DNA of 64,000 nucleotides from Escherichia phage vB_EcoM_DE16. Shown here piece after piece: positions 1 through 64,000 of the stretch. Both the position numbers and the translations under genes were made by a program. The stretch lies in sequence record OP595145.1, one strand, 5' to 3'. The notes beneath the pieces were generated by a model. That model worked only from the letters and a program-made list of their open reading frames with translations. It did not search any database and had not been told where the DNA came from. Each line of letters starts with the position of its first letter. Positions within the stretch are counted from its first letter, which is position 1.

Positions 1-46
1 TAGCCAGTTTCTGCCGTTGTGTTTTAGCTGCGGTTTTATTTCCCAT
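1..46 (-). CDS. hypothetical protein, N-terminal fragment (gene continues beyond window start)
   Basis: ATG at 46-44 on minus strand preceded by AAAGGAG RBS; reading frame runs off the window edge. Confidence 0.3.
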   Translation of the reverse strand, partial: MGNKTAAKTQRQKLA

Positions 47-63
47 AGTAGCACTCCTTTTAG

Positions 64-81
64 AAGGGGCCGAAGCCCCTT
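64..81 (-). terminator. GC-rich stem-loop (GGGGC-UUCG-GCCCC on the transcribed strand) between lysozyme stop and next gene
   Basis: perfect 5-bp GC stem with UUCG tetraloop directly after stop of 84..584; same element recurs at 6231..6250. Confidence 0.4.
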
Positions 82-83
82 TA

Positions 84-584
84 TTAGTTGTAAGCATCTA
101 AAGTTCCAGAAGTCAGAACTTTAATTACTCGTTCAGCACGGTTTGGCGTCTGGCTATACCATCGGCTTTTACGCATGTTTTTACCTGCTTGAGTATAATA
201 TGCATTGCTGATTAAAGTCAAGCTATTTTGAAACCCTTCAGCACCTTTTAACCCCAACTGGAAAACCATGTTGATTATTCCCAGTTTACGAGTATCACTA
301 ACCTTATCATAGATTGGTGATAAGATAGTACTGTTTTTTATGTCTCTCTTCACTTTTGCAACATCGTCAGCAAAGATTTGACGGGCTTCTTTTTCTGTGA
401 TAACTCCATTAGTCTTACGACCAAGAAGATTATCTAAGATTTGAATAGCCTTTGCTTTATCTTTTATTTTAGTCAGAAGGTGTCCTATGCCGACTGTCCA
501 ATAACCAAGATGGTCTTGATAAACAGTAAGCTTCAGTCCTTCATCGACTCGTAGCATATCAAACTCATCTACTACTTTAGCCAT
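84..584 (-). CDS. endolysin, T4 e-type lysozyme (GH24 muramidase)
   Basis: 166 aa; N-terminal DEGLKLTVYQD...GYWTVGIGH block matches the Glu/Asp/Thr catalytic region of T4 lysozyme; size matches. Confidence 0.85.
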   Translation of the reverse strand: MAKVVDEFDMLRVDEGLKLTVYQDHLGYWTVGIGHLLTKIKDKAKAIQILDNLLGRKTNGVITEKEARQIFADDVAKVKRDIKNSTILSPIYDKVSDTRKLGIINMVFQLGLKGAEGFQNSLTLISNAYYTQAGKNMRKSRWYSQTPNRAERVIKVLTSGTLDAYN

Positions 585-591
585 TTACTTC

Positions 592-741
592 CTATTCGTC
601 GTCTCCTACTCCGTGATCCAACTCGTTAAACAACAGATGTTCTGGAGAAGTTTCACGTTTTGGTTTCGTTTTCTTTATGTTGGACTTCAGCTCATTTGCC
701 AAAGCACGAGAAAAGATCTTACGTTTCTGTTTACTTTTCAT
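592..741 (-). CDS. small basic hypothetical protein (49 aa)
   Basis: ATG at 741 with upstream GGAG; K/R-rich product; fills gap between glutaredoxin and lysozyme genes. Confidence 0.3.
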   Translation of the reverse strand: MKSKQKRKIFSRALANELKSNIKKTKPKRETSPEHLLFNELDHGVGDDE

Positions 742-746
742 AATTG

Positions 747-1007
747 TTACTCCGCAATTTGAGCCATGAGATCACGCAGTTCGGTAAAACCGCCTACGTA
801 TGTTACCTCCCCGTTCACTTCAGACAGAATTTGTGGAAATGTGCGTGGAGGAACTCCGGTAAGATCAACAACTGTTTTAGTCATTGATTCTAAATCATAG
901 TCTTGGTCAAGACTTAAATATTCAAACTGTTTATTGCGCATAGTCAATAGTTGTTTTGACATTTCACAAAATTGACAGTTAGGTTTACCAAAAATTACAA
1001 ATTCCAT
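747..1007 (-). CDS. glutaredoxin-like protein (NrdH/Grx family)
   Basis: 86 aa, N-terminal CQFC (CxxC) redox motif in FGKPNCQFCE context; start overlaps rmlD stop. Confidence 0.7.
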   Translation of the reverse strand: MEFVIFGKPNCQFCEMSKQLLTMRNKQFEYLSLDQDYDLESMTKTVVDLTGVPPRTFPQILSEVNGEVTYVGGFTELRDLMAQIAE

Positions 1008-1849
1008 TACCTCTCCTTATTAAGTAATACTGCTAAAGACTGTTCAATACCTTTATTTAAATCTGATTTTGTAAGATAGTGACTGGTTACTAGTTGTGAC
1101 TTCACCGGACGTGCTGCTGGAGCATTATAGGTTGAAGCTGATACCGCCGATATCTTAACAGGTTCTGGCATCTGTGTCAAGATCTTTTCCGCAAACTCCG
1201 CCCAAGAAATAAGATGGCTTCCTGCAAAATGGTAAGTCTTAACAGACCTTGACCAACCTGTTTTTAATACTTCAAAAATAGCTTCTGCTAAATCTGGAGC
1301 ATATGTTGGACAAGATAACTGATCAGCAACAATAATAAAATCACGTTGTCCATCATTATAGCGAGACAACATGGTTTTTAGAAAGTTATTTCCAAATTCG
1401 CTATATACCGAGGCTGTTCGAATAATATATGCATTTGGGTTAACTCCTCGCACCATTTTTTCACCAAGTTCTTTCGTATACCCATAATTGTTTATTGGGT
1501 TAGGTGTAGTATCTTCAAAAATAGGATGAGAATAATTAAAAATATAGTCTGTGGAAATATGCACAAAATCAATTTTAAGTTTGCTGCACACTGCCGCAAT
1601 ATTTGCAGGGCCATAAGCATTAACAGCCAAAGCAGTAGCAAAATCTTGTTCGGCTTTATCTACAGCCGTATAAGCGGCGCAATTAATAACACCATCTACA
1701 TAATCTTCAACAATAGCGTTTCGCACAGCTTCAAAATTTGTAATATCTACACGTTCTTTAGGATAAATTAAAGATACATTTGCAGGAGCAACTTTACGTA
1801 AAGCTTGTCCCAGTTGTCCATTACCACCCAATACCAGATATGTTAGCAT
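1007..1849 (-). CDS. rmlD: dTDP-4-dehydrorhamnose reductase
   Basis: 280 aa; N-terminal GGNGQLG Rossmann motif, STDYIF and YGYTK catalytic motifs typical of RmlD. Confidence 0.8.
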   Translation of the reverse strand: MLTYLVLGGNGQLGQALRKVAPANVSLIYPKERVDITNFEAVRNAIVEDYVDGVINCAAYTAVDKAEQDFATALAVNAYGPANIAAVCSKLKIDFVHISTDYIFNYSHPIFEDTTPNPINNYGYTKELGEKMVRGVNPNAYIIRTASVYSEFGNNFLKTMLSRYNDGQRDFIIVADQLSCPTYAPDLAEAIFEVLKTGWSRSVKTYHFAGSHLISWAEFAEKILTQMPEPVKISAVSASTYNAPAARPVKSQLVTSHYLTKSDLNKGIEQSLAVLLNKER

Positions 1850-2409
1850 ACACCCTCGCTACGTAACTGTTGAAAAGATTTAGCCATTGCATCTTTTGTT
1901 GATAGGATAGGTTTAAAACCTTCATCAAAAATCATATCGAAGCCCCAATCGATCCCTATATCAGGATCATCCCAACGTAAACTTTGTTCACTAGAAGGGT
2001 CGTATGGAGTTGTGCATTTGTATTCAAAGATAGCATCCATACTCAAAACTATAAAACCATGTGCCAAACCAGGTGGAAGCCAAAACTGCGTATGGTGTCG
2101 TGCACGAAGAACAACACCGTCCCAAGCACCGTAAGTAGGACTATCTTTACGTAAGTCTACAGCGAAATCCAATACTTCACCACTTACACAACGAACAAGC
2201 TTACCTTGCGGATTATTTGTTTGAAAGTGCATTCCTCGCAAAACACCGAAGTTTGATTTAGACATGTTATCTTGAACGAAAGTTTGTCTACCAATAATAT
2301 CTTCGTATTTTTGTTCATTATATGTTTCTAAAAAGAAACCACGGTCATCTTTATAAACGTCTGGTTTGATAATTACCGCACCTTCAATTTTTGTTTTTTC
2401 TACTTTCAT
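1843..2409 (-). CDS. rmlC: dTDP-4-dehydrorhamnose 3,5-epimerase
   Basis: cupin-type RmlC motifs ([15 protein letters not shown]); start set at internal ATG 2409 (GGAGGG RBS) overlapping rmlA stop as ATGA; the track ORF 1843..2529 has a spurious upstream extension. Confidence 0.8.
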
Positions 2410-3284
2410 TTTCCCTCCGCTAATTTGAGTAGGTATTGCCCGTACTCTGTTTTCTTCAGTGAGTTTCCATGATAGACCAAAGTCTCTAAAGAAATCCACC
2501 CTTTTTTGAAAGCAATTTCTTCCAGGCACGCAATCTTCAATCCTTGACAGTTCTCAATAGTCTGCACGAATTGACCAGCTTCCATCAGACTGGCGTGTGT
2601 TCCTGTATCAAGCCAAGTAAATCCTCGTCCGAGAACTTCTACTTGTAACTTCCTGTCTTCGAGGTAGCTGCGATTGATATCGGTGATCTCCAGTTCTCCA
2701 CGCGCGGAAGGGGTTACTTCTAATGCACGTTGAATAACAGAGTTATCATAGAAATACAAACCTGTGACAGCATAATCTGATTTAGGATTTTCAGGTTTCT
2801 CTTCAATAGAAATAACTTGACGATTACTCCCAAATTCAACCACACCGAATCGTTCAGGATCTTTCACCAAACACCCGAAGATACAAGCTCCGCCCCAAAC
2901 ATCTACCATCTCACTAGCGTTAATCAGTAGTTTACCAAAGCTTTGTCCGAAGAATAGGTTGTCACCTAAAATAAGAGCAACAGAGTCTTCTCCGATAAAA
3001 TCTTTACCGATGATGAAAGCGTCCGCAAGACCTCGTGGCTCGGATTGGATTGCGTAAGTGAGTTTTATCCCAAACATAGACCCATCTCCAAGAAGATGCT
3101 CAAAGTCTTCCTGATCGCCTGGTGTGGTGATGATTAAGATATCCTTAATGTCAGCCAACATCAATACCGATAAAGGGTAGTAGATCATGGGTTTGTCATA
3201 CACAGGGAGCAATTGCTTGCTCACACTGCGTGTTACCGGATGAAGGCGGGTTCCACTTCCTCCCGCCAAAATAATACCTTTCAT
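2406..3284 (-). CDS. rmlA: glucose-1-phosphate thymidylyltransferase
   Basis: 292 aa; N-terminal [16 protein letters not shown] nucleotidyltransferase signature. Confidence 0.85.
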
Positions 3285-3292
3285 AACCCTCC

Positions 3293-4285
3293 TTAAATCT
3301 TCTCACTCCACCATTGAGGGTTGTTTAAGTACCATTCAATCGTTGAGTAGAGATCTTGTTCAAATGTAGAGTTTGCACTCCAACCCAGTTCAGACTCTAT
3401 TTTAGAAGGATTGATTTCATAACGCAAGTCATGTCCTTTACGATCTTCAACAAAAGTTATCAAGTTGGAAGAAGGGTAGGTTCCTGCTTCTGGATGTACA
3501 GCATCCATGTAGTCACAAACCATATAGATGATCTCCATATTGGTTTTGGGATTACGTGTTCCAACATTATACGTTTGACCTGGTTCTCCACCTGTTGCCA
3601 CTTGAAGAATAGCTCGCGCATGATCCTCAACAAAAAGCCAGTCTCGCACCTGATCGCCTTTACCATACACCGGAATCTCTTTATTCGTCAAGATACTTGT
3701 GATGATTTTTGGGATCAGCTTTTCTGGATGTTGATAAGGTCCAAAGTTATTGGAGCAGTTGGTTATCACAACAGGTAAACCGTAGGTACGGTACCAAGCT
3801 TTCACAAGATGGTCAGATGCTGCCTTAGACGCACTGTACGGGCTTGAAGGAGCATAAGCTGTCTCTTCGGTAAAGGGAACGCCAGAGTCTGCCATATCGC
3901 CGTACACTTCGTCTGTGGAGACGTGTACGAACATCTTCAGTTTATTTTTTGGGAGGAGCCTTGCAGCTTCCAATAAATTGTATGTGCCAATAATATTGGA
4001 GTCGATGAAAACTCGTGGATTCTTGATAGAATTATCCACATGACTCTCTGCCGCTAAGTGAATGATGAAATCGGGATTGCACTCTACTACTAAACTTTTG
4101 ACCTGGGTTTCGTTTGCCAAATCTGTTATGCTTAGTTTAACGTGAGTGATATCGCCTACATTCTCAATATCTGCTGCATAGCCCATCTTATCAACGACAA
4201 AAACTTCGTTATTGGGATCTTGACAAAGAGAGCGCACCACGGCACTCCCAATAAAACCAAGACCACCTGTTACCAGATAGCGCAT
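3293..4285 (-). CDS. rmlB: dTDP-glucose 4,6-dehydratase
   Basis: 330 aa; TGGLGFIGS Rossmann motif, STDEVYG and YSASKAASD catalytic motifs of SDR-type dehydratases. Confidence 0.85.
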
Positions 4286-4294
4286 CAGTTCTCC

Positions 4295-4621
4295 TTACCA
4301 GACGTTTTGTGATACTAACGTTTCAGTTTCAATATGGTACTTCTCGTAGAGTTCGAAATAAATCTCATTAGCTTTTTTATCCAAACTTGTGAGGTCTATT
4401 GCCCGTGCGCTGCATCCTGACGCAAGTTCAATACCAAAGACACAATCTTCAGGATCTGCATCATACCACGGGGAGACACTCACTAACCCAATACCTTCGT
4501 AAAGAAACCAGTTGAAATCCCCATCGAATTGATCCTCAATCTGCGGATCGCCTTTAAACACTTCTTCCCATTTCTTATATGGTGCGCCTTGCACCATCTT
4601 CCATTCGATATCAATCCCCAT
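4295..4621 (-). CDS. hypothetical protein (108 aa, acidic)
   Basis: ORF first in the rml operon; no recognisable motif. Confidence 0.5.
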   Translation of the reverse strand: MGIDIEWKMVQGAPYKKWEEVFKGDPQIEDQFDGDFNWFLYEGIGLVSVSPWYDADPEDCVFGIELASGCSARAIDLTSLDKKANEIYFELYEKYHIETETLVSQNVW

Positions 4622-4775
4622 TTTTCATCTCCTCCTCTTCTTGAGCAGCTTTAATAATTGCTTCATAAATATCGTAAGCAATGCCTCCACAACATCTAGC
4701 TTCGAAAGCTATTGCTTCTGCAATGTGATCTGTTAATTCTCGTGGAATGCGGACATACTCTTTTTCACTCTCCAT
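4611..4775 (-). CDS. small hypothetical protein (54 aa)
   Basis: ATG-initiated ORF found by manual translation; overlaps neighbours by a few nt; below 60-aa track cutoff. Confidence 0.3.
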   Translation of the reverse strand: MESEKEYVRIPRELTDHIAEAIAFEARCCGGIAYDIYEAIIKAAQEEEEMKNGD

Positions 4776-4917
4776 CTTCTACCTCCAACCCTTCTTTTTC
4801 AAAGACTACTACTCGTCCCTCACCATGACAATTCAGGCAAGGAAATGTTACCATAATTTCCACTTCCATCTGTCCCGTCCCACCACACACAGGACAAAAA
4901 ATAAGTTTTTCAGCCAC
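4765..4917 (-). CDS. small zinc-ribbon protein (50 aa, CPVCGG...CLNCHG)
   Basis: GTG start after GGAGG; two CxxC pairs; found by manual translation. Confidence 0.35.
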   Translation of the reverse strand: MAEKLIFCPVCGGTGQMEVEIMVTFPCLNCHGEGRVVVFEKEGLEVEDGE

Positions 4918-5126
4918 TATTCCTCCTTAATTATTTCAAATTTGGCAACACCATTTACAATAATATGACCACAAGACATAACTCCTAGCCAAGGATCGCC
5001 GTTTTTCTTCAGGCGTTTACCGAATACATCACAAAAACCATTCTTCATTTCAGAGGCTTCATAAGAAGCCCCTTTATCAAAAACGTCTTTGAATGTGTCG
5101 ATTATACCAACACATTTCAAAATCAT
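4917..5126 (-). CDS. hypothetical protein (69 aa)
   Basis: ORF abutting nrdB stop. Confidence 0.4.
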   Translation of the reverse strand: MILKCVGIIDTFKDVFDKGASYEASEMKNGFCDVFGKRLKKNGDPWLGVMSCGHIIVNGVAKFEIIKEE

Positions 5127-6211
5127 TAGAAGTCAAGCTCCTCATCATCAGAGAGATCTTTGTTAGCTGAATTCAATTTGTAATTAGTTAACTGAATCTC
5201 TTGGGCTGCTGACTGAATCAAATCAGGATTCAACCATTTTTCCATCCAAGCTAAAGGGCTATGTTTAGGTGCTTTAAACTTGGCTTTCATTTTCAATCGA
5301 CGATAAATAGGAGCAGCATTGAAATAAACCCACTGTTTAGACAATTCGGCGTTAAGACCTACAATAAAACGACCTTCACTAAACAGGTAGTCACACCATT
5401 GTTCCTCTTGTTCAACAACAGTGTCGAGGATCAAAGTCAACTCTTCAATATTGTCTTCGTAAATTTTACGCCAAATTGGGTCATGCATCAATGCATCAAT
5501 TACAGCATAATCCATTTTAACATGCAGGATTTCATCTAGCATAATTTTCTGGATCAGTTTACAAGCCCCAACAAACAGTTGTTGTTCTGCCATAGCAAAA
5601 GTAGCAGAGAAGGAAGATATAAACTGAATACCTTCTAATCCAATCAGGGCTACCATCCCTTTAAGAATCAGCAGTCGAAGTTCATCGTTAGCTTCAATCA
5701 ATCCTAGAGCATACTTATGACCAGCTTCTTCCAATTGACCCATGATATCAGCAATGATACCCATACGATTGAAAATTTTATCATTAATCATAATCTGATT
5801 GATGACTTCGATTGGATCTGGAGTACATTGACGGATTATTTCAGAATACGTTAACGCATGGAGAACTTCCATTTCACTCTGCTTCATCATCATAGCACAG
5901 GCTTCATTGTTACTCAAGAATGGAGAGAACAAAGTGATGATTGATTTTGCAAGAGAATCATTTTCCCATTGGAACGATAAGTTTTTAATCATAACATCAT
6001 AGTTGTTTTTAGAACAAGCTACGAAATCTTTACGTGTCTGATCCAGATTGACTTCATTCTCATCCCAATCTTGTGCTTTTTGAAGTTTGTAGAGTTTGTG
6101 CATCTCTGGATAAGTTACGTTAACAGAATCAAAGATCCCTAACTGTTCCCCTAAAAATACTGGATATTTTCCTGTTTTGTAAACTTCATTGTGTAAATTA
6201 ATTGCTGCCAT
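5126..6211 (-). CDS. nrdB: ribonucleotide reductase class Ia small subunit
   Basis: 361 aa; paired E..H iron-ligand motifs (EVLHALTYSE, DEILHVK) and ferritin-like helical composition. Confidence 0.8.
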   Translation of the reverse strand: MAAINLHNEVYKTGKYPVFLGEQLGIFDSVNVTYPEMHKLYKLQKAQDWDENEVNLDQTRKDFVACSKNNYDVMIKNLSFQWENDSLAKSIITLFSPFLSNNEACAMMMKQSEMEVLHALTYSEIIRQCTPDPIEVINQIMINDKIFNRMGIIADIMGQLEEAGHKYALGLIEANDELRLLILKGMVALIGLEGIQFISSFSATFAMAEQQLFVGACKLIQKIMLDEILHVKMDYAVIDALMHDPIWRKIYEDNIEELTLILDTVVEQEEQWCDYLFSEGRFIVGLNAELSKQWVYFNAAPIYRRLKMKAKFKAPKHSPLAWMEKWLNPDLIQSAAQEIQLTNYKLNSANKDLSDDEELDF

Positions 6212-6230
6212 TTAAAATTCTCCTCAATAA

Positions 6231-6250
6231 AAGGGGGCCGAAGCCCCTTT
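6231..6250 (-). terminator. intercistronic GC stem-loop between nrdA and nrdB (GGGGC-UUCG-GCCCC on the transcribed strand)
   Basis: same hairpin as at 64..81; followed on the transcribed strand by UUUUAUU and the nrdB RBS. Confidence 0.4.
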
Positions 6251-6279
6251 ACGTTTACCCTTCTTCACCTGTTCTCCTA

Positions 6280-8523
6280 CTACATTTTACAGGCACTGCA
6301 CCCTTCGTCTTCAGAATCTTCTTGTGCTAAAGAGTCTGCTGATTTTGTTCTACTATTAAGGTAATACAATGATTTGCCACCCAGTCTAGCAAAATTCAGA
6401 ATAAACTGCATCTCAGCTTTCACGGATAAACGTCCACCTACCAATTTAGAATAATCTAGCCAAGAATCACAAGAAATTCCTTGGTCAGTAAACTTGGTAA
6501 AGATACCGTACATTTCTGCAAGGTCTTTAGCCGGAGTATCCCAGGCAGACTGGTAGAACATTTTCAGTTTTTCGTAGTCTGGAACAATAAATAATACACT
6601 ACCTTTCTGACTCTGTTTATACATAATAGTATCACGAACAGGATACAGAGAGTTAGTAGTATTGCTTACCAAACTGCTGGACTCATTAGGTGCAATAGCA
6701 GCCAAGACACTGTTACGGATACCACCTTGTTCAATGATTTCAGCACGTAAGCCTTCCCAGTCCATTTTAAGATCAAAATTACCGATACTATCTACTGTTT
6801 TAGCATAAGTGTCAATTGGTAGCCAACCTTGAGGCCATTTGGTCTTATCGATCCATTCCGCATTACCTTTTTCCTTAGCCAGACGCAGAGAGGCTTTTGC
6901 CAACCAAAAGTAATGACGTTCTGCAAGTTCATGCATTAATTTTTTAGCATAAGCATCTGAATAATTTACAAAATTACTTGCCAAGTAATGCGCTAAGTTT
7001 GTAATACCTACACCAATAGATCTACGTGCTTTAGCAGTTATTTCGTTATGTTTAAATGGATAATCCATTGTTTCAATAACGTTGTCAATTGTCAATACAG
7101 TGTAGTATGCAACATCCTCATATTCTTCAGGTAATACACGACCAGCAACAATAGAAGATAAGAAGCATAAAGCCAATTCTTGATCTTCTGTATTCTCACC
7201 AGTAAAGAGATCCGGCATACTGTGGAAAGCTTTAGTTGGCAAGAAGATCTCTTGACACAGGTTTGATTGATACACCGTATCCAGGAAAGGTGTATGGTTG
7301 TTAACGTTGTCAGCAAAGAACATGTAAATACGTCCTGTTTCTGCACGTTGAACAATAATCTCTGTCAGAAGATCACGAGCCTTAACAAATTTTTTCTTAA
7401 TGCGTCGTCTACTTACTTTGTCATAAACTGCATCAAACTCTTCTTCACTTTTATATAAAGCTTCATAAAGTTCAGGAGCATCATCACAACTAACTAACAT
7501 CCAGTCTTCGTTTTTTGCTGCTCGACGCAAGAACGAACGGTTAACAACAATAGAATAATCTAGTTTATCCACTCGTTTATCTATAGGTGTTGTTGGATTC
7601 TTCAGTCGAATCAGATCGTCGAAGTCTGGTTCAAGTATGGTAAAGGTAACTGTAGCACTACCTCCACGGCTTGCTTGCTTTGAAGCTCCAACACTATCTT
7701 CCATCCATTTCAGATACGGAAGAAGACCACCGTGAATAATACGATTATTCTTAACACCTTGACCTGTGGCACGAGTTTGAAGATTAACACCAATACCTGC
7801 GTTATTCAACGTATACTCATGAGCTAAGTAATTAGCAATGGCTAAAGACTCTGCCGTATCGTCTGCACGGAATAAACAACAAGACGCACTTCCTTTGATT
7901 GGAGTTCGTAGAGTTGTCAGATATGGCGATGGCAGATTAATCTTAAGATCGCTGACATAAGTATAAAGTTTTTTAATATCTTCTATACGGCGTTCTTTTG
8001 GTTGGATCTCCATAACCTTCATTGCGATACCAATGAAAAGGAACTGTGGAGACTCATGCACCACATCGTTTACTGCATCTCGAATAAGATATTTATCCAC
8101 CATTTGACGTAAAACAGAATAACCATAAGTTAGATTTTTATTATGCTTTACAATCTTACCGATTTCTTTGATCTCTTCATCAGTATAATCCATTTTAGCC
8201 CAATGACCACGTTCTACCATATCATGATAAAAGGTATTCAGTGAAGGGATACTGTGGTATCCCCCATGAGCCTGTTTGTAAATCATACCCAGAAGAAGTC
8301 TTCCTGCCATATCACTGTAAGCTTGTGTTTTCTTGTCAATACACGCTGCAATCATTGCTTTATGCAGATCACGTGTAGACACACCGTCATAACACCGCTT
8401 CACAGCTTCTAATTCAATTTCAGACCAGTTTAGTTTACCTGCTGCAAATTCAGACCACTTGCGAAGTTTTTCTGGGTTAAACTCCTCTGTCTTACCATTA
8501 GATTTAGTTACAAAACGAATCAA
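6280..8523 (-). CDS. nrdA: ribonucleotide reductase class Ia large subunit
   Basis: 747 aa; N-terminal ATP-cone-like region; size and adjacency to nrdB; overall RNR alpha-like composition. Confidence 0.85.
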   Translation of the reverse strand: MIRFVTKSNGKTEEFNPEKLRKWSEFAAGKLNWSEIELEAVKRCYDGVSTRDLHKAMIAACIDKKTQAYSDMAGRLLLGMIYKQAHGGYHSIPSLNTFYHDMVERGHWAKMDYTDEEIKEIGKIVKHNKNLTYGYSVLRQMVDKYLIRDAVNDVVHESPQFLFIGIAMKVMEIQPKERRIEDIKKLYTYVSDLKINLPSPYLTTLRTPIKGSASCCLFRADDTAESLAIANYLAHEYTLNNAGIGVNLQTRATGQGVKNNRIIHGGLLPYLKWMEDSVGASKQASRGGSATVTFTILEPDFDDLIRLKNPTTPIDKRVDKLDYSIVVNRSFLRRAAKNEDWMLVSCDDAPELYEALYKSEEEFDAVYDKVSRRRIKKKFVKARDLLTEIIVQRAETGRIYMFFADNVNNHTPFLDTVYQSNLCQEIFLPTKAFHSMPDLFTGENTEDQELALCFLSSIVAGRVLPEEYEDVAYYTVLTIDNVIETMDYPFKHNEITAKARRSIGVGITNLAHYLASNFVNYSDAYAKKLMHELAERHYFWLAKASLRLAKEKGNAEWIDKTKWPQGWLPIDTYAKTVDSIGNFDLKMDWEGLRAEIIEQGGIRNSVLAAIAPNESSSLVSNTTNSLYPVRDTIMYKQSQKGSVLFIVPDYEKLKMFYQSAWDTPAKDLAEMYGIFTKFTDQGISCDSWLDYSKLVGGRLSVKAEMQFILNFARLGGKSLYYLNSRTKSADSLAQEDSEDEGCSACKM

Positions 8524-8539
8524 CTTCTCCTCCCTATTA

Positions 8540-8794
8540 TTAATGCATATTCAAAACATCTACATCATAACCGAACTTCATTTCATTAAAAAGTCCATTA
8601 GCATATAGAAAACCTTCAAAATGAGTTATGTCATCAAACCCTTTTGCTTTTGCTCGACGATCTGCTTCTTGTCTTTTAGGAGATAAACGTTTTGAAGTGT
8701 CTAGAATTACAGTTACATTACAACCAATAGTTTCATCAAAATAGACTTCGATTTCACAGCCTTCATATTTATTATCAGTCATTGTCCCTCTCAT
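8540..8794 (-). CDS. hypothetical protein (84 aa)
   Basis: ORF only. Confidence 0.45.
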   Translation of the reverse strand: MRGTMTDNKYEGCEIEVYFDETIGCNVTVILDTSKRLSPKRQEADRRAKAKGFDDITHFEGFLYANGLFNEMKFGYDVDVLNMH

Positions 8795-9234
8795 TGATTA
8801 GTATCATCTGCTTTCGCAGGATCATAAGAGTTACCGAAATCATCCATCTTAATATGTGACGCACCCCAACCTGTAAATTCTTCATCACCAAAATGAAAAA
8901 TATCATTTTCTTGATAGATTCGTTTAAAACCACAATTAGGTGAAACAGGGAAAGTGAAAAGCGTTGTATTTGCAAACACTACTCGCTTATCGTTATTGCT
9001 TCGGATATTCACATTACGCTCAACAGAATAGTGTGAATCTTCAGCCATACCCAGCATTACAAGCGACGCTCTAATAACAGCATTTTGTTTCTCGTGTGGG
9101 ATATTGCCATTGTGTTTATTTGATTCTAGTTTCCAGATAGGGGTAGACATTACAGTAGACATGCTTACGGTAGCCCAAGTTGTAGTATTTACTAATGACA
9201 TATTTTCTCCTTCGTTTTGAATGGGAGGACTCAC
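8791..9234 (-). CDS. hypothetical protein (147 aa)
   Basis: ORF in the nucleotide-metabolism block; no secure motif. Confidence 0.45.
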   Translation of the reverse strand: MSPPIQNEGENMSLVNTTTWATVSMSTVMSTPIWKLESNKHNGNIPHEKQNAVIRASLVMLGMAEDSHYSVERNVNIRSNNDKRVVFANTTLFTFPVSPNCGFKRIYQENDIFHFGDEEFTGWGASHIKMDDFGNSYDPAKADDTNQ

Positions 9235-9299
9235 CTCCTCCCAGTATTGTGCTATATTATACTAAAACTAATACTAAAGTCAATAACTATTTAAACAGA

Positions 9300-10298
9300 T
9301 CACCATTTAGTATGATTTGTTAAAAGTTGACGATGTTGAATCCAACCTTTGAAATTGCCAGACCAAAACTTACCATTACGATCTACATGGGTAATACCTG
9401 GTTCCCAAGAGTTAAAATCCCAAGGAGCATTGATAAACAAATCTTCAAAACAGTTCTCTCCGTATTGTTCGCATGTTTCTTGCATTGGGGTGGCTTGATG
9501 TTCAAACGGAGAAGCATGAACCTTGCGCCCAGTTAGCAAACGACCATAAATATCTAAAGCTTTATCTTTAGTTGCATTCAAACGACGATAGCTAACCTGT
9601 GCACAACACGAAGCTGAAATAGCTTTAGCTTCTTCCAAAGTAAGCACAACAACTTCTCCAGATTCATCTTGAACATAGTATCCACCAAAAACAAAATGAT
9701 CGTCACCTTCTGTGCCAATATTATCATAGAAATGGTCTACATAAGGTGTGTGCCATTGCCCTGGTTTAAGCACTTCTGGTGTAGATTCTTCATACTCTTT
9801 GTGCATCTCTTTAGCCAAAGCTTCGATAGTAGGATCGGCTTCTTTGTCATCACGTAGCCACCAGAAATTTTCATATTCTGTTGCTGTCAGAACTGTTTTA
9901 ATTCGTTGGAAAGGTTCCAGAAGACGGTTTGCAACTTGTTTGTGGTACCCTGCCAAAGAGAATTCTTCTGCAAAACGTGCTGCACTAAGCGCGGCAAGAT
10001 CCCACCACTCTTGAGCAGTATAACCTGCATCAATAAGAGCGTCATGATCAACACCTTTATCCTGCATACCAGGTTGGTTAGCCCCAAAACGATAAGGACG
10101 AGCAGGCTGATTTCGCACCATTTCGATCAGTGTTTTAACAGGTATAGCACGGCTAGAAGCAGCGTTACGACTGAATAGGCGGTGAGTCATCAGTTCTGAA
10201 TGAATAATACGTGGATATTCAAGTTCGAAAGTTACAATCTCTTTTCCGTCTTCAGTGATGGAATGCGCAATAATACTAGCCGAAATCTGTTTTGTCAT
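9300..10298 (-). CDS. flavin-dependent thymidylate synthase-like protein (ThyX family, atypical)
   Basis: THRLFSRNAASSR matches the ThyX RHR-x7-S-x-x-x-R signature except Thr for the first Arg; 332 aa is about 100 aa longer than canonical ThyX. Confidence 0.55.
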   Translation of the reverse strand: MTKQISASIIAHSITEDGKEIVTFELEYPRIIHSELMTHRLFSRNAASSRAIPVKTLIEMVRNQPARPYRFGANQPGMQDKGVDHDALIDAGYTAQEWWDLAALSAARFAEEFSLAGYHKQVANRLLEPFQRIKTVLTATEYENFWWLRDDKEADPTIEALAKEMHKEYEESTPEVLKPGQWHTPYVDHFYDNIGTEGDDHFVFGGYYVQDESGEVVVLTLEEAKAISASCCAQVSYRRLNATKDKALDIYGRLLTGRKVHASPFEHQATPMQETCEQYGENCFEDLFINAPWDFNSWEPGITHVDRNGKFWSGNFKGWIQHRQLLTNHTKW

Positions 10299-10307
10299 TT
10301 TTTCTCC

Positions 10308-10916
10308 TTAGTTTTTAAAATTGTTCAAAGTGTTAAAAACATCCAAACATGTTAGCCACTGATCTTCTAAACCTGTGATCACAACATTTGGTTTTTTCTT
10401 TAGTTCTTCTAGATGGTTATCTTTATAAGGCGTATTAAAATATATTTTAACCACTTCATCTGGAAAATATAGTAGGTTATCAGCCCTGTCATCTATTGCT
10501 ATATCACAAGGCAATAAATATTTTTCTTTCGTAGCAAAAAAGCCGTTACCAGATCCTTTGCTAAAATCAATCGTATCTAATGTTCTTAAAACATGCTTAT
10601 GTTTAGAACTTAAGTGACCACCTTTTGTCACACTTGCGATCAAAAGATTGCTACCTTTCCTTGAAACATACTTTAAGAAATCTGGCATACCTGGAACAAA
10701 ACCCATTGTATCATAGAGATGAGGATTATCCAGAAATCCGTAAGGATCTATATTGAACTCCTCCCTGAAACCAGGAAAGTAGTTGGTAAGATCATAGTCT
10801 GCATTTTTTGTGAATGTGTCTATCTTAACACCAAGTCCACTAATCTTATTCAACCATTCTAACCAAGCAACATCTAATGGAGCCACAACTAAATCCCAAT
10901 CACATACTATCTGCAT
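10308..10916 (-). CDS. HAD-superfamily 5'-nucleotidase-like protein
   Basis: N-terminal hhhhDxDxh-type block (IVCDWDLVV) at residues 3-11; location among nucleotide-metabolism genes. Confidence 0.4.
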   Translation of the reverse strand: MQIVCDWDLVVAPLDVAWLEWLNKISGLGVKIDTFTKNADYDLTNYFPGFREEFNIDPYGFLDNPHLYDTMGFVPGMPDFLKYVSRKGSNLLIASVTKGGHLSSKHKHVLRTLDTIDFSKGSGNGFFATKEKYLLPCDIAIDDRADNLLYFPDEVVKIYFNTPYKDNHLEELKKKPNVVITGLEDQWLTCLDVFNTLNNFKN

Positions 10917-10952
10917 AAAACCTCCTCTCTCTTTTAGTATAGTTATCTTATA

Positions 10953-11528
10953 CTAACTTTCAATTTCCTGCAATAGGATTTTGACTATTTGTTTGCGGCG
11001 TTTTGCTACTGTGCTTTCAGGTTCTATTTTACGCTTCTTCAACCAAGCTTTATCTTTCTTAGCTCTACACAAAGCTATCGCTTCTTTTTCAGCTTTTGCT
11101 TCTTCAAAAGATATGCCTTGCTTGTCTGCATAAGCAAGAATAGAGTTGCACAATTTACAAACCATGCGCAAATCTTCTTCTTTCACATAGATTAAACGGA
11201 AAACAAAAAGAGGAATATCATCAAAACATTGAAGTTGTTTTGCTGCGTGAATATGATCCACTTGGAAGTCTTTCATTCCTCCTCTATGTCCACATATTTC
11301 GCACTCACAATTCCAAACTTGTTTTGGTTTTCCAGTTTTCTTATCTATCATTACATTGCCGTCTTTATCTACACGATCAACTTTAAAACGCCTTGCATTG
11401 ATAACCTTAATTTTATTAGGGTGTCTCATCCATGCTTTTCTAAAGCATCCCCTAAGATAAGTATAAAATTCAGCTTGTGTTTTCCAGGGTGTTCCTTCAC
11501 CCCACATTATTTTTGGTTCACCTGCCAA
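10953..11528 (-). CDS. HNH endonuclease-like protein
   Basis: CECEICG ... VDHIHA ... CKLCNS zinc-ligand and catalytic His pattern of HNH nucleases. Confidence 0.5.
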   Translation of the reverse strand: MAGEPKIMWGEGTPWKTQAEFYTYLRGCFRKAWMRHPNKIKVINARRFKVDRVDKDGNVMIDKKTGKPKQVWNCECEICGHRGGMKDFQVDHIHAAKQLQCFDDIPLFVFRLIYVKEEDLRMVCKLCNSILAYADKQGISFEEAKAEKEAIALCRAKKDKAWLKKRKIEPESTVAKRRKQIVKILLQEIES

Positions 11529-11695
11529 TATTGCTCACCTTTTTAGCTGTATATTCCCCTGGTGGGATATTATGTTTAAAAAACAAAAGGCGGTCTAACC
11601 CCGCCTTGCACATTGTTTCTGGAATAGTCAAAGTTAGTAAAAGTTTATCACCTTTTCGGTTGAATATTTTATAAACTTCTCCTGCTCCATATTGT

Positions 11696-12097
11696 TTAGT
11701 ATTGCTCGCCACTAATACGTTCCTTAAGTTGTTTAATAGCTTCGATTGCATCTACATAAGAAGAGTTATACATGTGTTTCAGTGCCACTCGTATTAAAGG
11801 ATCTTTTGTGAAGAAATCAATAAGAAGCATAGCTTGATCATGTTTAGCTGCATTTGTCATAGATGGATAATTTTCACGAACCATATACGTGTTATTTTGC
11901 ATAAGGGTTCTTTCTAGTTCAATACAATGGATAGCTTTATCTAGGTTAATCTGACGTTCACCTTTAATACGTGTTGCGTATTTTGCCAATTTGCAAAAAC
12001 AAGGTGTGCCACCAACCAAATAAGCTAGTTCAATAGGTTGCATTGCCATTTTTGTGTAGTGATCACCGTCAACCTGATTATCAAAAGCATTAGACAT
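11696..12097 (-). CDS. hypothetical protein (GDHY motif, DUF3310-like)
   Basis: N-terminal VDGDHY...QPIE resembles a conserved phage domain of unknown function; family name recalled from memory. Confidence 0.35.
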   Translation of the reverse strand: MSNAFDNQVDGDHYTKMAMQPIELAYLVGGTPCFCKLAKYATRIKGERQINLDKAIHCIELERTLMQNNTYMVRENYPSMTNAAKHDQAMLLIDFFTKDPLIRVALKHMYNSSYVDAIEAIKQLKERISGEQY

Positions 12098-12353
12098 AAT
12101 TTTCCTCCTGAATTCCTACTGCACCTTCTTCTGGGTAGTCTGCATAATAAGCTACCCTACCTTGATAGATAATATCACCATCGTCATTGTAGATCGCTGT
12201 ATCTTCTTGAATTGTTATTTCAACATCAAGCAAATCTGGGTCTTTCTCGATAGTATAGTTCAAACCTAACATTTCAAACAGTTCGAAAATTTCGTTACCT
12301 GTTAATGTAATGCTCATATTTCCTCCTTTTATTGTGGTTAGCAGAGTATACAC
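12090..12353 (-). CDS. hypothetical protein (87 aa, acidic)
   Basis: ORF only. Confidence 0.45.
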   Translation of the reverse strand: MYTLLTTIKGGNMSITLTGNEIFELFEMLGLNYTIEKDPDLLDVEITIQEDTAIYNDDGDIIYQGRVAYYADYPEEGAVGIQEENYV

Positions 12354-12403
12354 TAATATAAAATTTTTGTCAATAAAAAAGGGAGCAATAAGCTCCCTGA
12401 TTA

Positions 12404-13363
12404 TTAGATTCCAATGATAGTTGCTGCTCGTTTATCCTTGGATCTGGTGTTTGCTCTACTACGTGACAAACCTCCGCAAGATTCACAACGAATAATATCG
12501 AAAGAACTTACCGCAGTGTGGTATTGTTTACCAGTAACAACGTGAACGTGATCACTGCCACAACGAGAACAACGGACCTTCTCATCTGGGTAATAAGCGG
12601 ATAAGTTAGGATGCTGTGGAATCCACGGAAGGATTTTCATATACAAATCACGGAGTGAAACAACATCGCCATCATTGTAAATCTGCATACGTTCAAAAGC
12701 ATCACGATCACCTTCACAACATGCTTTCCATAAAGGGAACCCCTCGTTATCCAGTTTTTCACTTTCTGTTTCGAAATATGCTCCCATTTCTTTAAGGGAG
12801 TTGGAAGGAAGTGCAAATTGTTTCTTAGCTGCCTTCAATGTATCAACAACTACATAATTAGAAGGAGGAGCCATATCGTGATATGCAAATCGTTGGTTAA
12901 TGTATGCACGGTCAAACTTATACCCGTTGTGTGCCACAACTACATCTGCCTCATTCAGAAGGTTCCAAAGATCTTGGCAAAGCTCCCAATCATCTGTATG
13001 ATCAATATCAAAAAGAGGATAAGAAGACAAATTCTTACCTTCCACTTCACCAGTATACAGATCAGCAGAAGAATAAGATAACAAATAACCTCTGCGAATT
13101 ACCTGGTCTGGAGAAATGAAGGCTTTGAATCGACGGAAAGTATATGCAATCTCTGGTGCAGTTTCAACATCAATAATTTTAATAACTGGTTGTTTCTTTT
13201 TAACTGATTCTTGTTTACTTCCACTGAAACGTGCAAGGAAATCATTCACTGTGCTTTTTCTTGTTGGGCTACCTAAAACAATTGCTGCAATATTGCGAGA
13301 AGACATACCCTCTGCACTCATACTAAGGATATCTGCTTTCTGCTCTTCTGTTAATCTGCTCAC
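12404..13363 (-). CDS. DEDD-type 3'-5' exonuclease with N-terminal HTH and C-terminal zinc ribbon
   Basis: IIDVETAPE (Exo I), HNGYKFDRAYI (Exo II), YNDGDVVSLRDLY (Exo III-like); two C-terminal CxxC pairs. Confidence 0.5.
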   Translation of the reverse strand: MSRLTEEQKADILSMSAEGMSSRNIAAIVLGSPTRKSTVNDFLARFSGSKQESVKKKQPVIKIIDVETAPEIAYTFRRFKAFISPDQVIRRGYLLSYSSADLYTGEVEGKNLSSYPLFDIDHTDDWELCQDLWNLLNEADVVVAHNGYKFDRAYINQRFAYHDMAPPSNYVVVDTLKAAKKQFALPSNSLKEMGAYFETESEKLDNEGFPLWKACCEGDRDAFERMQIYNDGDVVSLRDLYMKILPWIPQHPNLSAYYPDEKVRCSRCGSDHVHVVTGKQYHTAVSSFDIIRCESCGGLSRSRANTRSKDKRAATIIGI

Positions 13364-14478
13364 TCTGCCTCCTGTTGTGAGATGTATGACTGAAGCATAC
13401 TCTCAAATGTTGTATCGTCATTATCCCAGCGTTTCATGTATACCAACTGGAAAATTGTTTCTATCCATTCATCTGTTGTCATATGGACTTCTTCTCCATC
13501 CCAAGAAGTAAAATTAACACCATCTGGGAACCACGAGTAGTAAGTATCTTTAACTGTTTGGAAAAGCTCTGCTTGAGTTTTACAAGCTGAAAGAAGATTA
13601 AAACAAGTAATATCTCCAAACTTAATATCAAAATCTTGATAGGGTCGGATACTATCTGTTTTATCTCCCATTAGCATCTGATATGCTAACCAGTAACTGC
13701 CCCAACCTTTAACTTCTTTCTTTTTACCTTTATCTACGATCCATATATCGCCAATAGATTCATCAATAAGAATTATATCTGGATTTTTAAAGACTCCATC
13801 TTCTTTGTAGAAATTAAAAAGAATACTAGGAGTATGTAAACTATCTTTATCTATAGATACCACGATATAAGAAAATTTACCCGTCCTTTTATAATCTTTA
13901 TAACCTTGGAAACCATATTTCTCTAACTCATCATCAGCTTCTATTACAGTAACAACATCACCATTGTGGAACTCCACAAGATAATCTTTGGTTTCTGAAA
14001 GCTGAAGTGGTTTGATATCTAATCGTTCAGATTTATATTCTACAGGCATTTTGAAGGCGTGTCTGAAAGTTTTTCCTACGCCAATAACTCCGCAATATTT
14101 TTCTAAACGTAGATGTTTTAGAATACCTAAGACTTTTGTTTTAGCTGCTTGGAAGGTGTGTCCGATATCTTCTGGCGGGTATTGCTTATCAATGATTTCG
14201 AACTCTTCCTTTGTGAAGGGACGTTTGTTTTTGGAGGCTCTTTCTGCATTTGTATCTCCTAGCCAACCTCCAATTTTAGTCTTGCTTTTACCCCAAAACT
14301 CTGTCTTATTTTTAAATTCCTTTTGAGCACCTGAAGGGATGTGCTTCGCAATGATTGTTCTTTTCTCTAATGCAGACGCTGCTTGGAAAGCAATCTGATC
14401 ATAATCAATTGCAGCTATTGTTTCTTCGTTGACATATAAATGAAGATCTTCAGGTTTAATTAAAATATAACCGCTAAT
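13360..14478 (-). CDS. RNase H/FEN-family 5'-3' exonuclease; true start uncertain, no ATG/GTG/TTG in first 147 codons
   Basis: EADD, S-x-DKD and GDKTDS (H3TH-like) motifs after Met at 14049; upstream in-frame 147 codons have no stop and carry the IAAIDYDQIA block resembling the T4 RNase H N-terminus; ATT at 14478 follows AGGGGGA. Confidence 0.55.
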   Translation of the reverse strand: MSGYILIKPEDLHLYVNEETIAAIDYDQIAFQAASALEKRTIIAKHIPSGAQKEFKNKTEFWGKSKTKIGGWLGDTNAERASKNKRPFTKEEFEIIDKQYPPEDIGHTFQAAKTKVLGILKHLRLEKYCGVIGVGKTFRHAFKMPVEYKSERLDIKPLQLSETKDYLVEFHNGDVVTVIEADDELEKYGFQGYKDYKRTGKFSYIVVSIDKDSLHTPSILFNFYKEDGVFKNPDIILIDESIGDIWIVDKGKKKEVKGWGSYWLAYQMLMGDKTDSIRPYQDFDIKFGDITCFNLLSACKTQAELFQTVKDTYYSWFPDGVNFTSWDGEEVHMTTDEWIETIFQLVYMKRWDNDDTTFESMLQSYISQQEAE

Positions 14479-14490
14479 ATTTCCCCCTAA

Positions 14491-14700
14491 TTATTCATCG
14501 TCATCCTCTGTTGAGAATGTTTTAGTATACGGACATTGACGACTTTTCGGGATTGCTATAACTTCATCTTGGTTAGCGTTAGAATAGTAGCAATATTTTG
14601 TGTTGCCATTAACTTCAGAATCAGACAAGATTAAAGTAATTTGACCTGCTGCTACTGTGAAACTAAAAGCTAAAAGAACGACTGTCAGAATCTTTTTCAT
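14491..14700 (-). CDS. small secreted protein (signal peptide, 69 aa)
   Basis: N-terminal MKKILTVVLLAFSFTVAAG signal-like hydrophobic segment; acidic C-terminus. Confidence 0.5.
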   Translation of the reverse strand: MKKILTVVLLAFSFTVAAGQITLILSDSEVNGNTKYCYYSNANQDEVIAIPKSRQCPYTKTFSTEDDDE

Positions 14701-14772
14701 AACGCCTCCTAAAAAGCCTACCTCATTAAGTAGGTAGGCATAATATCATAACTAATCCCGCAAGTCAAGAAC

Positions 14773-15651
14773 TTATTTAAGGATTGTTGCTTTGGTTAAA
14801 TCTTCCATCAGACCTCGAATCTCATTGAAGCACAGAAGGACTGAAGCTTCAATACTACCTTCTTCGTCTGCAAAATATTTCGGAAAACGTAGTTTAGAAA
14901 GTTTAAACTCTTTATCCACTACAAAATCTACAACACCGTCATATTCAAGACCGATTGCAACCACATCTTTACCATCTTCTTTTAGTTCGACAGCTTTAGA
15001 CTCGTATAGGGATTCTTTACTCCAAACAACAACGCCCTCGCTATCCTCCATTTTGATATAATTTCCGAGAGTAATACGATCTGCTTCGTGATTCTCCAGC
15101 AATTCACCAAAACCTTTTACAATAGCTTCTTCGTGCACACTAAAACCTACCGAAGGGAAAGTCCCCAGAACGGAACGGAGGAAAGAAGTAATCTCTTCTG
15201 CAACCTTTTTACTTCCATTAAGAACATAAAGAAGATTCGTAGTTTTATCCAAGACAACATAGTTAAAGAAATCTTCAGGTTCTGTTTCAGGCAATAGTGC
15301 AAATTCAATATCTTCCTTCATTGCTTTGACTACTTCTTTATCGACATAAAACTCTTTACCTTCGCTCTCCATATCCTGACGCATTTCTTCTAGACGTTCA
15401 TTCAGAATGCGTTTAACTTTCTTTTTATCTACCTTCTTCACAGATTGACCTACATTAAGCAGTTCAAGATCTGAAAACTCTTTTACAAATTTAGAATCAT
15501 CTTCGAAACGAACAAGACCGATAGTATGTGACTGGGAGCCTTCTGCTGTTACAAATTCCAGAGGAATATCTGTAATGCTGTTAAGGGATGCTACAGAAGC
15601 ATTGTCACCAACAACCATAGGCAGAGCGGATTTAAAAGATTTTACAAACAT
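14773..15651 (-). CDS. hypothetical protein (292 aa, acidic)
   Basis: ORF only. Confidence 0.5.
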   Translation of the reverse strand: MFVKSFKSALPMVVGDNASVASLNSITDIPLEFVTAEGSQSHTIGLVRFEDDSKFVKEFSDLELLNVGQSVKKVDKKKVKRILNERLEEMRQDMESEGKEFYVDKEVVKAMKEDIEFALLPETEPEDFFNYVVLDKTTNLLYVLNGSKKVAEEITSFLRSVLGTFPSVGFSVHEEAIVKGFGELLENHEADRITLGNYIKMEDSEGVVVWSKESLYESKAVELKEDGKDVVAIGLEYDGVVDFVVDKEFKLSKLRFPKYFADEEGSIEASVLLCFNEIRGLMEDLTKATILK

Positions 15652-15682
15652 GTTTCCTCCTATTTAATACATCTCACATTAC

Positions 15683-15699
15683 CGCCCGTAAAGGGCGGC
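15683..15699 (-). terminator. GC stem-loop (CCGCCC/GGGCGG) between genes; weak terminator candidate
   Basis: 6-bp GC stem; no clear U tract. Confidence 0.3.
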
Positions 15700-15707
15700 T
15701 TACTACA

Positions 15708-16433
15708 TTACTTATTAATAATACCTGCAATATTAGGTTTGACAAAGGTCGATGGTTTCATGATCTTACCTTTATCATCAAAGAACACATACACTTTCTG
15801 TTTTTCATTATAAACAGCATGAACACCAGTGTATGCCCCTTCTGGACGATTGGCATTTCGTTCTTCAATTGCAGCGCATTCTTGTGCAATGGCTGAATCG
15901 ATATCTGAAGTTTTCCAAGTTTTCAGCAACTGTTGTTTAGTTGGATACTTGGAATCATTACTTTTCAATACCTCTTTAATAACTTTCTTTTCTGGATATT
16001 TTGAACGGATTAGAGTGTCACGAGACATACGCATAATACCCGCAGCCATTAGCGCCATTTGAACTGGCTCTGTAAATGTTTGTTCCAAAGCATCGAAATC
16101 GGTATACACAGTTGGAGTAAAAACATCGCCTACAGCATAGTCCAAGAAATTCATCGTATGTTCTTCACCAAAGAACATGTAAGTCAGATAACTGGATACT
16201 ACAAAAATATCCGCTGCTGCATCCAAGAGTTCTACATGATCGTTTACTTTCGCGGCTGTTTCATACTCTTTAAGCTCTTCACGAACGAACCCGATTTGAG
16301 ACATAAATAGCTCTTGAGTGAATTCAGGTTGTTCACCACCTCGTGCTTTGGCATTCCAATCAATCACGTGCTTCGCGGCATTTTTGAAAAATTCAGTATC
16401 GAACTTAATATCTTTAAAAAAATTCTCGATCAT
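15708..16433 (-). CDS. MazG-like nucleoside triphosphate pyrophosphohydrolase (all-alpha NTP-PPase)
   Basis: EELKEYE...ELLDAAADIF acidic-helix pattern typical of MazG/dimeric dUTPase fold. Confidence 0.45.
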   Translation of the reverse strand: MIENFFKDIKFDTEFFKNAAKHVIDWNAKARGGEQPEFTQELFMSQIGFVREELKEYETAAKVNDHVELLDAAADIFVVSSYLTYMFFGEEHTMNFLDYAVGDVFTPTVYTDFDALEQTFTEPVQMALMAAGIMRMSRDTLIRSKYPEKKVIKEVLKSNDSKYPTKQQLLKTWKTSDIDSAIAQECAAIEERNANRPEGAYTGVHAVYNEKQKVYVFFDDKGKIMKPSTFVKPNIAGIINK

Positions 16434-16442
16434 TATAACTCC

Positions 16443-16624
16443 TTATTTAAAATAGCTTTCTAGAAAGTTGCTAATATTTACTACAGTCTCACCCATGTAA
16501 ATTCCTGCGAAACCGAAAACAAGCATACGTGGAATATTGAAATACCATTTATCCGCCGGAAAAGATGCCAGAATTACAATAGCAATTGCTATCAACATCA
16601 TAAGAATTGTTGCTAAAATTATCA
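16443..16624 (-). CDS. small membrane protein (60 aa)
   Basis: two hydrophobic helices; start placed at internal ATG with GGAGG RBS. Confidence 0.4.
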
Positions 16625-16816
16625 TAAAAATGCCTCCAGGTATTTTGCACAATGATATGCTAAGAAACAAGAAACTACCGCATACCCAACTCCAGACATA
16701 CATGAATCAATCGCAACACATACGGTTCTTTTCTTTGAATTCTTAGGAAAGCTTTCCGAAGCATTCATACAATAAAAAGAAAGCACACTGAAAACGATTA
16801 AAATGGCTAAGAACAT
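16622..16816 (-). CDS. small membrane protein (64 aa)
   Basis: AAGGAGG RBS before ATG 16816; hydrophobic N-terminus. Confidence 0.4.
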   Translation of the reverse strand: MFLAILIVFSVLSFYCMNASESFPKNSKKRTVCVAIDSCMSGVGYAVVSCFLAYHCAKYLEAFL

Positions 16817-16825
16817 TTTTCCTCC

Positions 16826-17953
16826 TTATTCTGCTGGTTCCCAAGTGCCTGGGATCATTTCTCGAATACGAACACCAACAGGTTTTGTTGGAATACCTTC
16901 ATCTGAAAATTCTTCATACTCTATTTCAACGAACTGATTAATCAAGGTAGAAGCATTCTCTGCTTTACGATAATTGATAGTCTCATGAGCATCTTTACGC
17001 ATTAAGAATTCAACTACTTTACCATTTTCCATCTCACCTGTCAACACTCCATCGCCATTTTTATCACTTTTTGAATTTATTACTTTAACTTCAAGCGTAT
17101 GACGAGGCTTACGTTTAATAACATCATAAGAACGTTTATCAAATTCGTAAACTCCGTGAGCATTACGATATACTACACCTTCAGCTTTCTCAAGTAAAGC
17201 TTTTTCATAGAAAGCATCAAACTGTTCTTGGTTTTCGATATACTCTGTATGAACTACACAAATAAGCTCATCAAGACCATAATCCTCCACTACTGCCTTA
17301 AGAGCAGTAAGAACATCAACACGTTTTTCAAACGGTAGATCTGGAACTGGAATATCGTATACGTAATAATTCAGCAAAGGTGTATTTGCATTATGCTTCT
17401 TCCAGGCACTGTTAATTTGTTGCAGACTAAGGACACCTAACCCAGCAAACACTTCACCATCAAGAGGATGACCAACAACTTCACTAATAAAGTTTGGAAT
17501 ACCTTTCCAATGAGGTGGCAGGTTATACACTTCCCCAGCTTTTGATAAGCACTCCCCTTTCATGTTAATCATAGAACGTAACCCGTTCAGTTTGTATTGT
17601 GCATAACCAGGGAACACAACCCTTTCAGGATAATCTTTATAATCCTGGCATTTCATTGGTGTGGAAGGAACATGGTTTTCAGCTTCTTCTTTTGTTTTAT
17701 AATAGCCATTCTTTAACTGTTTTGTCCATTTGGCAAAAGCTTCAAGTTCAGCTTGTTCTTCCGGTGTTGTTTCATTGGAACGACCAATGTTTTTTGCTTC
17801 TGCTGTATAAGATTTTTCTGTGATTTTTCCACCTACCCTTCCATGAGCTACAGTAACAACTGCACCATCTGTATACACTGTCCACTGTTTAAGTTTTCCT
17901 TTTGAATCTTTACCATACAGCGTTTGATTTGTTTGTTGCATTAGTCCTCCCAT
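16826..17953 (-). CDS. ATP-dependent DNA ligase
   Basis: 375 aa; KLNGLR nucleotidyltransferase motif I region and OB-fold-like C-terminus. Confidence 0.7.
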   Translation of the reverse strand: MGGLMQQTNQTLYGKDSKGKLKQWTVYTDGAVVTVAHGRVGGKITEKSYTAEAKNIGRSNETTPEEQAELEAFAKWTKQLKNGYYKTKEEAENHVPSTPMKCQDYKDYPERVVFPGYAQYKLNGLRSMINMKGECLSKAGEVYNLPPHWKGIPNFISEVVGHPLDGEVFAGLGVLSLQQINSAWKKHNANTPLLNYYVYDIPVPDLPFEKRVDVLTALKAVVEDYGLDELICVVHTEYIENQEQFDAFYEKALLEKAEGVVYRNAHGVYEFDKRSYDVIKRKPRHTLEVKVINSKSDKNGDGVLTGEMENGKVVEFLMRKDAHETINYRKAENASTLINQFVEIEYEEFSDEGIPTKPVGVRIREMIPGTWEPAE

Positions 17954-18162
17954 TTAAAAACTGAAATTTTCAATCTGTTACACACTTCATCCAAATCTGC
18001 GTCGAGTAACGTTGTAGATGTTGCCAACATATAATCAATGCTTGTGAAACCTTGCCCTTTGGCATAGTCAAGCATATCTTCATACATATCTTCAAGATCA
18101 CCGTCATCAAAAGTAGCTAGAAAATCCTCGTCCCCACTACGAACATAAAATGCAGTACTCAT
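17941..18162 (-). CDS. hypothetical protein (73 aa, acidic)
   Basis: ORF only. Confidence 0.45.
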   Translation of the reverse strand: MSTAFYVRSGDEDFLATFDDGDLEDMYEDMLDYAKGQGFTSIDYMLATSTTLLDADLDEVCNRLKISVFKWED

Positions 18163-18350
18163 TCTTCTTCATCCCAAGATTCAAAAGCACAACAATCATC
18201 GGTTTCTATAATACCAACACGTCCGCAGGTATTGCAAGTGATTTTATCCCCGTAGAATAAATAATTTTTATCACCCTCTGTGTTTACAGTTATGTCATTA
18301 CTACCACAAGGGCAAGTCAGCCAACCAACAACAACGATATCTTTTTTCAT
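18159..18350 (-). CDS. zinc-ribbon protein (63 aa)
   Basis: CPCG ... CNTCG cysteine pairs. Confidence 0.45.
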   Translation of the reverse strand: MKKDIVVVGWLTCPCGSNDITVNTEGDKNYLFYGDKITCNTCGRVGIIETDDCCAFESWDEEE

Positions 18351-18359
18351 AATCCCTCC

Positions 18360-18686
18360 TTAAGCGTTCAGTTCGTTGTTGAGTTCGTAAATCTCTTCTT
18401 GAAGAGCATCAATCTCTTCCTCCAAACGGGAGATCTCTTCTTTTAGATATACCATTTCGGATTCTTTCTCTTCTAATTCATTTTCAAATTTTACTTTATT
18501 AGCCTCATTTTCATAATGCAGTTCAGCGTAATCATCACGCATTTGTTCAATAAGATGAATCAGAGACAAGATATAATTATCTCCCGTTTCATCACGCCAC
18601 TCTTCACCGTGACGGAGAACGGTAATTCGTCCAGTATCTTCATCTAAAATTGTCTCATATTTACGATCATCTGTATAAATCTGCAT
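18360..18686 (-). CDS. coiled-coil protein (108 aa)
   Basis: heptad-rich EEIxRLEEEIDALQEEIYEL C-terminus. Confidence 0.45.
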   Translation of the reverse strand: MQIYTDDRKYETILDEDTGRITVLRHGEEWRDETGDNYILSLIHLIEQMRDDYAELHYENEANKVKFENELEEKESEMVYLKEEISRLEEEIDALQEEIYELNNELNA

Positions 18687-18695
18687 TATTTCTCC

Positions 18696-19100
18696 TTATT
18701 GAAGTTTAAGTGAACCACGAAGACGTTTCTCTTGCTGATCACGGATATATTGTGGAACCTCGTGAATTGAATCATTACCGTGCCTATTTTCAACAACTAA
18801 AGAGATAACTTGATAACCAAACTCTTCAGCAAGAGCTAGATAAGGTTTAAGTTCTTTCTCTGTGGTTGAAGTATTAGAAACAATAATCTTGTTAAGATTA
18901 GATGCCATAGCATCACGAACAATACCCTGACACCATGCGTGTGCTTTACCTACATTTTCTGGCTTCCAGTCGTAAACACCACTTTCTGTGTAATGATATT
19001 GATCTGCCTCACAGATAGGCCAATAACCTTCAGAAATAATTTCTGCTACCGTAGATTTACCAGCACCTGAAACGCCACGTAAAATGATAAGTTGTTTCAT
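18696..19100 (-). CDS. P-loop kinase (polynucleotide/nucleotide kinase-like)
   Basis: Walker A GVSGAGKST at N-terminus; 134 aa. Confidence 0.55.
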   Translation of the reverse strand: MKQLIILRGVSGAGKSTVAEIISEGYWPICEADQYHYTESGVYDWKPENVGKAHAWCQGIVRDAMASNLNKIIVSNTSTTEKELKPYLALAEEFGYQVISLVVENRHGNDSIHEVPQYIRDQQEKRLRGSLKLQ

Positions 19101-20033
19101 TTATCCTCCAAAGAAGTTTTCGATTTTTTCACGTCGCTCTTGCTGATTTAAAGCAGCCCATTGAGTCTTCGTAAAATTATTTCGAATCCATTCTAACAAA
19201 GCGTAATATTCTTCGTCAACAATTTGTTTGGCATTTTTCGGATTATCCCAAATCAGATCCCACTTTTTATCTCCACCGCGCATAAGAAACTTCTTAGTAA
19301 GATAGTGTGGTGATTTAATTTTTAAAAGTAAGTTGAACGGATAGTTTGTTTCACGAACTACAAACCCTTCGTGTTTACAATGTTTAGACATTTCAACAAC
19401 ATCTGAAAACTTAACCATTGGATGAACTTCAGGACGCTTAAATTTGGTGACAGAAGCAATTCCATCAAGAGCACCTTCAGGTAACATAAAACTTGTCCCA
19501 TCAGGTTTTTGAATTCTGGCACCAATTAAGTATGCACCTGGTTCTTCTTCGACAATATGCGGATCAGAAGGATCACAGATTTCAAAAAGGAAAGTTGCTT
19601 TTGCGCTCTCTGTCCATTTGATGAAATGTTCTATGTCATCACACTCTGAAACAATATGATTCTTTGCAATACTTGCAAAATCTGATTCAAGGCTTCCTGT
19701 TGTCGATACAATAAGTTGACCTTTATATACACCTACAGAGGCCATAAAACCATTTACTTTACGAACCACATCTACAAGTTCATCCGCTGGTAGATCTGTG
19801 CCATTCTCAAAACGATTAAAAATCTTAGTGAAAGGCCAAATAACAACATTGTCATCACCATCAACAACGATTCCGCGACATTCTAGAAGACGAGAATCAA
19901 TGTTCCATAGGTTATCCCAGAAAACTTTGTTCTTATACTTAAGAACAGATAGACCAGAATACTCTCCTTCTTTATATGTTTTCTTATGAACTAAACCTTT
20001 TTCAACCAAATCGTCGCAATTAAATTTAGTCAC
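19101..20033 (-). CDS. RNA ligase-like nucleotidyltransferase
   Basis: KVNGF motif I lysine; second ligase-type gene besides the DNA ligase, flanked by kinase and phosphatase genes. Confidence 0.45.
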   Translation of the reverse strand: MTKFNCDDLVEKGLVHKKTYKEGEYSGLSVLKYKNKVFWDNLWNIDSRLLECRGIVVDGDDNVVIWPFTKIFNRFENGTDLPADELVDVVRKVNGFMASVGVYKGQLIVSTTGSLESDFASIAKNHIVSECDDIEHFIKWTESAKATFLFEICDPSDPHIVEEEPGAYLIGARIQKPDGTSFMLPEGALDGIASVTKFKRPEVHPMVKFSDVVEMSKHCKHEGFVVRETNYPFNLLLKIKSPHYLTKKFLMRGGDKKWDLIWDNPKNAKQIVDEEYYALLEWIRNNFTKTQWAALNQQERREKIENFFGG

Positions 20034-20034
20034 A

Positions 20035-20586
20035 TTACTCTCCTTTGATTATTTTGTGATGGTCTACAGTTACGATATCTCGTTTACTCATCATAGAAAT
20101 TATCTCATCAAAATGCAAGATTTTTCCGTGTGCATCCCAACCCACATCTAACATTTTACCATAAGCTTCATCAGGGAAAGATCCGTGGGAATGCCCGTGT
20201 AGCATGATTGATCCACGACCTTGTTTATTCCAGGAGGCAATAGGGTAATGGCTTAAGACGAAGAACAGCTTCTGGTATTTCACTTCGTCATAATACACCA
20301 CTTCGCCATACTCTGCAAGCACTTCTCGGTGCTTGCTGTAATCATGGTTCCCAACAAGATAAGTGATATCCCCTTGCAGACGGGAAGCAATCTTACGGGT
20401 ATCTTCTTCAGTCCCGAAACAGAAGTCGCCCAAATGCCACATCTTAACACCAGGAGTAGTAGCGCATTTATTCCATGCTTCGATCAGTGCTTCTGTCATG
20501 TGGTCCATATCTTCCCACGGTCGATATTCAGGAGCAAACTCTCGTATACGTTTGTGCATAAAATGCAAATCACTTGTAATAAACAT
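20035..20586 (-). CDS. calcineurin-like metallophosphoesterase
   Basis: DLHF, GDF, GNHD, GHSHG metal-binding motifs in canonical order. Confidence 0.6.
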   Translation of the reverse strand: MFITSDLHFMHKRIREFAPEYRPWEDMDHMTEALIEAWNKCATTPGVKMWHLGDFCFGTEEDTRKIASRLQGDITYLVGNHDYSKHREVLAEYGEVVYYDEVKYQKLFFVLSHYPIASWNKQGRGSIMLHGHSHGSFPDEAYGKMLDVGWDAHGKILHFDEIISMMSKRDIVTVDHHKIIKGE

Positions 20587-20942
20587 TAGTATAATCCCTC
20601 GCTAAATAGGTCACGATCATGACCATTACGTTCGTAGTCAATCTGGTCTGCGTGTTTTGCAATAATGTATGCATCTTCACGACTCCACCAATTGTAGTAT
20701 TGATCAATAAAACCTTGATTGTTTGGAAGACAATGCACTTTATCAAGCACACCTGCTTCTTTCAATACATTCAATTGTGCTGATAATATAGGATTTGCAT
20801 GTCGAACACAAGGAATAATTAACTCTTCACCATTATTCAAAATATATTTATTCGCAGCACAGACGATAACACGTTGCACATAATGACCCTCACCAATCCA
20901 GGTAAGAGGTTGGTAACAAATGTTCTGATCAATACTACTCAT
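20586..20942 (-). CDS. hypothetical protein (118 aa)
   Basis: ORF only. Confidence 0.5.
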   Translation of the reverse strand: MSSIDQNICYQPLTWIGEGHYVQRVIVCAANKYILNNGEELIIPCVRHANPILSAQLNVLKEAGVLDKVHCLPNNQGFIDQYYNWWSREDAYIIAKHADQIDYERNGHDRDLFSEGLY

Positions 20943-20953
20943 TAAGTTTCTCC

Positions 20954-21310
20954 TTAATAGTGAACACGAATCATTTTAATACCATAACGCAGCATGGATT
21001 CTTTTGCAAGCATGAATTTATCCCCAGCGGCGGGATTAGAAGTATGCACGAAAATGGTAGGTGAACCAAAGCAAGGTTTACCAAACGCCAGAAGTTCTTC
21101 CAAACGCAAGAAAACATCATACCCGTCTTGATCAGAATCTTCACCCAAATCGTTGTCAAAATGCCACTCGTCTACAAAACGATAACCCTTCTGCACCTCA
21201 TTCATGTAACGAGAGGCAAGAAGTTCCTGTGAGGTTTTAAACCAGATTGCATCTGGACAACCATAATCTTTTGGATCACGTAAATCATCAAGCCAAATAA
21301 TAGTACCCAT
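20954..21310 (-). CDS. hypothetical protein (118 aa)
   Basis: ORF only. Confidence 0.5.
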   Translation of the reverse strand: MGTIIWLDDLRDPKDYGCPDAIWFKTSQELLASRYMNEVQKGYRFVDEWHFDNDLGEDSDQDGYDVFLRLEELLAFGKPCFGSPTIFVHTSNPAAGDKFMLAKESMLRYGIKMIRVHY

Positions 21311-21320
21311 ATAACCTCCT

Positions 21321-21791
21321 CTAAGCTGGCATTATTAAAAAAGAACTCTCCACTTCAAAATGCCAATCATCCACAAGCCCTGATTCCCAATCCTTCTCTT
21401 CATGGAAAGAGCAAATCCAACGGTACATACCTGGCGGTGTATTCTCAACATCTTCTGGCAACCCGTAATCCAAAGCTGTCAAACCGTTCTCTGTAAAACT
21501 AGGATGGAGATTAGGAGCTTTCAATACAGAAACCATGCCTCCAACATCTACAGCCACAATCCACTCTGTCATGTATGGGCTGTCATATTGAGGCTCATCA
21601 GAACCTACCTCAACAGCCTCTGTGCGTAAGATGATAATAGCCTGCTCTGTGATTGGGGCTTTGACAATATAACCTTGGTCCTCAAAAAGATCGATAACCT
21701 CGAACTCATCGCCGTTTTCGACACCATAACTCTTATTCAAAGAGATAAACTTCGGGTTATCATCGTAAGCTTTAGTTACTTTAATTTTCAT
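21321..21791 (-). CDS. hypothetical protein (156 aa)
   Basis: ORF only. Confidence 0.5.
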   Translation of the reverse strand: MKIKVTKAYDDNPKFISLNKSYGVENGDEFEVIDLFEDQGYIVKAPITEQAIIILRTEAVEVGSDEPQYDSPYMTEWIVAVDVGGMVSVLKAPNLHPSFTENGLTALDYGLPEDVENTPPGMYRWICSFHEEKDWESGLVDDWHFEVESSFLIMPA

Positions 21792-22012
21792 TTTTCCTCC
21801 TTCACTTTAACCTCAAATTCTACAGGCTTACCCTCAATGTAAAAACACTGATACTCTGCCTTATCATCCTCGTCACGAGGCCAAGTTACCAAGGAGTTAT
21901 AGCAATCTTCTGGTGCTTTGAAGATGTTTTTAGTCTCCACAGTAACATTCCCATTAAGTGTTGCCAATACCACCCAACCAGCTACAGGGATCATAGTGTC
22001 TCCACTTTCCAC
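21788..22012 (-). CDS. hypothetical protein (74 aa)
   Basis: ORF only. Confidence 0.4.
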   Translation of the reverse strand: MESGDTMIPVAGWVVLATLNGNVTVETKNIFKAPEDCYNSLVTWPRDEDDKAEYQCFYIEGKPVEFEVKVKEEK

Positions 22013-22173
22013 GTTTTACCATTATCAACCAAGGTCTTTGCTACAGCATACTCCTTCCCATTAACAAGGAAATAATAAACGATAAAAGATTTCCCGATTG
22101 TTACTGTCTTAGTAACCTCTACACGTTTAACGCCTTGCATGTATTTTGCCTTACCGGAATAGAGTAAAATCAT
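21991..22173 (-). CDS. hypothetical protein (60 aa)
   Basis: ORF only. Confidence 0.35.
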   Translation of the reverse strand: MILLYSGKAKYMQGVKRVEVTKTVTIGKSFIVYYFLVNGKEYAVAKTLVDNGKTWKVETL

Positions 22174-22451
22174 TTTGCATTCCTCTTGTTGTTGATAACA
22201 TCCATAGCAGTATATGGTTTATTAGTGCCATGATACTCCAGAATCATTGGAGAGCCTTCTTGCACTACTTCAAAGATACCATAAACAGAACTTTCAGCAA
22301 ATACCATTTGCTTCGTGCCTTCATCGTTTACAACGAGAGAAAACTTCTTGCCTGTCCCGTTGAGGATCTCGTATTTCTTGCCAGCAGTGAATAATCCAGA
22401 GTACCACTCATTATCTGTTGCTTTTACACACTTCAGGAAAGTCTTGATCAT
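22170..22451 (-). CDS. hypothetical protein (93 aa)
   Basis: ORF only. Confidence 0.45.
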   Translation of the reverse strand: MIKTFLKCVKATDNEWYSGLFTAGKKYEILNGTGKKFSLVVNDEGTKQMVFAESSVYGIFEVVQEGSPMILEYHGTNKPYTAMDVINNKRNAK

Positions 22452-22801
22452 TTCTTTTTGCTCCTCTTTTTAGATTTCTCATACAAACCTAACACAGCCG
22501 CTTCTTTTGCACAAGTAGGAACTGAAGTCATTCCTCTTCTTTTTGCTTCTGGAAGATTGAGTGTCCACCATCCGAACCAATAAATTTGGTCTGCCGTGAG
22601 TGGTTCAGCCATTGGATCTGCCTCCTGCTCCTCAAGACGTTGCAACGCTTCTTCAATCTTCTCGATTGGTGTGTCAAAGACGAATGCCTCCGTATCAAAT
22701 TTATCTTTCTTAGGAACTGATTTGGCTACTTTGAGAACCTCGTTTTTCGGTTTCTTAGTAACGTTCTTTGGCTTTGATAACTTCTTCTGTGTTTTCGCCA
22801 C
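22448..22801 (-). CDS. lysine-rich hypothetical protein (117 aa)
   Basis: K-rich N- and C-termini, possible nucleic-acid binding. Confidence 0.45.
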   Translation of the reverse strand: MAKTQKKLSKPKNVTKKPKNEVLKVAKSVPKKDKFDTEAFVFDTPIEKIEEALQRLEEQEADPMAEPLTADQIYWFGWWTLNLPEAKRRGMTSVPTCAKEAAVLGLYEKSKKRSKKK

Positions 22802-22994
22802 TTACTACCTCCATACGATCTAAAAAGTCATTCACAAATCTCCAGTAACGTTGACCTGTTCTAAGATCTTCATAGATAACCACAGGATCAAACACTTTAG
22901 ATATTCCGGCAGGTTTTGGAAATTCCACTACTGTATATAAACCACCTTTTGCTACACAAGAATAGGTTACGCCTGTAATTGGATAGTTGCTCAT
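22755..22994 (-). CDS. hypothetical protein (79 aa)
   Basis: ORF only. Confidence 0.4.
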   Translation of the reverse strand: MSNYPITGVTYSCVAKGGLYTVVEFPKPAGISKVFDPVVIYEDLRTGQRYWRFVNDFLDRMEVVSGENTEEVIKAKERY

Positions 22995-23185
22995 TTCTTT
23001 ACGTACTCCATGATTGGGGTATGGTCGCCAGTAAGCGTAACACGGCTGTAGGACACATCTTGTGTCTTCAGTGTATCAATCCACTCTAAGAAGTGTTCTT
23101 TCGCTTCTGTGTAGTTCTGTGTGCCTTTAACAACGTGTATACCATCTAGAGTTACACGGAATACCATTTGAATAACGTCTTTCAT
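22991..23185 (-). CDS. hypothetical protein (64 aa)
   Basis: ORF only. Confidence 0.4.
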   Translation of the reverse strand: MKDVIQMVFRVTLDGIHVVKGTQNYTEAKEHFLEWIDTLKTQDVSYSRVTLTGDHTPIMEYVKK

Positions 23186-23298
23186 TTCTTACCTCCTTTG
23201 TTGTCAAAATAACTTACCAGAACATCGTGAACCACACACATGGCAAAAATCAGAACAATTGTTGTCAGGACTGGATTCTCACTAATTAGTGCTATCAT
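23182..23298 (-). CDS. small membrane protein (38 aa)
   Basis: internal ATG with GGAGGTGG RBS; single hydrophobic helix. Confidence 0.3.
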   Translation of the reverse strand: MIALISENPVLTTIVLIFAMCVVHDVLVSYFDNKGGKK

Positions 23299-23605
23299 CT
23301 TTAACCACCTCCAATTGCCTTTCGAGTTTGACTTTGTTTGAGAACTGATAATGACACAACTTACATTGCATGTCAACAATCTGATCGTGATTTAACCCTA
23401 CAATTTTAACTTCCTTTGCACCATCCCACTCCAAATACTCAAAGCCATCCAAATGATTACTCTTGTCCAACAGGAATGCTATCTGCTGCCATTCAATCTG
23501 AATGTCATTTAAATGATATGCTGCACAGAAGATATCCTCATAGTAAAAGACGATCATTGTCATTGCTTCGTCCAGCACAACTACCTCTTGTCTTGTAAAT
23601 CTCAT
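23282..23605 (-). CDS. hypothetical protein (107 aa), first gene of the minus-strand arm
   Basis: ORF adjacent to divergent control region. Confidence 0.45.
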   Translation of the reverse strand: MRFTRQEVVVLDEAMTMIVFYYEDIFCAAYHLNDIQIEWQQIAFLLDKSNHLDGFEYLEWDGAKEVKIVGLNHDQIVDMQCKLCHYQFSNKVKLERQLEVVKDDSTN

Positions 23606-23859
23606 TCTAGCCTCCTAAACGCGTCTCTGACGCACTTTTTATATATAAGATGATAAATCACCTTACCTAGTAAGTGAACTTGCTCTACGAGCCTCTTATG
23701 AAGCTTATGTTATAGGCTATACTATTGCTACCTGTTTAAGCAAGGTTTTTGCACACAGAAAATAATTTTTAATAAAACTCTTGACTTTTGTGTTCGAAGT
23801 ATGCTACCCTAGAAATCTATTAACGAGCGCAGCGAGTTAAGGTTTTAGGTTGTTGATGT

Positions 23860-24060
23860 AGTATTCTGTACTAAAGTACTGTACTCCGTACTAGATTAAT
23901 AATTATTAAATATTAATAATAAATAATTATTAGATCTAACAAACAGGTACAGTGTATCAGAACTGGTACGTACAGATCAACTTCTATCAATTAAAAAATA
24001 AAATAATAAATTATTATAAATAATACTTGATCTATAGATCAGTATGAAGTACAGTACGGA
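23860..24060. promoter_or_regulatory. divergent control region with GTAC-containing iterons flanking AT-rich palindromes; origin or operator candidate
   Basis: four GTACT copies at 23866-23893, GGTACAG / GTACGTACAG / GTACAGTACGG repeats, AT-only palindromic tracts 23896-23935 and 23990-24027, GATCTATAGATC palindrome. Confidence 0.3.
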
Positions 24061-24087
24061 ACATCTTAACAAGAATGGAGGTGTGCA

Positions 24088-24273
24088 ATGATTAGTGAGA
24101 ATCCGTGCAAATGGCATCATGTGCCTATTAAAGATTGTATGTCTTGTAATCCACGTTCTATTTATAACATTGCATCTTATGACGATGACAATGTGTTAGA
24201 CGATGATGAAGGCTGGGAGGATTTAGATTGGACTGGTTATGAAACCAAAAAGGATAAAATTATTCCTAGTTGA
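24088..24273 (+). CDS. hypothetical protein (61 aa)
   Basis: GGAGG RBS before ATG. Confidence 0.45.
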   Translation: MISENPCKWHHVPIKDCMSCNPRSIYNIASYDDDNVLDDDEGWEDLDWTGYETKKDKIIPS

Positions 24274-24310
24274 CTTAAGATATCCTTCGTGCTAAACTAG
24301 AAGTGAGGAG

Positions 24311-24562
24311 ATGCCGATCACTCCCCATTTGGGGTTCGAAGGATATATGCAAAATAGTTTTTATTTTAGGTGCCGTGCTTGTAATAGGCATTTGACAAAC
24401 CACTCCAGACGTGATAAAAATGGAGTCATCAAGGAATCAGACCTCTGTTCTATTTGCACAGGTTTGGCTTTTGATGATAGTCCCGAAAGGGTTTATCAGC
24501 ATCAATGTATAACAGACGTTCTCGTGTCAAACTTGGTAGAGGACGAACAACTAACAGATTAG
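24311..24562 (+). CDS. cysteine-rich hypothetical protein (83 aa)
   Basis: GAGGAG RBS; CRACN ... CSICTG cysteine pairs. Confidence 0.45.
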   Translation: MPITPHLGFEGYMQNSFYFRCRACNRHLTNHSRRDKNGVIKESDLCSICTGLAFDDSPERVYQHQCITDVLVSNLVEDEQLTD

Positions 24563-24570
24563 GAGGAACA

Positions 24571-24819
24571 ATGTCTCTATTAGAAAAACACGTGTTTGAA
24601 GATGGTAACGGCAATGCAGTTTTTCTTTTCCATCCAGAAAAATACACATCTGAAAACAATGGTACAACTTCTATTGTAATCACTAAAGATGTTAAAGTTA
24701 TTGATTTCTTGGCTCTAATGCGAGAGATGGATCTTGAAATTAATACTTTTAACGCAGAAGCTTTGGTTGTTGCTCTTCTGGAAAAGAAAGATAGTGAAGA
24801 AGTAGCAGAATATGCTTAA
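24571..24819 (+). CDS. hypothetical protein (82 aa)
   Basis: start set at internal ATG 24571 preceded by AGGAGG. Confidence 0.45.
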   Translation: MSLLEKHVFEDGNGNAVFLFHPEKYTSENNGTTSIVITKDVKVIDFLALMREMDLEINTFNAEALVVALLEKKDSEEVAEYA

Positions 24820-24826
24820 ATAACTA

Positions 24827-24856
24827 TTGACAAACGTATCCTTCATATGTTAGGAT
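24827..24856 (+). promoter_or_regulatory. sigma70-like promoter candidate (ACTATTGACA -35 box)
   Basis: TTGACA at 24827 then 17 nt then TTAGGAT; shares motif with the other promoter candidates listed. Confidence 0.35.
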
Positions 24857-25064
24857 ACGTTCATCAAGTGTGGTAAGAGGGTCGTTGACTTTTGTTAAGA
24901 TGGGCTTGCACTGCGGTAGTGTTAGAGACTACTTCTTCAGAGGTTAGCTACCAAAGAGGAAAAGGAATAGTCTCGGCTCAAGAACTTTTACGCTGAAAGT
25001 TGGGCTTGGTCTTAGAGAATGTAGCGGTTCTCTACAATCGTCAGCGTCTCTGTTACCACATTTA

Positions 25065-25139
25065 TGGCCCTGTAGCTCAATGGGAGAGCTGTCGGCTCAT
25101 AACCGATAGGTAGCTGGATCGAAACCAGCCAGGGCCACC
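25065..25139 (+). tRNA. tRNA, anticodon CAT (Ile2 lysidine-type or Met)
   Basis: manual cloverleaf: acceptor GGCCCTG/CAGGGCC, anticodon loop CTCATAA, T-loop, encoded CCA; resembles bacterial tRNA-Ile2. Confidence 0.7.
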
Positions 25140-25142
25140 AAC

Positions 25143-25217
25143 GTCTTTATGGTGTAATGGATAGCACAGGAGTCTTCTAAACTCTTAGTCAAGGTTCGAT
25201 TCCTTGTAAAGACACCA
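25143..25217 (+). tRNA. tRNA-Arg (anticodon TCT)
   Basis: acceptor GTCTTTA/TAAAGAC, anticodon loop CTTCTAA, T-loop GGTTCGATTCC, encoded CCA. Confidence 0.7.
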
Positions 25218-25413
25218 GAATATTTTAACATGAATTAGCTCAAGTGATTTGAACCCCACTACTGATCATGGTGGCAGAGAATGAGGCAAGTATGTCAGAC
25301 ATTATAAACAAAGGCCACGGTTATATTAGAAGACATAGACGCTCGAAGAGCACCGTTCGTGGAGAACGGGGGTTGGTGGAGTCACCATTCATGGTAAAAT
25401 GTTTTAAAAAACT

Positions 25414-25443
25414 ATTGACAACAAACATTATTTTATGTTAGAT
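25414..25443 (+). promoter_or_regulatory. sigma70-like promoter candidate (ACTATTGACA -35 box)
   Basis: TTGACA then 17 nt then TTAGAT, upstream of tRNA-Ser. Confidence 0.4.
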
Positions 25444-25451
25444 TATAAGTA

Positions 25452-25542
25452 TGGAAGGGCAAATCGACGTGGCGACGAAAACGGTCTTGAAAACCGCCGA
25501 GCTTGAAAGAGCCTTGGGAGTTCGACTCTCCCTCCTTCCGCC
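25452..25542 (+). tRNA. tRNA-Ser (anticodon TGA), class II
   Basis: anticodon loop CTTGAAA, long variable arm, T-arm GGGAGTTCGACTCTCCC, discriminator G, encoded CCA; D-arm fold is irregular. Confidence 0.6.
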
Positions 25543-25547
25543 AGATT

Positions 25548-25633
25548 AGGTAGATTGGTGAAATGGTAGCCACAACAGTTTGCTAAACTGTAGTCGGAAA
25601 CGGCGTGTAGGTTCGAGTCCTACATCTACCGCC
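25548..25633 (+). tRNA. tRNA-Ser (anticodon GCT), class II
   Basis: acceptor GGTAGAT/ATCTACC, anticodon loop TTGCTAA, variable-arm hairpin, discriminator G, CCA. Confidence 0.7.
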
Positions 25634-25763
25634 AAGTTCTTTTTAATATAGCTTACTTTAATAGAGTAAACTTTCGGCAGATGGCCTCCACCATCTTACC
25701 GATACTTCATAGTTAGTGGTGCGAACACTGGCTATTTTAAAAAGAATTTAAATACTAGCATTT

Positions 25764-25851
25764 AGGTGAGTTAATTCCGTAGGGGTAGCGGGGCAGACTG
25801 TAAATCTGTTATCATTGCGATTCGGGTGGTTCGACTCCATCACTCACCACC
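25764..25851 (+). tRNA. tRNA-Tyr (anticodon GTA), class II
   Basis: acceptor GGTGAGT/ACTCACC, anticodon loop CTGTAAA, long variable arm, discriminator A, CCA. Confidence 0.7.
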
Positions 25852-25857
25852 AAATTA

Positions 25858-25943
25858 AGATGAGTTGGCTGAATGGTTTAAGCGGCGGACTGTTAATCCG
25901 TGTTCGAAAGAACGATATAGGTTCAAATCCTATACTCATCGCC
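25858..25943 (+). tRNA. class II tRNA with anticodon GTT (Asn anticodon on a Ser/Tyr-type body); identity unresolved
   Basis: perfect 7-bp acceptor GATGAGT/ACTCATC, 3-bp D stem, anticodon stem GCGGA/TCCGT with loop CTGTTAA, 15-nt variable arm (GTTC-GAAA-GAAC), T-arm ATAGGTTCAAATCCTAT, discriminator G, CCA. Confidence 0.6.
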
Positions 25944-25950
25944 AGAATTA

Positions 25951-26027
25951 TGGACTTGTAGAGTTAAGGTAAACCCCCAGTCGCCAAGAGGCTTCTGGAA
26001 TTGCAGGTATCGAATCCTGCCGAGTCC
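25951..26027 (+). tRNA. tRNA-like element with aberrant D/anticodon arms (possible tRNA pseudogene)
   Basis: 7-bp acceptor GGACTTG/CGAGTCC and T-arm GCAGG-TATCGAAT-CCTGC (8-nt loop) but no 5-bp anticodon stem with 7-nt loop; no encoded CCA. Confidence 0.3.
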
Positions 26028-26033
26028 CAGCTT

Positions 26034-26108
26034 TGCTCCTATAGTATAATGGCTATTACAACGGTTTTGTAATCCGTGGATCTCTGTTCGATTCAGAGTG
26101 GGAGCACC
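26034..26108 (+). tRNA. tRNA-Thr (anticodon TGT)
   Basis: acceptor GCTCCTA/TGGGAGC, anticodon loop TTTGTAA, T-arm CTCTGTTCGATTCAGAG, CCA. Confidence 0.65.
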
Positions 26109-26608
26109 AACATAACAGGTAAGAACATTTAGGCTACTGAGAAATCATCCGAGGCAATCAGACCTATCTTCTGTTAAGTGTTCTTATCGTTGTGAAGAAA
26201 GCAAACTTATTGAATGTAAGCGGACGAAAGACATTCACTAACCTGTAGTAAGGTCGAGCCAAAGCGCGGTAATGAGTTCCGAGGTTAGTATTCACAACAC
26301 AACATTAAGAGCACTGTGATTGATCGTCGTATCCTGTGCACAAGGTCTGCTCGAAAGACAGTGTTCTTAGTATTGTGTTGATCACAAAAAGAGTTACCTG
26401 AAACTTGACCGGAGTAGGGTTGGATGGGGCAAAAGAAGAAGCGGCTCTCCCATCGACAGCAACGAAGAATAATATTTGACTTTGGTTTTGTATTATTTTA
26501 AGTTAGCTTACCGAACGTAGGGCTAGTCACCCAATGGGATACTCGTCACTGTCCCACTCAATAAAACTATTGACAACCAATAGTAAAATGTAGTATAGTA
26601 AAGATGTA
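26109..26608 (+). ncRNA. ORF-free, tRNA-free 0.5 kb spacer inside the tRNA cluster; structured ncRNA candidate
   Basis: no ORF of 60 aa or more on either strand, no T-loop motif; long-range complementary pairs AAGAACA/TGTTCTT and TTGTGAA/TTCACAA. Confidence 0.25.
26569..26598 (+). promoter_or_regulatory. sigma70-like promoter candidate (ACTATTGACA -35 box)
   Basis: TTGACA then 18 nt then TATAGT, upstream of tRNA-Gly. Confidence 0.45.
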
Positions 26609-26609
26609 G

Positions 26610-26683
26610 GGCGTTCTTGGTGTAGCGGTAGCATTCCGTCCTTCCAAGTCGGCGGCACGAGTTCGATCCTCGTAGAACGCTCC
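26610..26683 (+). tRNA. tRNA-Gly (anticodon TCC)
   Basis: acceptor GCGTTCT/AGAACGC, anticodon loop CTTCCAA, T-arm ACGAGTTCGATCCTCGT, CCA. Confidence 0.65.
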
Positions 26684-26781
26684 AAATTATTTAATAAAGG
26701 GTTGCCAGAAAACTTTCTCTTTTACTCATGGTTTTCTCCTTCTCTCACACCTCTTCTGGTTGCCCTTCATTAAATGATTTA

Positions 26782-26857
26782 TTGGTTTGTAGTGTAGTCA
26801 GGTAGCACACGACACTTTGACTGTCGTAGGTTTGGTTCAAATCCAGACAGACCAGCC
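26782..26857 (+). tRNA. tRNA-Gln (anticodon TTG)
   Basis: acceptor TGGTTTG/CAGACCA, anticodon stem-loop CGACA-CTTTGAC-TGTCG, T-loop TTCAAAT, CCA. Confidence 0.65.
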
Positions 26858-26862
26858 ATATA

Positions 26863-26939
26863 ACGGAATTTAGCTCAGTTTGGTAGAGTGTACGCTTTGG
26901 GAGCGTATTGTCGCAGGTTCGAATCCTGCAATTCCGACC
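26863..26939 (+). tRNA. tRNA-Pro (anticodon TGG)
   Basis: acceptor CGGAATT/AATTCCG, anticodon stem-loop TACGC-TTTGGGA-GCGTA, T-arm GCAGGTTCGAATCCTGC, CCA. Confidence 0.7.
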
Positions 26940-26945
26940 AATTAA

Positions 26946-27019
26946 ATGTTTCGTAGTTCAATGGTAGAACCCACGACTGATAATCGTGAGACACAAGTTC
27001 GATTCTTGTCGAAACAACC
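26946..27019 (+). tRNA. tRNA-Ile (anticodon GAT)
   Basis: acceptor TGTTTCG/CGAAACA, anticodon stem-loop CACGA-CTGATAA-TCGTG, T-arm, CCA. Confidence 0.7.
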
Positions 27020-27021
27020 AG

Positions 27022-27093
27022 TTTCCCGTTAGACTTACAGGATAAGAGTTCCACAGCTTATTGTGATGCTGGTTCGAATCCAGCACGGGATAC
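27022..27093 (+). tRNA. tRNA-like element lacking a canonical anticodon arm (pseudo-tRNA or non-canonical tRNA)
   Basis: good acceptor (TTCCCGT/ACGGGAT), D-arm and T-arm GCTGGTTCGAATCCAGC, but only 16 nt between D- and T-arms, forming CACAG/TTGTG stem with 4-6 nt loop; 3' end ACC not CCA. Confidence 0.3.
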
Positions 27094-27097
27094 CTAA

Positions 27098-27176
27098 TAG
27101 CGGGATAGAGGAGTCTGGTCGTCCTCGCCAGTTTCATATGCTGGAGATCATTGGTTCAAATCCAATTCCCGCCTCC
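27098..27176 (+). tRNA. tRNA-Met (anticodon CAT), possibly initiator-like
   Basis: anticodon stem-loop CCAGT-TTCATAT-GCTGG, T-loop TTCAAAT, acceptor AGCGGGA/TCCCGCC with A1:C72 mismatch, CCA. Confidence 0.6.
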
Positions 27177-27291
27177 AAATATCGCTTGCCAGCGGTATCT
27201 TTGAAGACCTTGCCTGGTTCCTTCTAAGATGGAGGGGTGCGACTCCTTAACGCACAATTATAATAAAGCATTTCAAATTAACAGTATTTAT

Positions 27292-27315
27292 TAGCCTCCT
27301 TATTGGAGGCTTTTT
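27292..27315 (+). terminator. rho-independent terminator closing the tRNA cluster
   Basis: AGCCTCC-TTATT-GGAGGCT stem-loop followed by TTTTT. Confidence 0.6.
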
Positions 27316-27333
27316 GCTATCTATTGAATAAAA

Positions 27334-27362
27334 CTTGACTTATTATTTTTTATATGTTAAGA
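27334..27362 (+). promoter_or_regulatory. sigma70-like promoter candidate
   Basis: TTGACT then 17 nt then TAAGAT, about 25 nt upstream of the 27385 gene RBS. Confidence 0.4.
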
Positions 27363-27384
27363 TAAAGTTTAGGAGGATTTTATT

Positions 27385-27681
27385 ATGCCTAAACTAAAAC
27401 GTGGTCGTGGAAGACCAACAGCCGAAATGCAACAGATTTACGCAATGGATGCGGCGCAAGCAAGTGTAAAAGAATTATTTGCAGAGCATTATTTAGAAGC
27501 TATGCGGTATATTGTTGAACTTGTTAATGATAAGGATGCAGCAAAACCTCTCCGCTTCCAAGCAGCTAAAGCTATTAAAGAGCAAGTAGAAGAATGGTTA
27601 GAAGAACATTATGAAGCTATGGAAGAAGAAACCCCTGCCGTGCAGAATACAGATGACGTTCCTAAAAAGATCGTAATCTAA
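27385..27681 (+). CDS. small DNA-binding-like protein (KRGRGRP motif); possible small terminase or regulator
   Basis: AGGAGG RBS; basic N-terminus with GRGRP AT-hook-like motif, acidic C-terminus. Confidence 0.4.
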   Translation: MPKLKRGRGRPTAEMQQIYAMDAAQASVKELFAEHYLEAMRYIVELVNDKDAAKPLRFQAAKAIKEQVEEWLEEHYEAMEEETPAVQNTDDVPKKIVI

Positions 27682-27696
27682 TCCCTCTCCTCTCTT

Positions 27697-27765
27697 GGGG
27701 CTTTGCCCCTCCTCCTTGTTATTTTTAACACCCCTCTCCGAAAGGTTAGGGGCTTTTTTATTTTT
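27697..27765 (+). terminator. tandem stem-loops ending in a T tract
   Basis: GGGGC-TTT-GCCCC at 27697-27709 and CCCCT...AGGGG at 27731-27752 followed by CTTTTTTATTTTT. Confidence 0.5.
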
Positions 27766-27821
27766 AATGCTTGCAATTGTATATCATTTTATGATAAGAT
27801 CAGATATGAGGAGGATAAAAT

Positions 27822-27992
27822 ATGCGCAATTTTGTAGTTAAAAATGATTTTAACCGTTCTTCTTATCATAAAGATAAAAAGAATGATTACACACGGGCTT
27901 GGAACTTGGAGGAAGAACTTTATGATGACAGAGAAGACGTGGGAAGAGATCCTAGCGGAGGCTCAACCGATGGAAGTGAAGAAGATAGTTAA
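27822..27992 (+). CDS. small acidic hypothetical protein (56 aa)
   Basis: strong GAGGAGG RBS before ATG; found by manual translation. Confidence 0.35.
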   Translation: MRNFVVKNDFNRSSYHKDKKNDYTRAWNLEEELYDDREDVGRDPSGGSTDGSEEDS

Positions 27993-28042
27993 CAACGCCC
28001 CTTCTCTTCCTAAAATAAAATTTTATGAGGAAGTAGAAGATA

Positions 28043-28435
28043 ATGAATCTAAAGACTAAAACTGTATTAGGTTTTGTTTTAATTGTCGTTCTTATTCTTG
28101 CTGGAATGTTTGCTTATAACAAGATATATGAGTCTGGCTACAAAGATGGTGTTGCCTATCAAACGCAATTGTATCAAGCAGCCCAAGCAAAAGCAAAACA
28201 AGATTTTGATGTTCTTCAAAAAAGAGCAGATGAAGAAAGAGCATTATTAAATACTCAAATAAACAACTTGTCTAAAAACAATGCACAATTAAAAGCAGAT
28301 TTAGAGAAGAAGAAACAAACGATCAATGAGGATACAACGAATTATGCAAAAACTAATTCTGGTAGTATGTCTTGCTTTGCCCCTAATGATGACGGGTTGT
28401 TCATCATCAACAAAAGTTTCCCCAGTTCTTATTGA
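28043..28435 (+). CDS. i-spanin-like protein (N-terminal TM helix plus coiled coil)
   Basis: N-terminal hydrophobic helix VLGFVLIVVLILAGMFAY, then Q/K/A-rich coiled-coil; overlaps downstream lipoprotein gene. Confidence 0.45.
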   Translation: MNLKTKTVLGFVLIVVLILAGMFAYNKIYESGYKDGVAYQTQLYQAAQAKAKQDFDVLQKRADEERALLNTQINNLSKNNAQLKADLEKKKQTINEDTTNYAKTNSGSMSCFAPNDDGLFIINKSFPSSY

Positions 28436-28670
28436 TGAGTGTAAGGCTGTAGCCATAGAAAAGGTTAAAGGTCCAGATTCGGATTTGATGGATAAAGTAT
28501 CGACACCTGTGCCATACACTAAAAATCAAATTGCAAAAGGGGTTAGTAGATCTGAAGTTGTTAACAACCAAACTCAAAACAACGCTCTTTGGGAGCAAGA
28601 TAGACGAAAGGTTTTAGGTTTACAAACATATATTAAAACACTGCAAGAAAAAGGTATTATTGCTGAATAA
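28344..28670 (+). CDS. o-spanin-like outer-membrane lipoprotein
   Basis: signal peptide MQKLILVVCLALPLMMTGC with lipobox Cys; gene starts inside the preceding TM/coiled-coil gene in another frame. Confidence 0.45.
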   Translation: MQKLILVVCLALPLMMTGCSSSTKVSPVLIDECKAVAIEKVKGPDSDLMDKVSTPVPYTKNQIAKGVSRSEVVNNQTQNNALWEQDRRKVLGLQTYIKTLQEKGIIAE

Positions 28671-28679
28671 GGAGGGAAT

Positions 28680-30755
28680 GTGGCAAAGAAAAAGGCAGCA
28701 GGTAGTTTAGCTGGAGTAGATATTGAAGTAAAGGCTCAACCAGGTAAACAGACTCTTGCAATGGATTTAATGCCAGAAGTTATGATTTATGGTGGTGCCG
28801 CTGGATGTGTTTCTGCTGAAACGGAATATCTTACAAAAGATGGTTGGAGACAGATTAGTGAATATTCGGGAGAGGATATTTACCAATACAACCCTAAGAA
28901 TAAGCGTTTAGAATTGGTAACACCTTATTTTGTAGAATACGATTTAAATGGAGATAACCTATACAGAATAACAAATGGTGTAGGATTGTTCCAAGAACTT
29001 AGTATGGAACACCGTTTTGTATTCTATAAGAAAAAGAAATCAAAGAAACATTTCGAGATTCTTGTAGGAGATCTTATTGCATTACAGCAAATAGGAAAAC
29101 CACTGCAAGGTTATGTAGAAAATCCATTCGGTAAACGTGTTCCTTTTAACATACCTGGTAAAAAGAGCACTTACTTAAAAATACACGAGGTTATTTCAAC
29201 AGATGATAAGAAATATTGTTTTGAGACTCCAAGCAGTTATATTGTCTTTAGACGTGGCGATCACTGCTTCGTTACTGGGAATAGCGGCAAGTCTCGTCTG
29301 CTATTGCTGAAAGCTTTAAAATACGCCTACAAAGACCCTTTGTTTGGTGGAATACTTTTCCGTAAGAACACCACTGCTCACCGTAAACCAGGTGGTCTGT
29401 TTACAGAAGCAAAACGTTTGTATCTTCCTTTACAACCTCACGTAAAAGAAAGTACAATGGATATCATTTTTGAAGCCACTGGTGGCGGAACCCTCAAATT
29501 TGACCATTTGGAAAACGATAACGTAACCGCAGAAACAAACCATCAGGGTACACAGTATTCAATGGTAGGTTTTGACGAGTTAACCCACTTCACACAGTAT
29601 GAAATGCTCTATCTTCTGGGACGTATGCGTTCAGAGTCAGAAACAAGTTTCATGTTGTGCACATGTAACCCTGACGCAGATAGTTGGGTTTTGAATTGGG
29701 TGTTACCTTATCTTGATGAGGGTGGTTATCCTAGAGAAGATATGTGTGGTAAACAAAAATATTTCATCATTGTTAACGATGAACCTGTTTTTGCTGACAC
29801 ACCTGAAGAACTGAAAGAAAAATATCCAGAAAACTGTTTCATGGAAAACCCTAATACAGGGGAGACAGTTGTTATTGAACCACAAACTTTCGTATTTATT
29901 GGTGGGACAATATTTGATAACCCAGAACTCATTAGGCTTAACCCTAATTACTTAGCACAGCTTAAATCACAAACAGCGATCAAAAGAGCACAGCTTCTGG
30001 ACGGTTGTTGGTTTGCACGTATCCAGAAAGAATCTTTCTTTCAACGTGAATGGTTACATAAAATATCTTATAAAGATGTTCCTAACAATCTTAAACTAAT
30101 GCGAGCATGGGATAAAGCTGTTTCAGTTCCTACAGAAACTTATCGTTATCCAGACTATACAACATCTGTCAAAATGGGTAAAGACCAAGATGGTAATATC
30201 TACATCTTTGGCGACTATGATTATGATGCTGTGGATGAGAAAAGTAAAATTTTCGGAAGGTTTCGAAGACTACCTGGGGAAAGGGATAACCTGATTCTAA
30301 ATCAATGTAAGATTGATGGACCAGAAGTTACAGTAGTTCTTCCTAAAGACCCATCTGGTGCTGGGACAATAGAATATACAGAATCTGCAAAGAAACTTAT
30401 TCTAGAGGGTTTTGTTGTTAAACCAGATGCTATGCCAGGCAACAAGAAAAAGCTTCAGCGTTTTATGCCTTTTAGTAGTGCGTGTCAAAACGGTTTTGTT
30501 TATATTGTTGAAGATTCTTTCCCTAATGTGGAAACTCTAACCCACTTTTATAAAGAATTGGAATCTTTCAATGGTGAAAGATCTACAGCCACTATTAAAG
30601 ATGACATTCCCGATGCTGCTGCTTCTTGTTTTAATACTCTGTCAAAAGAGAATACTTTCAAGGCAGTAGCTATCCCTACAACAACAAATGCTCCTACAGG
30701 ATACAGTAGAATGAACAGTGGATTCCACCAACCGTATAGTGTCCGTAAAAGATAA
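28680..30755 (+). CDS. terminase large subunit (intein-containing precursor)
   Basis: 691 aa, GTG start after AAGGAGGG; Walker B-like VGFDE, C-terminal nuclease DPSGAG motif; Walker A split by insertion (see 28806..29282). Confidence 0.65.
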   Translation: MAKKKAAGSLAGVDIEVKAQPGKQTLAMDLMPEVMIYGGAAGCVSAETEYLTKDGWRQISEYSGEDIYQYNPKNKRLELVTPYFVEYDLNGDNLYRITNGVGLFQELSMEHRFVFYKKKKSKKHFEILVGDLIALQQIGKPLQGYVENPFGKRVPFNIPGKKSTYLKIHEVISTDDKKYCFETPSSYIVFRRGDHCFVTGNSGKSRLLLLKALKYAYKDPLFGGILFRKNTTAHRKPGGLFTEAKRLYLPLQPHVKESTMDIIFEATGGGTLKFDHLENDNVTAETNHQGTQYSMVGFDELTHFTQYEMLYLLGRMRSESETSFMLCTCNPDADSWVLNWVLPYLDEGGYPREDMCGKQKYFIIVNDEPVFADTPEELKEKYPENCFMENPNTGETVVIEPQTFVFIGGTIFDNPELIRLNPNYLAQLKSQTAIKRAQLLDGCWFARIQKESFFQREWLHKISYKDVPNNLKLMRAWDKAVSVPTETYRYPDYTTSVKMGKDQDGNIYIFGDYDYDAVDEKSKIFGRFRRLPGERDNLILNQCKIDGPEVTVVLPKDPSGAGTIEYTESAKKLILEGFVVKPDAMPGNKKKLQRFMPFSSACQNGFVYIVEDSFPNVETLTHFYKELESFNGERSTATIKDDIPDAAASCFNTLSKENTFKAVAIPTTTNAPTGYSRMNSGFHQPYSVRKR
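28806..29282 (+). mobile_element. mini-intein (Hint domain, 159 codons) inserted in the terminase Walker A loop
   Basis: starts CVSAETEYLTKDGW (block A-like), SMEHRFVF (block B-like), ends CFVTGN before Ser +1; removal gives YGGAAG-SGKS P-loop; no homing-endonuclease domain. Confidence 0.55.
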
Positions 30756-30758
30756 TTG

Positions 30759-30787
30759 TTGACAAAAGTCACTTTAAAGTGTATTAT
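30759..30787 (+). promoter_or_regulatory. sigma70-like promoter candidate upstream of portal gene
   Basis: TTGACA then 17 nt then TATTAT. Confidence 0.45.
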
Positions 30788-30856
30788 AACTAGATAGGTG
30801 AGGTTGTATATAATACAGCCTTGCCTTAACGATTTTATACCTGACTGGAGGAACAA

Positions 30857-32422
30857 GTGTCAACAGGAAAAAGAACGTACACTAAAAAGTCAGAATACTG
30901 GGACAAAGGTGCTGCAAATAAAGCTGCTCTCTCTCCAACAAAAGAAGCAGAGAAAGAGAAAACGTTACTCCTGTCACCTGAAATAGGAACGATCGGATTA
31001 AACTCAATCAAAGCATTTACGAATTTCATGCAACCCTATGAGACTCGTTTCCCAGAATGTATTCGAACTTTTAAAGAGATGGGTGAAGACCCTGATGTAG
31101 CTACTGCTCTTGATGCTACGTATATCTTTGTAGATAGAGCATTCTTTGATTTTAAGATAAAATACAATGTAAGCTCGGCAAAGTCAAGAAAAGCTGCTAA
31201 GTTTATTGATTATATGTTACGTAATATGCAAGCCCCTCTACGTCAATATGTTAGATCACTTTTGACATATAAGCAATACGGGTTTGCATTTGCAGAAAAA
31301 GTTTATGAGTTGGATGAAGATCCTAAGAGTCCTTACTTTGGGTATTGGCGATTAACTAAGCTGGCTTTTAGGCCACAAGATACTCTTCACATGGCTCAAC
31401 CTTTTACATATTCGGCAGACGGACGTTCTATCTTGTCTGTTAACCAGAATATCACCAATACAATGTTAGCACCAGGTAATACGACTTTAGAAACTGGTAT
31501 TAAAGAAATTCCTTTTAGTAAAGTTTTATTTGTCGGTAGCAACATTACAGAGAATAACCCACTAGGAGTTAGTCCGCTTTTAGCTGTATATCGTAGCTGG
31601 CGTGAAAAATCTCTTATTCAGGAATTTGAGGTTATTGGGGTATCTAAAGATTTAGGTGGTATGCCAGTTCTTAAGGTTCCAAGTGACATTCTAAACAGGG
31701 CATCTTTAGATCCTGCTGGGGATGAAGCACAATCTCTTCGAGTTCTCCAAGCCAACATCGCTAACCTTCACTCTGGTGAGCAAGCCTACATGGTATTGCC
31801 TTCAGACGTTTATGAAGGTACAGTGATGCGTCAATACGATCTTGTATTCCAAGGTGTTGATGGCACGGGTAAACAGTTTGACACTCAAGCACTAATCAAA
31901 CAACGTAAACTGGATATTTATAACCGCTTTGGTGCGGGTGTGTTGATTATGGGTGATGGTGATGCAGGAAGTTTTGCGCTTTCTGACAACAAACAAACAC
32001 TATTGTCTCATTTTATTGAGCGAGATGTAGATATTGTTGTAGAAGCTATAAACTCTCAACTGATCCCTCAAACACTACGACTAAACAATATCTTCCTTTC
32101 TGATGAAGATATGCCTAAGTTTGTCAGTGGTGAAATGGGTGATCCTGATATTGAAGTAAATGCTAAAGCTATTCAGCAGTTGGTAGCCTCTGGTGCAATA
32201 CCTTTAACCCCAGAAGTTATTAACGAGTTCCTTGAAAAAATTGGTTTTGAATATCGCATCCCTGACGATATTGTTGCCAATAAAGAGAAATTCTTTGAAT
32301 TCATGGATAACTATATGCCTGACAAAACTTCACGATCAGGAGATGGTTTAGCTACAGCGGGAACTGGAACGTCTGATACTGTTTCTGCTTTAGATCCTTC
32401 AGCACAAAACCTGTCGAATTAA
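30857..32422 (+). CDS. portal protein (putative)
   Basis: 521 aa ORF immediately after terminase large subunit; GTG start with GGAGGAA RBS; assignment by position and size. Confidence 0.5.
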   Translation: MSTGKRTYTKKSEYWDKGAANKAALSPTKEAEKEKTLLLSPEIGTIGLNSIKAFTNFMQPYETRFPECIRTFKEMGEDPDVATALDATYIFVDRAFFDFKIKYNVSSAKSRKAAKFIDYMLRNMQAPLRQYVRSLLTYKQYGFAFAEKVYELDEDPKSPYFGYWRLTKLAFRPQDTLHMAQPFTYSADGRSILSVNQNITNTMLAPGNTTLETGIKEIPFSKVLFVGSNITENNPLGVSPLLAVYRSWREKSLIQEFEVIGVSKDLGGMPVLKVPSDILNRASLDPAGDEAQSLRVLQANIANLHSGEQAYMVLPSDVYEGTVMRQYDLVFQGVDGTGKQFDTQALIKQRKLDIYNRFGAGVLIMGDGDAGSFALSDNKQTLLSHFIERDVDIVVEAINSQLIPQTLRLNNIFLSDEDMPKFVSGEMGDPDIEVNAKAIQQLVASGAIPLTPEVINEFLEKIGFEYRIPDDIVANKEKFFEFMDNYMPDKTSRSGDGLATAGTGTSDTVSALDPSAQNLSN

Positions 32423-32450
32423 AAATATTTAATATTTTTTAATTTTTCTA

Positions 32451-32479
32451 TTGACAAAACAACAAATATCCTGTAGACT
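32451..32479 (+). promoter_or_regulatory. sigma70-like promoter candidate with AT-rich upstream element
   Basis: TTGACA then 17 nt then TAGACT; preceded by A/T tract 32420-32448. Confidence 0.35.
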
Positions 32480-32515
32480 AAGATTTATGGGATATCTGTT
32501 TTTAAGAGGTTTCAA

Positions 32516-32995
32516 ATGGAACTCAATAAAGATACACTGTGGGAACTCTTCAAAACCTTCGCTGGTTTTAAAGAGAATTCTGAATCCCAACAAGATTCTA
32601 TACCATCTCAAAAACCTGAAACTTTAGTCAAACAAAATAAATTTGACGAAGAAAAGATGCAGGTTATTGAGGTCTTGTATTGTCCACCTGAAGAAGACGA
32701 TCTCCACGGAGAGCGCATGTCTGATTTGGAAATCAGGAAGATGGTTGACAACTTCAATGAGAATATTACCAACATTAGTGGTAATCTTGGTCACATGAAG
32801 AACACCGATAAGTTTTCTCCAATTAAAGCTTGGGTAAATGAAGTCGATTGTTACATTGGTGACGAACTCGTTGTGGAAGGAACTCCCCTCGTTAAAATCC
32901 AATTCAACGACCCTGAATTATATCAAGCTCGTAAAGACGGCGTTCTTAAAGGTTTGAGTATAGGCGCAATGGGCGTTAAAGTCAAGAAGGACTAA
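32516..32995 (+). CDS. head morphogenesis protein (possible prohead protease)
   Basis: 159 aa between portal and scaffold genes; conserved-looking His (HGERMSD) and GLSIGAMG segment; assignment tentative. Confidence 0.3.
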   Translation: MELNKDTLWELFKTFAGFKENSESQQDSIPSQKPETLVKQNKFDEEKMQVIEVLYCPPEEDDLHGERMSDLEIRKMVDNFNENITNISGNLGHMKNTDKFSPIKAWVNEVDCYIGDELVVEGTPLVKIQFNDPELYQARKDGVLKGLSIGAMGVKVKKD

Positions 32996-32997
32996 TC

Positions 32998-34113
32998 GTG
33001 GCAAATACATATTTAACTAACGTAGACTTTTCAGGAAAAGCTACGGAAGAGTCACTAGGTGCTCATATTGCTTACACTTTTGATTTTCAAGGTGGAGCGG
33101 CATCTGGTTACAATACCCCCCTTTTATTTAAGTCAGACGGATCTCCAGACATAACTTTTGAAAAGTTAGAAGCTCTCACTAAAATGGGAGAAGATGTTAC
33201 AGAGTTACGTAAAAGCTATATTCAACAAGTGATGGATCGCATTTCTGAAAAAGTGCGTGAAAAATTTGAAGCTGGTTGGGATTGGGTTTACGTTATTGAT
33301 GCTGACTTCGATGCGAACGTTGCAATTTTCTGTTCAGATAACGGTATGTTCTCTGTTGGCTTTAAAGTTGACGGACTGAATGTTGAAGTTGAAGAGGTTG
33401 CTAAACCTGTTGTTCGTGTTACTGATTATCAAGTTGTTGATGGTGATGTAATGATCTCCATTGATTTCTTTGAGGACGTTTTAGACGATGCTTTGAGTAA
33501 TCTCGTTAAGAGTTCCTTGAAACAAAGTCAAGTTAAAGATTATTTAGTGAAAGCTCACGCTAAAGCTAATACAAACTCTGTGGATGCAGAGGCTAACCCC
33601 GCAGGTGATAAATCTGCAAACACAACTGGAATCAATAAAGGAGAAACCCCTTTGGAAAATATCAACAAAGAAGAATTCCTGAAATCTGCTGAATTCCAAG
33701 AACTGATGAAAGCACAGATTGCTGAAGCTGTAGAAAAAGCAGCCGCAGATGCACGTGCAGCCGCAGAACTTGAAGCACAGGAAAAAATCGCTAAGGCAGA
33801 ACAGGAAGCAGAAGAACTTCGTAAAGCTGAACAAGCTCGTATCGAAGAAGAATATACAACTGTTGTTAAATCCTATTCTTTCGTAGAAGAAGACAAAGTT
33901 GAAGCTCTCGTTAAATATCTGGTAGACAATAAAGATATCGCTGAAACTATCGTCAAAGCATTCGAAAAAGCACGTGCAGAAGTGGACGCAGTTAAGAAAG
34001 AATTTGGAACAGAACGTGGTGTTGACGTGATCAATACTCAACCTGTAGCTAAATCTTCTTCTGAACTGATTAGTCAGAAAGCTGCTGAACTTAAAAAAGC
34101 CCAGAAACAATAA
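32998..34113 (+). CDS. scaffolding protein (putative)
   Basis: 371 aa with long A/E/K-rich coiled-coil (AKAEQEAEELRKAEQARIEEE), upstream of decoration and capsid genes. Confidence 0.4.
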   Translation: MANTYLTNVDFSGKATEESLGAHIAYTFDFQGGAASGYNTPLLFKSDGSPDITFEKLEALTKMGEDVTELRKSYIQQVMDRISEKVREKFEAGWDWVYVIDADFDANVAIFCSDNGMFSVGFKVDGLNVEVEEVAKPVVRVTDYQVVDGDVMISIDFFEDVLDDALSNLVKSSLKQSQVKDYLVKAHAKANTNSVDAEANPAGDKSANTTGINKGETPLENINKEEFLKSAEFQELMKAQIAEAVEKAAADARAAAELEAQEKIAKAEQEAEELRKAEQARIEEEYTTVVKSYSFVEEDKVEALVKYLVDNKDIAETIVKAFEKARAEVDAVKKEFGTERGVDVINTQPVAKSSSELISQKAAELKKAQKQ

Positions 34114-34132
34114 TCTTAGGAGATTAAATTAA

Positions 34133-34531
34133 ATGGCTAAAGGAATTACTTTATCTAACTCTCGCCAGGAATTCGGACACCTGGTTCTGGGTGGAGTGTT
34201 TAGCTCTGACCTTGGACACTGTGTACGTGAAGTTAACCTGGTTAAAACAGCAACCATGAAAATTGGTTCTATCCTGAAAGCTGACAACACTGAAGCTGCT
34301 AAAGCTGAAGCTGCCGATGCTGCTAAAGTTCTGATTTGGACTGATGCTCTGTTCGGTATTGACGATGTAGCAGTAGGTGACACTTTCACCGCAGTTGTTG
34401 GCGTACGTGATCTTACTCTGAACCGCTTTGCAGTATACTACAAAGATGGCTCCCTGGTAGATGACGCTGGCGTAGCAGCACTGGAAACACATGATCTGAA
34501 ACTGACCGAAAAAGTCGTTTTCACTTCTTAA
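34133..34531 (+). CDS. head decoration protein (putative)
   Basis: 132 aa directly upstream of major capsid gene; codon usage of a highly expressed gene. Confidence 0.4.
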   Translation: MAKGITLSNSRQEFGHLVLGGVFSSDLGHCVREVNLVKTATMKIGSILKADNTEAAKAEAADAAKVLIWTDALFGIDDVAVGDTFTAVVGVRDLTLNRFAVYYKDGSLVDDAGVAALETHDLKLTEKVVFTS

Positions 34532-34552
34532 TTTTAATAGGAGATTAATATA

Positions 34553-35554
34553 ATGCCAGCAGTAATTTTAGATCAGGTTGTAGATTTCAGCCCTATGATC
34601 GAACTTCAGGATTCCCCTGATACACTGATTGCCAGCCTGAATCTGTTCAGTGTTGACTATCATTCAACTACCGCTATTGAAATCGGTAAAGAAAAAGCTG
34701 AAGATGCTCTGATCTCCGCTCGTGAGCGTGGTGGTGAGCGTAACTTCCTGACCATGAAAAATCCAGAACTGAAAGCGTTCCGCATTCCGTTCTTCCCTCT
34801 GGATAAAAACATCAAAGCTCAAGATATCCAATCTTTCCGTAGCTTTGCAATGGCAGGAATCAATGACTCTCTGCGCACAGACGCTGAAGTTGTTAACCGC
34901 TATATGTCCCAGATTCTGCGTGACGTAGCAAAAACCAAAGAGAAAATCTTTGCAGAAGCAGTTATGGGTCGTGCCTATAACGGCGTAGGTGGTGCAGCTA
35001 ACTCTGCATACAACTGGTATACCGAATGGGGTGCTACCCAGAAATCTGTTGCTGTAGACTTTGCTTCTACCACTGTTTCTCCAGCAGCCACTATCGAACA
35101 AGAAGCTCGTGCTTACATCATCGATACTAAACAAGATGGCTCTACCGCTACCCGTATCGTAGCTCTGTGTTCTCGTGAGTTTTTCGCATCTCTGGTTAAC
35201 TCTCCATTTGTTCGCCAGGCATATCAGTATTTCCAGGGAACTCCTAACCTTCTGCGTGACCGCCTTAGCGGTAACATGGATGTTCAGGTGTTCGAATGGA
35301 ACGGTGTAACTTACATTGAAGATATCCACGGTAACATCCCTGCTGGTGAAGCATATGTTCTGCCTATGGGTATCGAAGGTATGTTCCAGGCGCACTACGC
35401 TCCTGCGGATACTCCAGAACTGGCTAACACCCAGGCTCGTGAACTGTATACCTTCATGATCAGCCAGCACCGCACTATTCAGCTTCAGTCTGAATTCTCG
35501 CTGCTCGCAGTTAACACCCGTCCAGAACTGGTAGTTAAACTGACTACGGCTTAA
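34553..35554 (+). CDS. major capsid protein
   Basis: 333 aa; biased high-expression codon usage (CTG/CGT/GGT rich), followed by a strong terminator; resembles lambda E-type capsid proteins in size and gene order. Confidence 0.6.
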   Translation: MPAVILDQVVDFSPMIELQDSPDTLIASLNLFSVDYHSTTAIEIGKEKAEDALISARERGGERNFLTMKNPELKAFRIPFFPLDKNIKAQDIQSFRSFAMAGINDSLRTDAEVVNRYMSQILRDVAKTKEKIFAEAVMGRAYNGVGGAANSAYNWYTEWGATQKSVAVDFASTTVSPAATIEQEARAYIIDTKQDGSTATRIVALCSREFFASLVNSPFVRQAYQYFQGTPNLLRDRLSGNMDVQVFEWNGVTYIEDIHGNIPAGEAYVLPMGIEGMFQAHYAPADTPELANTQARELYTFMISQHRTIQLQSEFSLLAVNTRPELVVKLTTA

Positions 35555-35575
35555 TAGAACTCTGTTAAGATTAGA

Positions 35576-35609
35576 GGCTCGTCCGTGATGGGCGAGCCTT
35601 TTCTGTTTT
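35576..35609 (+). terminator. rho-independent terminator after major capsid gene
   Basis: 9-bp stem GGCTCGTCC/GGGCGAGCC, loop GTGAT, then TTTTCTGTTTT. Confidence 0.7.
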
Positions 35610-35639
35610 ACAATAAGAGTTTACAACGAGGAGATTGAT

Positions 35640-35984
35640 ATGTCAAACCCAGAATTGAAACGTTACTTTAGTTATCACGAAATGATTCGTGATTTCGAAT
35701 CGCTTTCACCACTGATCGATGCTGATAAAACATTAGTATCTGCGCCACCAATGTCTTTCTATCTGAAAGATGGTCGTATTGCATTAGGTGGAAACTTCAT
35801 TCACTTCCTCACGCGTTTGAGAGAAGAAACAGGTATTCTTGTGCATCCTTTTGCAAGTGAAGAACACATGGGTTACTATCTTGTAAGTTACGAAGACTAT
35901 GCACCTGTAAAAATCAAAGAAGAAGTTTTAAAAGTAGAAGCGGTAGACACTCCAGCTAAAAAACGTTCCCTTCGTAAAAAATAA
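35640..35984 (+). CDS. hypothetical structural protein (114 aa)
   Basis: GAGGAG RBS; position in head-tail joining block. Confidence 0.5.
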   Translation: MSNPELKRYFSYHEMIRDFESLSPLIDADKTLVSAPPMSFYLKDGRIALGGNFIHFLTRLREETGILVHPFASEEHMGYYLVSYEDYAPVKIKEEVLKVEAVDTPAKKRSLRKK

Positions 35985-35993
35985 GGTGGGCTT

Positions 35994-36542
35994 ATGCTGA
36001 ATGCGGTAGAGTTGGCACCACTGATCCGAATTCTTGTTTATAACCCTTCTCAAGAAGTATTGCCAGATGCAATGCTGATTCAGATCATCCAAACTTGGAT
36101 TGATATTATAGGGAATGAAGATAAGGATAAGTGTGCAGTATTGTGGAACAGCTTGATTTCTGTTTTAGAGTATCTATGGAACAACGATGTTCTTAACAAC
36201 AATACTCAAACAGGAGGAGCTATGTCCCGCAGAGAAAAGATGGGTGAAGTCGAAGTTGAAGTTAAATTTAACAACGGTCAAGTAACTTATAAGTCTCCGT
36301 GGGAAGATATCTATCATAACTATTTAAATGGTCTTATGGTCATTCCTGGGTGCACGGCAGGACGAGGAGCAACCAGTAAAGTTCTTATTGGCGGTGTGGA
36401 TGCTCGTGAGATTGATCGAGTAAACAGCGATCCTAACTCTGTGAATGGTCTTGGTAATGTTGCAAGTGTTGATCGTAATACACGTAACGTTAATTATTTG
36501 CGAAATTACGGACCTGTTTCTTTTTATCGTAGGGACAAATAA
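35994..36542 (+). CDS. head-tail connector/completion protein (putative)
   Basis: 182 aa ORF in head-tail joining block. Confidence 0.45.
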   Translation: MLNAVELAPLIRILVYNPSQEVLPDAMLIQIIQTWIDIIGNEDKDKCAVLWNSLISVLEYLWNNDVLNNNTQTGGAMSRREKMGEVEVEVKFNNGQVTYKSPWEDIYHNYLNGLMVIPGCTAGRGATSKVLIGGVDAREIDRVNSDPNSVNGLGNVASVDRNTRNVNYLRNYGPVSFYRRDK

Positions 36543-37030
36543 TGGAAAGTGAGATCTTACCAGGTGACGATACAGATTGGGAAACCATTATCAAAAAGAT
36601 GATGGACCTTGAACAAGTTCAAATCGAAGCTGGTTTTTTAACAAACAAAAGGCATCCTGAATCAGATCTCACTATTCCTGCAATAGCAGCTATTCAACAA
36701 TATGGTAATGAAACAAATAACATACCTGCTCGTCCTTTTATAACAGATGGTGCTGTTATCTCACAGAACAATATCGCTAAAAAGATGAAGCAGGTTTTTG
36801 CAAATTACCTAATGAACAATGTTGGGTTGGCTGTTTTTGAGCCTATAGCGAGAGCCTCTAGAGAAGGAATAGCTCAAGCGATTGCAATGCAACGTTATCG
36901 TCCTTTATCTCCTGTGACAATTAAGATACGACAAGATAAAGGCAACTATTCTAATCATATCTTAATAGATACGGCACACATGATAAATGCAATCGAAACA
37001 AAAATCACAAAAAGCAAGTCTAAAAAATAA
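36542..37030 (+). CDS. head-tail joining protein (putative)
   Basis: 162 aa, start overlaps previous stop. Confidence 0.45.
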   Translation: MESEILPGDDTDWETIIKKMMDLEQVQIEAGFLTNKRHPESDLTIPAIAAIQQYGNETNNIPARPFITDGAVISQNNIAKKMKQVFANYLMNNVGLAVFEPIARASREGIAQAIAMQRYRPLSPVTIKIRQDKGNYSNHILIDTAHMINAIETKITKSKSKK

Positions 37031-37042
37031 CTTGCATAAACT

Positions 37043-37492
37043 TTGTTTTTGATGTATACTAAAAAGGAGATACAAGTGTTACTAGATCAATTTACTCTCC
37101 TTGATCTAACTGAATACCAAGGTCGTAGACGAGTCTACAAAGAGGCCGTTGGTTCAGTTATTGCTAACTTAGAAAGTAGTGTAGAATATGAACCATTTAC
37201 TATTGAAGCGGCAAGCTTACAACCGATATCTGGTAAAACACTGAATGCACTACCCGAAGGTTACAGATCTAAGGCTCAATATAGTTTCTGGACTAAAACA
37301 GAAATGAAGGGGTTACAACAAGGAACAGAACAGTTATCAGATCAAATATTGATAGATGGTAAATGGTATTCTGTTTATTCCCTTAAAGATTGGACCAGAA
37401 CATCTTTCTTAGTCCATCATCACTGTGTTGCGATATTAGACGATCAAAACAACTCCTGGTCTTATGGAACAGAAGGAGGAAACTTTGGCTAA
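37043..37492 (+). CDS. tail completion protein (putative); start uncertain
   Basis: track ORF begins at TTG 37043; GTG 37076 preceded by AAGGAG may be the real start. Confidence 0.45.
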   Translation: MFLMYTKKEIQVLLDQFTLLDLTEYQGRRRVYKEAVGSVIANLESSVEYEPFTIEAASLQPISGKTLNALPEGYRSKAQYSFWTKTEMKGLQQGTEQLSDQILIDGKWYSVYSLKDWTRTSFLVHHHCVAILDDQNNSWSYGTEGGNFG

Positions 37493-38123
37493 TATTTACC
37501 AACAAATAGAAGCATACGAAAATGCCATCTACTTAAATATAGGTGGCTTCCTTCAAGAATTAGTGGGGTTGCCAGTCTATGTTATGGATAAGCCATTCAT
37601 TAAACCGGATACTCCTTACCTAGCACTACGTATTATCACTTCCAGCGATTCTGGAGGTTGGTCTTACCGAAGCTCTATTCAAAATGATATGTATTCCTAC
37701 GAGATGGATAATACCTACGAGATTGAACTTGTAGCCTATCGTGGAAGACCTACCACTTTGATGAGCTATGTTCTGGCTGCTCTCCGTGGTGCAGAGGAAT
37801 TAAAATACAAACATCTCTATTCTAAAGGTCTTGGTTTTTTAGGAGCCTCCAATATAGCTCAAGCCAATACAATTGTAGACGGAGATAAGACTGAATTAAG
37901 AGCGCGTATGGTTATGACGTTCAACACTCGTATGAGTATTGAAGATATTGCTACTACACCAATAGAAGCAATCAACATGCACATCCGTTCATTCAGAGAT
38001 AGTTACAATGATCCTATCCCTTTAGATTTAATTCTAAACAGGGTTTATGCAATTACTTTGGTTCCAGGCGAATACTCGTCAGTTAATCAAAATGGATCAT
38101 TATTTAACAACCCTACCGAATAA
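37464..38123 (+). CDS. tail-associated structural protein (219 aa)
   Basis: ORF overlapping previous gene end; AAGGAGG upstream of possible TTG start at 37485. Confidence 0.45.
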   Translation: MEQKEETLANIYQQIEAYENAIYLNIGGFLQELVGLPVYVMDKPFIKPDTPYLALRIITSSDSGGWSYRSSIQNDMYSYEMDNTYEIELVAYRGRPTTLMSYVLAALRGAEELKYKHLYSKGLGFLGASNIAQANTIVDGDKTELRARMVMTFNTRMSIEDIATTPIEAINMHIRSFRDSYNDPIPLDLILNRVYAITLVPGEYSSVNQNGSLFNNPTE

Positions 38124-38157
38124 ACTCATTGGAATTAAGTTTCTAACAGGAGCATAA

Positions 38158-39531
38158 ATGGCAACTTTTCGTGAAAAGGTAGCAACCGTAACTTTACTGT
38201 ATGGTGCTACATCAATTCGTGAAACCCAGTTCGATATTCCCCTGATCCTTACAGGTCAGAATGTAACTGGCGAAGCGATTCAATATTACTCTTCTTCCGA
38301 TGCACTTTTGGAAGCAGGTTATGGATTAAATGATCCAGCGTATATTATGGCAGTCAAACTGTTTAACGGTTTGTTCCCACCAGATCAAGTCATGGTTGGT
38401 AAGCGTGAAGTTACAAACTTTACTCTAACTCCAATCGTAGAAGATAGTGCAACTTACACAATTACCATCAAAAATGGTACCAAGAAAAAAGAATTTAAAT
38501 TCATTGCTGATGACACTGCAACTGCACAAGAGATTGTAGTTGGTCTGACTGAAATGATCAATGCAGATCTTGTTTATGGCCCACTGTTTACAGTAGCTAA
38601 CAACGGCGCTGCAATGACTTTCACTCCAGTAGAAGGTAAGTTTGGTTCTATTGACAGCACAGGTTTCACTCAAGAAACTGTCTATGCTAATGCTATTACG
38701 GAAGATATCGCTGCTCTGCATGATATTGATAGTAGCTGGTTCTGGACCCTTTCAGATTCCCATGAAACAGAAGATGTTCTAGCTTTGGCTGCATGGGTAG
38801 AAGAGAATGATAAAGTTTACTTCTTCTCTAGCTCTGAACCTGGAATTAAAACGAAAGCAGAAGATAACGTTCTGGAACGACTGAATGACCTCGGCTATAA
38901 TAACACTTGCTTTGCTTTGTGGATGACCGATGCAGATTCTGTATTCCCAGAAGCAGCAGTTGTTGGTGCAATCTGTTCTCGTCAACCTGGTTTAACTACT
39001 CTTCACGGTAAAACACTGGTAGGTGTAGAGATCGAGAAACTGGATCAGACTTCGGAAAACAATATTGTTCAACAGAACGGTAACATCTATCGTAAAGAGC
39101 ATGGAACTCTGTTCTATCGTGATGGATTGATGGTTAGCGGTTTCTTTGTTGACTATGTTGTTCATGCTTTGTGGTTTAAAGCTCGCACAGAAGAATCACT
39201 GTTTACACTGTTTAAACAACAGTCTATGCTGGGTGGTGGTGTTCGTGCTACTTCAAACGGTCTGGCTTTGATTCGACAAGCTGTTCTGGCTAACCCGATC
39301 CAAGTAGGTATCCTCAACGGTTCCATCGCTAATGAAGTTGTTACTTCTGAAGAGACTGGTTTGCGTGTCGATCTGAAACCTATTGTTTATATTCCTTCTC
39401 GTGCCGATATGACCGATGCGCAAATCAATGCTCGTCTGGTTGATGGGATGAAGATTGAATATGTTTACGCTGGCTTCTTCCATTACGTTAAAGTTCAGGT
39501 CAACGTCCTGACTAACCGTACTGCAAACTAA
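38158..39531 (+). CDS. tail sheath protein (putative)
   Basis: 457 aa immediately upstream of a 159-aa tube-sized gene and the chaperone/tape-measure block; biased codon usage. Confidence 0.5.
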   Translation: MATFREKVATVTLLYGATSIRETQFDIPLILTGQNVTGEAIQYYSSSDALLEAGYGLNDPAYIMAVKLFNGLFPPDQVMVGKREVTNFTLTPIVEDSATYTITIKNGTKKKEFKFIADDTATAQEIVVGLTEMINADLVYGPLFTVANNGAAMTFTPVEGKFGSIDSTGFTQETVYANAITEDIAALHDIDSSWFWTLSDSHETEDVLALAAWVEENDKVYFFSSSEPGIKTKAEDNVLERLNDLGYNNTCFALWMTDADSVFPEAAVVGAICSRQPGLTTLHGKTLVGVEIEKLDQTSENNIVQQNGNIYRKEHGTLFYRDGLMVSGFFVDYVVHALWFKARTEESLFTLFKQQSMLGGGVRATSNGLALIRQAVLANPIQVGILNGSIANEVVTSEETGLRVDLKPIVYIPSRADMTDAQINARLVDGMKIEYVYAGFFHYVKVQVNVLTNRTAN

Positions 39532-39577
39532 TACGGCGGGGGTTAAGCCCCCGTTATCAAAATAAAGAGGATCTATA

Positions 39578-40057
39578 ATGGATAAAATGCTTACTGGCGT
39601 AATGGCCTACGACCCATCTCAAGTTATCCTTTCATTAGGTGGTTGGGAACCGTGGGGTTTTGCGGCTGATACTAAAATCGTTATTGCTAAATCTAACGAT
39701 ATTATCAACCCTTATTCAGGGACTGATGGTGACGTTTCACTAGCTTTGAGTCGTAACCGTTTGGGAACACTCACAATGTCTTTGCAACGCACATCTCCAG
39801 CTAACGAAGTACTTGCAACATATGCACAAACAATGTATTCTACTCGTCAAGTAGCATTCAGTGTTTACTTGGAAGACCCACGTGGCTATTACATTAGCAC
39901 GATTGGATGGATTCAAAGTCAGCCTGAAGATACTATTGGCGAAATGATTACAGAGAACCAATGGGTTATTGGTCTTAAAGATGCAAGCCTTCTGCGTAAT
40001 GAAGTTGGTGTAGGTTTGAGCACCCTTAACTCAATCTCTGCTCTGACAATTCAATAA
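39578..40057 (+). CDS. tail tube protein (putative)
   Basis: 159 aa between sheath and chaperone genes; followed by strong terminator. Confidence 0.5.
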   Translation: MDKMLTGVMAYDPSQVILSLGGWEPWGFAADTKIVIAKSNDIINPYSGTDGDVSLALSRNRLGTLTMSLQRTSPANEVLATYAQTMYSTRQVAFSVYLEDPRGYYISTIGWIQSQPEDTIGEMITENQWVIGLKDASLLRNEVGVGLSTLNSISALTIQ

Positions 40058-40060
40058 TAA

Positions 40061-40086
40061 ATAAAGGGCAGAAATGCCCTTTTTAT
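40061..40086 (+). terminator. rho-independent terminator after tube gene
   Basis: AAAGGGCA-GAAA-TGCCCTTT then TTTTAT. Confidence 0.7.
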
Positions 40087-40102
40087 CATTAGAGAGGAAA
40101 AT

Positions 40103-40585
40103 ATGTCACAAGAACAAGATAACACAATTCAAAAATATGCTCGACCAGAAGAAGTAGTTGAGATTCCGTTAGATGGAAACAGATCTGTTACTTTCCGTAT
40201 TATGAAGTGGAGTCCATCTAAAGTGTTTGACAGGATTCCAGAATTGGGTAGTGTTCTGGTTGTTCCTATGACTATGTATAGCACAGCAACAATGTCCGCA
40301 GACGAAGACCTTGAGTCACGTATTGCTATGGCACTGATCCAACTTTTTGCAGGTTTGGAAGAAAAGAATTTAACTGTCTTTTTGCGTAAAATTTTAGATG
40401 AGGTTTATACTCAAGACGGTTATAACGTTGCAGAAAATTTTGATGAATTATTTATGGCTCACCCAGAACTAGTGTTAGATCTTACTGCTAAAGTTCTGGA
40501 GGTAAACTACGGCCCTTTTTTCAAACGAGGTTTCGGAAAACTGTTCACACAGCTTCAGGCGATGACGAGTTTAGCAGCAAATTAA
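40103..40585 (+). CDS. tail assembly chaperone (G-like)
   Basis: 160 aa directly upstream of tape measure gene; contains slippery heptamer near its 3' end. Confidence 0.45.
   Translation: MSQEQDNTIQKYARPEEVVEIPLDGNRSVTFRIMKWSPSKVFDRIPELGSVLVVPMTMYSTATMSADEDLESRIAMALIQLFAGLEEKNLTVFLRKILDEVYTQDGYNVAENFDELFMAHPELVLDLTAKVLEVNYGPFFKRGFGKLFTQLQAMTSLAAN
40516..40522 (+). other. candidate -1 programmed frameshift site (T_TTT_TTC)
   Basis: X_XXY_YYZ heptamer in the zero frame of the chaperone gene; the -1 frame is open from 40444 to 40851. Confidence 0.4.
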
Positions 40586-40632
40586 CACCTGCGATTGAAC
40601 ATGCTATCGACACAGCAACGAAAACCCTTACT

Positions 40633-40851
40633 TTGAAGTGGTATGAGGTTATTCTTTGCAAAGTCGTTAAAGATACCTCGGAAACACTGAAAACATTGGA
40701 TAACTACGGTGTAGATTATCTTTTAAAACTATATGAGTATTTAACATACGAAGAGTATGTTGAAGCCATGTATGTTAAAGACACTTCAATAAAGAGAAAA
40801 CATCAAAACCAGACAAATAAAATGTCAGATTTGTTTAAGAAACTTGTTTAA
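40633..40851 (+). CDS. tail assembly chaperone -1 frame extension (GT-like C-terminal part)
   Basis: ORF in the -1 frame relative to 40103..40585, no independent ATG (track start is TTG); open frame begins upstream at 40444. Confidence 0.35.
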   Translation: MKWYEVILCKVVKDTSETLKTLDNYGVDYLLKLYEYLTYEEYVEAMYVKDTSIKRKHQNQTNKMSDLFKKLV

Positions 40852-40871
40852 TCCAACACGAGGAACATACT

Positions 40872-42860
40872 TTGTTAGAAATTAACGCCTCCAAAATTAG
40901 TAACGTGGTTACGTTTAAGGTGGACAAGAACAGTCTCAAGGAAGCAAAAGATGCCGTGTTGAGTGTTCAGAAGTTTGCAAATAAAATGCAACCCACTATG
41001 AACATGACCAAGTTTAGACAACAAATGAAAGAGATTGAGCGTGAACTTAAGAAAGCTCAAACTCAAAGTCAAAAACCTATGCGAGCACCTACTCCCGCTG
41101 GAGCGGGTGCTCCTGTAGGCGGATCTGGCAGACCTAGAACTCCTAAAACCCCGCAAGGAAGAGAAGAAGAAAAAGCTCGTAAAGCGGCTGAACGCGAAGC
41201 TAAAGCAGCAGCACGTAGGGAAGACTTAGGTAATCTTCGTTTGCAGAACTTTAACTACCGAGCAAGAGCATTCAGTAAAGCTAGTCCTGGTGCTATGCAA
41301 GAAGCTAGAGACGTTATGGGTAAAGCTGTAGAGCAATACAAAAAGGGTGAAATAACTCTTCAACGTATGAACCAAGCTCTTGCTCACCAGTTGGATGCTT
41401 TACGCAGATCTCATCGTGAAAAGAATGCTGAAATAGAAGACGAGGTTCGCGGTCGTCGCCGTATTCGTAGAGAGCTAGAAGCAGAAGCTAAAATGCGTAT
41501 ACGTATGCGAAATCGTGAACTTAGAGATATAGAACGCAACCGTAAGCGGGAATTAGCTCAACAAAAACGTGATCGTGATCGTAGATATGGACAATTAAAA
41601 GAAGGTGCAGCAGGTCTTAATCCACGCATGATTGCATCCTCTTTGATTGGTGCTGGGCTGTTTGCAGGTGGTTCTGTAGTTGGTAACACGTTGATGAATA
41701 CTAACGAAAGAATTAAACTTGTAAGCCGTGGTGCTGAAAACGTTCAGACAAACGCCAACGCTATTTTGGCAATGACAGCTTGGGGTGAACAGAACGGTGT
41801 AGACTCTGCAAATATTATTAAATCAATAGATAATATTAAAGACGTTCGTGAACGTCTTGGTAATACAGTTTTAGCTGCAAAGTGGAATGAGAAAGAAGGG
41901 AAGTGGAAAGGCGGTGATAATGGCATAACTGACATTATGAACCTGTTTGGATGGAATCCAGAACAGCTTAAACCTTTACAGAACGATCCTTTAGCTTTTA
42001 TTCAGGCTACTGTTAATGAAGGTGAGCGTCGAGGTATGAACTCTGCTCAAATAGGGCGACTTCTTGAAAACCTTGGTGATGACCTTATGCACTACCAACG
42101 CATGTTTAGTAAAAACGGCGAAGGGTATAATGAAGTATTGAAAATGCTTCAAAGAACAGGTGCAACATTAACTCAAGAACAAATAGATGCTTCTAAGGAG
42201 TTTACTCGTTTTGCTGCAACAGTTCAGCTTGTAGGTCAAGGTATGCAGAACCATTTCTTAGAGGGTTTTGTGAAAGCCTTACCTAAAGATGATTCTTGGT
42301 TGGATAACGTTAAAGTGCTAGATCAGTTCGCCAAAGATTTAGGTGAAGAACTTGGTAAAACAACAGTTCAACTTGGTGGTTTTGCTAAAGAATTAGGAGA
42401 TGGTTTCGGATCTTTTACCAATTGGCTTAAAGAAACATTCCCAGATACCTTCGGAGACAACACAGATCCTAATAAATCTTTGGCACAAAAAGCATACGAG
42501 GCAACGCAAAGTGGAGACAGCAATCCTGTAGCAGATTGGTTGTACAATTTAACAGGTATTGATACACAAGATATTGGTCGTATGTGGAGAGGAGAACAAA
42601 CAAGGACACGTGCTTTTGGATTTGGTAATCCTCTTGAAGATTTACGTGAATCAGCCTATACACCTAACGTAAGTTTGGCTCGTAATCAACCTGTTGTTGA
42701 GAATACGGTAGCAATACCAAGTGATCTTATCAAAGTTACGATCAGTCCTTCTTCCGAGTTTGGAAATATTCTTGATGCAAGAATTCAAAATAGCGGAAAT
42801 AGCATTTTCCAACGTTTGTCTCTTTCAACTCTAAGTGGACAATCTAACACTGGTGGTTAA
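40872..42860 (+). CDS. tail tape measure protein
   Basis: 662 aa, long charged coiled-coil N-terminal half, position after sheath/tube/chaperone; terminator follows. Confidence 0.6.
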   Translation: MLEINASKISNVVTFKVDKNSLKEAKDAVLSVQKFANKMQPTMNMTKFRQQMKEIERELKKAQTQSQKPMRAPTPAGAGAPVGGSGRPRTPKTPQGREEEKARKAAEREAKAAARREDLGNLRLQNFNYRARAFSKASPGAMQEARDVMGKAVEQYKKGEITLQRMNQALAHQLDALRRSHREKNAEIEDEVRGRRRIRRELEAEAKMRIRMRNRELRDIERNRKRELAQQKRDRDRRYGQLKEGAAGLNPRMIASSLIGAGLFAGGSVVGNTLMNTNERIKLVSRGAENVQTNANAILAMTAWGEQNGVDSANIIKSIDNIKDVRERLGNTVLAAKWNEKEGKWKGGDNGITDIMNLFGWNPEQLKPLQNDPLAFIQATVNEGERRGMNSAQIGRLLENLGDDLMHYQRMFSKNGEGYNEVLKMLQRTGATLTQEQIDASKEFTRFAATVQLVGQGMQNHFLEGFVKALPKDDSWLDNVKVLDQFAKDLGEELGKTTVQLGGFAKELGDGFGSFTNWLKETFPDTFGDNTDPNKSLAQKAYEATQSGDSNPVADWLYNLTGIDTQDIGRMWRGEQTRTRAFGFGNPLEDLRESAYTPNVSLARNQPVVENTVAIPSDLIKVTISPSSEFGNILDARIQNSGNSIFQRLSLSTLSGQSNTGG

Positions 42861-42867
42861 TAAAATA

Positions 42868-42890
42868 CCTCGCTTCGGCGGGGTTTTTTC
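42868..42890 (+). terminator. rho-independent terminator after tape measure gene
   Basis: CCTCGC-TTCG-GCGGGG then TTTTTT. Confidence 0.65.
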
Positions 42891-42898
42891 GTTTCCCT

Positions 42899-42928
42899 TG
42901 ACACGAAGTTTCTATATGTGTTACAATA
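42899..42928 (+). promoter_or_regulatory. sigma70-like promoter candidate for baseplate operon
   Basis: TTGACA then 18 nt then TACAAT. Confidence 0.45.
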
Positions 42929-42986
42929 ATCAATATGGGAAGATCTTGCATCTTCCTTTTGGCATTATCATTACTACGAGGTTATC

Positions 42987-43688
42987 ATGGCAGCAATGAC
43001 TCCACAACAGTCGGTGAGAGCCGTCTATAAGGCAGAACAGGAAATCAACTCTACCGAGAATAAAAATACCTCGGCATCTACTGTAAAGGGTGATAATGGT
43101 TTCTGCATTTTAGCAAGTGTTTATAATAGTTCAAGTGATCAATACATTCAAAACTTTAAAGCAATTACTTTCGATTCAGTCCCTGAAATAGGTGTAACTC
43201 GTGAGGCAGATGTTACAAGTTTTCCAGTAGAATCAGGATCGGATGTAAGTGACCACGTTCAAATAAAAAACAACAGATTTAAACTTTCAGGTATAATTAC
43301 CGAAACACCAATTCGGCTTATGCGAGATCAATTATACAGTGCAGGTGTAAATGGTGCTAGGATTTCTCAAGCAATAGAGTATCTAGATCAAATATTTGAG
43401 TCAAGACAACCAATAGTTCTTTTGACAGAACACAGAACTTTTGAAAATGTTATTCTCAAAGGTTATTCGTATGATTATAAATCTGAATTTGCTATGCAAT
43501 TTGATTTAGAGTTTGAACAAATCCGTCTCGTTTCTAAGGCCACTACTAACGCTATTGCTGTAAAAACAGCACCAAATAAGTCAACTGGTGGTGATGTGAA
43601 AGGTCAAGTTGCTTCGAATGGTCCTAAGTCAGATATTACAGTAAGAACTGCTGAAGCTACTAATACCCCAACAAACAACGGAGGTTAA
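42987..43688 (+). CDS. tail/baseplate assembly protein (233 aa)
   Basis: position after tape measure gene. Confidence 0.45.
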   Translation: MAAMTPQQSVRAVYKAEQEINSTENKNTSASTVKGDNGFCILASVYNSSSDQYIQNFKAITFDSVPEIGVTREADVTSFPVESGSDVSDHVQIKNNRFKLSGIITETPIRLMRDQLYSAGVNGARISQAIEYLDQIFESRQPIVLLTEHRTFENVILKGYSYDYKSEFAMQFDLEFEQIRLVSKATTNAIAVKTAPNKSTGGDVKGQVASNGPKSDITVRTAEATNTPTNNGG

Positions 43689-43690
43689 TA

Positions 43691-44104
43691 GTGACAACTT
43701 ATTCTAAAACAACAAGGTCTACAAGTAATACAGGCTACAGTGCAGTTTATCTGGAGGACCATTCTACTTATTTTGCATGGTATCTGAAAACTGAAGAGTA
43801 TCCTGATCAAACATATACAGTTACATTGGATGGAGTTGATTATGACATTCGTTTAAGGTGGAACACTAGGGACGAGTCTTGGCAATGTCAAATAGGATTA
43901 TCTGGAGATGATCCAAGTATAAGTTTCAAAGTTACAAACGGTTTAGATCTTCTTAAACCTTATAAATATCTTGAAAGTGTGCCAGATGGTCAATTGTATA
44001 TAGTAGATACAGTTAAGATTAATGGTCGTCCTGGGTATACAACTACAGGTCGAGATAAACGTTTTGTATTGGTTTATATTGATAACAAACCTAATCAGGC
44101 GTAA
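43691..44104 (+). CDS. tail/baseplate protein (137 aa)
   Basis: GTG start; position. Confidence 0.45.
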   Translation: MTTYSKTTRSTSNTGYSAVYLEDHSTYFAWYLKTEEYPDQTYTVTLDGVDYDIRLRWNTRDESWQCQIGLSGDDPSISFKVTNGLDLLKPYKYLESVPDGQLYIVDTVKINGRPGYTTTGRDKRFVLVYIDNKPNQA

Positions 44105-44113
44105 GGAGATAAT

Positions 44114-45124
44114 ATGGCAGAAAGAGAGTATACAAAAGCTCCTGCCCCTAATTTAAACAGGGCATACAAATTATTAATTGGTTCTGCCACAAACACAATA
44201 CAGAAGAGAACTAAGAACTCGGCATTTAAATCTACAGTAGATTTGGATACCAAGTTAGGGACAACAGAAAAATCCTCTTCTAATTTGTATTTGTTGCAAG
44301 ACCATCAAATAACCTTCAGTATTAAGAAAGATAATAACAAAGATCCTAACCAAGCAGAGATTGTAGTTTATAACCTTTCGGATGATACTGTTAACTATAT
44401 AAACCGTGGTATCCGAAATAACTTGGCTGTTGCTTTAGCGGTAGGATACGCAGGTGAAGAGTTGGTTATGATCTTCAAAGGAACTATCCAGTGGGTTAGT
44501 GATACTTTTGACTCGGTAGACAGGAAAACCACTTTACACTGTTTGGATGGTGGTATTAACATTGCAGAAGCAAGAACAAGCCGCAGTTATCCAAAAGGAA
44601 CTAAAATCAAACGTGTTGTGACAGATTTGGTAAAGGATTTAGGAACTACAGAAGGTAATATACACGTAGATAATGATCAAACCTTATCTTCAGCAACAGC
44701 TATGTGCGGAAACACTTCACATTACCTAGAACATATTTGTAAGAGTATTGATCACAATGTGTCAATACAAGATGGATCTGTTTACGTTACTCCTCGTTCA
44801 CAAATGTCTAGTGCACGTAGCGCCTACATTAGTCCTGAAACTGGTCTGATAGGAAGTCCAGAACCATTCCACAACGATATAAAACCTACTAAAAAAGTTA
44901 CCAAGTCCTCTAAGAAGGCAAAGAAACCTACAGACGGTGTTAAATTCAAATGCCAAATGAATGGTGCAATATTACCAGAAAAAACAATCTGGTTAAAAAG
45001 CCGAGATTATGATGGTCCATTTAAAGTAGTTTCTGTTTCTCACAACGGAGATAAAGAAGGTAAAGAGTGGGTTACTGAAGTGGAATGTGTATCCGTGTCT
45101 GAAATAATGACTAAGGAGAAATAA
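44114..45124 (+). CDS. baseplate hub-like protein (336 aa)
   Basis: position before spike-like gene. Confidence 0.45.
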   Translation: MAEREYTKAPAPNLNRAYKLLIGSATNTIQKRTKNSAFKSTVDLDTKLGTTEKSSSNLYLLQDHQITFSIKKDNNKDPNQAEIVVYNLSDDTVNYINRGIRNNLAVALAVGYAGEELVMIFKGTIQWVSDTFDSVDRKTTLHCLDGGINIAEARTSRSYPKGTKIKRVVTDLVKDLGTTEGNIHVDNDQTLSSATAMCGNTSHYLEHICKSIDHNVSIQDGSVYVTPRSQMSSARSAYISPETGLIGSPEPFHNDIKPTKKVTKSSKKAKKPTDGVKFKCQMNGAILPEKTIWLKSRDYDGPFKVVSVSHNGDKEGKEWVTEVECVSVSEIMTKEK

Positions 45125-45858
45125 TGGATGCATTGAATTTTGTCACAGCAATGCGTGGCTTAATGACAGAACAATTAGCAGAAGTCCATACAGCCTTGCC
45201 AGTCCGTGTGACTGGCGTTAATTATGGTGCTAAAACTGTCACCTTAGAATCTATTGTTAAAAACACACGATCTAGTGAAGATGAAATAGATTATCCTACT
45301 TTTGAAGATGTTCCTTTTATGGTTAATGGTGGTGGGACAGGAAGAATCTCATTCCCTATTAAAGCTGGCGATTTAGGAACTGTTATATTTTCTGAAAGAG
45401 ATCCTTCTAATGCACTGCAAACTAGTGGGGAAACCTCTTCATCATCCACTTTTATGCAGCCTTGTGGATTATACCCTATTTGTTTTATTCCTAAAATAGC
45501 TACAGGAACAGATTCAACAGAAGCTGTAGATTCTGAAAAGGTAGTTATTTCTAATAACAAAAACACATACGCTTCTTTCGATCCTACAGGCAATATTTCA
45601 ATATGGAATAGTCAAGGGATGAAAATAGATATTACTACCTCCGGTATTACTATTACAGATGGCACAGGGACTTTGGATCTAAAAGGTGGTAATTTAACTT
45701 TCAAAGGCGGCGTAGCAGATATCAATGGTCTTAAAATAGATCAGAACGGTTTGATGACAGATGGTAATGGCATCGGATTCCATACTCACACGCACACGGT
45801 TCGTAACATTCAGAGCGGTAGCTCAAGTGCCGAGTCCTTAAAACCAACAGGAGCCTAA
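45124..45858 (+). CDS. baseplate central spike-like protein
   Basis: 244 aa; Gly/Thr/Ser-rich beta-type C-terminal half (TTSGITITDGTGTLDLKGGNLTFKGG) and HTHTHT motif. Confidence 0.4.
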   Translation: MDALNFVTAMRGLMTEQLAEVHTALPVRVTGVNYGAKTVTLESIVKNTRSSEDEIDYPTFEDVPFMVNGGGTGRISFPIKAGDLGTVIFSERDPSNALQTSGETSSSSTFMQPCGLYPICFIPKIATGTDSTEAVDSEKVVISNNKNTYASFDPTGNISIWNSQGMKIDITTSGITITDGTGTLDLKGGNLTFKGGVADINGLKIDQNGLMTDGNGIGFHTHTHTVRNIQSGSSSAESLKPTGA

Positions 45859-45859
45859 C

Positions 45860-46486
45860 ATGGGAATCCCTTTTGACTTAAAACTTGGACCAAACAACGA
45901 CCTCATCATGGATGATGGGGATTTGGTCCTCACTACAACCAGAACAGAAATTGCAGCACAAACTCTTGGGATAACTCTGAACACGTATCGTGGGGAGTGG
46001 TTTTTAAATACTAACTTCGGTGTTCCTTACTTACAAGAGATTATTGGTGTTGCTAGAAAGAAAGATATTGTAGACAGAATATTTTTAGCAGAGATTGCCA
46101 AAAACGTTTACATAGATACAATAAACAGTTATAAATCTGCTTATGACATGGACCAACGTTATTATTCAATGACAGTTATGGTCACAGTTGGAGCAGATAC
46201 AGTAACATCTATATTCAATACTCAACCTTCTGAAGAGTTTATTTACCCTGAAGCTGGTGAAGACAATGCAGCGATCATTTGTGAAGCTTACAGTATTGTT
46301 GAGAATTCGAATAGACTTTATCGCTTTATCAACTTTGTTGGTTTGCCACGTGATACCTACTCTACTTGGTGGAATGAATGGTCTACAGAGTCAGCAGTGG
46401 AAAGAATCATGGTTAACGAAAAAGGTGATGCATTAGCTACAAACAATAATTTCGGTATAACAGCTATGACAGGAGTAGAAGAGTAA
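45860..46486 (+). CDS. baseplate wedge protein (W/gp25-like)
   Basis: N-terminal GIPFDL...DGDL...GEW...FG pattern resembling GPW/gp25-type baseplate proteins. Confidence 0.45.
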   Translation: MGIPFDLKLGPNNDLIMDDGDLVLTTTRTEIAAQTLGITLNTYRGEWFLNTNFGVPYLQEIIGVARKKDIVDRIFLAEIAKNVYIDTINSYKSAYDMDQRYYSMTVMVTVGADTVTSIFNTQPSEEFIYPEAGEDNAAIICEAYSIVENSNRLYRFINFVGLPRDTYSTWWNEWSTESAVERIMVNEKGDALATNNNFGITAMTGVEE

Positions 46487-46959
46487 TGGCAGATTTAACT
46501 ACGATCAAAATTTCTGATCTTACACAAACAACCTCTGTGTCTGATACAGATTTCTTTGTAACAGATCAGGCTGGAATAACAAAGAAAACTTCTTTGAAAG
46601 TGCTGTTGAGTGGTGCAGGGGTAACTAGAAACCGTCTGAATGCACGGGGAACAGTAACTAGCACCTTGGCATTAGATATTAGTTCGGCAGAATATTTTTC
46701 AGCAACTTTATCTTCTGCAACGTGCACAATTAGTTTTACTAATATTCCAGTAGCAACAAATGCAGTTTTAAACTTTACTTTAGCTTTGCGTCAAGGAAGT
46801 GGTGCAAATAAAGTCGTATGGCCTTCTTCTGTAAAATGGAGTTTTGGTCGTTCCCCAGTTTTGAGTTATCGTCAAGGTGCAACAGACACTTTTGAGTTTA
46901 TCAGTTATGATAATGGTGCAACTTGGACAGGTAGCTTAGTTTTAGCAGGAGTTATTTAA
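46486..46959 (+). CDS. small fibre-like structural protein (157 aa)
   Basis: N-terminus MADLTTIKISDLT...TDFFVTDQ shares a motif with the N-terminus of 52006..53946. Confidence 0.4.
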   Translation: MADLTTIKISDLTQTTSVSDTDFFVTDQAGITKKTSLKVLLSGAGVTRNRLNARGTVTSTLALDISSAEYFSATLSSATCTISFTNIPVATNAVLNFTLALRQGSGANKVVWPSSVKWSFGRSPVLSYRQGATDTFEFISYDNGATWTGSLVLAGVI

Positions 46960-49835
46960 TGTCAAGAGTTAAGCACAATATTGACAACACGTTTCAGTTG
47001 ATTGAAGGGTTGGTTCAGTTTTTGGAAAGAAATACTGGGCTTACCATAGATCCTACGGTTCAGCATTACATTATCAACCCACAAAACGTATTGGCGAACA
47101 ACAGACACTTTATTAACTGGACAGCGCAGGAAGGGCAACCAAACGGTGACGCTACTACCGAAGGTCAATCTGTGCTTATCACTGGTTTTGCCTATGCATA
47201 TTTGGCTACAGGGGATAAAAAATATCTTGAATCTGCCGAGAAGTACTGGCAAGCCTATATAGATCACTTCTTCGGGGGCCAACCTATTCCTGATCCTCCG
47301 GCTAAGTATCGTCCCAACTGGATCATCAATGGTAAAGAACCACGTTTAGCACATTACCCTCTCACAGATGATGGGTATCCTACGCACGGTGGGTTCAAAG
47401 GTAGCATGATGACTTGGATTAACGGAAGGACTGTTATTCCTAAAGGTGCACCGCATTGGGGGGAATACTTAGATAAAGCTTGGTTTGCTTTCAATGGCAA
47501 TCTTGGTTGGAACTCCGTTAACGCAACAGTTTATGCAACTAACCCAGATGGTTCAACTAACTGGAAAGAATATGGAGATCAGTGGGACGTTGAATGGATT
47601 ATAGATCGTCTAGGACGTAAAGTTGATTGGGATGGTAACATTTTATCTACAGGTCACAGCTTCGCAGAATATGGAACAGTGCAACTTAAAAATGCTTCTG
47701 TGAACGGTGATTATAAATTCAACTACGCTACATGCAACCCTGTAGAACACGGTGGATATCTGCTTAAGCGTAATGAGATGTGGCATAACCGTCCTGTAAA
47801 CGTTCCGGTAGAGTTAGGTTATCAAGATAATGCTTCCGATGCTGAAACGTGGTGGTGTGATGCAAACTACTTGATGTATCAGATCACAGGAGAGAGAAAA
47901 TACTGGCTTTGCTGGCAATCTTCTTTATTGTTGTGTCAAGACTACTCAAACATCGATATGTTTGATAAATTCTTCCGTAGATCTACGACAGCAATAATTC
48001 CTTTTACAGATGGTATCTCGTATGATTACTCATACCCATCTACAGCAATACCTAAATATTCTCGTGATGAATTAGGATACACAGTAATTCGCCAAGATGT
48101 TTCAGCACAAACAACTCTAGAACAACAGGCAGTTTGGTTCAGAGTGGATCAGAATTCAAAACTGCGTATTGAGTTTCAAGGTGTAGATGATGCAGGGGAA
48201 GGTGTTCTTTTCCGTCCAGAGCTAGAATTAAGCAAAACTAAGAGTGAAACAGACACAGTGACATATCGTTGTGGCTTACCTCTTGGTGCAGCTAATATGA
48301 CTAAGATGGATATACCTTTATCCAGTTTTATGCGCACCGAACCTCCTGGAGGTGGTGTATATATTATTGCTGAACCCAGAATTATTGTTGACTGGGGAAG
48401 CAATACTGTGATACAATATAAATATGCAACTGGTATTGCTGGGACAAATAGTGATCAGATAGTTTCTGCTAATATGGATTCAGATGGTGGTTTTACTGTT
48501 GGGTTTTGGTTAACACCAACTAAAACAGCCAATTTAAAATCTATTACATATCGTTCATACGCAGATGATTTTAACATCACTATTACGGATTCCGCAGGTT
48601 GGAGATGGTGGGCCATGTTAGAAAAAACAAATTCTGCATGGGTTACTAAAGCTTTAAGTCCTGCTGATTTCAAATTAAGCACTTGGCAACCCAATCATAA
48701 CGACACAGAGACAAAACCTTCGTCAATAAACCTGACTGCTGTTGATCAGATCAACATTGCATTGGATTCTGAACCTGCAAATGGCTTGACAGGGGCAATC
48801 GATTTTTATTGTGTTAACGATATCCCATCTTTGTATTCTTCAGCCGCTGGTGATGATTACACAATGTATTTCAGGGTTACAGTTTCATCTGAAAATCCTT
48901 ATACAGCAAAACTTGGAGATTGTACAATACTGGACTATAAACTTGACAGTTTGAATTATACTCCAGGAATCATTCCATTTTCCAATATTAGTGATCCTAA
49001 CACAGCATTATATGACGGTTGGCGTGGTATTCCTTACCCAGGCTATCAATACCCATCCTTATATTGTTTTAAAGGGAGAGATATTGACTGGGTTCGTATG
49101 AACAACAGTATAGACTTTTTATATGATTCACAAATGTGGTTTTATAATAAGTTTGCCCCTGTGATGCCTGGGCCAATGGCACAAGCTTATGTTTGGGATC
49201 GTTGGGATGCTCATAAATACGGAAACAAGAATGAGTTCACAATGTATCATTGGAACGATAAAGCTTGGGATGGTTATGAAGCACGAGCATTCTTCTGTGC
49301 GTGTCATACAGTATACGAACTGAAGCAACGAGGAGCAGAAGTTCCTGCAAAACTTTTAACAGTTTGTAAAAACTGGATCAATTATCTGAAGTGGTTCCAA
49401 GATAACAACGAAGGAAGAACACCAACAATATTTTATCCCAACGGAGAAGTGGCTGCGCCTGTAGATGACTTTACAAGTCACATGTCTGCGCTCTTTATGG
49501 CGGGATGTGCTATAATGGGGATGGCTGGATATGATTCAGAAATTCCTAACATTAAAATAGTAGCAGATCGCTGTTTTGAACTTATTCAGGAAAATTATAT
49601 TGTTCTTGGTCCTAATCACGTTATGAATGGTTGTTGGAGTGCTGCCCCTAGACCAGACAGTGATAACGGAGTCTTCTTTGGCTTCCACGCCGGAGAGTTG
49701 TTACGTGGTTTTGGGTTGTATGCCTTATACAAAAAACTTAATCCCCAAAATGCATTACCTGTTTTGGATTCGAGCAATATTCCTGCACTTACTGTTTTGA
49801 CAATGGCAAACATTAGTGTGGACGTTACCGAGTAA
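46959..49835 (+). CDS. large baseplate/tail structural protein (958 aa)
   Basis: long ORF in baseplate-fibre block. Confidence 0.5.
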   Translation: MSRVKHNIDNTFQLIEGLVQFLERNTGLTIDPTVQHYIINPQNVLANNRHFINWTAQEGQPNGDATTEGQSVLITGFAYAYLATGDKKYLESAEKYWQAYIDHFFGGQPIPDPPAKYRPNWIINGKEPRLAHYPLTDDGYPTHGGFKGSMMTWINGRTVIPKGAPHWGEYLDKAWFAFNGNLGWNSVNATVYATNPDGSTNWKEYGDQWDVEWIIDRLGRKVDWDGNILSTGHSFAEYGTVQLKNASVNGDYKFNYATCNPVEHGGYLLKRNEMWHNRPVNVPVELGYQDNASDAETWWCDANYLMYQITGERKYWLCWQSSLLLCQDYSNIDMFDKFFRRSTTAIIPFTDGISYDYSYPSTAIPKYSRDELGYTVIRQDVSAQTTLEQQAVWFRVDQNSKLRIEFQGVDDAGEGVLFRPELELSKTKSETDTVTYRCGLPLGAANMTKMDIPLSSFMRTEPPGGGVYIIAEPRIIVDWGSNTVIQYKYATGIAGTNSDQIVSANMDSDGGFTVGFWLTPTKTANLKSITYRSYADDFNITITDSAGWRWWAMLEKTNSAWVTKALSPADFKLSTWQPNHNDTETKPSSINLTAVDQINIALDSEPANGLTGAIDFYCVNDIPSLYSSAAGDDYTMYFRVTVSSENPYTAKLGDCTILDYKLDSLNYTPGIIPFSNISDPNTALYDGWRGIPYPGYQYPSLYCFKGRDIDWVRMNNSIDFLYDSQMWFYNKFAPVMPGPMAQAYVWDRWDAHKYGNKNEFTMYHWNDKAWDGYEARAFFCACHTVYELKQRGAEVPAKLLTVCKNWINYLKWFQDNNEGRTPTIFYPNGEVAAPVDDFTSHMSALFMAGCAIMGMAGYDSEIPNIKIVADRCFELIQENYIVLGPNHVMNGCWSAAPRPDSDNGVFFGFHAGELLRGFGLYALYKKLNPQNALPVLDSSNIPALTVLTMANISVDVTE

Positions 49836-49843
49836 GGGGTAAA

Positions 49844-51997
49844 ATGAAACAAGCTATATTTACTGTCACGCGAGACAAGAGAGTAAATGCGAGTTCATTT
49901 AACTACACGACTGTTGATGGAACAGCAGTCGCTGGTAGAGATTATATTGCAAAATCGGGAACACTTGTGTTCCCTGATGATGCTGATTCTGCTACTATTG
50001 TGGTTGAAGTATTTGAACGACCAAAGAACTCAATAGATCTTAACTTCTCCCTCCAAGTTTCAGGGATTAGTCAAAATAATATGATGGTTGAAACAACCAT
50101 CAATTGTATTATAACTACTATCCAAGAAAATACCACTCCAATAACTTGGACTACAAAAGACGTTAAAATGTTCTCTCCTATGTATTGGACAATAGATTCT
50201 CAAGCAACGGAAAGTTGTTCTATTGTATCTCATGGAGACTCTTTTACTGCAAGATTTGTAAACAGAACAACAGCAGGTTTGGCAGGGGTTATCTGGAGCA
50301 CAGTTGACAAATATGACCATAAAGGTGTTGGGTATTTACCCCACACAGATTTAAGTTCAGAGAAACTTTGGTTTAAAATGGAAATTAGTCAAAACATGCC
50401 AGGTTTTAAAGAAGAACCTTTGGTGCCGACTTTGACTGTAACTCTCCTGGATAAAAGTGTTCATTATGTCAGTTTAGGATTCTATGCTTCAGATATTTCA
50501 GAAGATGGTAAAACAGCCACAATCAAGCTAGATTTTGGTAATATCTTTTCTGGCCCTAATAATGATATTCCTTTGGATATGAGTGCCGTAGACAATATTT
50601 TCTTCTCTTTGATTACAGCAAGGTATGAAGAAATAGAGGAGATTGTACCTATTGACAGTCAAGAGGCTTGGTTTACTTTCACTCTTCTTGAACCTACTTC
50701 TGGTTATAGTATGATGAAAGTCAGCAACCTTGTCCAGCCTGAACATGATATTCGCATGTGCACATCTTATGATGATATGTATAACCTGACTCCAGAGAGA
50801 GTTATTTATAATACATATGCACTAGGTTATCGTGGAATGATTAACCATTACAACGGAATGTCTCACTATTATGAGTTCTCATGGAACGGAACATCTTGGG
50901 CTTTAAATAGATCTGTTTTCCTGAATCCGGCTACAGAAGCTTGGCTTAACAGTTTCCATTCTATAGCTAATGAAAATGGCTACACAATAATGAACTCTTT
51001 GAGTTTTGAGTTGATGAGCACAGTTTGTCCTGTAGAATGGGTTCAACATGATTGGAACGATGCTCTTGCAGCAACAGGTTATAAGCCGCCTAGCTATGTG
51101 TTATCTCCAACAATTGATGAAGGTATGGAATATTTGCAAAATGTTATTAACAAAATAGCATCTATTTCTCAAGCTAACAATATTCCAATCGTTATTCAAA
51201 TTGGTGAACCTTGGTGGTGGTATAATACAGCAAGTAAAATGCCTTGTATATATGATTACACTACCAAACTGGCATTCAATACTGAAACAGGCTTATTTGC
51301 ACAAGATGCAGGAACTATAGATAATTATAAAACAGGAACACCATTTGACGAATACTATGCATTTTTGTCTCGTAAACTAGGGTTAAGAGTTACAAAGTTT
51401 GCAACAGACACCAGAGCAACTTATCCAGGAGCTAAAGTAACATTGCTTCCGTTCTTACCATCAATTATCGGCAACGGTTTGATGGAGAAAGTTAACTTTC
51501 CGTCTGATTACTACATTCCTGAAGCTTTTGATTTTTATTGTTCAGAGTGTTACGACTGGCTTCTGGAAGGTAAAATGATGAAAGCATTTGATGCAATTAC
51601 CATACCACATGAAAAATTAGGTTTTGAATATTCTGATATTCACTATCTTGCAGGTTTTGTTCCAGATGCTACTCTTGCACCTTTGTATGGCTTTGATCCT
51701 GAATCAAACTACCGCACGTATCTTTGGAAAATGATTATAGGTAATATAGTGTTGAACGCCAATAAGTTCAATGGACTTACACAATATATATGGGCCTATC
51801 CTCAAATAATGCACGATTCTATCACGGTAGTTAATTCTCAATCCCAAGTTTTCTATATGGGTAACGTGCCTTTGAACGCTTATTTACAGGATATCACTCT
51901 TAAACAGGTAAATGTTGAGATTGCCACCATAAGTGGAATTACATTAGCCACTAAATCTGGAGAAGATTTAGTAACAACACAAAAATTTTATATATAG
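49844..51997 (+). CDS. large tail structural protein (717 aa)
   Basis: long ORF in baseplate-fibre block. Confidence 0.5.
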   Translation: MKQAIFTVTRDKRVNASSFNYTTVDGTAVAGRDYIAKSGTLVFPDDADSATIVVEVFERPKNSIDLNFSLQVSGISQNNMMVETTINCIITTIQENTTPITWTTKDVKMFSPMYWTIDSQATESCSIVSHGDSFTARFVNRTTAGLAGVIWSTVDKYDHKGVGYLPHTDLSSEKLWFKMEISQNMPGFKEEPLVPTLTVTLLDKSVHYVSLGFYASDISEDGKTATIKLDFGNIFSGPNNDIPLDMSAVDNIFFSLITARYEEIEEIVPIDSQEAWFTFTLLEPTSGYSMMKVSNLVQPEHDIRMCTSYDDMYNLTPERVIYNTYALGYRGMINHYNGMSHYYEFSWNGTSWALNRSVFLNPATEAWLNSFHSIANENGYTIMNSLSFELMSTVCPVEWVQHDWNDALAATGYKPPSYVLSPTIDEGMEYLQNVINKIASISQANNIPIVIQIGEPWWWYNTASKMPCIYDYTTKLAFNTETGLFAQDAGTIDNYKTGTPFDEYYAFLSRKLGLRVTKFATDTRATYPGAKVTLLPFLPSIIGNGLMEKVNFPSDYYIPEAFDFYCSECYDWLLEGKMMKAFDAITIPHEKLGFEYSDIHYLAGFVPDATLAPLYGFDPESNYRTYLWKMIIGNIVLNANKFNGLTQYIWAYPQIMHDSITVVNSQSQVFYMGNVPLNAYLQDITLKQVNVEIATISGITLATKSGEDLVTTQKFYI

Positions 51998-52005
51998 GAG
52001 TAAAA

Positions 52006-53946
52006 ATGTCAACTACAATTACTAATTTACCCGAAACATCAAAAGTTAATGATTCTGATTACCTGGTTTTAGACCAACCTGATAAGACTGTTAAAAGCAC
52101 AGTTTCCAACTTTCTTACTGACACTGGGGTGGTTTTAGCCACCCAGTTGAAAGATACAGATGGAGCAGATTTAATACAATCCTCAAATGGTAATACTGTT
52201 CAGGAAGAGTTGAATAACAATCTTCTTAATGATCGTGAACAGTGGCGTCGTAGTCTTGCTGAGGCTGGCTTAACGCTTGTTGATGGTAGTTTTGAAGACG
52301 GTGCTACAGCAAATAGTAAAACTGATGCCGTTTGGTATAGGACAGGAGGTCAGTGTTATGTGTGGGATGGTGTCGGGGTTAAAAATGTACCTGCTAAATC
52401 AACTCCAACATCAACTGGCGGGGAAGGGGTTGATAAGTGGCTTAATGTTAGTAATGTTACACTTAGGAGTGGGATAGTAGCCTCTATAAATCCAGTAGAT
52501 AATCTAAGCGCACTTAAATCGTCCCTTGCATCAAAGAAGATAACCACATTAACTGAGGCTGTAACCACTACGGATGTAATTATTGTTCCTTCCTACAGTG
52601 AGTTAAGAGGCATTGGTCATAATATAGGAATCATTGCACAACAACCGAAGCCGCAAAAAGTAATATCAAAATCTGGAAATAAAAAATATGATTTTGTTAA
52701 TACAAATAAACCACTTCAGTCGAGAGATGCAATATTAGCTATAGATCCTGCGTGGATTGACGGAGTATACCCCCAACATACAATAATCGATGGGGTATCC
52801 TTACTTGGTGATCCATCCAGTAAAAATGATGTCGGGCTATTTATTTTTCAGGGTGGAAATTTCACCATCAGGAACATGCAGATAGCGAACTGCCTAGACG
52901 GGATTCTTAGCAGTGGCTGCTGGATTAGTCGCTTTGAGAACGTGAGTGCGCTTGGTGGCAGTCTGGCTTTTAATGGTGGCACAAGCCATGTATTAATTGG
53001 GTGCGCTGCCTGGGCTACCGCTGAGAATGACGGAGCATTTTATTTTAATGACGTAACATACAGCAGCATGGTTGGATGCACATCTGACCACTCGGAAGCT
53101 CCAGCTAACTTCTTCAGAGATGGCGTGCAGATGACCATGGTTAACTGCGGAAGCGAGTTCGCTACCTCACCGGGAGGTGGTGTTGGTAGCATGATTGCGT
53201 CAGCAGGTGCGGGCAATAAAATCACGGTACTTGGATATAAAGGGGTTCCAAAGGCTGGGCAGACTGACCCGCTAATTAGTATTTCAGAAAACAGTACGAT
53301 GCACATTATCAATTGGTACAGCAATGAGCCAGACTATCCGAATAGTTTAGACGTCAGTGTAAATGGTGACGGAAGCACTATTATTGTTGAAGATAGTATA
53401 TTCTCTGGAGGCCGAACCCTGCCGGTTGTACAGTTCAGGGGCAACCAACCGAACAGTAAAGTTATTGTTAAGAGCGGCGGTAATGAATATGTATATACCT
53501 CACCTCTGGGGGGTGGTATTGTAAGTTCACCAGAACGTAAGTACAGAGGTACAACGTATACACCGAAGCTACTGGTTAATGGCGCGAATGTTGCCGAGCT
53601 AACATATTCCACTGCTATAGGTAGTGCAGTAAAGAATGGTAATCAACTAACAGTAAACTTTAATTTAGTTATATCAGCCGCTCCTTCATCCCCATCTCAG
53701 GGTACTATTACACTGGATTTACTTTCTACTGAGACGGGGTACGTTCCTGAATATGAATCGTGTGGTGTGCTAGTAGTTTCTAATGGTGTGGGTTTCAGTG
53801 GGGTGGCATGCGTAGTGTCGCCCAATGAGACTATGGTTTATTTAAAAAGCAGTGATGGGGTAAATATGCAACTACAGCATATAAAGGCAGGAACGCAAAT
53901 CAGAGGAGCGGTGACATTTAAAGTAAAAAGATCTGGTTGGTCATGA
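52006..53946 (+). CDS. tail fibre/tailspike protein
   Basis: 646 aa; N-terminal fibre-type motif; WDGVGVKNVPAKSTPTSTGG motif shared with 61860..63884; Gly/Ser/Asn-rich beta-helix-like repeats. Confidence 0.5.
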   Translation: MSTTITNLPETSKVNDSDYLVLDQPDKTVKSTVSNFLTDTGVVLATQLKDTDGADLIQSSNGNTVQEELNNNLLNDREQWRRSLAEAGLTLVDGSFEDGATANSKTDAVWYRTGGQCYVWDGVGVKNVPAKSTPTSTGGEGVDKWLNVSNVTLRSGIVASINPVDNLSALKSSLASKKITTLTEAVTTTDVIIVPSYSELRGIGHNIGIIAQQPKPQKVISKSGNKKYDFVNTNKPLQSRDAILAIDPAWIDGVYPQHTIIDGVSLLGDPSSKNDVGLFIFQGGNFTIRNMQIANCLDGILSSGCWISRFENVSALGGSLAFNGGTSHVLIGCAAWATAENDGAFYFNDVTYSSMVGCTSDHSEAPANFFRDGVQMTMVNCGSEFATSPGGGVGSMIASAGAGNKITVLGYKGVPKAGQTDPLISISENSTMHIINWYSNEPDYPNSLDVSVNGDGSTIIVEDSIFSGGRTLPVVQFRGNQPNSKVIVKSGGNEYVYTSPLGGGIVSSPERKYRGTTYTPKLLVNGANVAELTYSTAIGSAVKNGNQLTVNFNLVISAAPSSPSQGTITLDLLSTETGYVPEYESCGVLVVSNGVGFSGVACVVSPNETMVYLKSSDGVNMQLQHIKAGTQIRGAVTFKVKRSGWS

Positions 53947-54112
53947 TTATATGCTAACAGGATGCTGAAGATATGGGAGTGAGTTTTCCCTTTCTTAATC
54001 TGAACTGTATATGGCATCAGTGGCGTGGATGCCCATGGATGGCACCACGCTAACTGGTGTTAATAATCTTGATTTGACTTTCTACTATTAATAGAAAAAC
54101 AAAGAGGTTTAT

Positions 54113-54421
54113 ATGAACGAAATGTTCTCACAAGGTGGTAAAGGTTCAACCGGAATCTTAACCAATAAACAAGCAGTAGCCCGTCACTTTGGAGTTAAAC
54201 AATCTGAGGTTGTTTACTTCTCAGTTGGTGTGGATTTGGGTGGGTATAAGGTTATCTATGATAAGGAGACGCAAAGGGCGTATTCCCTACCTGCTGATAT
54301 TGCCCCAGGTACTACTGCCATTAGTCTTAGTGCTGCTGTACTTGTGCATTCAGCGGGTTCTGTAGACCTTGGGGAATTAGCTGTATCTTGTGATTTAAAA
54401 AGTAATGAGAACGCACCATGA
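54113..54421 (+). CDS. stand-alone fibre-domain protein (102 aa) homologous to an internal segment of 58745..61798
   Basis: QAVARHFGVKQSEVVYFSVG...YSLPADIAPGTT...SAGSVDLGELAVS aligns with QTIARKYGLLDDEVAYATAG...YTLPPNITGTLT...SGGSVDLSALAVE in the 1017-aa protein. Confidence 0.45.
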   Translation: MNEMFSQGGKGSTGILTNKQAVARHFGVKQSEVVYFSVGVDLGGYKVIYDKETQRAYSLPADIAPGTTAISLSAAVLVHSAGSVDLGELAVSCDLKSNENAP

Positions 54422-54660
54422 GAAAGTTTTTAATCGGAATGTTTTGTACTTATCCAAACAACAAAATCAGTTCTACTAAAGTGTGGAACGCACTGGGAAT
54501 GCTAACCATGACAGGCATGTTTATCTTTTTAGGAATAGAAAAAGAAATTCCTGAATGGATGGGTTGGGCTTTTGTTTTCATGATAACCCCTTCTCGCCTC
54601 ATGAAAAATCTTATTGATTTACGTTGGGGCAGATCACAATCTACCAAAGAGGATGACTAA
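54418..54660 (+). CDS. small two-TM membrane protein (holin-like)
   Basis: 80 aa with two hydrophobic segments and charged C-terminus. Confidence 0.35.
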   Translation: MRKFLIGMFCTYPNNKISSTKVWNALGMLTMTGMFIFLGIEKEIPEWMGWAFVFMITPSRLMKNLIDLRWGRSQSTKEDD

Positions 54661-56147
54661 TGGACGAATATGGTTTGACAGATGCGGGATTTGTAATCCC
54701 GACTTTTGACGATGTTCTAAACAATTATATGACAGCAGTAAAAAACACATTTGGTGCAGATGCAGCCACTTCGGAAGATACTGTGATCGGACAACTGTTT
54801 AGAATAATTGCATACACAGATTACACATTGTGGGAAGGTATGCAAGGTGTTTATAATACTCAAACACTGGATGGTGCAGAAGGTATTTATCTTGACGAAA
54901 TCTTTTCTAAGCGCGGTTTCTATCGAGCAGGGGCAGCAGCAAGTACAGGTTATGCCTATGTTAAGAGTAATAACAAAGCAGCTTGGACTTATGAGTTAGG
55001 CACGGATATTTACTTCAACTCTGATAGTGATATGAACTACTATGTTAGCACACCAACTATGTTGAATGCTAAGATTGCAGCTTATCAAATCTCTCGTGCT
55101 AATGCAACTGCTACAGGTGTTCCAAATATTACTTTTTATGCACAAAGTGCGGTGGATGGAGGACTAAACAGTAAAACACTTGCACCTGGTTCTTCTACAT
55201 TTATAACCGATCTTGAAACTTTTATCAAGGCGAATTTAACAGAAGCTGATCGTAGTCTTGTATTTTCTGATTCAGGTAACTTATCAATTGGTTTTACTTC
55301 TTTAACCAGTGATACTCCAGTGGGGCTGGTAACTCCTATTAAATTTTATGCTAGTGTTCCGGTTGGAACCAAGTGGAGTGAGATTCCGGTAGTTGCAGCA
55401 GAGAAAGGATACAATCCTGTTGGTGTGGAGTCTATTACAGGGATATCTTCTACCTTTACAGGTTATCTTGATAGTGGTAACTTCTATTCATTTTCCCCTG
55501 GTCGAGATGTTGAGACAGACGCAGAATTCCGCTCTCGTTTCAATGACAACGTTGACGAAGCTAACGCAGGGACACGAGCAGCTATTGTGAAAGCTCTGCT
55601 ACTTACAGATGGTGTTACTAAGGTGAAGATTTATGATAACCCTACATTACATGATCAAGAACATGCTCCAGCTATGACTTTCCAGACTATAGTTTATGGT
55701 GGCAGTGCAGAAGAAATTGCAAATGTTATCTATAAAACCAAACCAATCAACACTTTGACACACGGAACAACTAACATAACAGTTACAACAGAAGATGGAG
55801 GACAAGAAATTATCCGCTTCTCTCCTGGTACTTCTGCTATGTATTCCGTAAAACTTGTTTATCAAACTGTCAACGGAACAACTTTAAGTGGAACAGAAAA
55901 ACAAAACATCGTAGAAGCTTTACAAAACCTGCAAGCTTACTTTGAGTTAGGTTCTTCAGTAACGAACGATCAAATCAAAGGTGTTATTTATGCAGCACTT
56001 GCTTTTGGACGCTTGACTTCTCTTCGTGTTTATGTTAAACTTAATACTGAGGATGACAGTAAATATACAGAGAATAATATAGTTCCTGCTTATAATGTTG
56101 TCCCTTCTTTTGACCTTGATAACATTTCTTACGAGTATGGAGTGTAA
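54660..56147 (+). CDS. baseplate wedge/fibre-associated structural protein (495 aa)
   Basis: long ORF between fibre genes; start overlaps previous stop. Confidence 0.4.
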   Translation: MDEYGLTDAGFVIPTFDDVLNNYMTAVKNTFGADAATSEDTVIGQLFRIIAYTDYTLWEGMQGVYNTQTLDGAEGIYLDEIFSKRGFYRAGAAASTGYAYVKSNNKAAWTYELGTDIYFNSDSDMNYYVSTPTMLNAKIAAYQISRANATATGVPNITFYAQSAVDGGLNSKTLAPGSSTFITDLETFIKANLTEADRSLVFSDSGNLSIGFTSLTSDTPVGLVTPIKFYASVPVGTKWSEIPVVAAEKGYNPVGVESITGISSTFTGYLDSGNFYSFSPGRDVETDAEFRSRFNDNVDEANAGTRAAIVKALLLTDGVTKVKIYDNPTLHDQEHAPAMTFQTIVYGGSAEEIANVIYKTKPINTLTHGTTNITVTTEDGGQEIIRFSPGTSAMYSVKLVYQTVNGTTLSGTEKQNIVEALQNLQAYFELGSSVTNDQIKGVIYAALAFGRLTSLRVYVKLNTEDDSKYTENNIVPAYNVVPSFDLDNISYEYGV

Positions 56148-56149
56148 AA

Positions 56150-56779
56150 ATGGCAGTGAGTGTTGACCATGTAACAACTTGGGCCAGTATCAATGAAGAT
56201 GTTAAAAACCTTCTGATTGAAGATTTTAAATCTTCTCCTAACATTGTCAAGCTCCTCTACATCGTATCCAGTGAAAAGCAAAAGATAGATCAGGCAATGA
56301 TCTATCTTGCTAAACACCGCTTGATCTCTACAGCTACAGGCAAATACCTAGATATTCTAGGGGAAGAAATGGGGATCGAACGTAATGGCTCTGATGATGA
56401 AGAGTATAGAACAATATTAAAAATCAGGGCTTACCGCGTAGCCTCATCGGGGACTCGTGGTGACATAATTGATATCTTCGCCCGTTTCACAGGAACAGAG
56501 CGTGAAACGCTTAATACTTACGTAGGTTTGAATAAAACCTTTGATGTGTTTTTCTACAACCTGTGTCTTCAATCTGATCAAGCTTTAGAGCAGTTGCTAA
56601 GTGTTTTCCCTATTATTAGTAGCTACCGTCTTGGAGCAAAAGCAGGATCAGCTTTTGGTTTTAGTTCTTATTATGCTACCAAACCGCCTCATGGTATTGG
56701 TGGTTTAGGTTCCCTGTACATGGAATCTACTGGGGATGAAACAGGACGCATGTGTACGCTTCTCAAGCAAATAGATTAA
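56150..56779 (+). CDS. baseplate/tail fibre connector protein (209 aa)
   Basis: position. Confidence 0.4.
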   Translation: MAVSVDHVTTWASINEDVKNLLIEDFKSSPNIVKLLYIVSSEKQKIDQAMIYLAKHRLISTATGKYLDILGEEMGIERNGSDDEEYRTILKIRAYRVASSGTRGDIIDIFARFTGTERETLNTYVGLNKTFDVFFYNLCLQSDQALEQLLSVFPIISSYRLGAKAGSAFGFSSYYATKPPHGIGGLGSLYMESTGDETGRMCTLLKQID

Positions 56780-56788
56780 GGAGTTTAA

Positions 56789-57850
56789 ATGGCGAAGCCA
56801 ATATATTATCCTGACTGGGCTACACAAACTGTAACGCTCCCAGGAACTTTAAACACAAACAAAATTAGACCTAAAGAAACCATCCGCACAGTTGGTATGG
56901 ATTATGGTCAAATCATGACTTGCGAAGAAATGAACTGGATTCTTAATAATATCGGTTTATGGATTCGCTATTTGGTGGATGATTTTCTTCCAACTTTACC
57001 TAATACCTACTTGCCTTTAGTGGGAACTAAGATTACAATGGCAGGTGATGCTACTGGTGAGGCCACTTGGAACGGTAACAAAGAAGTTACTTTATCTATC
57101 CAAGTTCAAGATAACAGTCATAATCACTTGTCAGCAAACATTACAGATGCTACTAGTTCAACAGTAACACCAAACGTGTTGGTAAAACGTGATGCGGGTG
57201 GTGCTATTTATGGTGGTGATGTTTATGTTAACGGTACTTCCACAACAGATCCTGCAACACTGTTCTTCAAAAACTTTGCAGGACAAACAAATGGTGAGAT
57301 TTCTGCCGAGTATCAAAGCGGAGGTCAGCTTTACATCTATCGTAGAAATCCTAACACAGGTAGTGTATTGGCAGGTGTTCGTTTATATGATGCAGGTTAT
57401 GTTCTAATAGATAATCCAAGATCGAACAGTGGACAAGATACTTCTAACGGAAATGCTTTAGTTCGTTTAGATTATCTGAACTCTCGTTTGACTTCCCTTC
57501 AGAACACATTGCAGACGAATATTAACACTGTTCAAAACAACTTGAATAATGTTAACAACAACCTCTCTTCTCGTATAAACAATGTAGAAAGTAATCATCA
57601 AAGTCAGATTACAAATAACTACAACTATGCTAACGGAACCTTTGTAAGAGATATTCGTTATACTAGCCAAGGTGTGTATTATCCGCCAGGGAACGAGGTT
57701 TCTTGGACTTATATCTGTTCTTCTGGTTATGTTCTTTCTGGTATTATCGTACAGGAAACAGGACGTAGCTCTGCGGATAACATCGGTGGGGTTTACTTCA
57801 AACGCCTCCAGCGCAACGTTAACGGAAACTGGTACGATATTGGAGGCTAA
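56789..57850 (+). CDS. tail fibre protein (353 aa)
   Basis: N/Q/T-rich, coiled NNLNNVNNNLSSRINNVESN segment typical of fibre shafts. Confidence 0.45.
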   Translation: MAKPIYYPDWATQTVTLPGTLNTNKIRPKETIRTVGMDYGQIMTCEEMNWILNNIGLWIRYLVDDFLPTLPNTYLPLVGTKITMAGDATGEATWNGNKEVTLSIQVQDNSHNHLSANITDATSSTVTPNVLVKRDAGGAIYGGDVYVNGTSTTDPATLFFKNFAGQTNGEISAEYQSGGQLYIYRRNPNTGSVLAGVRLYDAGYVLIDNPRSNSGQDTSNGNALVRLDYLNSRLTSLQNTLQTNINTVQNNLNNVNNNLSSRINNVESNHQSQITNNYNYANGTFVRDIRYTSQGVYYPPGNEVSWTYICSSGYVLSGIIVQETGRSSADNIGGVYFKRLQRNVNGNWYDIGG

Positions 57851-58396
57851 ATGATATTTACAAACTTTAAAAAATATATTCCTGAAGACCCTGAACTAAA
57901 AGAATTGGTAGAAGCAGAGAACATTCTTTTTCTTCGTTGCGATCAAGGTTACGACTGGTATGATTTACGTAGCACAGAATTCAATAACGATAAAATGAAA
58001 GTCGTTTTTGATGATCAAAATCGTATTGTGTTTTGGAATACTGATCCTACACTACTTTGCCCTGAAGATCTTTCTATAGCACAAGTAGACTTTAATATAG
58101 ATACTTTTGAGGATATTAGGAACAAGGTTCTGGATTTAGAAACCTTAACTCTTAAGGATAAAGAGTATTCCCGTGAAGAGTTGATGACACAAGCTAGTGC
58201 AAAAATTCGCTCTTTACAAGAAACAGCGGTAGCACTTATAACACCTTTACAGTATGCTAAAGATTTAGAAATGGCTACTGAAGACGAATTAGCTTATCTT
58301 AAAAATCTTCAAGTTTATGTAGTTAAACTAAATCGTGTTCCGCTTCAAAAAGACTATCCTTACGCTATAGATTGGCCTACATTACCGACAGAATAA
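57851..58396 (+). CDS. tail fibre assembly protein (putative)
   Basis: 181 aa directly after fibre gene with overlapping start. Confidence 0.4.
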   Translation: MIFTNFKKYIPEDPELKELVEAENILFLRCDQGYDWYDLRSTEFNNDKMKVVFDDQNRIVFWNTDPTLLCPEDLSIAQVDFNIDTFEDIRNKVLDLETLTLKDKEYSREELMTQASAKIRSLQETAVALITPLQYAKDLEMATEDELAYLKNLQVYVVKLNRVPLQKDYPYAIDWPTLPTE

Positions 58397-58405
58397 GGGA
58401 TCACT

Positions 58406-58741
58406 ATGGAATTTCAAGAAGCATGGGGACTTGCAAAGGATGCAATAATCCCTTTAATCGGAGTCATCTGGTTCTTTTTCAAACAAAAAATGGATAAATT
58501 CGGCTCTGATCTTGAGGAAATGGAGGAGAAAAGTCGAGAGCTAGAGAAGAAGTTGGTCTTTGTTGAATCAACTTATGCAACTAAAGCCGAACTTACCCAG
58601 ATGCTAAATCAAATTAACTCTACATTAATGGCAAATAATAACACCCTTGAGCAAAAAATTGAAAAGATTATGGACCTCAAGAATGCGACTATCCAAATGA
58701 TGCTAGATGACATAGTTAAACGTACACAGAATAAGGGGTAA
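58406..58741 (+). CDS. hypothetical protein with N-terminal TM and coiled coil (111 aa)
   Basis: hydrophobic N-terminus then E/K-rich helix. Confidence 0.4.
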   Translation: MEFQEAWGLAKDAIIPLIGVIWFFFKQKMDKFGSDLEEMEEKSRELEKKLVFVESTYATKAELTQMLNQINSTLMANNNTLEQKIEKIMDLKNATIQMMLDDIVKRTQNKG

Positions 58742-58744
58742 TTA

Positions 58745-61700
58745 ATGGCAACATTCCCAACATATCCAGCAACGTCTCTCGAACAGGGCGTAGACCTGGT
58801 TATTTTCTCATCTAACCAACTCCATGATGTTATTAATGGAAGTGCTACAGAGAGTATTGAAACAGAATCAGGGTTGATACCAACCCTGAGAAAAGCCCTT
58901 GTTGACAACTTTTTCTTTAAAAGCCCATTGGATTGGGCGCAAGGCACAAACGAAACAGTTTTTAACCAACTTCGTTATTTCCAGAATGGAGTATTGAGCG
59001 GTTATTACTATGCCCCTAACGCTACATTGGTTAACCCAATCCCTATGCAAGGGACTCCAGTAGGAGATAACAACTGGGTATTGTGGGGACTGAAAACAGA
59101 ACAATTAGCAACAGAAGTCACCCCGTGGGTATACTCTGGTGCAACGGGTTATGAAACAGTAATTAGTCCTCCTTACATCTTTGATAGTGCTATTGTTACG
59201 ATCAATGGTGTTATTCAGGTTCTGGGGGAAGCTTTCCGTATAGAAGATAGTAAGATCATCTTATCTGAACCTTTGGGACACGATCCTGCAACAGGACTAC
59301 CAAACAAGCTTTTTGCTTATATTGGTAAAATCGTAGCTTCAGCAGATACAGATCCTAATCTAGAGAACCGTCTTGTTAGTTTAGAAACAAAAACGGAAGA
59401 ACTAACAGAAAGCATGGATAAAGTCCCTCTGCAAACTATTGCTCGTAAATATGGTTTGTTAGATGATGAGGTGGCTTACGCAACAGCAGGTCAATCGTTA
59501 ACAGGGATTAAAGCTCTGTATGATCCAGTAGCACAGTCTTCCTACACATTACCTCCTAACATCACAGGAACTTTAACATCCTTGTCTGTTTCTGGAGTAA
59601 TGACTTATTCTGGGGGGTCTGTAGATCTTTCTGCACTAGCTGTTGAACGTGGACAGTTTGTTCATTTGCCTACAAGCTTTGGTAATAACGTAACTCTGAC
59701 AGCTAAAAATCAGACGATTGGACGTGGTGCTGGTCGTTATCGTTGGGCTGGAAGTTTACCAAAAAGTATTTTGGCTTCTGATACATTGGAGACAAGCGGT
59801 GGATTAGGTCCAAATGCATGGGTTCTGACCAATACAGAAGGACTGTTAACCCCTCGTGGTGGAACATACAACGATTTATTCGATGTTGTCTACTTGTCAG
59901 AATTTGCTAACAACACAACAACATATACCACACCAGAAGCAGCTTTCCAAGCGGCACTGTTAGCAGCAAAAGCTTCGAAAAGCAAGATTCTCGATGCTTA
60001 CGGTTGCGATATGACTTTCACGACAAGCTCTTTTGATATTCAAGGTATCACTTTGCGTGGGGGTGTGTTCCGTGGTCAACGCGACTATCGTGTGCAAAAT
60101 GCTACAGTAGAAGGCACAACTTTCCGTAACTCTCGTGTTATGTATTGGGGTGGTGCTGTGCGCATGTTCGATTGTTTGTGGGACGGTGCTCCTCGCGCAG
60201 GTCAAGTTGGTAGCTTGGTATTCCAAGGCAACCCAATATCAGGTACTTTTGAAATTGATAATTGTACTTTTAAAAACGGGTTATACGGCATCCTTCAACA
60301 AGGAACAGGGGAACCAGTAACACGTGGTGTCTTCCGTAACCTTACCTTCATGGACATGCAAGGTGATGCAATAGAACTGAACGTCATCAATAAACATTAT
60401 GACGATGGTTGTGTGATTGAGAATATTTACCTGTCTAATATCGATGGAACTAATGCTCCTATTCCTCTGTCCAACTGGGGTATCGGTATTGGTGTAGCTG
60501 GTAAAGGACCATATGGTTACGGAATCCCTGATGATCAATATTGTAAGAATATTACAATTCGTAACGTTTTTGCAAAACGTTGCCGTCAGATTGTCCACGT
60601 AGAAGTTGGTCGTAATATCTCTATCGAAAACATTCATGGCGATCCAGACCAGACTGTATCTGTTGGGACAGGTTTGGCAACTGGCGCAGTTGTAATGTAT
60701 GGAAGTAAAGATTTTACGATTGATGGTGTTTATGGAGAGCCTAAAACAGACGGTAGCACACTTGCAAGTAATATCCGTATGATTTATTTGGAGTGGGGAA
60801 CTAACGCAGTTCTGGACGAAGAGGGTAATCCGGTAGTTCCGGCACAGGGCAGACCTTCAAATCCATGCTTTAACTATTCTGTTCGTAACATTCACACCAA
60901 AACTGGGCGTGTTTTTGCGGGAGTTTCCGCTGGGCCAGGTTATGAAAACAGAGTTAGCTTTGAAAATATTCGTTGCGCTGCATTGCAGTTGTTCGGTATA
61001 GCTTCTTGGCTTTCAATGTCTAACATCACCTGTAATATCTTCGATTGTGTTGGTCAACCTGAATCTGGTCCAGGGACATTTTATGATGGATTCTTCCGTA
61101 GAGAAAAATCTGTTCTTGAAATGGTTAACGTAAACTGTTACCCAGATGGCAAGACGATGGTTACTGGTCGTCCACAGTGGAGCCGTTGCCGTTACTCGGA
61201 TATTCATCGTGTCAACTGTAATGTTGAAGCTAATATGTATACCAATATCGCAGGTGGTATTGGAGCTATTGTAGGGACAACGGGCAAAGTTTATTACTTA
61301 GAGCCTAATCCTAGTCGAAACATTGATGGAATGCATTTCCCAACAGGGAAAGAGTTTGACAAAGGGGATATGATAGTCAAGGCGGATAATACGTTCTTCC
61401 TTGTAACAACAAGTGGGGCATATATTCCAGATATCCCAGCTTTCGGTATTCGAGCTACACAGGCAGGAGATACCTTCCTGACACAGAACTTGACTCCTAA
61501 CGGGACAGCAACAAATGCTTCTTGGTTGTATCATTACCCTCTGTCAGCAGGGACACGTATCCGTATTCCTGGTGCTGGTGTAGGTGGAGCAGATTTGGAC
61601 ACAGTTATTACTCGTGCACCTTATCAAGATAATGATACGTGGACTAACCCAGTTAAAATAGACATTGCAGATCCAATTGTAACGCCTACAAGTGCTGGAG

Positions 61701-61798
61701 TTAGAATTAAAACCATACCTAATGATTCCAGTAATGTTTCTGTAGGTAATACTGCGGTTATTCGCCCAACGCCAGTAGTAGATGTGCCAACAACCTAA
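58745..61798 (+). CDS. tailspike protein with right-handed beta-helix (putative depolymerase)
   Basis: 1017 aa; repeated NxxxxN/IxNIxG-type beta-helix rungs (FRNLTFMDMQGDAIELNVINKHYDDGCVIENIYLSNIDG...ITIRNVFAKRC). Confidence 0.5.
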   Translation: MATFPTYPATSLEQGVDLVIFSSNQLHDVINGSATESIETESGLIPTLRKALVDNFFFKSPLDWAQGTNETVFNQLRYFQNGVLSGYYYAPNATLVNPIPMQGTPVGDNNWVLWGLKTEQLATEVTPWVYSGATGYETVISPPYIFDSAIVTINGVIQVLGEAFRIEDSKIILSEPLGHDPATGLPNKLFAYIGKIVASADTDPNLENRLVSLETKTEELTESMDKVPLQTIARKYGLLDDEVAYATAGQSLTGIKALYDPVAQSSYTLPPNITGTLTSLSVSGVMTYSGGSVDLSALAVERGQFVHLPTSFGNNVTLTAKNQTIGRGAGRYRWAGSLPKSILASDTLETSGGLGPNAWVLTNTEGLLTPRGGTYNDLFDVVYLSEFANNTTTYTTPEAAFQAALLAAKASKSKILDAYGCDMTFTTSSFDIQGITLRGGVFRGQRDYRVQNATVEGTTFRNSRVMYWGGAVRMFDCLWDGAPRAGQVGSLVFQGNPISGTFEIDNCTFKNGLYGILQQGTGEPVTRGVFRNLTFMDMQGDAIELNVINKHYDDGCVIENIYLSNIDGTNAPIPLSNWGIGIGVAGKGPYGYGIPDDQYCKNITIRNVFAKRCRQIVHVEVGRNISIENIHGDPDQTVSVGTGLATGAVVMYGSKDFTIDGVYGEPKTDGSTLASNIRMIYLEWGTNAVLDEEGNPVVPAQGRPSNPCFNYSVRNIHTKTGRVFAGVSAGPGYENRVSFENIRCAALQLFGIASWLSMSNITCNIFDCVGQPESGPGTFYDGFFRREKSVLEMVNVNCYPDGKTMVTGRPQWSRCRYSDIHRVNCNVEANMYTNIAGGIGAIVGTTGKVYYLEPNPSRNIDGMHFPTGKEFDKGDMIVKADNTFFLVTTSGAYIPDIPAFGIRATQAGDTFLTQNLTPNGTATNASWLYHYPLSAGTRIRIPGAGVGGADLDTVITRAPYQDNDTWTNPVKIDIADPIVTPTSAGVRIKTIPNDSSNVSVGNTAVIRPTPVVDVPTT

Positions 61799-61804
61799 TG
61801 GAAT

Positions 61805-61828
61805 AGAGGGGGATTCCCCCTCTTCTTC
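61805..61828 (+). terminator. stem-loop terminator after tailspike gene
   Basis: AGAGGGGG-ATT-CCCCCTCT then TCTTCC. Confidence 0.5.
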
Positions 61829-61859
61829 CAATAGAATGGTCTAATGATAGGAGAGATAA

Positions 61860-63884
61860 ATGAATTTAACAAGACCTAATAGTGCGATAGCCGATCTGGT
61901 AGAAGCTACTTATCGAAAACGTCGCAGCTTTGAGGCAGGTTTTACATTACGTAATTCCCGTGAAGTTTTGCTGTTAGCAGCAGAAGGGAATTATTACCAA
62001 TGGAAAGGAACTTTTCCTAAAGTTGTTCCAGCAAACTCTACGCCAGCCACCACAGGTGGTATTTCTTCCCTTGCATGGCAAAGTGTTGGGACCGCTGATG
62101 ATATAGCAATTATCAATGCCAAGTTTACAGCAATGCAGCAACAGATTGATGATCTGTCGGAAACAATACCTGAAGCTGGTAAATCGGCTTATCAGATCGC
62201 ACTTGATAATGGTTTTGTTGGAACAGAAGCACAATGGCTTGCTTCTTTGAAAGGGGATACTGGTGCTCAACTTAATATTAAAGGATCATTAGCAAGCACT
62301 AGTGAACTACCATCCACAGGTAACGTTGCAGGGGATGGTTATATCGTAGGTGATGTAATCTACGCTTGGGATGGTTCTGTTTGGAAACTTATTTCTTCTC
62401 TTGGGCCAGAAGGTAAATCAGCTTACGAGGTATGGTTGGCAGATGGTAATACAGGATCTGTTTATGATTTTCTTACCTCTATAAAAGGTGATAAAGGTGA
62501 TGTTGGTCCTACAGGGCCACAGGGAGCACCTGGTGTTAACGCCAACGGTTTTGATTATCGTGGGGATTTGCCTTCTACAAGTAACTTACCACAACCTAAC
62601 TCTGAAAACGTAAGCCAAGCTTATTCTATCAATGGTAATCTTTATGTCTCTAATGGGACAGCTTGGGTCAACATGGGTAATATTGTTGGTCCTCAAGGTC
62701 CACAAGGTGAGGCAGGTAAAGACGGTCTTGATGGAACAGATGGAGATGAAGGGAAATCTGCATATCAAAGTTGGCTGGATGCTGGTAATGAAGGGACAGA
62801 AGTAGATTTTATTGCCTCACTTAAAGGTCCAAAAGGAGACAAGGGTGATCAAGGAGAGCGAGGTCCACAAGGTGAACTAGGTCCACAAGGACCAGTGGGT
62901 GCAACAGGATCAGGTTTAGAGATTATCGGGGTTCTGAACAGTGAAGCTGAACTTCCTCCTACTGGAGAAGTAGGTGATGCATATAAAATTAATAATGATT
63001 TGTATGTTTGGATTCAAGATGCTACGGAATGGATGAATGTTGGCAGTCTTGGAGGAACATCAATTACAGCTAAAGGTCATGTTCCGAACAGTGAAGCTCT
63101 CCCTGTTTATAATAACTATGGTGATGCCTATTTAACTGAAGACACTAGTAATCTTTACATCTATACCTACGATCAAGACACCAATTCCGCATCTTTTGTT
63201 GACATGGGAAGTATTAAAGGCGACAAAGGTGAAAAAGGGGATAAAGGAGATAAGGGTGATCCTGGAACAAACGGAACCAACGGTACTGATGGGACCAACG
63301 GTAAGGACGGCGCACAGTGGTTTGTAGCAACAACTAATCCAGTTGCAGGAGACGGTGTTATCAATGATTACGCTTTCAACACTACCACTGGAGCAGTGTT
63401 TAAGAAAACAGATTCTTCTACATGGACACTTATAGGAACTCTTCCTAGTATACCAGAAGCACCTCAAGACGGCTTGACGTATGGTCGTTCTGATGGGAAC
63501 TGGATCGAAATATCAGGATCAGATCCTACAGAAGCTATAACACCAACTAAAGTTACAGCAGGTTTCATGGAACTTGAAACAACTACTGCCAACTCTGGAG
63601 CATCTTGGACTCCTTCTGGAACTTCCAATATGTATGTTGTTACAGTAACTGACGCTCTGACAGTTGGAGCATGGCCTGGTGTCACTGGCTCTACAAAGCC
63701 TAAAGCGTTTTCAGCAATGATTTATTTGATTCAAGATACAACGGGACACACGGTTACACTAGATGCGTCTTATGGAGCACTGAATGATACAGAAATAGCA
63801 ACTACTGCTAACGCAGTAACAATTTTGCAATTAACGTATCCTGGTGTGGGTGATATCGTGGACATGGTTGTTGTAACACGATAA
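61860..63884 (+). CDS. tail fibre protein with collagen-like Gly-X-Y repeats
   Basis: 674 aa; several Gly-X-Y runs (GDKGDVGPTGPQGAPG; GPQGPQGEAGKDGLDGTDGDEG; GPKGDKGDQGERGPQGELGPQGPVGATG; GDKGEKGDKGDKGDPGTNGTNGTDGTNGKDG); VPANSTPATTGG fibre motif. Confidence 0.6.
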   Translation: MNLTRPNSAIADLVEATYRKRRSFEAGFTLRNSREVLLLAAEGNYYQWKGTFPKVVPANSTPATTGGISSLAWQSVGTADDIAIINAKFTAMQQQIDDLSETIPEAGKSAYQIALDNGFVGTEAQWLASLKGDTGAQLNIKGSLASTSELPSTGNVAGDGYIVGDVIYAWDGSVWKLISSLGPEGKSAYEVWLADGNTGSVYDFLTSIKGDKGDVGPTGPQGAPGVNANGFDYRGDLPSTSNLPQPNSENVSQAYSINGNLYVSNGTAWVNMGNIVGPQGPQGEAGKDGLDGTDGDEGKSAYQSWLDAGNEGTEVDFIASLKGPKGDKGDQGERGPQGELGPQGPVGATGSGLEIIGVLNSEAELPPTGEVGDAYKINNDLYVWIQDATEWMNVGSLGGTSITAKGHVPNSEALPVYNNYGDAYLTEDTSNLYIYTYDQDTNSASFVDMGSIKGDKGEKGDKGDKGDPGTNGTNGTDGTNGKDGAQWFVATTNPVAGDGVINDYAFNTTTGAVFKKTDSSTWTLIGTLPSIPEAPQDGLTYGRSDGNWIEISGSDPTEAITPTKVTAGFMELETTTANSGASWTPSGTSNMYVVTVTDALTVGAWPGVTGSTKPKAFSAMIYLIQDTTGHTVTLDASYGALNDTEIATTANAVTILQLTYPGVGDIVDMVVVTR

Positions 63885-63887
63885 CAG

Positions 63888-63913
63888 AAGCCCCGAAAGG
63901 GGCTTTCTTTTTA
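63888..63913 (+). terminator. rho-independent terminator after collagen-like fibre gene
   Basis: AAGCCCC-GAAA-GGGGCTT then TCTTTTTAT. Confidence 0.7.
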
Positions 63914-63925
63914 TGGAGGGTTTAA

Positions 63926-64000
63926 ATGTTTCCAATTCCAATATTTACTATTATGACCAGCACTGGTGTCGTTCCTCTGCCAGCAGGTATTGTTAAAAAA
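63926..64000 (+). CDS. hypothetical protein, N-terminal fragment (runs off window end)
   Basis: GGAGGG RBS then ATG at 63926; hydrophobic N-terminus. Confidence 0.35.
   Translation, partial: MFPIPIFTIMTSTGVVPLPAGIVKK

What the first reader, a model, noticed from the sequence alone, without database searches (positions are those of the whole stretch)
20586..23605. Promoter-proximal block of about twelve small uncharacterised ORFs (candidate host-takeover or anti-defence genes)
The first genes transcribed from the control region on the minus strand are compact, partly overlapping ORFs of 38-156 aa with no recognisable enzymatic motifs, including a lysine-rich protein and a small membrane protein. 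In lytic phages this position typically holds host-shutoff and anti-defence factors, which are a common source of new inhibitors.
Basis: inference. Interest (0 to 1): 0.4.

Follow-up and report, generated by a model that had tools for sequence, protein, structure and literature searches.

The report
Small early genes of phAPEC8-like phage
This is a real, tightly packed run of eleven small genes at the head of a long operon in a phAPEC8-like E. coli phage; the last two most likely belong to a predicted RNA-end-repair module, the rest have no known function, and the whole block is already catalogued in over a hundred phage genomes.

Summary
The window is a Phapecoctavirus (phAPEC8-like myovirus; 99% identical to Shigella phage SF1-1). 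The block holds 11 genes, not 12, of 38-156 aa on the minus strand. They have strong ribosome-binding sites and 4-nt overlaps, and they evolve under purifying selection, so they are real genes.

The block is not uniform. g10 is a cREC "cyclic-phosphate-processing receiver" domain protein with an intact D-D/D/T/K site. g11 is a homologue of T4 Arn.3 (Pfam T4_Y16D), so its "anti-restriction nuclease" label is name bleed. Both run without a break into a metallophosphatase, an Rnl1 RNA ligase and a P-loop kinase. This is the predicted RNA heal-and-seal neighbourhood already described for rV5-like phages.

g5, the lysine-rich protein, is a supergroup core gene and is not a transposase. g1, g3, g4, g6 and g7 are restricted to the subfamily. 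g2 is a 38-aa membrane protein. g8 and the acidic g9 (SH3-like fold, DUF8046) are restricted to the genus and are the best inhibitor candidates.

One relative, phiWec186, lacks the ligase and kinase anywhere in its genome but keeps cREC, Y16D and the phosphatase. No protein matched a known anti-defence factor. The finding is mostly ordinary, with one modest lead: the Arn.3/Y16D family.

The parts
23650..23678 (-). Candidate sigma-70-type promoter for the block (TTCACT, 17 nt, TATCAT), 45-73 nt upstream of the g1 start
   Evidence: Consensus scan, 9 of 12 matches. Its spacer contains AGGTAAGGTGATT (23656-23668), which is invariant between Phapecoctavirus and Justusliebigvirus muut and unique in the window. 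Function is not shown, and the scan is not enriched over shuffles.
23621..23633 (-). Short GC hairpin (GCGTC-AGA-GACGC) in the presumed 5' UTR, just upstream of the g1 ribosome-binding site
   Evidence: muut has a hairpin of different sequence at the same position (read from alignment A5). Its role is unknown.
23282..23605 (-). g1, 107 aa, acidic (pI 4.7); function unknown; restricted to Stephanstirmvirinae
   Evidence: phrog_14390, E 1e-60. Found in 132 phage records, with phi92-like phages at about 42% identity. dN/dS 0.04. No PDB or Pfam match.
23182..23298 (-). g2, 38 aa, single-pass membrane protein; restricted to Phapecoctavirus
   Evidence: phrog_26968. Hydropathy maximum 2.45. Intact in phiWec186 with five conservative substitutions. 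Absent from muut.
22991..23185 (-). g3, 64 aa; function unknown; restricted to Stephanstirmvirinae
   Evidence: phrog_15683. 48% identity in muut. dN/dS 0.07.
22755..22994 (-). g4, 79 aa; weak resemblance to DUF1653, below threshold; restricted to Stephanstirmvirinae
   Evidence: PF07866 at 13.4 bits against a cut-off of 23.5. phrog_12584. 73% identity in muut. Its last 47 nt overlap g5, and the same overlap is found in muut.
22448..22801 (-). g5, 117 aa, lysine-rich. It has a variable, disordered N-terminal tail rich in K, P, A and S, a conserved core of about 70 aa (FDTEAFVF...YWWGWW...AKRRG...CAxE), and a poly-K/R C-terminus. It is a core gene of the rV5-like supergroup and probably binds nucleic acid (inferred).
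   Evidence: Alignment A2. Found in 337 phage records, including Vequintavirus, Seunavirus, Justusliebigvirus and Aeromonas phages. Its homologue lies directly upstream of, and overlaps by 4 nt, the metallophosphoesterase gene in PVP-SE1. No transposase or any other Pfam, NCBIfam or PDB hit.
22170..22451 (-). g6, 93 aa, basic; function unknown
   Evidence: phrog_10169, E 3e-42. Weak partial hit to phrog_14592 'virion structural protein', E 7.5e-6. 66% identity in muut.
21991..22173 (-). g7, 60 aa, basic; function unknown
   Evidence: phrog_15376. 76% identity in muut.
21788..21994 (-). g8, 68 aa, acidic; restricted to Phapecoctavirus
   Evidence: phrog_15821. Absent from muut, PVP-SE1 and typing phage 4.
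21321..21791 (-). g9, 156 aa, very acidic (pI 4.2), with two small beta-rich domains. The N-terminal part (residues 1-62) is almost unique to the genus, with one hit elsewhere. The C-terminal part (about 64-153) is DUF8046 (PF26219) and is shared with T4-like, Certrevirus and other phages. This is the best candidate in the block for an accessory binding or inhibitor protein (inferred).
20954..21310 (-). g10, 118 aa, cREC domain protein (cyclic-phosphate-processing receiver domain; predicted metal-independent phosphoesterase)
   Evidence: PF20274, E 3.4e-13, 50.5 bits against a cut-off of 27. D8, D9, D52, N53, D54, T90, S91, N92 and K98 are invariant in orthologues from four genera. Encoded close to Rnl1 in Seunavirus, Vequintavirus and Justusliebigvirus.
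20586..20942 (-). g11, 118 aa, T4 Arn.3 / Pfam T4_Y16D family; function unknown; enzyme-like
20035..20586 (-). Calcineurin-like metallophosphatase, 183 aa (outside the finding, same array)
   Evidence: phrog_547 'phosphoesterase', E 1e-55. Metallophos_2 at 22.6 bits, below the cut-off of 27. PDB 1xm7, E 2e-6.
19101..20033 (-). Rnl1-type RNA ligase, 310 aa (outside the finding)
   Evidence: PF09511, E 3.4e-15, above the cut-off.
18696..19100 (-). P-loop kinase, 134 aa, resembling a polynucleotide kinase (outside the finding)
   Evidence: AAA_33, E 2.7e-10. phrog_505 'polynucleotide kinase', E 8e-8.

Best explanation
The block is the promoter-proximal end of one long, gap-free leftward gene array of a Phapecoctavirus. 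It is a composite of three parts.

(1) g10 and, less certainly, g11. g10 (cREC) and g11 (T4 Arn.3/Y16D family) are the first genes of a nucleic-acid end-processing cassette. The cassette continues into a calcineurin-like phosphatase, an Rnl1 ligase and a P-loop kinase. The most likely mechanism is healing and sealing of tRNA cut by host anticodon nucleases. cREC would open the 2',3'-cyclic phosphate, the metallophosphatase would remove the phosphate, the kinase would phosphorylate the 5'-OH, and Rnl1 would seal the break. That is counter-defence by repair, acting alongside the phage's own tRNA cluster across the divergent region. g11's step is unknown; its invariant R-H / Q-G-F-x-D / R / S-E residues suggest a small enzyme.

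(2) g5. This is a supergroup-conserved basic protein that probably binds nucleic acid, so a housekeeping or regulatory role is more likely than a variable weapon.

(3) g1-g4 and g6-g9. These are small lineage-restricted proteins that probably act by binding host or phage partners. The genus-restricted, acidic, fast-diverging g9 (with g8 and the membrane peptide g2) is the most plausible host-directed or anti-defence factor.

What is shown: gene reality, family assignments, synteny, and the conservation classes. What is inferred: every biochemical step, the timing of expression, and any host target.
For: Identity of the phage.

Real genes.

One uninterrupted array: from g1 through the DNA ligase, no gap between genes exceeds 11 nt, and most junctions are 1-4 nt overlaps. 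No terminator-like site lies on the minus strand in 18000-25200.

g10 is cREC, above Pfam's gathering score, with the receiver-type acidic, T/S and K residues invariant.

The downstream genes are a metallophosphatase, Rnl1 and an AAA_33 kinase resembling polynucleotide kinase.

The same gene set (cREC, Rnl1, kinase, phosphoesterase, MazG, DNA ligase, with Sir2 in some) is clustered in Seunavirus PVP-SE1, Vequintavirus and Justusliebigvirus. Iyer et al. 2022 (PMC9503650) and 2021 (PMC7824862) already interpreted this neighbourhood as RNA-end clean-up and repair.

Y16D lies directly upstream of Rnl1, phosphatase and kinase in a second lineage whose cassette proteins are only 34-42% identical (IMG/VR L075). 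It is one small gene away from a Metallophos gene in a third (L010).

Against: No biochemical data exist for cREC; the authors themselves call it experimentally uncharacterised. None exist for Y16D either.

phiWec186, a Phapecoctavirus, has no Rnl1 or kinase homologue anywhere in its genome, yet it keeps cREC, Y16D and a 96%-identical phosphatase. The trio therefore does not strictly need a phage ligase.

Y16D lies within 5 kb of this phosphatase family in only 4 of 51 dereplicated lineages. In T-even phages it sits among unrelated early genes, so its link to repair is weak.

The metallophosphatase's Pfam score is below the cut-off. Neither the phosphatase nor the kinase has a characterised solved relative.

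The promoter and early timing are unverified.

For g1-g9 there is no functional evidence at all. The g9 model is only moderate (pTM 0.49), and its SH3-like matches are generic.
Confidence: 0.55

Rival explanations
1. One reading: the block as a whole is a set of small host-shutoff or anti-defence inhibitors that act by binding host proteins, as the early genes of T4 and T7 do.
For: The block sits at the head of the leftward cluster, next to a divergent control region. The proteins are small, and several are acidic (g1, g8 and g9). g2, g8 and g9 are restricted to the genus. g9 to g11 lie in a hot spot of divergence and gene gain or loss. No homology to structural or metabolic proteins was found.
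Against: g5 and g10 are core genes across the whole rV5-like supergroup. g10 and g11 look like enzymes and are physically part of the ligase cassette. There are no PADLOC, Pfam or PDB matches to any known inhibitor. Phi92-like relatives that share g1, g3-g7, g10 and g11 are exceptionally sensitive to RM systems. g1-g8 are 91-100% identical within the genus, so they are not evolving fast.
Confidence: 0.3
2. cREC, Y16D and the metallophosphatase form a self-sufficient trio that destroys small-molecule immune signals or ADP-ribose derivatives (2',3'-cyclic nucleotides, cyclic ADPR-type molecules, ADPr>P) rather than repairing RNA. Its adjacency to the ligase would then be incidental or secondary.
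For: phiWec186 keeps the trio, with the phosphatase 96% identical, but has no Rnl1 or kinase in its whole genome. The authors of cREC propose processing of cADPr or 2',3'-cyclic nucleotides as an alternative role. In the metagenomic phage L010, Y16D and a Metallophos gene sit in a region that also encodes NAMPT, a HAD_SAK_2 phosphatase and a WYL_2 domain. Relatives encode NAMPT and Prs across the same divergent region.
Against: The cREC-Rnl1-kinase clustering is conserved across four genera. phiWec186 is a single observed case. The host's own ligase could in principle substitute (inferred). No activity data exist.
Confidence: 0.25
3. Most of g1-g9 serve the phage's own programme (regulators of early or middle transcription, replication or nucleoid organisation) rather than acting on host defences. 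g5 would be a basic DNA- or RNA-binding regulator.
For: g5's architecture and its conservation across the supergroup. The order g3-g7 is conserved, with a conserved 47-nt g4/g5 overlap in Justusliebigvirus. Purifying selection is strong.
Against: No HTH or other DNA-binding domain is detectable. There is no structure model for g5 and there are no expression data.
Confidence: 0.3
4. Some of the smallest ORFs (g2, g7, g8) are annotation artefacts rather than genes.
For: They are very short. g2 shows no variation among close relatives.
Against: They have strong ribosome-binding sites and ATGA-type coupling. g2 stays intact in phiWec186 with only conservative changes. dN/dS is 0.13-0.25 for g7 and g8. 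They match PHROG families at E 1e-32 to 1e-41. There is no non-coding space left between the genes.
Confidence: 0.03

Closest known systems
The rV5/Mydo-type predicted RNA-repair neighbourhood: sirtuin, T4-like tRNA ligase, cREC, nucleotide kinase, MazG, sometimes a calcineurin-like phosphoesterase (Iyer, Burroughs, Anantharaman and Aravind 2022, PMC9503650)
   Same: The window encodes cREC, an Rnl1 ligase, a P-loop kinase and a calcineurin-like phosphoesterase, with MazG and an ATP-dependent DNA ligase further along the same strand. Orthologues are clustered in PVP-SE1 and in a Vequintavirus.
   Different: In Stephanstirmvirinae the order is cREC, (small gene), Y16D, phosphatase, Rnl1, kinase. 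A Y16D gene is inserted, and Sir2 is not in the cassette. In phiWec186 Sir2 lies about 35 kb away, and none is present in this window. One member has lost the ligase and kinase altogether.
T4 Pnk + Rnl1 tRNA repair, which counters the PrrC anticodon nuclease (established knowledge of the T4 system)
   Same: The ligase family is the same (PF09511). The logic of kinase, phosphatase and ligase is the same. A phage tRNA cluster lies nearby.
   Different: The kinase and phosphatase are separate proteins. The phosphatase is calcineurin-like rather than HAD-type. There is an extra cREC protein. No host nuclease target is known for these phages.
T4 Arn.3 (UniProt Y16D; Pfam PF26092 T4_Y16D)
   Same: g11 is 45% identical to T-even Arn.3 over 95% of its length and shares all the invariant residues of the family.
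   Different: g11 lacks the N-terminal extension of about 45 residues seen in T-even Arn.3 (118 aa against 162 aa in JS10). Its genomic context differs: an RNA-repair cassette here, and a run of early genes between motA and asiA in T-even phages. The family has no known function, so this comparison gives a name and no mechanism.
Early 'host-takeover' gene blocks of lytic phages, such as the T4 and T7 early regions (established knowledge)
   Same: Small, tightly packed, mostly orphan genes next to a divergent control region.
   Different: No expression timing is known here. No member is homologous to a characterised takeover or anti-defence protein. Two members look like enzymes, and two are deeply conserved core genes.

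Membership tests
cREC (PF20274, cyclic-phosphate-processing receiver domain), for g10 | Match to the family profile above the curated threshold | tested here: met
   E 3.4e-13, 50.5 bits against a gathering score of 27, covering residues 4-100.
cREC, for g10 | Receiver-type active site: an acidic pair after strand 1, an aspartate after strand 3, and conserved T/S and K residues | tested here: met
   D8, D9, D52, N53, D54, T90, S91, N92 and K98 are invariant in six orthologues from four genera. The strand assignment is inferred from the receiver fold and was not modelled here.
cREC, for g10 | Context: linked to RNA ligases or NAD/ADPr-processing genes, never to histidine kinases (PMC7824862) | tested here: met
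   Rnl1, a phosphatase and a kinase lie within 2 kb on the same strand. The same linkage is seen in three other genera. No histidine kinase is present in the locus.
cREC, for g10 | Hydrolysis of 2',3'-cyclic phosphate or cyclic ADPr-type bonds | not testable with these tools
   This is only a prediction in the literature.
T4_Y16D / Arn.3 (PF26092), for g11 | Sequence homology to T4 Arn.3 and a family-profile hit | tested here: met
   tblastn gives 44-47% identity over residues 7-118 to T-even genomes, at the gene annotated arn.3. All 43 database homologues carry PF26092. The model is missing from the local Pfam copy, so g11 itself was not scored directly.
'Anti-restriction nuclease' (T4 Arn, the McrBC inhibitor), a label found on g11 in several records | Homology to Arn itself, or any nuclease or anti-restriction domain | tested here: not met
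   The matches fall on arn.3, a neighbour of arn, and not on arn. There are no nuclease or anti-restriction hits in Pfam, NCBIfam or PADLOC. Relatives carrying g11 are RM-sensitive. A direct alignment with the Arn protein was not run.
Heal-and-seal RNA repair (T4 Pnk/Rnl1 or bacterial Pnkp type), for g10 and g11 plus the downstream genes | 5'-kinase, 3'-phosphatase or cyclic phosphodiesterase, and an ATP-dependent RNA ligase, encoded together | tested here: met
   AAA_33, resembling polynucleotide kinase. Metallophosphatase: phrog_547 at E 1e-55, with its Pfam score below the cut-off. Rnl1, PF09511. These are family-level assignments only.
Heal-and-seal RNA repair | The components depend on each other and co-occur | tested here: inconclusive
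   They co-occur in four genera. In phiWec186, however, the ligase and kinase are absent from the genome while cREC, Y16D and the phosphatase remain.
Transposase, a label found on g5 | Any transposase or integrase catalytic domain or HTH_Tnp domain | tested here: not met
   No hits in Pfam (E up to 1), NCBIfam or the PDB profile search. The protein is only 117 aa, and roughly a third of that is low-complexity basic tail.
DUF1653 (PF07866), a label found on g4 | Profile match above the threshold | tested here: not met
   13.4 bits against a cut-off of 23.5, E 0.1.
DUF8046 (PF26219), for g9 | Profile match | tested here: met
   PF26219 is precomputed on all 67 homologues, including an identical sequence. 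The domain corresponds to residues 64-153 or thereabouts. Its function is unknown.
Known anti-defence proteins (Ocr, Acb, Tad, Gad, Acr and others), for g1-g9 | Homology to a characterised inhibitor | not testable with these tools

The most novel reading that the evidence does not exclude
The T4 Arn.3/Y16D family, present in about 1,500 sequenced phages including T4, is a small enzyme with a fold that has no solved relative. On this reading it works with cREC and a metallophosphatase as a ligase-independent trio on 2',3'-cyclic-phosphate or ADP-ribose-derived substrates. It would either prepare damaged RNA ends or destroy immune signalling molecules. This would give a first function to a long-orphaned T4 early gene.
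Probability: 0.2. Interest if true: 0.65.

Novelty: new member of a known kind. Interest (0 to 1): 0.3.

Why it matters
As it stands, the finding is an ordinary, already-catalogued block of phage hypothetical genes. It is annotated in more than 100 Phapecoctavirus genomes, and every protein already has a PHROG family.

The useful outcomes are corrective and organisational:

- **Labels.** Three propagated labels have no support: "anti-restriction nuclease", "transposase-like" and "RNA ligase and tail attachment protein".
- **Partition.** The block splits into a repair-cassette part, a deeply conserved basic protein, and a few truly accessory genes.
- **Candidates for screening.** Inhibitor screening can be narrowed to g9, g8 and g2.

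If the Y16D lead holds, it would assign a biochemical role to a family found in T4 and roughly 1,500 other phage genomes. It would also clarify whether cREC systems repair RNA or degrade immune signals.

Tried and rejected
1. 'Y16D replaces Sir2 in this subfamily's cassette' is rejected. phiWec186 encodes a Sir2 that is 58% identical to the PVP-SE1 protein, about 35 kb away. The window simply does not reach that far.

2. 'Y16D is a conserved operon partner of the repair genes' is not supported in general. It lies within 5 kb of this phosphatase family in only 4 of 51 dereplicated lineages, and directly next to Rnl1 in only 2.

4. Fold matches for g9 are only generic SH3-like barrels. Longer DUF8046 proteins gave no informative fusions: one DUF551 and one sub-threshold zinc ribbon.

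5. A repeated phage-specific promoter motif was not found. Both conserved intergenic islands occur only once in the window. The sigma-70 scan is not enriched.

6. Rfam finds nothing in 20000-25200 except tRNAs.

7. There is no paralogy among the block's proteins, or between them and the rest of the window.

8. Literature searches for Arn.3 and for phAPEC8 plus 'RNA ligase' returned nothing. The T4 CRISPRi-ART screen lists only frd.2 as a fitness gene of unknown function, which implies that arn.3 is dispensable in the laboratory (inferred).

9. PADLOC and NCBIfam gave no meaningful hits for any block protein.

Full report
**What the window is.** Region 20000-24500 is 99.0% identical to Shigella phage SF1-1 and 96-99% identical to more than 50 other Phapecoctavirus genomes (phAPEC8-like myoviruses of about 150 kb, subfamily Stephanstirmvirinae). 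GC skew changes sign near position 24000. Everything to the left is read on the minus strand. It continues into genes for DNA ligase, RdgC, exonucleases, thymidylate synthase and ribonucleotide reductase. To the right lie a few small plus-strand ORFs and a cluster of ten tRNA genes.

**Checking the observation.** The stated interval holds eleven annotated genes, g1 to g11, of 38-156 aa.
- Nearly all have GGAGG-type Shine-Dalgarno sequences.
- Junctions are mostly 4-nt overlaps. The g4/g5 overlap is 47 nt. From g1 to the DNA ligase gene, 6.8 kb downstream, no gap between genes exceeds 11 nt.
- All eleven show GC1 > GC2, and each belongs to a PHROG family at E 1e-29 to 1e-61.
- Against two congeners, dN/dS is 0.04-0.39 wherever substitutions exist.
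- The 38-aa g2 was invariant in those comparisons. It is intact, though unannotated, in the more distant phiWec186, with five substitutions that preserve hydrophobic character.

The ORFs are therefore real genes. The lysine-rich protein is g5 and the membrane peptide is g2. Many relatives have a twelfth gene of 44-49 aa between g10 and g11, which this phage lacks.

**The control region.** The intergenic region 23606-24087 is AT-rich and has a palindromic core. A TTCACT-17-TATCAT site lies 45-73 nt upstream of g1. It sits inside a sequence island (AGGTAAGGTGATT) that is invariant between Phapecoctavirus and the distant Justusliebigvirus muut. Consensus promoter matches are no more frequent here than in shuffled sequence. 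The conserved islands occur only once in the window. No expression data were found in the two literature searches run on this phage group, and no search targeted transcriptomics directly. In phiWec186 an extra 70-aa gene precedes g1. 'First genes transcribed' is therefore plausible but remains an inference.

**g10 and g11 continue into an RNA-end-processing cassette.**
- g10 matches Pfam cREC_REC (50.5 bits, cut-off 27). It keeps the receiver-type residues D8, D9, D52, D54, T90 and K98 invariant across four genera.
- The domain was defined by Iyer et al. as a predicted metal-independent enzyme that opens 2',3'-cyclic or cyclic-ADPr phosphates. It is found with RNA ligases and never with histidine kinases, and it is experimentally uncharacterised (PMC7824862 and PMC9503650).
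- Directly downstream come g11, a calcineurin-like phosphatase whose start overlaps g11's stop by 1 nt, an Rnl1-type RNA ligase and an AAA_33 kinase resembling polynucleotide kinase.
- The same proteins are clustered in Seunavirus PVP-SE1, in a Vequintavirus and in Justusliebigvirus. This matches the published 'phage V5 / Mydo' neighbourhood of sirtuin, tRNA ligase, cREC, kinase, MazG and phosphoesterase.

The most economical reading is a heal-and-seal system for RNA, probably tRNA, cut by host nucleases. That is counter-defence by repair.

**g11.** Several records call g11 an 'anti-restriction nuclease'. It is in fact a homologue of T-even Arn.3 (44-47% identity), and the name has bled across from the neighbouring gene arn.
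- The family is Pfam T4_Y16D (PF26092). It occurs in 1473 phage records across Straboviridae, Ackermannviridae, jumbo phages and others.
- Fifteen positions are invariant, including R47-H48, Q76-G77-F78-x-D80, R88 and S114.
- In BFVD it matches only uncharacterised relatives and, weakly, domains inside large polyvalent proteins.

Its link to repair genes recurs in a few lineages but is not general. It lies immediately upstream of Rnl1, phosphatase and kinase in a second lineage whose cassette proteins are only 34-42% identical (L075). It is one gene away from a Metallophos gene in a third (L010). Overall it lies near this phosphatase family in only 4 of 51 lineages, and in T-even phages it sits among unrelated early genes.

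**A natural experiment.** phiWec186 keeps the whole block, with cREC, Y16D and a 96%-identical phosphatase. In the position of Rnl1 and the kinase it has a 112-aa ORF with an HEAIH motif. Its complete genome contains no homologue of either enzyme. It does encode a Sir2 about 35 kb away. That rules out my interim idea that Y16D substitutes for Sir2. The trio can therefore persist without a phage ligase. This keeps open a rival reading in which the trio acts on small-molecule signals or ADPr derivatives.

**The other nine genes.**
- **g5** has a variable basic tail, a conserved core of about 70 aa and a poly-K/R end. It is conserved across the whole rV5-like supergroup (337 records). In PVP-SE1 it lies immediately upstream of the phosphoesterase gene. 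It shows no transposase or other known domain.
- **g1, g3, g4, g6 and g7** are shared with Justusliebigvirus at 42-76% identity. **g2, g8 and g9** are not.
- **g9** is very acidic (pI 4.2). Residues 64-153 or thereabouts form DUF8046, a small family (92 clusters at 50% identity among 1.84 billion representatives) that is shared patchily with T4-like and other phages. Its model is moderate (pLDDT 75) and resembles only generic SH3-like barrels.
- g9 to g11 are much more divergent between congeners than their flanks: dS 0.7-1.0, against 0.02-0.30 in the flanking genes.
- No block protein has a paralogue in the window. None has a relative among solved structures or a match in PADLOC or NCBIfam.

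[quoted passage not shown] Those relatives carry homologues of g1, g3-g7, g10 and g11. No Phapecoctavirus was in that panel, so this evidence is indirect.

**Verdict.** The promoter-distal end of the block belongs to a previously described, still untested, predicted RNA-repair neighbourhood. The rest is a mix of a deeply conserved basic protein and lineage-restricted small proteins, among which g9, g8 and g2 are the sensible inhibitor candidates.

Nothing here is categorically new, and the genes are already catalogued. The one lead with wider reach is the Arn.3/Y16D family. It is widespread, looks like an enzyme, has no characterised structural relative, and in this lineage sits between a cREC protein and a phosphatase.

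Noticed in passing
L097 8724-9062 (phiWec186, LC739535.1); corresponds to window 18696-20033: In phiWec186 the Rnl1 ligase and the kinase are replaced by a 112-aa ORF with an HEAIH (zincin-like) motif. No Rnl1 or kinase homologue exists anywhere in that 154.5-kb genome, while cREC, Y16D, the phosphatase, MazG, the DNA ligase and Sir2 are all kept.
   Followed up: yes
window 20586-21791 (g9 to g11): A local hot spot of divergence and gene gain or loss. dS is 0.7-1.0 for g9, g10 or g11 against nepoznato or ESCO13, compared with 0.02-0.30 for the flanking genes. A gene of 44-49 aa between cREC and Y16D is present in many relatives and absent here. This suggests mosaic exchange.
   Followed up: partly
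window 23606-24087: The divergent intergenic region has an AT-rich palindromic core (23895-23942). It also has three short islands conserved as far as Justusliebigvirus: AGGTAAGGTGATT at 23656-23668, TAGGGTAGCATACTT at 23797-23811 and CTCGCTGCGCT at 23826-23836, all on the minus strand. The two islands that were searched for (AGGTAAGGTGATT and TAGGGTAGCATACTT) occur only once in the window; CTCGCTGCGCT was not searched. Some records annotate a 55-nt 'repeat_region' here. The region could be operator sites or an origin, and its role is unexplained.
   Followed up: partly
window 20954-21310, 20586-20942, 22448-22801, 24088-24273, 18360-18686: Propagated product names in public records have no support from the searches run here: 'RNA ligase and tail attachment protein' (g10), 'anti-restriction nuclease' (g11), 'transposase-like protein' (g5), 'tail protein' (a 61-aa plus-strand ORF) and 'hol-like chemotaxis' (an acidic 108-aa coiled-coil protein).
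   Followed up: partly
window 25066-27177: A cluster of ten tRNA genes lies directly across the divergent region from the block. Relatives carry 10-20 tRNAs here. In Justusliebigvirus and Seunavirus, NAMPT (and in PVP-SE1 also Prs) lies in the corresponding region, but no NAMPT or Prs was found anywhere in this window.
   Followed up: partly
L010 1-7267 (metagenomic phage contig, ENA ERZ23495255): An unrelated phage has Y16D, a 57-aa gene and a Metallophos gene in a row. Within 6 kb upstream it encodes NAMPT, a HAD_SAK_2 'Swiss-army-knife' phosphatase and a WYL_2 protein. This is an NAD- or RNA-end-processing-flavoured context for the Y16D family.
   Followed up: no
window 18360-18686, 18159-18350, 17941-18162: Three further small, very acidic proteins (pI 4.1-4.2) lie between the kinase and the DNA ligase. 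One is a coiled coil with 33 D+E in 108 residues. They occupy the position that Sir2 holds in PVP-SE1.
   Followed up: no
window 22755-22801: The 47-nt out-of-frame overlap between g4 and g5 is conserved in Justusliebigvirus muut. g5 starts at a GTG that follows a strong GGAGG, and its N-terminus (MAKTxKK) is conserved in homologues. Both frames are therefore coding across the overlap.
   Followed up: partly

What the first reader, a model, noticed from the sequence alone, without database searches (positions are those of the whole stretch)
23606..24087. Divergent control region with GTAC iterons flanking AT-only palindromes (origin or operator candidate)
The only long non-coding stretch between the two oppositely transcribed arms contains four GTACT repeats within 30 bp, further GGTACAG / GTACGTACAG / GTACAGTACGG copies, two roughly 40-bp tracts made only of A and T with internal palindromes, and a GATCTATAGATC palindrome. 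This layout (protein-binding repeats around an easily melted segment, at a transcription divergence point) is typical of replication origins and of operator arrays.
Basis: seen in the sequence. Interest (0 to 1): 0.5.

Follow-up and report, generated by a model that had tools for sequence, protein, structure and literature searches.

The report
Divergent phage promoter region with GTAC palindrome
This 482-base gap is where the two big gene arms of a phAPEC8-type E. coli phage start in opposite directions; it holds conserved promoters plus a clade-specific GTAC-rich palindrome, and nothing shows it is a replication origin.

Summary
The window is a Phapecoctavirus (phAPEC8-like E. coli myophage). 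Positions 23606-24087 are the only long gap between the leftward DNA-metabolism arm and the rightward tRNA/lysis/structural arm. GTAC is depleted genome-wide, yet 9 copies lie here (10 in most relatives). The two longest A/T-only runs of the whole genome are here too.

Comparison with phiWec-type Phapecoctavirus, phi92, FKP3 and Tr1 separates a conserved scaffold from a clade-specific addition.
- **Conserved scaffold:** promoter P1 (TTGACT-N18-TACCCT with a TG extension); a covarying stem-loop with core CGAGCGNAGCGAG, a cassette present three times per genome; a GATCTAACARACA block; and an A/T tract abutting a second promoter, P2.
- **Clade-specific addition:** a 35-nt GTACT x5 insertion, a 38-bp AT palindrome and inverted GTACAG copies. 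Together they form a roughly 130-nt imperfect palindrome (RNA fold z = -4.3).

GC skew follows all four strand blocks, so it does not locate an origin. The repeats are not iteron-like. TrpR, SlmA, IHF, Fis, CRP and LexA patterns are absent; only one relaxed DnaA box lies in the gap.

Best reading: a divergent early promoter/leader region with a lineage-specific structured leader. Origin, operator and pac-site roles remain possible but unsupported.

The parts
23606..23649 (-). 5' leader of the first leftward gene (ORF 23282-23605): RBS GGAGG (complement of 23611-23615) and a short hairpin GCGTCTCTGACGC at 23621-23633
   Evidence: Sequence. Hairpin reported. The block is conserved in phiWec190/181 and invariant in 12 close relatives.
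23650..23678 (-). Leftward sigma-70-like promoter candidate PL: TTCACT-N17-TATCAT
   Evidence: Consensus scan, 9 of 12 positions. The -10 part (GATGATAAATCACCTTACCT on the plus strand) is conserved in phiWec, and partly in phi92 and Tr1. It has not been verified as a transcription start.
23759..23777 (+). 19-bp A/T-only run immediately 5' of the P1 -35 box (UP-element-like)
   Evidence: Fourth longest A/T run in the window. An A/T-rich stretch occupies the same place in phiWec.
23781..23810 (+). Promoter P1: -35 TTGACT (23781-86), 18-nt spacer ending in TGC (TG at 23802-03), -10 TACCCT (23805-10)
   Evidence: TTGAC and T.TG.TACCCTA are invariant in window, ESCO13, phiWec190, phi92, FKP3 and Tr1. 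The same promoter occurs three times per genome. It scores below the simple scan's threshold (8 of 12), so its support comes from conservation, not from the scan.
23820..23840 (+). Conserved stem-loop at about +10 to +30 of the P1 transcript: TTAA-CGAGCGCAGCGAG-TTAA (core 23824-23836; C.G pair, tandem G.A/A.G, two G-C pairs, G-N-A loop)
   Evidence: The core is invariant in all lineages except the loop base (C, A, AT, GG, AA). Flanking stem pairs covary across 15 distinct cassettes: 80.8% paired versus 30-43% when slid, covariation score 0.375 versus 0.08-0.19, and 0 of 500 shuffles reach it.
23837..23853 (+). Short tandem TTAAGGTTT(T) repeat of variable copy number
   Evidence: One to three copies among close relatives UP17, Ro121lw, anhysbys and BI-EHEC.
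23861..23892 (+). Left GTACT array: four intact copies plus one decayed copy (GTAT at 23861). Clade consensus is GTACTCT GTACTCAA GTACT GTACTCC GTACTAG
   Evidence: It is a 35-nt insertion relative to phiWec, phi92, FKP3 and Tr1. The 48-mer consensus is exact in 50 of 64 records and absent outside Phapecoctavirus.
23895..23932 (.). A/T-only near-perfect palindrome: longest A/T run, least stable 40-bp duplex in the window, and centre of the large palindrome
   Evidence: (I2). Absent from phiWec-type, phi92 and Tr1 at this position.
23933..23945 (+). Conserved block GATCTAACAAACA
   Evidence: phi92 and Tr1 have GATCTAACAGAC; phiWec has GATCTTAAAGAC.
23946..23976 (+). Right GTAC block in the inverted sense: GGTACAGT (23946-53) and GGTACGTACAGA (23965-76)
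   Evidence: GTACAGT pairs with ACTGTAC (23878-84) and GTACAGA pairs with TCTGTAC (23865-71) in the DNA and RNA folds. GTACAGnGTATCA is shared with FKP3. phiWec has GTTAGA and GCTCTATACTG at the aligned positions.
23852..23983 (+). About 130-nt imperfect nested palindrome (four helices around the AT palindrome), lying in the leader between P1 and P2
   Evidence: RNA fold of 23841-24026: -38.5 kcal/mol, z = -4.27, 0 of 200 shuffles as stable. DNA fold z = -3.15. Equivalent leaders: FKP3 z = -2.0, Tr1 z = -2.0, phi92 z = +0.2, phiWec190 z = -1.6.
23989..24025 (+). Second A/T-only run (37 bp), ending one base before the P2 -35 box (UP-element-like)
   Evidence: Homologous A/T-rich tracts abut the P2 -35 box in phiWec, phi92, FKP3 and Tr1. 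The same layout occurs at 32417-32447 plus TTGACA-N17-TAGACT.
24027..24055 (+). Promoter P2: TTGATC-N17-TACAGT. The spacer holds the 14-bp palindrome TGATCTATAGATCA. The -10 box overlaps GTACAGTAC (GTAC at 24049 and 24054)
   Evidence: Conserved as TTGACT-N18-TAGAGT (phiWec), TTGACT-N17-TAGAGT (phi92) and TTGACC-N17-TACACT (FKP3). It scores 8 of 12, so the simple scan does not list it.
24077..24090 (+). RBS GGAGG and ATG of the first rightward ORF (61 aa, unknown function)
   Evidence: The protein is 100% identical in most relatives. No Pfam family was found; PHROG family is of unknown function.

Best explanation
The gap is the divergent early promoter and leader region of a phAPEC8-type phage genome.

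**Leftward.** A sigma-70-like promoter (PL) and a short leader start the DNA-metabolism arm.

**Rightward.** Two tandem host-type promoters start the arm that carries three small ORFs, the tRNA cluster, and the lysis and virion genes.
- P1 is one of three copies per genome of a conserved cassette. Each cassette has an extended -10 promoter (TTGACT ... TGnTACCCT) followed 12-16 nt later by a small, very stable stem-loop with core CGAGCG-N-AGCGAG. That stem-loop would sit at the 5' end of the transcript.
- P2 lies 245 bp downstream. The 37-bp A/T-only tract directly abuts its -35 box, in the position of an UP-element-type upstream activating tract.

**The GTAC and AT features.** These are not part of the conserved scaffold.
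- In the phAPEC8 clade, a 35-nt GTACT x5 block and a 38-bp AT palindrome were added between the P1 stem-loop and the P2 upstream tract.
- Neighbouring bases there read GTACAG in the opposite sense.
- The result is a roughly 130-nt nested imperfect palindrome.

**Inferred mechanism (not shown).**
- Transcripts from P1 fold this segment into a long irregular hairpin.
- Alternatively, the AT core extrudes as a DNA hairpin under supercoiling.
- Either structure would tune rightward early expression, for example through RNase III-type processing, through leader stability, or by hindering read-through into P2.
- The GTAC sites across the P2 -10 box could additionally be bound by a protein that has not been identified.

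The element is most likely not the conserved replication origin.
For: **Shown**
- Gene arms and strand switch.
- P1, its stem-loop, the GATCTAACARACA block, the A/T tract and P2 are conserved across Phapecoctavirus subclades, phi92, FKP3 and Tr1. This holds even though the flanking protein is only 33-47% identical in the non-Phapecoctavirus lineages phi92, FKP3 and Tr1.
- The cassette is present three times in the 536P1 genome and three times in each of three roughly 150-kb IMG/VR contigs.
- The stem-loop covaries.
- The long A/T-only run at 32417-32447 also abuts a -35 box. AT-rich tracts upstream of the -35 box are a described feature of strong phage early promoters (PMC2839356).
- The GTACT block is an insertion unique to the phAPEC8 clade.
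- The palindrome gives an exceptional fold score only in this clade: z = -4.27, against +0.2 to -2.0 in the other lineages.
- GC skew follows gene orientation at all four block boundaries.

**Inferred**
- That P1, P2 and PL actually fire.
- That the hairpin forms in vivo.
- That the hairpin has a regulatory effect.
Against: - No transcript data exist for this genus in the searchable literature, so all promoters are predictions. P1 and P2 each match only 8 of 12 consensus positions.
- Arrays of a palindromic tetramer generate self-complementarity automatically, so the fold z-score partly restates the repeat content.
- The locus is unique in the genome. Uniqueness fits a single-copy cis site such as an origin or a pac site at least as well as it fits a promoter accessory.
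- Within the clade, GTAC columns are neither more nor less variable than the rest of the gap (3/40 versus 24/441, p = 0.48). There is therefore no direct sign of selection on individual copies.
- AT tract 1 has no convincing promoter beside it, so the UP-element reading covers only tract 2.
Confidence: 0.45

Rival explanations
1. Replication origin of the transcription-activated type, as at the T7 primary origin or T4 oriF/oriG. P1 transcribes into the easily melted AT palindrome and the RNA primes leading-strand synthesis. The GTACT and GTACAG copies, facing each other across the AT core, load a clade-specific initiator or helicase head-to-head.
For: - A promoter followed 85 bp later by the least stable duplex of the whole genome.
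- The locus is unique in the genome.
- The extended 7-mers have convergent orientation around the AT core.
- The cumulative GC-skew minimum lies at about 23700.
- rV5-like phages encode a T7-type primase-helicase and a family A polymerase (PMC3606486).
- 'Promoter then A/T-rich tract' is kept in every lineage examined.
Against: - Skew flips at all four strand-block boundaries, with a second minimum at about 75 kb, so it reflects gene orientation (PMC3606486).
- The GTAC array and AT palindrome 1 are missing in phiWec-type phages. Their nearby proteins are 62-96% identical (TerL and portal 90-91%). Replication proteins were not compared.
- The repeats are not iteron-like.
- No initiator-like domain was found in the flanking ORFs.
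- No strict DnaA box or IHF site is present.
Confidence: 0.2
2. Operator array. A phage-encoded (or host) protein recognises GTACT, binds the left block and the copies over the P2 -10 box, and loops out the AT-rich DNA to shut off or time rightward early transcription.
For: - GTAC is purged from the rest of the genome but concentrated here.
- Two copies overlap the P2 -10 box and start site, and five lie at +45 to +80 of P1.
- The 5-copy consensus is exact in 50 of 64 records.
- Aligned positions in phiWec carry non-GTAC bases, which suggests GTAC was created repeatedly.
Against: - No candidate binding protein: the flanking ORFs have no DNA-binding domain.
- The site occurs at only one promoter region in the genome.
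- The irregular 5-8 bp spacing leaves little room for one protein per copy.
- Known E. coli GTAC-containing sites fail. The SlmA consensus and the TrpR geometry GTACT-N8-AGTAC are both absent from the gap.
- No excess conservation of GTAC columns.
Confidence: 0.15
3. Functionless by-product. Slippage and local gene conversion in a non-coding, A/T-rich and recombination-prone leader expanded a GTACT unit and an AT palindrome. Ten extra GTAC sites add little restriction risk to a genome that already carries about 127.
For: - The element is clade-specific.
- Neighbouring short repeats vary in copy number: TTAAGGTTT, and a 13-nt deletion in dw-ec.
- Single copies have been lost independently in the window, phAPEC8, anhysbys and dw-ec.
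- The substitution rate in GTAC columns equals the background rate.
Against: - The units have different spacers, so they are not a recent simple tandem duplication.
- The right-hand copies arose by separate substitutions.
- Such an extreme local excess, against a 2.7-fold genome-wide depletion, is hard to reach by drift.
- The array is identical in most of 64 isolates.
Confidence: 0.15
4. Packaging recognition (pac-like) site. Short repeats on both sides of a bendable or meltable centre would be bound by a small terminase, as at the phage P1 pac site.
For: - The locus is unique, lies 4.6 kb upstream of terL, and has repeats on both sides of a central segment.
- Terminase site specificity often differs between close relatives (general knowledge).
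Against: - No small-terminase gene was recognised nearby. The ORF directly upstream of terL is a spanin.
- A tRNA cluster and a lysis gene lie in between.
- In the sister genus the reported 342-bp terminal repeat (BME3) lies in a different, unrelated non-coding region.
- Public records start at many different positions.
Confidence: 0.05

Closest known systems
PeSL cassettes (promoter-early stem-loops) of T4-type phages RB49/phi1 (PMC2839356, PMC4122927)
   Same: A composite repeated module: a strong sigma-70-like promoter with an AT-rich tract upstream of the -35 box, plus a conserved stem-loop. Several copies occur per genome at the heads of small-ORF clusters.
   Different: - Here the stem-loop lies downstream of the -10 box, so it is transcribed as the 5' end of the RNA. 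In PeSLs it lies upstream and acts as a terminator.
- There are only three copies per genome.
- The stem-loop is a G-N-A/tandem-G.A mini-hairpin rather than a polyG/polyC stem.
- There is no sequence homology. A role in modular shuffling was not tested.
Transcription-activated phage origins (T7 primary origin: promoters 1.1A/1.1B plus an AT-rich segment; T4 oriF/oriG: middle promoter plus a downstream unwinding element). From established knowledge.
   Same: A promoter followed within about 100 bp by an extremely A/T-rich, easily melted segment. The phage family encodes a T7-type primase-helicase.
   Different: There is no functional evidence. The AT palindrome nearest P1 is clade-specific. The other A/T tract abuts the next promoter. 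Skew gives no independent support.
Sigma-70 promoters with UP elements (for example rrnB P1 and phage early promoters). From established knowledge.
   Same: A/T-only tracts end 1-3 bp before the -35 hexamer at P1, at P2 and at the promoter at 32451.
   Different: The tracts are 19-37 bp and partly palindromic, which is longer than the roughly 20-bp UP element. AT tract 1 has no adjacent promoter.
RNase III processing hairpins in phage early leaders (T7 R0.3 and related sites, lambda N leader). From established knowledge.
   Same: A long irregular hairpin with internal loops, located between tandem early promoters and the first gene.
   Different: The stems here are largely A-U and GUAC-based. 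Cleavage is untested. The structure is not conserved in sister lineages.
Iteron origins (lambda ori, plasmid oriV)
   Same: Repeats lie next to an A/T-rich segment.
   Different: The repeat core is 5 bp (7 bp at most), the spacing is 5-8 bp and out of helical phase, and no initiator gene is adjacent.
TrpR operators of E. coli (mtr: TGTACTCGTGTACTGGTACAGTGCA; trp: CGAACTAGTTAACTAGTACGCAAG; read from K-12)
   Same: GTACT half-sites, an 8-bp tandem spacing at one pair, and the 9-mer GGTACAGTG shared with the mtr operator.
   Different: The defining inverted geometry GTACT-N8-AGTAC is absent. The spacings are 13 or 15 bp rather than 14.
Phage P1 pac site (hexamer repeats flanking the cleavage point). 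From established knowledge.
   Same: Short repeats lie on both sides of a central segment, and the site is unique in the genome.
   Different: The motif is not a Dam site, the locus is not in or beside a terminase gene, and no terminus data exist.

Membership tests
Iteron-type replication origin | Three or more direct repeats of about 17-22 bp, spaced in helical phase | tested here: not met
   The core is GTACT (CYGTACT at most). Start-to-start spacings are 7, 8, 5 and 7 bp.
Iteron-type replication origin | Adjacent A/T-rich unwinding element | tested here: met
   The two least stable 40-bp duplexes of the window lie at 23892-23931 and 23985-24024.
Iteron-type replication origin | Initiator gene adjacent, or host initiator sites (DnaA boxes, IHF) | tested here: not met
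   The flanking ORFs have no known domains. One relaxed DnaA box lies at 23747, with no strict box and no IHF site.
Iteron-type replication origin | Repeats conserved in relatives that share the replication proteins | tested here: not met
   phiWec-type phages, phi92 and Tr1 lack the GTAC array. Conservation of the replication proteins themselves was not checked; only nearby non-replication proteins were compared.
Transcription-activated origin (T7/T4 type) | Promoter directed into an A/T-rich unwinding segment | tested here: met
   The P1 -10 box ends at 23810 and the AT palindrome starts at 23895. The promoter is conserved.
Transcription-activated origin (T7/T4 type) | Replication initiates there | not testable with these tools
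   This needs marker-frequency or intermediate mapping. GC skew is confounded with gene orientation.
Sigma-70 promoter with UP-type upstream tract | -35 and -10 hexamers with a 16-18 nt spacer | tested here: met
   - P1: TTGACT-18-TACCCT with a TG extension.
- P2: TTGATC-17-TACAGT.
- PL: TTCACT-17-TATCAT.

P1 and P2 match only 8 of 12 consensus positions but are conserved across genera.
Sigma-70 promoter with UP-type upstream tract | A/T-rich tract directly upstream of the -35 box | tested here: met
   23759-23777 precedes P1, 23989-24025 precedes P2, and 32417-32447 precedes the promoter at 32451. This feature is not met for AT tract 1.
Sigma-70 promoter with UP-type upstream tract | Transcripts start there | not testable with these tools
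   No transcriptome for this genus was found.
PeSL-type promoter/stem-loop cassette | Repeated composite of an early promoter and a conserved stem-loop | tested here: met
   Three copies per genome. The stem-loop covaries.
PeSL-type promoter/stem-loop cassette | Stem-loop upstream of the promoter, acting as a terminator | tested here: not met
   The stem-loop lies 12-16 nt downstream of the -10 box, and no U-run follows it.
TrpR operator | Inverted half-sites GTACT-N8-AGTAC | tested here: not met
   No match with up to 2 mismatches inside 23606-24087.
SlmA-binding site | 12-bp palindrome GTGAGTACTCAC | tested here: not met
   No match with up to 3 mismatches in the gap.
pac site of the P1 type | Located in or next to the small-terminase gene; packaging series starts there | tested here: inconclusive
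   No terS was recognised. The ORF before terL is a spanin. Termini are not determinable from the assemblies.
Known RNA family (Rfam) | Covariance-model match | tested here: not met
   Only sub-threshold chance hits at this locus and at the two other cassette copies.

The most novel reading that the evidence does not exclude
Two readings remain open.

1. The GTACT/GTACAG copies facing each other across the most meltable DNA of the genome are a clade-specific, single-copy cis-acting site. This would be an origin of replication or another DNA-transaction site. An unidentified protein recognising GTACT would assemble on it head-to-head, in a genome that otherwise purges GTAC.
2. Independently, the conserved promoter-plus-mini-hairpin cassette (three per genome, subfamily-wide) could be a new cis-acting RNA signal heading the early transcription units. 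It might act in antitermination, processing or 5'-end protection.
Probability: 0.15. Interest if true: 0.6.

Novelty: new variant of a known kind. Interest (0 to 1): 0.35.

Why it matters
Phapecoctavirus and phi92-like phages are widely isolated for therapy against E. coli and Klebsiella. No transcription map or origin mapping for them turned up in the literature searches here.

- **For annotation and engineering.** The analysis gives a testable map of the main divergent control region. It also identifies a conserved promoter/stem-loop cassette that marks three transcription starts per genome.
- **For the origin question.** GC skew in these genomes only reports gene orientation and should not be used to call an origin.
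- **If the palindrome is functional.** If the clade-specific GTAC palindrome turns out to bind a protein or to start replication, it would be a compact example of a cis site built from a sequence the rest of the genome avoids.

Tried and rejected
- **GC skew as origin evidence.** Rejected. The whole-genome profile of 536P1 has four sign changes, all at strand-block boundaries.
- **Physical genome end or terminal repeat.** The 'repeat_region' annotations in nepoznato, anhysbys and tuntematon are only 55-bp marks on the AT tracts. The BME3 342-bp DTR lies in an unrelated non-coding repeat region with no similarity to the window.
- **Host TrpR.** The mtr and trp operators were read from K-12. There is a resemblance, but the defining geometry is absent.
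- **Host SlmA.** No match.
- **DnaA, IHF, Fis, CRP, LexA, oriC 13-mer.** Nothing beyond one relaxed DnaA box.
- **GATC/Dam cluster.** Four GATCs in 110 bp is matched elsewhere in the window, although three of the sites are positionally conserved in phiWec.
- **Rfam.** No family found.
- **Mobile element or host origin of the segment.** No match in 5,426 E. coli genomes and none outside Phapecoctavirus in the phage collection.
- **Flanking proteins as regulators.** No domains found.
- **Purifying selection on GTAC copies.** No signal with 11 relatives.
- **BI-EHEC as evidence of locus-specific GTAC loss.** Rejected. In that record 19 of 40 GTACs across 49 kb are changed.
- **IMG/VR search with the 61-aa protein.** Only one extra locus, of the phiWec type.
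- **First pattern scan for the hairpin.** Mostly chance hits in GC-rich contigs.
- **One malformed alignment call** and one script error, both repeated correctly.
Full report
**Identity and setting.**
The window is a Phapecoctavirus, a phAPEC8-like E. coli myophage of the Stephanstirmvirinae. Positions 22600-25100 are 99.2-99.4% identical to AV125, ESCO13 and many other isolates.

In phAPEC8 and ESCO13, every annotated gene left of 23605 is on the minus strand. These encode DNA ligase, exonucleases, thymidylate synthase, ribonucleotide reductase and similar functions. Every gene right of 24088 is on the plus strand. That arm carries three small ORFs, ten tRNAs at 25066-27177, a spanin, terL, the portal, and head and tail genes. 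Positions 23606-24087 are the only long gap between the two arms.

**Checking the observation.**
All listed elements are present where stated. GTAC is strongly depleted: 65 copies in the window against 178 +/- 12 in dinucleotide-preserving shuffles. Nine of them fall within 23868-24057, the densest 250-bp window in the sequence.

I assembled a complete relative, 536P1 (149,471 bp). There the locus holds 10 of 137 GTACs, and the next densest window holds 4.

The A/T-only runs at 23895-23932 (38 bp) and 23989-24025 (37 bp) are the two longest in the window and in that whole genome. Markov simulations never exceeded 33 bp. They are also the two least stable 40-bp duplexes.

The first run is a near-perfect palindrome. 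GATC, in contrast, is not unusually dense here.

**What is conserved and what is not.**
Only two forms of the gap exist in the phage collection and IMG/VR. One is the phAPEC8 type (about 65 records, 94-99% identical). The other is a phiWec type (phiWec179/181/186/188/190, PsgM04F and one IMG/VR contig).

The homologue of the leftward ORF (107 aa) also heads a divergent junction in three further phages. These are phi92, Klebsiella phage FKP3 and Citrobacter phage Tr1, at 33-47% amino-acid identity. Aligning all lineages shows a common scaffold:
- **Promoter P1.** Its -35 is TTGAC(T/A) and its -10 is an extended TGnTACCCTA. In the window these lie at 23781-23786 and 23802-23810.
- **An invariant 13-mer** CGAGCG-N-AGCGAG, 12-16 nt downstream (23824-23836).
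- **A block** GATCTAACARACA (23933-23945).
- **An A/T-rich tract that abuts a second promoter, P2.** In the window P2 is TTGATC-N17-TACAGT at 24027-24055. The equivalents are TTGACT-N17/18-TAGAGT in phi92 and phiWec, and TTGACC-N17-TACACT in FKP3.

The left GTACT array is a 35-nt insertion present only in the phAPEC8 type. AT palindrome 1 replaces an unrelated segment of about 45 nt. At the aligned positions of the right-hand GTACs, phiWec has GTTAGA and GCTCTATACTG. One copy, GTACAGnGTATCA, is shared with FKP3.

**The P1 cassette.**
A scan of the 536P1 genome for the extended -10 found two more copies of the same module. Both have TTGACT-N14-TGnTACCCT followed by CGAGCGATAGCGAG. They lie at 74,772 and 107,324 on the minus strand. 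Three roughly 150-kb IMG/VR contigs of the subfamily also carry three copies each.

I took fifteen distinct cassettes and counted pairs for the following proposed structure. It has an outer stem, a C.G pair, tandem G.A/A.G, two G-C pairs and a G-N(1-2)-A loop.
- 80.8% of cells pair, against 30-43% when the partner is slid.
- The covariation score is 0.375, against 0.08-0.19 for slid partners.
- None of 500 shuffles reaches the observed values.
- Only the loop base varies within the core (C, A, AT, GG, AA).

So P1 is a conserved promoter-plus-5'-stem-loop cassette. The nearest described concept is the PeSL cassette of T4-type phages. In PeSLs, however, the stem-loop precedes the promoter and terminates upstream transcription (PMC2839356). 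No Rfam family matches.

**The A/T tracts.**
The third longest A/T-only run of the genome (32417-32447, also partly palindromic) ends three bases before TTGACA-N17-TAGACT, upstream of the prohead-protease gene. The 19-bp run at 23759-23777 ends three bases before the P1 -35 box. The 37-bp run at 23989-24025 ends one base before the P2 -35 box.

AT-rich DNA upstream of the -35 box is a noted property of strong phage early promoters (PMC2839356). Tract 2 is therefore best read as an upstream activating tract of P2. Tract 1 has no credible promoter next to it on either strand.

**The palindrome.**
The extended repeat is asymmetric (CYGTACT) and changes sense across AT tract 1. ACTGTAC (23878-84) faces GTACAGT (23947-53), and TCTGTAC (23865-71) faces GTACAGA (23970-76). 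Outside these, TTGATGT faces ATCAAC.

Fold scores for the segment and its equivalents:

| Sequence folded | Molecule | Energy | z-score | Shuffles as stable |
|---|---|---|---|---|
| Window 23841-24026 | RNA | -38.5 kcal/mol | -4.27 | 0 of 200 |
| Window central 131 nt | DNA | -15.9 kcal/mol | -3.15 | 1 of 200 |
| FKP3 equivalent leader | RNA | -33.7 kcal/mol | -2.0 | 7 of 200 |
| Tr1 equivalent leader | RNA | -32.4 kcal/mol | -2.0 | 3 of 200 |
| phiWec190 leader | RNA | -48.4 kcal/mol | -1.6 | 10 of 200 |
| phi92 equivalent leader | RNA | -19.7 kcal/mol | +0.2 | 107 of 200 |

The window segment folds as one four-tiered hairpin. Strong structure is thus a property of the phAPEC8 clade. It is present to a lesser degree in FKP3, whose hairpin arms also contain GTAC. 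Because GTAC is itself a palindrome, part of this score follows from the repeat content.

**Is it an origin?**
The cumulative GC skew of the complete genome has two minima (about 75 kb and 145.9 kb, the latter equal to window position about 23700) and two maxima. All four lie exactly at the switches between plus- and minus-strand gene blocks. The rV5 authors reached the same conclusion for their phage (PMC3606486). Because all genes to the left are on the minus strand and all to the right on the plus strand, replication and transcription effects cannot be separated here.

Other points bearing on the origin model:
- The repeats do not have iteron dimensions.
- No initiator-like protein flanks the site.
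- There are no strict DnaA boxes and no IHF or Fis sites.
- The array is missing in phiWec-type phages. The proteins compared nearby (none a replication protein) are 62-96% identical, and TerL and the portal are 90-91% identical.

What remains in favour is the layout 'promoter then the most meltable DNA of the genome', as at the T7 primary origin and T4 oriF/oriG. The uniqueness of the locus also counts in favour. I put the origin reading at about 0.2.

**Other readings tested.**
- *Host repressor TrpR.* The mtr operator (TGTACTCGTGTACTGGTACAGTGCA) resembles the array. The defining GTACT-N8-AGTAC geometry is absent from the gap.
- *SlmA.* No site with three or fewer mismatches.
- *pac site.* No small terminase was recognised. 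The ORF before terL is a spanin. The terminal repeat reported for the sister-genus phage BME3 lies in a different non-coding repeat region unrelated to this window.
- *Foreign or mobile DNA.* No similar sequence in complete E. coli genomes or outside Phapecoctavirus.

**Variation within the clade.**
- The five-copy consensus 48-mer is exact in 50 of 64 records.
- Among 11 aligned relatives, single copies are lost in the window, phAPEC8, anhysbys and dw-ec.
- The density of variant states in GTAC columns (3/40) equals that of other columns (24/441, p = 0.48).

This neither shows nor excludes selection on individual copies.

**Verdict.**
'Divergent control region' is supported. 'Iterons' and 'origin' are not supported.

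The conserved functional core is the P1 cassette, the P2 promoter with its A/T tract, and the leftward promoter. The GTAC/AT palindrome is a lineage-specific addition to the leader between P1 and P2. My best guess is that it acts through nucleic-acid structure, and possibly through an unidentified binding protein, to tune rightward early expression. This step is inference. Origin, operator and neutral-expansion readings each keep a non-trivial probability, and simple experiments listed separately would separate them.

Noticed in passing
window 23781-23840; other copies in relative 536P1 (OZ035728.1) at 74772 and 107324 (minus strand), outside the window: A promoter plus 5' mini-hairpin cassette (TTGACT-N14-TGnTACCCT, then CGAGCG-N1-2-AGCGAG) occurs three times per genome. 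It is conserved across Stephanstirmvirinae with covarying stem pairs. The 107324 copy points against the surrounding genes and is followed by further hairpins, so it may make a small non-coding RNA.
   Followed up: partly
IMG/VR loci L062, L067-L069, L076, L078, L081-L084, L089, L093, L098-L100, L103, L109, L111, L112, L114, L119, L123, L124, L127; also L048, L102, L106, L110: The same hairpin core, CGAGCG-N-AGCGAG, lies 10-20 nt after TACCCT in unrelated low-GC viral contigs. About two dozen contigs carry two such units back to back, roughly 100 bp apart on opposite strands. L102 and L106 carry arrays of the core. Many other hits in GC-rich contigs look like chance (the pattern required TACCCT).
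   Followed up: partly
whole window; clusters at 3786-3928 and 53227-54446: GTAC is depleted about 2.7-fold relative to dinucleotide-preserving shuffles (65 versus 178). Other 4-bp palindromes (CTAG, CCGG, GGCC, GCGC) are also low. Apart from the studied locus, the remaining GTACs cluster in the GC-richer sugar-nucleotide genes and in the tail-fibre region, which may be more recently acquired DNA.
   Followed up: partly
locus L017 (OL505078.1, phage BI-EHEC) versus window 137-49787: In this one public record, 19 of 40 GTAC sites are changed. Eighteen read ATAC or GTAT, which is the same G-to-A change seen on either strand, and one reads GCAC. Overall divergence is only 1.6%. This looks like a systematic base-calling artefact at a modified GTAC, or strong selection by a GTAC-specific restriction system in that host.
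   Followed up: partly
window 32417-32516: A 31-bp A/T-only, partly palindromic tract lies directly 5' of TTGACA-N17-TAGACT, ahead of ORF 32516-32995. phAPEC8 annotates the homologous ORF as 'DNA methyltransferase', but it matches the XkdF-type phage serine protease family (PF14550, E = 1.4e-11).
   Followed up: yes
window 24270-24350: A third rightward promoter (TTGACT-N17-TAAACT with TG) shares extended similarity with P1. A perfect 10-nt inverted repeat (ATATCCTTCG / CGAAGGATAT, 24280-89 and 24337-46) brackets the start of ORF 24311-24562. This stretch is 73-77% identical at DNA level in phi92-like phages, where it sits next to the NAMPT gene.
   Followed up: no
window 23837-23853: TTAAGGTTT(T) is present in one to three tandem copies among otherwise near-identical isolates (UP17, Ro121lw, anhysbys, BI-EHEC).
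   Followed up: yes
loci L005 2073-2285, L009 1003-1215 and L020 (phiWec-type phages): The phiWec-type version of the gap carries an extra 70-aa minus-strand ORF between the leftward leader and P1. It has no Pfam or PHROG family. In phi92, FKP3 and Tr1 the rightward arm instead begins with PRPP synthetase and NAMPT genes, which are absent at this position in Phapecoctavirus.
   Followed up: partly
window 25066-27177: Ten tRNA genes are interspersed with several near-consensus sigma-70-like promoters (24827, 25415, 26570, 27335). The gene content of this cluster differs between isolates; for example, tRNA-Tyr is present in phAPEC8 and phiWec.
   Followed up: no
loci L007/L008 (PP239276.1, phage BME3): The reported 342-bp 'DTR' of this Justusliebigvirus lies in a roughly 3-kb stretch with no annotated genes. 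That stretch contains internal repeats of about 340 bp, so the repeat may not be a true genome terminus.
   Followed up: no
public records PV659873.1, PV691511.1, PV682947.1 and PV763039.1 (WPEC1/2/4/6): These near-identical phages are deposited with lengths of 155-161 kb and different start points, against about 150 kb for relatives. This would fit circular permutation with terminal redundancy (headful packaging) or assembly redundancy.
   Followed up: no

What the first reader, a model, noticed from the sequence alone, without database searches (positions are those of the whole stretch)
25951..27093. Two tRNA-like elements with intact acceptor and T-arms but defective anticodon arms
At 25951-26027 and 27022-27093 the sequence forms 7-bp acceptor stems and T-arms (one with an 8-nt TATCGAAT loop, one with a perfect GCTGGTTCGAATCCAGC), but neither has a 5-bp anticodon stem with a 7-nt loop. 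The second has only 16 nt between D- and T-arms. They may be decaying tRNA genes, processing signals for RNase P/Z, or decoy substrates.
Basis: seen in the sequence. Interest (0 to 1): 0.4.

Follow-up and report, generated by a model that had tools for sequence, protein, structure and literature searches.

The report
Two anticodon-less tRNA-like phage RNAs
Two tRNA-shaped genes without an anticodon loop sit inside the tRNA gene cluster of a phAPEC8-like coliphage; they are conserved, structurally selected RNAs rather than decaying tRNA genes, one being the counterpart of phage T5's "RNA3", whose function is still unknown.

Summary
Element 1 (25952-26028) and element 2 (27023-27092) have acceptor and T arms but a plain hairpin where the anticodon arm should be. 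ARAGORN and the Rfam tRNA model miss both, and tRNAscan-SE-annotated relatives leave them blank.

They are not decaying genes. Element 1 is the homologue of "RNA3, tRNA-like RNA with unknown functions", annotated directly after tRNA-Asn in T5-like phages. The family spans five lineages: Phapecoctavirus, Justusliebigvirus, T5-like, a jumbo phage and an unclassified metagenome contig. All share an invariant D-region (UAGAGUUAA..AAACC) and an 8-nt T-loop. Acceptor and T stems covary (95% paired, 9 of 12 pairs changed on both sides). The central hairpin differs in sequence in every lineage. Two copies stand alone between protein genes.

Element 2 belongs to a second, smaller family (Phapecoctavirus, some Vequintavirinae, phiEB49, Enterobacter phage SonariX) with the same pattern: 96% paired, 8 covarying pairs, central loop of 3, 4, 7 or 9 nt.

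Most likely both are transcribed with the tRNAs, cut out by the tRNA-processing enzymes, and act as non-decoding tRNA mimics. The partner and function are unknown. This is a new member of a known but uncharacterised kind.

The parts
25952..26028 (+). Element 1: anticodon-less tRNA-like RNA, homologue of T5-group RNA3 (77 nt including discriminator C26028)
   Evidence: Sequence. MFE fold, z -3.6. Scores 92.7 bits with the family model R1. Homologues.
25952..25958 (+). Element 1 acceptor 5' strand (GGACUUG), pairs with 26021-26027
   Evidence: 7/7 pairs. Across the family, 5 of the 7 acceptor pairs change on both sides.
25959..25975 (+). Element 1 D-region UAGAGUUAAGGUAAACC. Invariant family signature; possible 3-bp mini D-stem GUU/AAC.
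   Evidence: The UAGAGUUAA..AAACC core is identical in all five lineages while the stems around it change.
25977..25998 (+). Element 1 central hairpin replacing the anticodon arm (CCAG-UC-GCC-AAGA-GGC-UU-CUGG)
   Evidence: Folds as a hairpin. Every lineage has a different sequence and length (16-37 nt). Variation within the genus falls in the loop (25988) and the outer pair (25977/25998).
26003..26020 (+). Element 1 T-arm GCAGG-UAUCGAAU-CCUGC with an 8-nt loop
   Evidence: The 8-nt loop YAUCRAWY is kept in all lineages. 4 of the 5 stem pairs change on both sides.
26021..26028 (+). Element 1 acceptor 3' strand CGAGUCC plus discriminator C. No CCA is encoded (AGC follows).
   Evidence: The discriminator is A in the PD06-type copy (L143), and A in T5, muut, L134 and L172.
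27023..27092 (+). Element 2: second anticodon-less tRNA-like RNA (70 nt including discriminator A27092; CC at 27093-27094, then U)
   Evidence: Sequence. Fold z -2.75. Homologues. Covariation.
27030..27050 (+). Element 2 D-arm region UAGACUUACAGGAUAAGAGUU, with GG in the loop. Near-canonical D-arm; the pairing register is ambiguous.
   Evidence: GTTAGRCTTAYAGGATAAGA is conserved in the window, A7_1, UPEC06 and phiEB49. The Rfam alignment of the SonariX copy maps it onto the tRNA D-arm. The canonical register is only 79.5% paired.
27052..27065 (+). Element 2 central hairpin CACAG-CUUA-UUGUG (5 bp, 4-nt loop)
   Evidence: Stem kept through A-U/G.U/G-C changes. Loop is 3-4 nt in Phapecoctavirus, 3 nt on a 7-bp stem in A7_1 and UPEC06, 7 nt in phiEB49, 9 nt in SonariX.
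27068..27084 (+). Element 2 T-arm GCUGG-UUCGAAU-CCAGC (canonical 7-nt loop)
   Evidence: 100% paired across the family; 2 pairs change on both sides.
25859..25944 (+). tRNA-Asn(GUU) with a long variable arm. Upstream neighbour of element 1 (7-nt gap). The Asn + RNA3-like pair is also found in T5-like phages and Justusliebigvirus.
26035..26109 (+). tRNA-Thr(UGU). Downstream neighbour of element 1 (6-nt gap); its RNase P site would define element 1's 3' trailer.
   Evidence: The processing role is inferred.
26947..27020 (+). tRNA-Ile(GAU). Upstream neighbour of element 2 (2-nt gap).
27099..27177 (+). tRNA-Met(CAU). Downstream neighbour of element 2.
26570..26599 (+). Promoter-like site (TTGACA-18-TATAGT, 11 of 12) ahead of the Gly...Ile-element 2-Met block. 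Weaker sites at 24827-24856 and 25415-25444.
   Evidence: Consensus match only; the number of sites is not above chance.
27293..27311 (+). Intrinsic-terminator-like hairpin plus U-run closing the array
   Evidence: Annotated as a rho-independent terminator in ASO2A.

Best explanation
Both elements are genes for small, non-decoding tRNA-like RNAs kept by selection.

Element 1 is the Phapecoctavirus orthologue of the T5-group 'RNA3'. Element 2 belongs to a second, smaller family built to the same plan.

Shown:
- They lie on the tRNA strand inside the array and have no ORF.
- Their acceptor and T helices are maintained by compensatory substitutions across unrelated phages.
- In element 1 the D-region and 8-nt T-loop (the 'elbow' of the L-shape) are sequence-invariant.
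- The arm at the anticodon position is kept only as a hairpin of free sequence and length, so there is no anticodon.

Inferred:
- They are transcribed in the polycistronic tRNA precursor.
- RNase P cuts at their 5' ends, because the 7+5-bp acceptor/T minihelix is intact.
- Their 3' ends come from RNase P cleavage of the next tRNA followed by exonuclease trimming, possibly with CCA completion by the host enzyme. T5 RNA3 encodes ACCA, element 2 encodes ACC, and element 1 encodes none.
- The mature ~70-77-nt RNA acts through its tRNA-like upper half and elbow as a mimic that engages a tRNA-binding factor, not as an adaptor in decoding.

Which factor it engages (a host tRNA-directed defence nuclease or sensor, or a tRNA-processing or modifying enzyme) is unknown.
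For: Not callable as tRNAs.

Element 1 family:
- Homologues lie directly after tRNA-Asn in muut (Justusliebigvirus) and in T5-like phages.
- They are annotated rna3 'tRNA-like RNA with unknown functions' in AJ604531 and 'putative stable RNA' in DT57C.
- Present in 87 Phapecoctavirus, 39 Justusliebigvirus and 354 T5-like records.
- Further lineages are L134, a jumbo phage with UvsX-like flanks, and L172. Both of those copies are solitary between ORFs.
- All lineages give the same MFE architecture.
- Over the 12 acceptor and T pairs, 95.2% of cells are paired, against 71.5% in shuffles (0 of 500 reach the observed value) and 26-45% when partners are slid. 9 of 12 pairs change on both sides.
- Within T5-likes, L081 has two compensatory pairs in the central hairpin and L151 has one in the T-stem.
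- Divergence within the genus is 1.3 per 100 nt, inside the range of the neighbouring tRNAs (0-4.3). The variable sites are the loop, the outer pair of the hairpin and the discriminator.

Element 2 family:
- Homologues in A7_1, A73, W70, UPEC06 and LTH01 (Vequintavirinae), phiEB49 and SonariX.
- 95.7% of cells paired, against 36-44% when slid. 8 pairs change on both sides; 0 of 500 shuffles reach that.
- The central loop is 3, 4, 7 or 9 nt while its stem is kept.

Context: promoter-like sites on the same strand, a terminator, and no credible ORF.
Against: - There is no expression, end-mapping or binding data for any member, and the searchable literature gives no function.
- Only five lineages (element 1) and four (element 2) are available. 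The sequences are related, so the shuffle counts are not probabilities.
- The invariant D-region cannot be tested by covariation.
- Element 2 diverges faster (4.2 per 100 nt) than most neighbouring tRNAs, with indels in its central loop, as expected if part of it is unconstrained.
- Its phiEB49 and SonariX relatives may still be working tRNAs (24.6 and 33.3 bits against a threshold of 29), so the window copy could be a derived, partly degenerate form.
- The discriminator base and acceptor sequence are not conserved, which argues against a conserved aminoacylation identity and leaves the mode of action open.
- According to a paper cited in PMC11464382, T5 mutants with deletions in the tRNA region exist, so the region is at least partly dispensable in the laboratory.
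Confidence: 0.6

Rival explanations
1. Decaying tRNA pseudogenes. Former tRNA genes lost the anticodon loop, and the rest has simply not yet eroded.
For: - Both are clearly tRNA-derived. The Rfam alignment of the SonariX copy maps element 2's D-arm onto the tRNA D-arm.
- phiEB49 has a 7-nt loop and is annotated tRNA-Val.
- Element 2 shows loop indels and the highest divergence among the tRNA-like features.
- Pair 1:72 is mismatched in all Phapecoctavirus copies of element 2.
Against: - No lineage of the element-1 family retains an anticodon loop, yet the design persists in five lineages with an invariant D-region and compensatory stem changes.
- Solitary copies exist.
- Element 1 evolves as slowly as the real tRNAs.
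- Element 2's stems also covary across subfamilies.
Confidence: 0.12
2. Structural punctuation. The RNAs have no function of their own and are kept as RNase P/Z-cleavable spacers, so that the tightly packed neighbouring tRNAs are matured correctly from the polycistronic precursor.
For: - Gaps to the flanking tRNAs are only 2-7 nt.
- Every element-2 homologue abuts the CCA end of an upstream tRNA by 1-3 nt.
- Only the parts RNase P needs (acceptor and T helices) are strictly paired.
- Other spacers in the array are also strongly structured.
Against: - L172 and L134 carry the element with no adjacent tRNA.
- A mere spacer would not need a 17-nt invariant D-region and a conserved non-standard 8-nt T-loop across T5-like, phAPEC8-like and jumbo phages while the acceptor sequence turns over completely.
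Confidence: 0.15
3. DNA-level element. The conserved motif is a target or landing pad for homing endonucleases or recombination that shuffles tRNA cassettes, not an RNA with a function.
For: - Justusliebigvirus arall carries the Phapecoctavirus-type element 1, whereas muut has its own type. This implies cassette exchange.
- T5-like tRNA regions encode HNH homing endonucleases.
Against: Compensatory base changes in three helices indicate selection on RNA pairing. The element is always on the tRNA strand.
Confidence: 0.05
4. They are unconventional but decoding tRNAs, read through an unusual anticodon loop or after editing or splicing.
For: The phiEB49 copy of element 2 has a 7-nt loop UUAACAA and is called tRNA-Val(AAC) by ARAGORN. 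The SonariX copy passes the Rfam threshold.
Against: - The window copies have 4-nt loops on plain hairpins, and A7_1 and UPEC06 have 3-nt loops.
- Loop sequence and length are not conserved even within the genus.
- There is no tRNA hit at E<=10.
- No intron-like insertion could restore a 7-nt loop.
Confidence: 0.03

Closest known systems
RNA3 (gene rna3) of T5-like phages: 'tRNA-like RNA with unknown functions' in GenBank AJ604531 (Salmonella phage 5 tRNA region), 'putative stable RNA' in DT57C KM979354
   Same: Same as element 1 in these respects:
- D-region UAGAGUUAAG(N)UAAACC
- 8-nt T-loop YAUCGAAU
- 'AUU' linker before the T-stem
- a hairpin instead of an anticodon arm
- position directly 3' of the long-arm tRNA-Asn

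   Different: - The acceptor and central-hairpin sequences are entirely different (compensated).
- T5 RNA3 has a U1xU72 mismatch and encodes ACCA. The window copy has G1-C72, discriminator C and no encoded CCA.
- The host phages are unrelated (Demerecviridae siphoviruses versus Stephanstirmvirinae myoviruses).
- Element 2 is not a member: it lacks the motif and scores only 24 bits with R1.
Other non-tRNA RNAs annotated in T5-like tRNA regions (RNA1 and RNA2 'tRNA-like'; RNA I, III, IV, 2H and X 'stable RNA with unknown functions')
   Same: The same phenomenon: tRNA arrays interspersed with tRNA-like or otherwise structured RNAs of unknown role. The window array also has structured, covarying spacers.
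   Different: No sequence match to any part of the window array. RNA1 and RNA2 are much longer (145 and 125 nt).
T4/T2 species I and II RNAs (rnaC, rnaD) at the end of the T-even tRNA cluster
   Same: Small stable RNAs of unknown function, co-located with phage tRNA genes. rnaC ends in a tRNA-like T-arm and acceptor segment. That they are processed with the tRNAs is from general knowledge of T4, not tested here.
   Different: No homology beyond the generic T-loop. They are 116-140 nt with different architecture.
phiEB49 'tRNA-Val(AAC)' and the unannotated SonariX tRNA-like gene
   Same: Homologues of element 2 at 77% and ~73% identity. Same D-arm, T-arm and acceptor core CCCG, and the same position abutting an upstream tRNA.
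   Different: They have 7-nt and 9-nt central loops and score 24.6 and 33.3 bits as tRNA. The window copy has a 4-nt loop and no tRNA score.
tRNA-like domain of tmRNA, and eukaryotic or organellar tRNA-like processing products (mascRNA, plant mitochondrial t-elements)
   Same: An acceptor/T minihelix recognised by tRNA-processing enzymes, without a decoding anticodon arm. This is a works-like analogy from established knowledge; the papers surfaced.
   Different: No tag reading frame or pseudoknots, and ARAGORN finds no tmRNA. No Rfam hit to mascRNA or tmRNA at these positions. Different organisms and no homology.

Membership tests
Canonical tRNA (Rfam RF00005) | Covariance-model score at or above the gathering threshold (29 bits), or a call by a tRNA finder | tested here: not met
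   No RF00005 hit at either element even at E<=10. ARAGORN makes no call. tRNAscan-SE-based annotations of relatives are blank at both positions.
Canonical tRNA (Rfam RF00005) | 5-bp anticodon stem with a 7-nt loop (U33, anticodon, purine 37) | tested here: not met
   Element 1 has a 22-nt interrupted hairpin with loop AAGA. Element 2 has a 5-bp stem with loop CUUA.
Canonical tRNA (Rfam RF00005) | 7-bp acceptor stem stacked on a 5-bp T-stem with a 7-nt T-loop | tested here: inconclusive
   Element 1: 7-bp acceptor and 5-bp T-stem, but an 8-nt loop. Element 2: 6 bp plus U1xU72, with a canonical T-arm.
T5-group RNA3 family (element 1) | D-region motif UAGAGUUAA-N2-3-AAACC following a 7-nt acceptor strand | tested here: met
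   25959-25975 matches. The core is identical in T5-likes, muut, L134 and L172.
T5-group RNA3 family (element 1) | 8-nt T-loop YAUCRAWY on a 5-bp stem, preceded by an AUU linker | tested here: met
   26000-26020 AUU-GCAGG-UAUCGAAU-CCUGC.
T5-group RNA3 family (element 1) | Plain hairpin of free sequence in place of the anticodon arm | tested here: met
T5-group RNA3 family (element 1) | Expressed as a discrete stable small RNA | not testable with these tools
   Only database annotations are available ('tRNA-like RNA', 'putative stable RNA'). No expression data are accessible.
T5-group RNA3 family (element 2) | D-region motif and 8-nt T-loop | tested here: not met
   Element 2 has UAGACUUACAGGAUAAG and a 7-nt loop. 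R1 gives 24 bits, barely above real tRNAs at 20.6 and 17.9.
tRNA pseudogene (unconstrained relic) | Substitution pattern without structural constraint; restricted to one lineage | tested here: not met
   Compensatory changes and multi-lineage conservation for both elements. Element 1's divergence equals that of the tRNAs. The evidence is weaker for element 2, at 4.2 per 100 nt.
tmRNA | tRNA-like domain plus tag-peptide reading frame | tested here: not met
   ARAGORN reports no tmRNA in the window. There is no Rfam tmRNA hit.
T4-type species I/II RNA (rnaC/rnaD) | Sequence homology to rnaC or rnaD | tested here: not met
   blastn of T2L rnaC and rnaD against window 24800-27500 matches only 10-11-nt T-loop words.

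The most novel reading that the evidence does not exclude
RNA3-like RNAs (element 1), and in parallel element 2, are dedicated anti-defence tRNA mimics. They would be anticodon-less and therefore immune to anticodon nucleases. Through their invariant elbow and acceptor/T minihelix they would bind and neutralise, or mis-trigger, host tRNA-targeting immune effectors or sensors (of the PrrC/RloC, PARIS, retron, Septu or OLD type). That would explain why unrelated lytic phages with large tRNA arrays, and even phages without an adjacent array, keep the same RNA.
Probability: 0.12. Interest if true: 0.8.

Novelty: new member of a known kind. Interest (0 to 1): 0.42.

Why it matters
Phage tRNA arrays are now understood largely as counter-measures to host nucleases that cut tRNAs. 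The non-tRNA RNAs embedded in those arrays have been ignored since they were first noted in T5 and T4.

This analysis shows that one of them (RNA3) is not peculiar to T5. It is a structurally selected RNA shared by at least three unrelated phage groups (T5-like phages, the two Stephanstirmvirinae genera, a jumbo phage) plus an unclassified contig, and it sometimes occurs as a stand-alone gene. A second family has the same anticodon-less design.

That gives a concrete, small and experimentally tractable target: two ~75-nt RNAs in an easily grown coliphage. It can be used to ask what tRNA mimics do during infection. It also flags a blind spot in annotation, since neither family is in Rfam or called by tRNA finders.

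Tried and rejected
1. **Hidden canonical cloverleaf or intron.** Rejected: no RF00005 hit at E<=10, no ARAGORN call, and no sequence that could restore a 7-nt loop.
2. **Identifying element 1's ancestral tRNA.** The tRNA(CAU) that follows tRNA-Asn in Proteus phage PM135 looked similar (U1xU72, UAGAAGUU...AAC). It is the orthologue of the T5-group tRNA-fMet (82% identical), and is no closer to RNA3 than other tRNAs are (62-68%). Rejected.
3. **Klebsiella phage KPP-1 and T2L.** tRNA-Asn is followed by ordinary tRNAs (Asp, Arg), with no RNA3-like element.
4. **Homology of the window array to other phage stable RNAs.** None found for the other T5 stable or tRNA-like RNAs, or for T2L rnaC and rnaD.
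5. **IMG/VR motif scan for element 2.** Returned only one Phapecoctavirus, phiEB49 itself and four chance hits.
6. **Metagenome and genome-collection scans with the element-1 motif.** Structural filtering kept only L172 plus a doubtful low-GC cluster.
7. **Whole-array MAFFT alignment and a semi-global aligner for divergence by feature.** Both gave artefacts because of large indels. Replaced by per-feature blastn.
8. **Literature searches for a function.** Nothing found for T5 RNA3 or for anticodon-less phage tRNA-like decoys.
9. **A specific relationship between elements 1 and 2.** They share the UAGA + NUU/AAN' D-arm layout, and T5 RNA3 is 71% identical to element 2. This is not distinguishable from general tRNA similarity. 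Left open.
Full report
**What the window is.** The region 25066-27177 is a dense, single-strand tRNA array. ARAGORN finds 10 tRNAs and Rfam 11. It is 98-99% identical to phAPEC8-like coliphages (Phapecoctavirus, Stephanstirmvirinae). Same-strand promoter-like sites lie at 24827, 25415 and 26570. A strong terminator hairpin at 27293-27311 closes the array. No credible ORF overlaps the two elements.

**Checking the observation.**
- Element 1 (25952-26028) has a 7-bp acceptor stem, a 5-bp T-stem with the 8-nt loop UAUCGAAU, and a 22-nt interrupted hairpin where the anticodon arm should be.
- Element 2 (27023-27092) has a 6-bp acceptor stem with a U1xU72 mismatch, a perfect canonical T-arm, a tRNA-like D-arm containing GG, and a 5-bp hairpin with a 4-nt loop.
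- Fold z-scores are -3.6 and -2.75.
- Neither ARAGORN nor the Rfam tRNA model reports them, even at E<=10.
- Records annotated with tRNAscan-SE, including ones that list pseudo-tRNAs, leave both positions empty.

**Element 1 is the counterpart of T5 RNA3.**
- blastn with element 1 alone finds only copies at >=95% identity, in 87 Phapecoctavirus-type records.
- A search with the Tyr-Asn-element 1-Thr block showed that the sister genus Justusliebigvirus (muut) and T5-like Demerecviridae carry a diverged element directly 3' of the same long-arm tRNA-Asn.
- In GenBank AJ604531 (Salmonella phage 5) this element is annotated as gene rna3, 'RNA3, tRNA-like RNA with unknown functions'. In DT57C it is a 'putative stable RNA'.
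- It is present in 354 T5-like and 39 Justusliebigvirus records.
- Motif scans plus structural filtering added two further lineages.
  - L134 comes from a 262-kb contig whose flank encodes a UvsX/RecA-like protein distantly matching ~260-kb Erwinia and Dickeya jumbo phages.
  - L172 has no GenBank phage relative.
  - In both, the element sits alone between protein-coding genes, with no adjacent tRNA.

**Anatomy and selection in the element-1 family.**
- Every lineage folds on its own into acceptor stem, central hairpin and T-arm with an 8-nt loop.
- In the 19-sequence alignment, the D-region UAGAGUUAA..AAACC, the AUU linker and the T-loop core are invariant or nearly so. The acceptor sequence is almost completely replaced from lineage to lineage.
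- Over the 12 acceptor and T pairs, 95.2% of cells are standard pairs. Shuffles give 71.5% (0 of 500 reach the observed value) and slid partners give 26-45%. 9 of 12 pairs change on both sides.
- The central arm cannot be aligned between lineages (16 to 37 nt, unrelated sequences), yet it is always a hairpin.
- Within T5-likes it shows two compensatory pairs (L081: GGUAGC/GCUAUC to AGCAGC/GCUGUU). The T-stem shows one more (L151).
- Within Phapecoctavirus the only variable sites are a loop base (25988), the outer hairpin pair (25977/25998), a C-run length and the discriminator.
- Element 1's divergence (1.3 differences per 100 nt) lies within the range of the adjacent real tRNAs (0-4.3). Spacers range from 0.8 to 12.6.
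- A covariance model of the family finds no second copy in the window.

**Element 2 belongs to a second family.**
- Its homologues are found in Phapecoctavirus (about 70 records) and in a small Vequintavirinae group (A7_1, A73, W70, UPEC06, LTH01; ~80% identity; not called as tRNA).
- They also include Drexlerviridae phage phiEB49 (annotated tRNA-Val(AAC), but only 24.6 bits against a threshold of 29) and Enterobacter phage SonariX (unannotated, 33.3 bits; ARAGORN silent).
- The D-arm, T-arm and acceptor core CCCG are conserved.
- The central arm is 5 bp with a 3-4-nt loop (Phapecoctavirus), 7 bp with a 3-nt loop (A7_1, UPEC06), 5 bp plus a bulge with a 7-nt loop (phiEB49), or 5 bp with a 9-nt loop (SonariX).
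- Over 21 pairs, 95.7% of cells pair, against 36-44% when slid. 8 pairs change on both sides, and 0 of 500 shuffles reach that.
- The canonical D-stem register is weak (79.5% paired). The alternative inner hairpin never varies and is therefore uninformative.
- Element 2 is more variable within the genus (4.2 per 100 nt, including loop indels).
- Every known copy abuts the CCA end of an upstream tRNA by 1-3 nt.
- The case for independent function is therefore weaker than for element 1.

**How it most likely works.**
- Shown: both are non-coding, tRNA-derived, structurally selected RNAs without an anticodon. In element 1 the elbow (D-region plus T-loop) is under sequence constraint, whereas the acceptor and central arms are under pairing constraint only.
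- Inferred from established tRNA-processing biology:
  - They are transcribed within the polycistronic precursor.
  - The intact acceptor/T minihelix makes them RNase P substrates.
  - Cleavage at the next tRNA plus exonuclease trimming sets the 3' end.
  - CCA is encoded in T5 RNA3 (ACCA), partly encoded in element 2 (ACC) and absent in element 1, so it would need the host CCA-adding enzyme.
- Because the discriminator and acceptor sequence are not conserved, a conserved aminoacylation identity is unlikely.
- My best reading is a non-decoding tRNA mimic recognised through its shape and elbow by a tRNA-binding factor. I put 0.6 on 'conserved functional tRNA-like RNA' and much less on any particular partner.

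**Rivals.**
- Pseudogene: contradicted by the multi-lineage covariation and the solitary copies. Most plausible for element 2.
- Processing punctuation: fits the tight packing, but not the solitary copies or the invariant elbow.
- DNA-level cassette or homing target: cassette exchange between genera is seen in arall, but compensatory changes point to selection on the RNA.
- Unconventional decoding tRNA: excluded for the window copies by their 3-4-nt loops.

**Comparison with what is known, and novelty.**
- Element 1 meets every testable defining feature of the T5 RNA3 family. It extends that family to Stephanstirmvirinae, a jumbo phage and an unclassified contig.
- The family is in no Rfam model, and I found no function in the literature.
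- Element 2 is an unannotated family of the same general kind.
- Neither is related to the other T5 stable RNAs or to T-even species I/II RNAs.
- I rate this a new member of a known but uncharacterised kind, of moderate interest. It is not surprising in kind, but it is a clean, tractable entry point into what tRNA mimics in phage tRNA arrays do, at a time when these arrays are being reinterpreted as counter-defence loci.

**Limits.**
- No expression data are available.
- Few independent lineages are available.
- E-values from my model are rough.
- Shuffle controls overstate significance for related sequences; the slid-partner control is the more robust one.

Noticed in passing
window 25635-25764: The Ser-Tyr spacer folds into a multi-branch structure closed by an 11-bp stem, with a T-arm-like hairpin AGUG-GUGCGAA-CACU (z -4.0). 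Between Phapecoctavirus relatives its central hairpin shows two double compensatory changes (AGAUGG/CCAUCU to AAGUGG/CCACUU). It is probably a further, larger tRNA-like or structured RNA, comparable in kind to T5 RNA1 and RNA2.
   Followed up: partly
window 26685-26782: The Gly-Gln spacer is one of the most conserved stretches of the array (0.8 differences per 100 nt). It forms a ~24-bp long-range helix (z -5.7, 0 of 200 shuffles fold as well). It may be a processing site (for example of RNase III type) or another RNA element.
   Followed up: partly
window 26110-26610: A 500-nt stretch with no tRNA and no convincing ORF. 26110-26295 is absent from most Phapecoctavirus relatives but present in phiWec188 and probably SF1-1 (SF1-1 inferred from its 100% coverage of the array query). 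A strong promoter-like site sits at 26570-26599.
   Followed up: no
window 27178-27262: The tail between the last tRNA and the terminator folds into four short hairpins (z -2.2) and contains a T-loop-like GGGGUGCGACUCC. It could be another degenerate tRNA-like remnant.
   Followed up: no
window 25859-25944: tRNA-Asn(GUU) carries a long variable arm (86 nt), which is unusual for Asn. The same long-arm Asn is found in T5-like phages, muut and PM135, and it precedes the RNA3-like element in T5-like phages and the two Stephanstirmvirinae genera; in PM135 it is followed by tRNA-fMet instead.
   Followed up: partly
window 25765-25849 and 25453-25539: Two real but atypical tRNAs are missed by one or both finders. 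tRNA-Tyr(GUA) is missed by ARAGORN, scores 39 bits in Rfam, and is flagged 'Pseudo-GTA' in MT496970. 25453-25539 gets only a sub-threshold tRNA-Sec hit, but is annotated tRNA-Ser(UGA) by tRNAscan-SE in ASO2A.
   Followed up: no
L400 1408-1484 (Escherichia phage arall, Justusliebigvirus): arall carries the Phapecoctavirus-type element 1 (87.7 bits), whereas other Justusliebigvirus such as muut have their own diverged type. This implies cassette exchange between genera within the tRNA array.
   Followed up: partly
L156, L186, L189-L191, L193, L205, L226 (metagenome contigs, 29-36% GC): A cluster of low-GC contigs shares TAGAGTTAAACAAAACC followed ~45 nt later by a T-arm-like GGATCGAATCC. There is no consistent acceptor stem and no tRNAs nearby. 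The RNA3 model scores them 14-28 bits. This may be a distant relative or an unrelated conserved element.
   Followed up: partly
L402 801-877 (Proteus phage PM135) and L014 4649-4726: The T5-group initiator tRNA-fMet has a U1xU72 mismatch instead of the bacterial C1xA72. T5 RNA3 and the Phapecoctavirus element 2 share a U1xU72 mismatch and A73.
   Followed up: partly
L012 3451-3528 (phage muut, between tRNA-Phe and tRNA-Leu): By eye, the 78-nt spacer at the position corresponding to element 2 is not homologous to it but can form a closing stem ACACCA/UGGUGU with internal hairpins. I did not fold it. It may be another structured non-tRNA spacer.
   Followed up: no
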